A DNA stretch of 6,454 nt from a virus (lineage: Duplodnaviria; Heunggongvirae; Uroviricota; Caudoviricetes), in the IMG/VR virus record IMGVR_UViG_2634166457_000014; one strand, 5' to 3'. Below are positions 1 to 6,454 of this stretch, piece by piece. The first letter of the stretch is position 1; the number at the start of each line of letters is the position of its first letter. The notes beneath the pieces are model-generated. The model had not been told where the DNA came from. It was given only the letters and a program-made list of their open reading frames with translations, and did no database searches. The translations under genes and the position numbers were made by a program.

Positions 1-71
1 TTTCTGCTGTTACCGGTGCAGACGAAATACATAATTTTCGTCAGTTGCGAACGCTCAAAATTAGAGGACAT
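1..71 (-). CDS. 5' end of a downstream late gene (N-terminal 23 codons, MSSNFERSQLTKIMYFVCTGNSR...); product unknown, by position possibly the next tail gene
   Basis: ATG at 71..69 preceded by AGGAG about 7 nt upstream (minus-strand TTTTCAGGAGACGAGT-ATG). The frame is open to the window edge. Too short to assign a family. Confidence 0.35.
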   Translation of the reverse strand, partial: MSSNFERSQLTKIMYFVCTGNSR

Positions 72-85
72 ACTCGTCTCCTGAA

Positions 86-118
86 AATAAAAAAACCCGA
101 CCAGCGGCGGGTGGGTAA
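86..118 (-). terminator. Candidate rho-independent terminator between the DUF3168-like gene and the next gene
   Basis: Minus strand reads CACCCGCC-GCTG-GTCGGGT followed by TTTTTTTATTTT (the + strand A-run at 89-95). The GC-rich stem is about 6-7 bp with one mismatch or bulge. It lies in the 61-nt gap between the stop at 133 and the ATG at 71. Confidence 0.35.
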
Positions 119-132
119 AATCATTAACGACC

Positions 133-477
133 TCAGGCTATTACCTGAAATTCAAGCGTGGCTCTGCTCAGACGGGAATCAGGATCATAACCCTGAGTTT
201 TAGAAATAACGGAGGGTACAAGTTGCCTTACCGCATCAAGCGCCTGTTCTCGGATATCATCTGCGTCATCAGGCACCGTTGCCCAGACATCGATCTGCAC
301 GGTAATTCTGGATTCAGCCTGACCATCAAGCACATCAGACGCCGTGTCAGACACCACAGAAAACACCAGCCACGGCGGAAATACCGCAGGCTTTCCCTCC
401 GTCAGCGGGACCACATAAGGATAAACCTGTCCTCCGGCCAGCGGAGACAGCAGGGAATACAGTGTGGCCTCTCTCAT
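133..477 (-). CDS. DUF3168-family phage protein (putative tail completion / tail terminator-like), 114 aa
   Basis: ORF with ATG at 477..475 overlapping the upstream stop (ATGA). The N-terminal pattern ATLYSLLS...GGQVYPYVVP...RITVQIDVWA resembles the DUF3168 signature (ALYALL...RIYP...RVQVDxW). Its position after the gp10-like gene is typical. Confidence 0.7.
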   Translation of the reverse strand: MREATLYSLLSPLAGGQVYPYVVPLTEGKPAVFPPWLVFSVVSDTASDVLDGQAESRITVQIDVWATVPDDADDIREQALDAVRQLVPSVISKTQGYDPDSRLSRATLEFQVIA

Positions 478-920
478 TTACTTAAGACCTCATCAATAGC
501 CTGATTCATTCGCTGTATGGCAATCTGTGCTGCCAGTTCCTCTGTCGTATCGAACGCCAGGCGAATGAACGGATGCGCGGGCATGTTTATCGTTCCCAGC
601 TCCACAAAGCGCCAGTAAAACGCATTTCGGGGATCGCTGGCTTTCATGCTGTTATCACTGTTTCCGGTTCGCAGGTTCCGTCCACGAATGTGGACACCCG
701 AGATAATTTCCCCCCGACGCTTTGAACGCTGCGTGAGAACAACCACATTTTTCTTCAGTTTCCCGGTTCGCTCCGGCGCACGTTCAACAACTGCATCCCG
801 CATCACTTCAGCACCGGCACGGGTAGCATCGCGCAGAACCTTATTGTTTTCTGCCCTGCTGAGCGTCTCCAGAACCCGTGCAATATCCGCCAGGCCGGAA
901 AAATCAAGACTGAAATCCAT
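474..920 (-). CDS. HK97 gp10-family phage protein (head-tail joining / tail component), ~148 aa
   Basis: Contains the MPAHPFIRLAF motif characteristic of the HK97 gp10-like family. The track start at 923 is a GTG; the adjacent ATG at 920..918 overlaps the TGA of the upstream gene (GTGATGGA), so the start is 920 or 923. Confidence 0.8.
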   Translation of the reverse strand: MDFSLDFSGLADIARVLETLSRAENNKVLRDATRAGAEVMRDAVVERAPERTGKLKKNVVVLTQRSKRRGEIISGVHIRGRNLRTGNSDNSMKASDPRNAFYWRFVELGTINMPAHPFIRLAFDTTEELAAQIAIQRMNQAIDEVLSK

Positions 921-1258
921 CACACATTCCCCTTCAGGCTGCAGAGTATTTCAAGCCGGGTGGCGCGTGCATCCGGTATTGGTGGCCCTTCTATACCCAG
1001 AATGGCTCCTTTAAATGCACCGGTCAGCACTTTCAGACGTGAAGTCGCTGTCACATCGCGCCGAAATCGCATCCAGACTCTGACCGTAGCCTGAGCGGTT
1101 TCTGCACCTCCTGATATTCTCTCCCTCCCGCTGATCCCCTTAACTTCTGCCCATACGGTTGCCCCCTCCGTCATTGTCTCCACCGGATGCCCTGACGGAG
1201 AACGGACGGTGGTGACATTCAGAATAGTTACGCGATCACGTAATCTGCCCGCCTGCAT
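920..1258 (-). CDS. Phage head-tail adaptor / head closure protein (Phage_H_T_join-like), 112 aa
   Basis: N-terminus MQAGRLRDRVTI...TVWAEV...RVWMRFRRDV matches the conserved pattern of head-tail joining proteins. A strong RBS (AGGAGG) lies 5 nt upstream of the ATG at 1258. Confidence 0.8.
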   Translation of the reverse strand: MQAGRLRDRVTILNVTTVRSPSGHPVETMTEGATVWAEVKGISGRERISGGAETAQATVRVWMRFRRDVTATSRLKVLTGAFKGAILGIEGPPIPDARATRLEILCSLKGNV

Positions 1259-1266
1259 GGTTCCTC

Positions 1267-1584
1267 CTACAAAGGAATAAAACGATAAGGCTCCAGCAGA
1301 GAAGAAAAACCAAACGGGACTGGTGCCTTACTGACATCTGAGGAATTTTCCCGGTTTTCGTACCAGTGCCCGACCAGCAACATGAGCGCCAGCAAAACAT
1401 CATCAGCTATAAGCACCCCTTCAGGATCACTCTCTGGCACCGTCTCCTCATAAAGCTTACGGTTGATAAAATTTTCTGCCTTGCGGCAGGCAGCCCGGAA
1501 ATACAGCATCAGTAACTCATCATCAGTTGCATCATCTGTATCAATACGGCACTGCGCCCTGAGTTTTTCAACTATTGCTGCCAT
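1267..1584 (-). CDS. gp6-like head-tail connector protein (Phage_connect_1-like), ~105 aa
   Basis: IVEKLRAQCRIDTDDATDDELLMLYFRAACRKAENFINRKL fits the gp6-like connector pattern (hydrophobic-x-LEEAKAHLRID-acidic-DDELI). The preferred start is ATG 1584..1582, which has GGAG 7 nt upstream. The alternative start at 1629 overlaps the capsid stop (TAATG). Confidence 0.75.
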   Translation of the reverse strand: MAAIVEKLRAQCRIDTDDATDDELLMLYFRAACRKAENFINRKLYEETVPESDPEGVLIADDVLLALMLLVGHWYENRENSSDVSKAPVPFGFSSLLEPYRFIPL

Positions 1585-1628
1585 CAGAAACTCCTGCCCG
1601 CAACACTGTGCGGGCATAAAAAACTGCA

Positions 1629-2855
1629 TTACGCAGCGGCTTTCTGGCGGGTTGCAGCACCGATCTTCATCAGCTTAATCGCCTGAGAATCCACCAGCAT
1701 ACCGCCGGTTCGTTTGGTGGTATAAAAGCCCACAAACGGTTTGTTGGTGTAAGGATCGCGCAGGATACGGGTGCCGATACGATCAACGATGGTATAGCCG
1801 CGTTTGAAGTTACCAAACGCAATGGCTTTTGCATCGGCAGCAATATCCGGCATCTGCTCATTTTCAACGATGCCATACCCTGCCAGAGAAGAAGGCTGAC
1901 CCAGCTCAATGCCCGGACGCCACAGATAATTTCCGTCGTTATCCTTCAGCAGACGAATGGCAAACAGGCTGCTGTTGTTCATCATAAACTTCGCGCCGCT
2001 GCGGTGCGCCTTGCGCAGGGTGTAAATCAGTTTAATGATCGCATCAGCGGTCACGCCAGAAGCCGCACCGGAAGCAATGTGCTGAAGTTTGCCAAACGCA
2101 CGGGTCTTGTCATCTTCATCAGTGGACTCATAAGCCAGAAAACCTTTTGGTTTTTTGCTGCCGTCGCCACTGGTAAAGGCAATTTCTTCCTGTTCGGCAA
2201 ATTCCAGCGCCAGCTCACTGTTGATCCAGTCTTCCACATTGAAGAAAGCATCATCGAGCATTTTCTGGGTAGCCTGCGGGTTGCCGTAGATTTCCCCCAT
2301 AAAGGGTTCAATCAGCCCCAGTTTTGAGGTGGCGGTTTCCGGACGCGTATCCGTTTCCCCCACCCATCCGGACTTAGTGCCGCCCAGATTCACCAGTTTT
2401 TTATAATCCGAGCCACCGAGGGTGATCACAGTGGCTTCCTGGCGCATCACCACCTCATCTTTCAGCAGCGTCAGAATGGTGCGATCCAGTTCTTCCGGAA
2501 TGGCATAACCACCATCTTCATCATTGCCCACCTGCAGCGCCTTACGCTCAAGCTCACGCAGACCGTCTTCACGCCCCTTGCGCATAAATCCGATAAACGC
2601 TTCTTTATGCTCACTGGCAACTTTATTTTGCGTGCCACCTGCCGGACGCTTGACTTCAGCCAGTTCAGCCTCAAGATCGTTTTTGAGATTTTCCAGCTCA
2701 GCCAGTTTTTCGTTGAGAGTTTCCACTTCTCCGGCAAGTTTTCCCTTTTCCTGCTCGATCGCGTCGATACGTTTGTCGTTTTTTGCCTTAAAATCGTCAA
2801 ACTTCTGCTGCAAATCCTGCGCGACCTGTTCCACGTCTTTAATATCAACAGCCAT
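1629..2855 (-). CDS. Major capsid protein, HK97 family, with N-terminal coiled-coil (delta/scaffold-like) region, 408 aa
   Basis: 408-aa ORF directly downstream of the protease, with AGGAGT 6 nt before the ATG. The first ~75 residues are E/K/L/A-rich heptad-like sequence (KLAGEVETLNEKLAELENLKNDLEAELAEV), followed by a globular domain typical of HK97-type capsids (GGYAIPEE..., ...LWRPGIELG...). No separate scaffold gene is present. Confidence 0.92.
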   Translation of the reverse strand: MAVDIKDVEQVAQDLQQKFDDFKAKNDKRIDAIEQEKGKLAGEVETLNEKLAELENLKNDLEAELAEVKRPAGGTQNKVASEHKEAFIGFMRKGREDGLRELERKALQVGNDEDGGYAIPEELDRTILTLLKDEVVMRQEATVITLGGSDYKKLVNLGGTKSGWVGETDTRPETATSKLGLIEPFMGEIYGNPQATQKMLDDAFFNVEDWINSELALEFAEQEEIAFTSGDGSKKPKGFLAYESTDEDDKTRAFGKLQHIASGAASGVTADAIIKLIYTLRKAHRSGAKFMMNNSSLFAIRLLKDNDGNYLWRPGIELGQPSSLAGYGIVENEQMPDIAADAKAIAFGNFKRGYTIVDRIGTRILRDPYTNKPFVGFYTTKRTGGMLVDSQAIKLMKIGAATRQKAAA

Positions 2856-2868
2856 TATTTACTCCTGA

Positions 2869-3519
2869 TTAAAAAGTAAGATTTTTCAGTGCATTCAGTG
2901 CGGCATCCACATCCTCAGCATCACGCAGGGATAAAGCGCCATATCCCCCGGCCATGAATGCTTTGGCCTGGGTTCGCGAAAGTCCAACATCGCGCAGGAC
3001 CCGCTCAATAATTTTCTGATCAGGGATCTCCCCACGCGCCAGCGCATTTTTCACATCGCTGATGCGAGCCTCATCATTGGAAGGAAACGTCACCAGACTG
3101 ACCTCCCACAGGTCGATCTCTTTCAGCAGGAATACCCCTTTTTCACGGTCGTACTCCCAGTCTTTCAGGATGTAGCCAATAGAAAGGCCGGTTAAAGAAC
3201 CGGCCTTCATATGAGCATGTGCACGTTTTGCCAGAGGATCATCATCAACGAGTAATCGCCCCCTGACATAAAGCCCGACATCATCTTCTTTCATTTCGGT
3301 GTACACACCGATGGGCTCATCCATGCGGTGCTGCCAGAGCAACGCAGGCAGCGCCTTTTTTTCGCTCCATTTCTGGAGCGTTGTGGTAAAGGCACCGGGG
3401 ACCACCACATCATCGTGGCTGTCCTTAACACCAAAAACAGAACCGTAACCTTCAAATTCCCCGGAATCACTGACGGATTTCAGGTTCAGCGGTATATCAA
3501 GACGCTGTTTTGTCTGCAT
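2869..3519 (-). CDS. Prohead maturation protease, HK97 family (peptidase S78-like), 216 aa (226 aa if started at 3549)
   Basis: Sits between portal and capsid. Motifs such as GYGSVFGVKDSHDDVVVPGAF and AGSLTGLSIGY are typical of HK97-type prohead proteases. ATG 3519..3517 has AAGGAGAGTGGAG upstream, whereas the track start at 3549 lacks an RBS. The gene overlaps the portal 3' end. Confidence 0.88.
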   Translation of the reverse strand: MQTKQRLDIPLNLKSVSDSGEFEGYGSVFGVKDSHDDVVVPGAFTTTLQKWSEKKALPALLWQHRMDEPIGVYTEMKEDDVGLYVRGRLLVDDDPLAKRAHAHMKAGSLTGLSIGYILKDWEYDREKGVFLLKEIDLWEVSLVTFPSNDEARISDVKNALARGEIPDQKIIERVLRDVGLSRTQAKAFMAGGYGALSLRDAEDVDAALNALKNLTF

Positions 3520-4738
3520 CTCCACTCTCCTTTTTCTTACCGTTGTCATCGCCAGCAGAGGGACTGGTGGTCATGTTCATCGGTGTCAGATACACATCAC
3601 CGCCCGGGCGAGGATTCATATCCTCCAGATCACGGCAGTCATTAGGGGAATAAATCCCCCAGTTGATCCCCGTGGCATACGCTTCAAAGCGGGATTTCAT
3701 GTCGCCACGCAACAATGCTCCGGCATTAAATTTGGCGTAAAACCTCCCCTGTTTGCTCTCCCTGACCAGCCCTGTATTAATCCGCTGTTCAATACGGGTC
3801 AGATACGGCACAAGGGAATAATTAATGAAACCAAGCCCCAGCTCTTCAATATTGTTGAAGGTGGCGCGATCGGTGTTCTGCACCATATGCAGCGGCACGC
3901 GGAACAGGCGACAGATTTCTTCCAGCTGAAACTTGCGGGTTTCCAGGAACTGGCTGTCCTCGGCATTCAGTGCCACCGTTTTCCAGTCCAGCCCCATTTC
4001 CAGAATCATCGGACGATGAGAATTTCCCAGCCCGACATGCCGTTCCTCAAAGTCCTTTTTGATACGCGCATAAGCCTGATCAGAAAGTTGTTGATCCGTA
4101 CGCAACACACCGGATGTCACCGCGCCGTTACCAAACAGCCTGGCGCCGTGCTCCTCAGTTGCCGCTGCCAGTGAAATGGCCTCACGCGCATACGCAATGG
4201 GATTCAGCCCGACCAGTCCGTCCAGCGTCAGAGTGCGCACATGCCAGATTTCATCCTGGGTCAACACATCCACGGAACCATCCGGAAACGTCACCTGATA
4301 AACCGGCTGCCACTGGCTGTTCAGTTTCGGCTCCACACAGCCCGGATCAATCGGAAGAAGCTCCACCACTTCCCCCAGAGCCTTCACTTTGTAGGCGTAA
4401 AAATTACCCCGCAGGCACAGGCAGACGATAACCAGCTCCCAGAATTCCTGCGGCGTCATGTAGCCATTGGGTTTTGCCGAAACCAGCTTATGCAGTCGTT
4501 CATCCACTGCCCGTGTTTTAAGAGTGCCGGTGATTTTGTAGAGGCTGCAGGGCAGCATACCAACAGACTCCGCCAGCACCCTGACGCAGGAATACACCGC
4601 CGTCAGTCGCATGGCCCGCTGGCTGCTGATCCGCTTTCCGGTATAGGTGTCGTATGACAATCCCAGTTCTTCCGCAAGCATCCCGGGCGTTGTGACGGGA
4701 GTGTTATTTTTGCGCTGAAAAAGCCCCTGGAAAAACAT
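3497..4738 (-). CDS. Portal protein, HK97 family, 413 aa
   Basis: 413-aa ORF immediately upstream of the protease, with an acidic C-terminal tail and the size and content of Phage_portal family proteins. GGAGGTGA lies 5 nt upstream of the ATG at 4738. Confidence 0.92.
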   Translation of the reverse strand: MFFQGLFQRKNNTPVTTPGMLAEELGLSYDTYTGKRISSQRAMRLTAVYSCVRVLAESVGMLPCSLYKITGTLKTRAVDERLHKLVSAKPNGYMTPQEFWELVIVCLCLRGNFYAYKVKALGEVVELLPIDPGCVEPKLNSQWQPVYQVTFPDGSVDVLTQDEIWHVRTLTLDGLVGLNPIAYAREAISLAAATEEHGARLFGNGAVTSGVLRTDQQLSDQAYARIKKDFEERHVGLGNSHRPMILEMGLDWKTVALNAEDSQFLETRKFQLEEICRLFRVPLHMVQNTDRATFNNIEELGLGFINYSLVPYLTRIEQRINTGLVRESKQGRFYAKFNAGALLRGDMKSRFEAYATGINWGIYSPNDCRDLEDMNPRPGGDVYLTPMNMTTSPSAGDDNGKKKESGDADKTAS

Positions 4739-4920
4739 TACTCACCTCCGGAGGCGACCCGGTGACCGCGATCGAGATAACGCGCAACCAGCCACGACCA
4801 GCACAGGCACAGCGCCCCGGCAACAACAAAACCTGCCGGGGGATAAATCAGCCATGCGCCATACGACAGCAAAAGCGCCCCCAGCACGCCCACCAGTGGC
4901 GTGAGAATTATCAGAAACAT
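4738..4920 (-). CDS. Small hydrophobic protein, 60 aa, two predicted transmembrane helices; function unknown
   Basis: ATG 4920..4918 with GAGGG 5-6 nt upstream, starting 11 nt after the terminase TAA. Its TAA overlaps the portal ATG (TAATG). The sequence [48 protein letters not shown] has a charged C-terminus ([11 protein letters not shown]). Codon usage is CTG-rich like the neighbours. Confidence 0.6.
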
Positions 4921-4931
4921 AATGCCCTCGG

Positions 4932-6269
4932 TTAAAGCGAGCGGATACCAACACTAATCAGGTGTTCAGACAGATCCGGCTCCGGTTCACCGCCATTGAC
5001 CAGCATCCGGCTCATTGCTGTAAACATCGCAACAGGGCCGTCGATTTTGGCTTCCGGCGTGGATTTATTCGGGAAGATATTGTCGTTTTTGTCCGGTTTC
5101 ACCGTAACGTTAGACATCATCCAGTTCATGACCGGGTGATTGCTGTGGTGAAAACGCCCGGCATAGACCAGCGATTCCGTTTCCTTCATGGCCTCTGACA
5201 GATTGCGAACCGTCTGCGGAACTTCCACCAGCGGTATCCCTTCTTCAGCCAGCGCCAGACTGAACTGCATTGCACTCCACGGGTCAAATCCCAGTTCCCT
5301 GAGGTTTTCACCACCAATCCATTCCAGTAAATCACTTCTTATCTGAGCATGATCGATAACATCACCATCCGTCAGGATGAGCTTATCCATCTCCGCCCAT
5401 TTCCGGTAAAGCTCCGCCATCTGCCGCGAGCACCGCTCCAGTCGCCCTTCCGGAAGCCAGAATTTAAAATCGGCATGAACATGCTCGTTATCCGTTCGCC
5501 AGAGTTTTGCCGCCGCACAGATATCAATCTTATGAGCAAGGTCGACGCCGACCCACATGGGATACGTTTTCAGCTCATGCTGTGGAGCGATGTATTCGCA
5601 CTTCTCCCACTTAATCATGTCCATCCAGGCCGATTCGGCAGTGACCCACACATTCATGTGTTTGGTGAAAAAATTCACCCGCGCCGAGACCTGCTCCTTC
5701 GCTTTTTTCGCCAGACGACGCAGATCATCCCAGCGTTTACAGATGCCCAGGCCCGGATTCGCTTTCTGCCAGACCGTTTCATCAAACGGATCATCTCCCT
5801 CATCGAGCGTGTAAATAATCGCAAAGTAGGAGTCGTCTTTTACCGCGCCCTCCACGTCGCTGTTATAGCCTCGCAATACCTTAATGGCGTAATCACGTTG
5901 CTCGTAACAAATCCCTTCCTTGTTAAAGCCCGCCGTGGTGATACCAAATAACAGGGACTGCAGACGGGCACCGGTTGCCGTTTCCAGAACGTCCCACACG
6001 TCGCGGGTTTTATGTGCATGCAACTCATCAATAATGGCGCAGTGGATGTTCAGACCGTCCAGGTTGTTTGCATCCGAGGAAAGCGGTTCAAATTTTGATG
6101 CGCTCTGCTCCTGGTAAATCGCCAGCTTGTTGAAATCAAACAACCGCCCGAGTGTCGACCGGGCTTTTCTGACCATATTTTTGGCGTCTTCAAACACGAT
6201 TCTGGCCTGGTCACGCGTGGTTGCGGCTGAATACACCTCAGCACCGCCTTCACCATCTGCCCCCGTCAT
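4932..6269 (-). CDS. Terminase large subunit, C-terminal ~445 aa (end of ATPase domain with Walker B-like IIDELH, plus nuclease domain); frame-disrupted relative to its N-terminal part
   Basis: The translation starts with [28 protein letters not shown] and carries ...[18 protein letters not shown]..., typical of the Terminase_1 family downstream of the P-loop. The Walker A segment is found in a different frame upstream (6271..6454). Confidence 0.88.
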
Positions 6270-6270
6270 A

Positions 6271-6454
6271 CTACAGGCCGATACCCGATGACAGGGTTGA
6301 TTTTGCGTTTTTACGGGCGACTTCGTTGTACGCCGTCCGGAACCGGCGCACCATCACCGGGCGTCCGCTGCCATCGCTGCGCATGACAACTTCCCCGGTA
6401 TCTTCATTCACCAGCGGAATGACAAAACCAAAAATATTAATGAGGATAAATACA
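6271..6454 (-). pseudogene. Terminase large subunit N-terminal fragment (contains Walker A-like segment), 5'-partial in window, terminated by in-frame TAG at 6273..6271
   Basis: Manual translation of the minus strand in the frame with codons starting at 6453 gives VFILINIFGFVIPLVNEDTGEVVMRSDGSGRPVMVRRFRTAYNEVARKNAKSTLSSGIGL*. This is P-loop-like and colinear with the downstream terminase ORF, but shifted by one nucleotide. Confidence 0.6.

Follow-up and report, generated by a model that had tools for sequence, protein, structure and literature searches.

A YmfR-family gene for a predicted membrane hairpin, placed at the start of the portal gene in a phage head module

What is an open reading frame (ORF) for a small, strongly hydrophobic protein doing between the large terminase (TerL) and portal genes of a phage? 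The question arises from a 6,454-nt stretch of Caudoviricetes DNA (IMG/VR record IMGVR_UViG_2634166457_000014), which we refer to as a whole as the window. By Pfam, only head genes lie within the window, and the neighbours of the small gene are TerL (PF20441/PF03354), the portal (PF04860), an S78 protease and an HK97-type capsid protein. The original prediction regarded the small gene as an unexpected, moron-like insertion. Its description of the arrangement was borne out when the locus was read base by base: the ORF has 60 codons and its own ribosome-binding site, starts 11 nt after the TerL stop codon and overlaps the portal gene at its end in the sequence TAATG. The features of the region are as follows.

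4932–6269, minus strand: large terminase gene, C-terminal 445 codons, the upstream neighbour (Pfam).
4925–4929, minus strand: GAGGG, Shine-Dalgarno sequence of the small gene, in the 11-nt spacer (4921–4931) between TerL and the ORF; read from the sequence.
4738–4920, minus strand: YmfR-family gene (PHROG 502), 60 codons plus stop; PHROG 502 E=5.9e-26, 78% identity to YmfR.
4846–4917, minus strand: predicted helix 1 (residues 2–25), hydrophobic, with conserved Gly at family-logo positions 12, 15 and 22; AlphaFold2, hydropathy and family logo.
4831–4845, minus strand: predicted turn Y-P-P-A-G (residues 26–30), centre of the signature [YF]GAW-IY-PAG[FY]I; helix break at residue 26 in AlphaFold2, and family logo.
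4783–4830, minus strand: hydrophobic part of predicted helix 2 (residues 31–46), followed by a conserved A-[RK] flank; AlphaFold2 and family logo.
4741–4782, minus strand: variable charged C-terminal tail (residues 47–60), predicted to be cytoplasmic; tail pN/pS 0.77, location from the positive-inside rule.
4745–4749, minus strand: GGAGG, Shine-Dalgarno sequence of the portal gene, supplied by the small-gene codons for the invariant Gly58 and Gly59.
4736–4740, minus strand: TAATG stop/start overlap of the small gene and the portal gene; read from the sequence.
3497–4738, minus strand: portal gene (PF04860), the translational-coupling partner; Pfam E=4.1e-107.

The TerL stop codon TAA (4934–4932) is followed by the 11-nt spacer CCGAGGGCATT and then by the ATG of the small gene (4920–4918). 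At its 3' end the small ORF reads ...GGA GGT GAG TAA, and the portal ATG (4738–4736) shares its A with the last A (4738) of this stop codon. Translational coupling of the small gene to the portal gene is supported. A frameshift near 6271 divides the TerL ORF of the window from the portion for the N-terminus and, because of this lesion in the adjoining gene, the copy of the small gene described here may be part of a defective prophage.

The small ORF is a real protein-coding gene and not a product of chance, since it is the only one of the six frames with a coding substitution pattern and is intact in all 79 related viral contigs described below. Its hydrophobic core has a pN/pS of 0.32, compared to 0.47–2.1 in the other five frames, no in-frame stop occurs in 17 divergent copies, and the variable columns at codon positions 1, 2 and 3 number 29, 19 and 43, respectively. 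Purifying selection is therefore specific to this frame. The C-terminal tail, in contrast to the core, evolves almost neutrally (pN/pS 0.77). The original prediction had proposed loss of frame and of synonymous bias among relatives as the outcome that would speak against a gene; the opposite was found, with both conserved. It was also right, by eye, about the higher GC content, which is 0.611 for positions 4741–4920 compared to about 0.52–0.56 in the flanks. This excess reflects the amino-acid composition of the product, not foreign DNA, because it is confined to codon positions 1 and 2 (0.68 and 0.50 in the small gene, 0.59 and 0.41 in the portal gene), while GC3 is the same in both genes (0.65 and 0.62).

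Profile and pairwise matches assign the product to the YmfR family (PHROG 502), which is already annotated, and indicate that the gene is not an odd insertion. Residues 1–54 of the protein align with positions 3–56 of the 58-position PHROG profile, and the protein is 78% identical to YmfR of Escherichia coli K-12 (b1150, from the cryptic prophage e14) over all 60 residues (E=2e-25). Its size (60 residues, in a family of about 50–70), its two hydrophobic helices and signature turn, and its position directly upstream of a PF04860 portal gene with a TAATG overlap are those of the family. Annotated members include L37 of phiP27, gp3 of SfI and SfII, Sb3 of ST64B, gp3 of phiKO2 and gp30 of Azospirillum phage Cd, and all named members sit between a large terminase gene (or its remnant) and a portal gene (or its remnant). 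We see no structural difference between the window protein and YmfR or the other named members; the window copy differs mainly in its first four residues and in the tail. Searches of Pfam and NCBIfam gave no match for the window protein at E<=0.1, and the same was true of Pfam for six distant members. PADLOC returned no family at E<=1, and thus no known defence-system component, a sequence search of the PDB found no homologue in any chain, and Foldseek against BFVD gave just uncharacterised small phage proteins, none at E<=0.001. No functional study of the YmfR family was found in a literature search; the small-protein preprint of Sberro et al. and papers on SPP1, Microbacterium and Paenibacillus phages proved to have no bearing on it. 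PHROG labels family 502 a "membrane protein" and places it in the category "moron, auxiliary metabolic gene and host takeover".

The protein is almost entirely hydrophobic and consists of two helices, as had been proposed. It has a GRAVY score of +1.13 and two hydropathy maxima with YPPAG between them, and AlphaFold2 models helices at residues 2–25 and 27–57 with a mean pLDDT of 84. It is predicted to form a helical hairpin in the inner membrane, whose termini would both be cytoplasmic and whose YPPAG turn would lie on the outer side; the cytoplasmic location of the tail is inferred from the positive-inside rule. The family signature, G..G....[YF]GAW-IY-PAG[FY]I..G with the A-[RK] flank after helix 2, is strongly conserved, and the window protein carries a 15-residue version of it. 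The P, A and G of the turn are each kept in 100–115 of about 130 cluster representatives in the family logo, and the turn motif is also found in alphaproteobacterial, actinobacterial and Firmicutes homologues. An R or K occupies logo position 48 in 97 of 119 representatives, and Gly58 and Gly59 are invariant in the alignment of the small protein. Conservation peaks in the membrane core and the outer turn, not in the cytoplasmic tail.

The family is widespread. We found 151 close homologues across the Enterobacterales; a profile search gave 368 clusters at 50% identity, and clustering at 90% identity gave 1075. A genome scan with small-protein motifs alone returned 52 loci from Gamma-, Alpha- and Betaproteobacteria, Actinobacteria and Firmicutes, nearly all with a TerL homologue upstream and a portal homologue immediately downstream. 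They include loci with portals just 25–40% identical, in Halomonas, Reyranella, Rhodoferax, Sphingopyxis, Micromonospora and Ruminococcaceae. Two loci lacking a portal match (L049 and L054) were considered as free-standing copies and rejected, both being decayed prophage remnants. Among viral contigs with a portal 85–100% identical, counted where they include DNA upstream of the portal gene, 79 of 79 carry an intact copy that ends on the portal ATG, and these copies represent 37 distinct variants. Most loci, and all 79 contigs, retain the stop/start overlap (TGATG or TAATG), and an overlap of 1 nt (or 4 nt) is seen in gamma-, alpha- and betaproteobacterial loci. GGAGG, GGGGG or AGGGGG precedes the overlapped stop/start in enterobacterial loci, and a GAGG equivalent to the Shine-Dalgarno sequence of the small gene lies upstream of its start codon in homologous loci. 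The PHROG category "moron" does not fit this distribution.

The small gene is also linked to the portal gene more closely than to TerL. Identity of the small protein tracks that of the portal (Spearman 0.67) more than that of TerL (0.54); the small protein is 36% identical where TerL is >70% and the portal <50% identical, compared to 55% where the portal is >70% and TerL <50% identical. The type of TerL can be exchanged (36% versus 99% identity) while the small gene and the portal gene remain paired, and in loci with a 276-aa gene or about 500 nt between TerL and portal, the small gene is still found 14–17 nt upstream of the portal gene. Similarity of the window to phiP27 and SfII starts within the 3' end of TerL. 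The small gene travels with the portal gene, not with TerL, across module swaps and insertions. No fusion to portal or TerL was present among 313 retrieved family proteins. The YmfR gene belongs to the portal gene cassette as a constant component and is not accessory. PF04860 portals do not generally need it, because it is missing from HK97, in which the terminase gene runs straight to the portal gene (as originally stated) and TerL is coupled directly to portal, and from all 80 close relatives of the HK97 portal that were scanned, these being just 96–100% identical.

The lambda W gene lies between A (TerL) and B (portal), and its product gpW is a soluble head-completion protein. The small gene resembles it in position, and the two products are of similar size. 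However, the soluble gpW differs from the hydrophobic two-helix hairpin of the window, and the gpW Pfam family does not match the window protein at E<=1. Four GenBank records (ON470580, ON470603, ON470584 and PQ793804) label the small gene "head-tail joining protein W", which looks like a naming error.

Several explanations other than a role with the portal were weighed. That the region is not a protein gene at all, the ORF being fortuitous or the segment serving as a hairpin or attenuator in the RNA between TerL and portal, has a negligible probability. A 9-bp GC-rich hairpin is present at about 4815–4841, the SfII record annotates a "putative rho-independent terminator" within the homologous ORF, and three weak terminator-like matches were found where 0.9 were expected. 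The hairpin, however, is limited to the E. coli/Shigella clade and absent from the consensus fold of the alignment, the folding energy of the small-gene mRNA is not below that of synonymous-codon permutations (z = -0.26), and the frame-specific selection already refutes a non-coding origin; the idea of an RNA-structure element was dropped on the strength of the hairpin and folding results. A horizontally acquired, moron-like accessory gene expressed alone, for superinfection exclusion, immunity or toxicity, is highly improbable. Morons have their own promoter and terminator, a patchy distribution and expression from the prophage; gp15 of HK97, a small membrane exclusion protein, is a moron of the lambdoid late operon. 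Like such proteins, the product of the small gene is a small putative membrane protein encoded among late structural genes, its PHROG category includes "moron", and its GC content is above that of its flanks. Unlike them, it lacks signals of its own. The 11-nt gap to TerL leaves no room for a promoter, and the sole promoter-like match (4935–4907) places its -10 hexamer after the ATG, within the ORF, and equals expectation (1 found, 0.6 expected from shuffles). Downstream, the stop codon overlaps the portal ATG, and the sole terminator-like match is a 6-bp stem across the portal ribosome-binding site and start. The agreement in GC3 with the portal gene, the intact copies in every close relative checked (79 of 79) and the synteny across phyla also contradict an accessory gene, as does the lack of a PADLOC match. 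In K-12, an SOS-inducing drug raises ymfR (log2FC 4.5) alongside the rest of the e14 genes, a sign of prophage co-induction only (PMC10012262). The moron reading is largely refuted by distribution. Of the overall picture first drawn for this locus, a real, portal-coupled gene for a small two-helix membrane protein stands, whereas the unexpected, moron-like insertion gives way to an annotated family found at the same position in several phyla.

A late effector whose target is the host membrane rather than the portal is unlikely. Such a protein, an oligomeric channel or a holin/antiholin-like factor made in step with the head genes, would alter membrane potential or permeability, or the timing of lysis. 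Class II holins and pinholins have two transmembrane helices and about 70 residues, and the small protein shares with them its size (about 60 residues), two hydrophobic helices and a charged C-terminal tail. The concentration of conservation inside the membrane, the regularly spaced Gly/Ala that suit helix packing, and natural tandem duplications of the hairpin (P0150, P0172, P0220 and P0241), suggestive of paired hairpins, would also suit an effector. In a first-round screen, an ASKA ymfR clone gave D-alanine release, but 65 of 392 clones scored in that round, ymfR was lost in round two, and the authors attributed the halos partly to leakage or lysis from membrane-protein overexpression (PMC10299036). 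Unlike class II holins, the small gene is strictly coupled to the portal gene, a coupling across phyla that a holin role leaves unexplained, and neither the window protein nor the six distant members match a holin family at E<=0.1. It also lies outside the lysis cassette: in phiP27 the lysis genes (holins L28 and L29, endolysin L30) are about 4 kb upstream, with HNH, TerS and TerL genes in between, and in the window it is surrounded by head genes. Gene position and distribution argue against holin-like, exclusion and toxin roles. We consider it quite unlikely that the ORF is mainly a translational device, a short reading frame that delivers ribosomes to the portal start for dosage and perhaps brings the late mRNA to the membrane, its peptide having no partner of its own. 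The universal stop/start overlap, the portal Shine-Dalgarno sequence in the last codons, which fixes Gly58-Gly59, and the nearly neutral tail would all be expected of such a device. A generic leader, however, would not preserve a 20-residue signature from Enterobacterales to Actinobacteria and Firmicutes or hold core pN/pS at 0.32, and HK97 couples TerL directly to portal without any such ORF. Finally, it is very unlikely that the protein sits at the portal vertex as a minor constituent of virions or procapsids, such as a plug, or an ejection helper that inserts into the host membrane during infection. Its fixed co-expression with the portal is compatible with this, and the gene follows the head module both in phiP27, which has an annotated tail sheath, and in phiKO2 and PY54, which we take to be siphoviruses. 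Yet so hydrophobic a hairpin is hard to fit into a membrane-free capsid, no PDB chain matches it, and a literature search found no virion proteomics that mention the small protein.

Our preferred reading, put forward tentatively as a possibility, is that the YmfR hairpin is a membrane-anchored partner of the portal, made in step with it, which perhaps aids portal or prohead assembly at the membrane. The small gene would be transcribed within the lytic head operon, and ribosomes finishing the small ORF could re-initiate on the portal gene because the stop codon overlaps the portal start and the last codons hold the portal ribosome-binding site. The hairpin would insert into the membrane while being made, and the portal would then be synthesised alongside it in a set ratio. 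As an anchor, the hairpin might tether or nucleate the portal ring and prohead initiation, or place the packaging vertex at the membrane. The stronger form of this proposal, in which YmfR-family hairpins are dedicated membrane anchors or nucleators of the portal ring, seems to us rather doubtful. A possible precedent exists in T4, whose genes 20 and 40 are not known to be neighbours. There, the portal initiator forms at the inner membrane with gp40 as a helper and can be crosslinked to YidC (PMC9958956). T4 gp40 together with host YidC may therefore be a functional analogue, as a membrane-linked factor at the portal/prohead-initiation step (PMC9958956), and the hairpin would be a simpler counterpart of the membrane-bound, gp40-dependent gp20 initiator. 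The analogy is offered as a hypothesis only and claims no sequence relationship.

Several points count against the partner role. Adjacency and coupling to the portal gene could reflect expression logic alone, and the best-conserved region is not the tail, which would face the portal. This pattern of conservation suits self-association, or a partner within the membrane, no less than contact with the portal. The absence of the gene from HK97 and the 80 close relatives of its portal, the lack of fusions to portal or TerL among the 313 proteins and of a homologue in the PDB, and the frameshifted TerL of the window also weigh on this side.

What lies between TerL and portal is an ordinary member of a widespread phage family that has been annotated before. 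For the window the result is mostly corrective, and the gene does not merit a report as an unusual insertion or a moron. For annotation, the label "head-tail joining protein W" appears wrong and the PHROG category "moron" is unsuited to the distribution of the family. The family itself is a membrane hairpin of roughly 60 residues with a cross-phylum signature, fixed in many head modules just ahead of the portal gene and with a copy in E. coli K-12. Should it act together with the portal, it would reveal the site and manner of portal-ring and prohead initiation in many temperate phages. To date, membrane-bound initiation is established for T4 (gp20/gp40). If the hairpins are indeed anchors or nucleators, the cytoplasmic membrane would be the site at which a large group of HK97-fold phages in Proteobacteria, Actinobacteria and Firmicutes begin to assemble proheads or package DNA, and the YmfR family would emerge as a widely conserved factor in head assembly that had gone unrecognised, with a representative in K-12.

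The window is an enterobacterial prophage head-gene block in which every gene, including the head-completion genes, lies on the minus strand.

4932–6454, minus, TerL (large terminase) region overall
frame of 6274–6453, minus, TerL N-terminal piece
4932–6269, minus, 445-codon TerL ORF, second piece of the split TerL
4738–4920, minus, 60-codon ORF
3497–4738, minus, portal
2869–3549, minus, S78 prohead protease
1629–2855, minus, HK97-type capsid gene

The ORF listing places the 60-codon ORF exactly where it was originally predicted. Between the TerL stop codon (4934–4932) and the ATG of the ORF lies a spacer of 11 nt (CCGAGGGCATT). The ORF ends in GGA GGT GAG TAA, and the final A of this stop also opens the portal ATG. 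The two genes are translationally coupled, in agreement with the predicted co-translation with the head genes, as the stop codon overlaps the portal start and the portal Shine-Dalgarno lies within the last codons of the ORF. TerL itself is disrupted at ~6271 (minus strand) by one extra G (CTGTA-G-TATG), compared to the intact 585-aa TerL genes of close relatives (e.g. loci L143, L147 and L159). The resulting TAG stop and frameshift divide TerL in two, and point either to a prophage that is defective or to an error in sequencing. In some E. coli genomes the TerL gene carries the label “TerL endonuclease subunit”, which may represent the same split.

The product of the ORF is strongly hydrophobic (GRAVY +1.13). 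AlphaFold2, with 27 homologues as input, predicts helices at residues 2–25 and 27–57 with a break at Tyr26-Pro27 (mean pLDDT 84). The ORF is genuinely protein-coding. In a codon alignment of the window copy with 16 divergent enterobacterial copies, pN/pS for residues 2–46 is 0.32 in the annotated frame and 0.47–2.1 in the other five frames, variable columns are distributed 29/19/43 by codon position across 45 codons, and no aligned copy contains an in-frame stop. These results agree with the original assignment as a membrane-protein gene. For comparison, pN/pS of the portal gene is 0.19. The charged tail (residues 47–60) is nearly neutral (0.77). The portal Shine-Dalgarno, GGAGG or GGGGG, also encodes the pair of invariant C-terminal glycines; their invariance is thus a dual-coding constraint, uninformative on the small protein itself. 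A reading of the ORF as an RNA element was rejected, since a GC-rich hairpin at ~4815–4841 is limited to the E. coli/Shigella clade and missing from the consensus fold, and the native mRNA has no folding advantage over synonymous-codon permutations (z = -0.26). Weak stem-loops within the ORF, at 4875–4887 and 4815–4841, are not kept in divergent homologues and are no more stable than chance; one such stem-loop is named “putative rho-independent terminator” in the SfII record (positions 2370–2419).

The gene was originally described as unexpected, a view that does not hold, as it belongs to an already known, uncharacterised family. The small protein matches PHROG 502 (“membrane protein”, E=5.9e-26) and shares 78% identity, from end to end, with E. 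coli K-12 YmfR (b1150), labelled “IPR020297 domain-containing protein”, whose gene lies in the cryptic prophage e14 between remnants of a terminase (aaaE) and a portal (beeE). Annotated homologues occupy the corresponding position in phiP27 (L37), SfI, SfII (gp3), ST64B (sb3), phiKO2 (gp3) and Azospirillum phage Cd (gp30), and SfIV and PY54 contain the gene without annotation. NCBI already lists an identical sequence as a hypothetical protein of E. coli (P0001), and no match was found in Pfam, NCBIfam, PADLOC or PDB. GenBank ON470580, ON470603, ON470584 and PQ793804 name the homologous gene “head-tail joining protein W”, apparently in error, as the protein has no gpW match and is a hydrophobic hairpin. 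The copy in Shigella flexneri CP182557 (L031) is frameshifted early in the gene, and ymfR of e14 (L219) is intact although the adjacent terminase and portal are pseudogene remnants. Near-identical E. coli/Shigella-form copies in two Gram-positive-labelled records, a MAG labelled Bacillota (L009) and the 1764-bp Enterococcus phage Efm 3-10 (search match H64), probably reflect contamination or mis-binning rather than the true hosts.

A single-sequence search returned 151 homologues across Enterobacterales, a profile search of 1.84 billion cluster representatives returned 368 clusters, nearly all of 45–110 aa, and a second profile search returned 1075 clusters at 90% identity. The family logo is G-x-x-G-x-x-L-x-[SA]-[YF]-G-A-W-L-I-Y-x-P-A-G-[FY]-I-[VT]-x-G ... 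A-[RK]. Scanning 185,579 genomes with only two peptide patterns of the small protein identified 52 loci, nearly all of which have TerL upstream and the portal immediately downstream, as determined by tblastn with the window's TerL and portal; those without a portal match are contig-end cuts or decayed remnants. The stop/start overlap (TGATG, TAATG or TAGTG) is retained in most of these loci, and the gene order holds at 25–40% portal identity in Halomonas, Salinicola, Chromohalobacter, Reyranella, Rhodoferax, Sphingopyxis, Shinella, Micromonospora and Ruminococcaceae. Among 80 IMG/VR contigs with portals 85–100% identical to that of the window, all 79 with upstream DNA present have the gene as an intact 60-codon ORF that terminates at the portal ATG (37 distinct variants), so that the conservation in relatives on which the original prediction turned is found, with the coding pattern kept. 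The gene is common, not universal: HK97, whose TerL and portal overlap directly, lacks it, and it is likewise missing in 80 of 80 close relatives of the HK97 portal. Portals behind the small gene (window 4715–4738; loci L001–L057) start with a conserved hydrophobic motif (M-F-F-x-G-L-F, M-F-W-P-x-L-F or M-A-G-L-F-G), compared to MEEPKYTIDL... in HK97; this motif could be a contact site or merely a shared clade trait.

Sequence comparisons tie the small gene to the portal rather than to TerL. The window resembles phiP27 and SfII from ~15 nt inside the TerL 3′ end onward, and the same small gene-portal-protease-capsid block is joined to TerL types just 36% identical. Across 41 loci, small-protein identity follows portal identity with a Spearman coefficient of 0.67 and TerL identity with 0.54, and small proteins are 36% identical in pairs with TerL >70% and portal <50%, compared to 55% in pairs with portal >70% and TerL <50%, figures that are descriptive as the pairs are non-independent. 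Phage Evi shares the window's TerL 3′ end and has a different portal, preceded by a divergent family member (HMM E=7.7e-8). In two metagenomic contigs, TerL is separated from the small gene by a 276-aa gene or a ~500-nt gap, and the small gene is still 14–17 nt before a PF04860 portal. At ~4921–4950, the two TerL types have nearly identical last ~20 nt and the same spacer (TCCGCTCGCTTTAAC...), and whether the small protein begins with MFLI or MIML depends mostly on the TerL type. The extreme 3′ end of TerL is a module-exchange junction, and this segment looks like a conserved recombination linker.

Overall, the original interpretation is partly supported. An inserted, moron-like gene is not consistent with its presence in all close relatives, nor with its signals: there is no space for an own promoter (in the sole promoter-like match the -10 hexamer falls within the ORF, and the count equals that expected from shuffling), and no terminator, since the stop codon forms part of the portal start. 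The higher GC noticed by eye is real (0.61, compared to ~0.52–0.56 in the flanks), but not in the sense of foreign DNA, as the excess is confined to codon positions 1 and 2 (0.68/0.50, compared to 0.59/0.41 in the portal gene) and GC3 is the same (0.65 and 0.62), reflecting a protein rich in Gly, Ala, Leu, Pro and Trp. Its location makes a holin role unlikely; phiP27 encodes two holins and an endolysin at another site, and the Pfam comparison gave no match to holins or to any other family. The K-12 homologue is transcribed along with the rest of its prophage upon induction, as ymfR rises with the other e14 genes (log2FC 4.5; PMC10012262) after treatment with an SOS-inducing compound, which fits lytic-operon expression. 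An ASKA ymfR clone gave a D-alanine release halo in round one of a screen and none in round two, and the authors warn that halos can stem from leakage caused by overexpression (PMC10299036); this evidence is weak and ambiguous.

The small protein is a conserved, selected hairpin of two predicted hydrophobic helices, inherited with the portal. By the positive-inside rule, both ends are likely cytoplasmic, given the conserved R/K after helix 2, the basic N-terminal extensions of distant members and the uncharged turn. We tentatively favor a model in which the small protein, inserted into the membrane during synthesis and made at a fixed ratio to the portal, would act as a membrane-anchored portal partner, helping to start or position portal-ring and prohead assembly. 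A proposed analogue is the T4 portal initiator gp20, which is membrane-bound, gp40-dependent and contacts YidC (PMC9958956). The main weakness of this model is that conservation peaks within the membrane part and outer turn, not the cytoplasmic tail, which self-association or a membrane target would fit equally well. Natural tandem duplications in P0150, P0172, P0220 and P0241 (102–122 aa, two GAW..PAG motifs per protein) may mean that the hairpins work in pairs or as oligomers. Given this conservation peak, the next candidates are a late membrane effector or channel, which we consider rather unlikely, and, less probable still, an ORF serving mainly as a translational device.

For the window alone, the finding is modest. 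The YmfR family as a whole, for which no functional study was found in the literature searched, is widespread and tightly tied to the portal, and is therefore the worthwhile experimental target.

Follow-up and report, generated by a model that had tools for sequence, protein, structure and literature searches.

Gene content of the window

The window, by which we mean the whole stretch of DNA analysed here (6454 bp), is the entire scaffold KQ241495.1 of the draft assembly GCA_001186315.2 of Escherichia coli M114, an identity that we checked. It carries a head module of the HK97/phiP27 type, encoded on the minus strand over its full length (1..6454). The genes are arranged in the order terL (large terminase, from codon 80 onwards), a 60-aa hydrophobic ORF, portal, S78 prohead protease, major capsid protein, connector, head-closure protein, gp10-like protein and gp17, followed by the first codons of an Ig-domain tail gene. 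Apart from the large terminase and the tail gene, the other eight genes of the window are all full length. In relatives, an HNH endonuclease and a P27-family small terminase (TerS) lie upstream of the module, and they are also found upstream in L023, a contig of an independent assembly that is discussed below.

The strongly hydrophobic 60-aa ORF between terL and portal (4738-4920, minus strand) is conserved in every relative and has no Pfam family, and its counterpart in phiP27-type phages is annotated as a putative integral membrane protein.

Many E. coli genomes hold two to five copies of this head module. In two independent drafts a contig breaks in the 5' part of terL: the M114 scaffold at codon 80, and contig L019 of GCA_902842135.1 at about codon 205 (the start of L019, corresponding to position 6077 of the window). 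This pattern suggests a repetition of the HNH-terS-terL 5' region within these genomes, via co-resident related prophages.

A frame break in the large terminase gene

On the minus strand, the reading frame that is open from position 6453 reads VFILINIFGFVIPLVNEDTGEVVMRSDGSGRPVMVRRFRTAYNEVARKNAKSTLSSGIGL and runs into a TAG stop codon at 6273..6271, the peptide before the stop being ...NEVARKNAKSTLSSGIGL. A second frame begins with the ATG at 6269..6267, extends over 445 codons and ends at 4932. Translation thus bears out the initial annotation, which had described a Walker A-containing frame ending at this TAG and a remainder of the ATPase continuing one frame over. The upstream piece (6274..6453, minus strand), whose 5' end is cut by the contig end, is collinear with codons 80-139 of an intact 585-aa TerL. 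The downstream piece (4932..6269, minus strand) corresponds to codons 141-585, covers the remainder of the ATPase domain together with the nuclease domain, and is deposited as the 445-aa protein KNA38881.1 under the name 'phage terminase, large subunit [Escherichia coli M114]'. An exact-protein look-up of this 445-aa product returned one record only, KQ241495.1. A reading of the upstream piece as a 46-aa ORF starting from a GTG at 6411 was rejected: the frame is open to the window edge and represents codons 80-139 of a 585-codon terL.

The two pieces match consecutive parts of one Pfam domain, TerL_ATPase (PF03354), with profile positions 16-42 in the upstream piece and 51-176 in the downstream piece, the latter being followed by TerL_nuclease (PF20441). 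Alignment with relatives places the difference at a single G at position 6271 (minus strand; C on the plus strand), in the context TA[G]TATG, which corresponds to a gap in all 11-14 aligned relatives. This G both creates the TAG stop (6271..6273, minus strand) and shifts the frame, and its deletion restores the same sequence as that found in intact homologues. The earlier proposal of a one-nucleotide insertion at 6271-6273 splitting an HK97-type terL is therefore supported and can be narrowed down to one base, and the repair suggested at that time proves exact.

The gene affected is a typical member of its family. An intact relative scores 96.5 bits with PF03354 and 180.4 bits with PF20441, and the intact TerL aligns with the HK97 large terminase (PDB 6Z6D) at an E-value of 1.2e-36, collinearly over residues 122-559. 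In this alignment, the Walker A motif, or P-loop, ARKNAKST (6295..6318, minus strand) corresponds to ARKNGKTG of HK97 TerL, and the Walker B region AIIDE (6024..6038, minus strand) to AILDE. Several features expected of an HK97-type TerL are in place: an ATPase domain and an RNase-H-like nuclease domain, both Walker motifs, and the context of a packaging module. In Walker A, the canonical Gly before the Lys is replaced by Ala. This is a family trait of an enterobacterial TerL subfamily and not an error, because all 15 relatives examined share it. The break lies 184 nt from a contig end and, in the protein, disrupts the ATPase core inside the helix next after the P-loop.

Distribution of the interrupted frame

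About 930 complete E. coli genomes carry the terL region; the matches listed are all annotated as terminase large subunit, and match over 554 bases versus 555 in the window. An 81-nt query with the site at its centre gave no perfect match among the 710 complete E. coli genomes that have a match, and in the best matches among those listed a one-base gap is the sole difference (80 bases matched, 98.8%). The frameshifted 33-mer is likewise absent from 185,579 species-representative genomes scanned for the exact pattern. Moreover, the carriers of the exact portal protein, which are 96-97% identical prophages and served us as comparison panel, have an intact TerL in all cases, and the representative of the TerL cluster (P0002) is 96.3% identical at the DNA level.

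At the protein level, the TerL family of Enterobacterales consists of single chains of about 575-585 aa in nearly all of the best 120 of 7,919 matches, the remainder of these 120 being a few partials and fusion products. A single uninterrupted frame is thus missing from the deposited window and present in the base-identical contig L023 and in essentially all homologues. Because no surveyed genome has the extra base and nearly all of the best homologues are single-chain, we conclude that terL is not normally divided into two genes and that the frameshift lacks conservation; the initial annotation had named separate genes in homologues as the observation that would overturn its reading, and what we find is the opposite.

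Two observations on database entries of this family deserve mention. Six proteins of 747-859 aa (P0031, P0034, P0106, and P0113-P0115) consist of most of TerL (99% identity) fused to GpJ/tail-tip domains (PF09327, PF12421, PF24801), and probably reflect deletions within prophages or misassemblies by which terL became joined to the tail-fibre region. In addition, NCBI gives the name 'phage major capsid protein, partial' to several partial members of the 90% TerL cluster (P0003, P0007, P0008, and P0012), apparently a naming error propagated among fragments.

These distributions bear directly on the idea that the break might be functional, either as a programmed +1 frameshift at CUG UAG U or as a site of termination and reinitiation at TAG-T-ATG that would yield a split ATPase. 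Sites of the prfB type have a 0-frame stop codon at the shift site, and here too a 0-frame stop stands at the point from which a +1 shift would recover the full protein; a single nucleotide separates this stop from the next ATG, so that reinitiation is physically possible. However, the arrangement occurs in 0 of the 710 E. coli genomes, nearly all of the best 120 homologues are single chains, a base-identical copy without the extra base exists (see below), and the cut would interrupt the ATPase core inside the helix after the P-loop. The local context is equally unfavourable, as CUG in the P site, in contrast to the CUU U of prfB, is unable to re-pair after a +1 shift (UGU), and the upstream sequence UCGGGUAUCGGC has no AGGAGG- or GGGGG-like Shine-Dalgarno element at a spacing of about 3 nt. 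The local fold is unremarkable (z -1.6) and there is no Rfam match, and an RNA element at the break was therefore rejected as well. On both context and conservation we reject a programmed +1 frameshift, in agreement with the initial annotation, which had judged it unlikely and for which a prfB-type context is indeed absent. A functional break of either kind is in our view extremely improbable. Still less credible is the specific scenario in which the G is real in M114 and termination-reinitiation at TAG-T-ATG yields polypeptides of 139 and 445 aa that reassemble into a working split ATPase.

Base-identical copies in independent assemblies

We reconstructed the repaired protein by joining both frames of the window without the G and by adding the N-terminal 79 aa, which are invariant in 15 relatives. 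The resulting 585-aa sequence has an exact entry (P0150) in a collection of 15 billion proteins, from which the variant carrying the common Glu97 in place of the Asp97 of the window is absent. P0150 is encoded on the Logan contig SRR024330_578 (L023). Over positions 1-2660 of the minus strand, L023 and the window show no mismatch and one gap, the G at 6271, and L023 even shares the T at +6400 that is otherwise specific to the window. Because L023 has no mismatch over 2660 nt and is missing the G, an independent assembly holds the same allele with an intact terL; in other words, the lesion is not reproduced in an independent sequence of the same element.

Two further contigs extend this comparison to the rest of the window. 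L021 (SRR024330_856, a second contig of the same run; 933 nt) and L019 (a contig of GCA_902842135.1; 6075 nt) both show no mismatch to the window. Each of them is without two other insertions that the window has at +100 and +29. Taken together, L023, L021, and L019 differ from the window by three insertions and no substitution. SRR024330 possibly stems from a different strain with the same prophage, in which case the comparison with L023 and L021 would speak for the recency of the insertions and not for an error. Our search for literature on E. coli M114, its genome, GCA_001186315, and SRR024330 found nothing.

Contig L021 has a peculiarity of its own. In the region 1583-2257 of this contig (SRR024330_856), gene calling gives a single fused ORF of 224 aa (PF06222 + PF06223) for the tail assembly chaperones, whereas all other relatives have separate ORFs of 123 aa and about 92 aa in this region. 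Lambda-like phages use a -1 frameshift there to produce G and GT, and the fused ORF of L021 could be either a real in-frame fusion or an assembly difference.

Further singleton insertions near the scaffold ends

The second singleton insertion is a T at 100..100 (minus strand), within a terminator-like hairpin after the gp17 gene. This hairpin (95-112, minus strand) has the form ACCCGCC-GCU-GGCGGGU followed by a run of U, and folds into a perfect stem of -12.1 kcal/mol in L019 and a bulged one of -8.8 kcal/mol in the window. The third is a T at 29..29 (minus strand), which frameshifts the Ig-domain tail gene (ATG at 71..69) after codon 14. Over positions 1-71 of the minus strand the window reads MSSNFERSQLTKIMYFVCTGNSR, as against MSSNFERSQLTKIMISSAPVTAE in the identical copies, and both L019 and L021 encode an intact Ig-domain tail protein of 234 aa. 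Of the 898 complete E. coli genomes that carry this stretch, none has either the insertion at +100 or that at +29, and the best match reaches 138/140.

With respect to relatives, the window thus holds three singleton indels, at 6271, +100, and +29, and none in its 6.1-kb interior. Their distances to the closest contig end are 184, 100, and 29 nt, an arrangement with P ~1.9e-4 under uniform placement. By comparison, 38 of the 39 substitutions that are specific to the window with respect to the comparison panel fall in the interior and are spread along the contig. All of these substitutions are shared with L019 or L023 wherever these contigs overlap the window, and represent normal mosaic variation. 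Four events in total fall into the end zones, and the probability of finding all three indels among those four is about 3.5e-4.

A 454-type homopolymer error, tried as a specific explanation, is a poor fit, as 0/3 insertions lengthen a homopolymer.

Origin of the frame break

Taken at face value, the record invites the conclusion that M114 has very recently acquired a genuine 1-nt insertion that cuts TerL short after the P-loop helix, so that packaging is lost and the prophage is newly defective. The base is in the deposited record and the 445-aa CDS was annotated from it, terminase pseudogenes of prophages are common in E. coli, and SRR024330 may come from a strain other than M114. Against this, the insertion is a singleton with respect to the 710 complete genomes that have the stretch, base-identical copies have an intact gene, and the module shows no other sign of decay. 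A genuine mutation would furthermore require three independent insertions, with no substitution, in 6.4 kb, all of them at most 184 nt from the ends of an arbitrary contig. We consider this scenario improbable, if clearly less so than any functional role of the break.

A consensus or assembly error, that is an extra G in an otherwise ordinary and intact head module of the HK97/phiP27 type, is very probably the correct explanation. The G is a singleton near a contig end, clustered with other singleton indels, and is absent from identical independent assemblies. Because the differences are insertions only, with no substitutions, and are confined to the contig ends, they point to a contig-end consensus error and not to prophage decay. 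Some observations go the other way: a minority variant would be lost in a k-mer-based Logan assembly, the insertions are not homopolymer-length errors and hence bear no platform-specific signature, and the annotation of the depositors took the 445-aa CDS as it stands. The initial annotation had left the choice between a defective or cryptic prophage and an assembly or sequencing error. The second is favoured by the intact, base-identical independent assemblies and by three singleton insertions confined to the ends, while the first finds no support in a module of which every other gene is intact.

If the break is a consensus error, the real gene would encode an intact single-chain TerL of 585 aa, with an N-terminal ASCE ATPase (ARKNAKST, IIDE) and a C-terminal RNase-H-like nuclease, and it would sit in a standard HNH-TerS-TerL-portal-protease-capsid packaging module. 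The insertions would have arisen from poor consensus near the contig ends, for which the mixing of reads from co-resident related prophages at these ends is a plausible but unproven source.

The main value of this case lies in quality control. At face value, the record would class an apparently complete prophage head module of the HK97/phiP27 type as defective, and it has put a truncated 'terminase' (KNA38881.1) into the protein databases. Neither this protein nor the apparent frameshift of the tail gene should be taken as evidence for a defective prophage. The case also shows a cheap and read-free way to tell pseudogenes from contig-end errors, in which the frame is repaired in silico, the resulting protein is looked up by exact sequence, and the carrier contigs are compared base for base with the DNA in question.

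Comparison with known systems

Among known cases of apparent frame breaks, the prfB site (CUU UGA C after a Shine-Dalgarno-like element) resembles the present one in having a 0-frame stop where a +1 shift would restore the protein, but its slippery codon and its stimulator are both missing here (CUG UAG U). Another parallel is provided by errors at contig ends of draft assemblies that mimic pseudogenes. As in these, we find singleton indels confined to the terminal ~200 nt of a short contig, which are missing from the identical sequence when assembled independently. The present case differs in that its insertions are not of the homopolymer-length type and that it is argued from assembled sequences.

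The underlying gene belongs to a known and ordinary type of large terminase and tells nothing new on terminase biology. The head modules of phiP27/ST64B/SfII-type phages are 82-94% identical at the nucleotide level to the portal-protease-capsid part of the window and share its gene order, down to the small membrane ORF that separates terL from portal. A broken terL is present in none of them. The window is a mosaic, and its best complete-genome match over the whole length is only 98.1%.

With respect to HK97, the solved TerL chain (6Z6D) has 514 aa versus 585 aa for the repaired gene, Walker A is ARKNGKT with Gly versus ARKNAKS with Ala here, and terL in the window, as deposited, is interrupted by a single additional base, unlike that of HK97. 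The HK97 large terminase (gp2) nevertheless shares with the gene described here the two-domain architecture, the Walker A pattern ARKNxK(T/S), and the Walker B pattern I(I/L)DE, and the surroundings are the same in both, with an HNH endonuclease and a P27-family TerS upstream and the portal, the S78 protease, and an HK97-fold capsid protein downstream.
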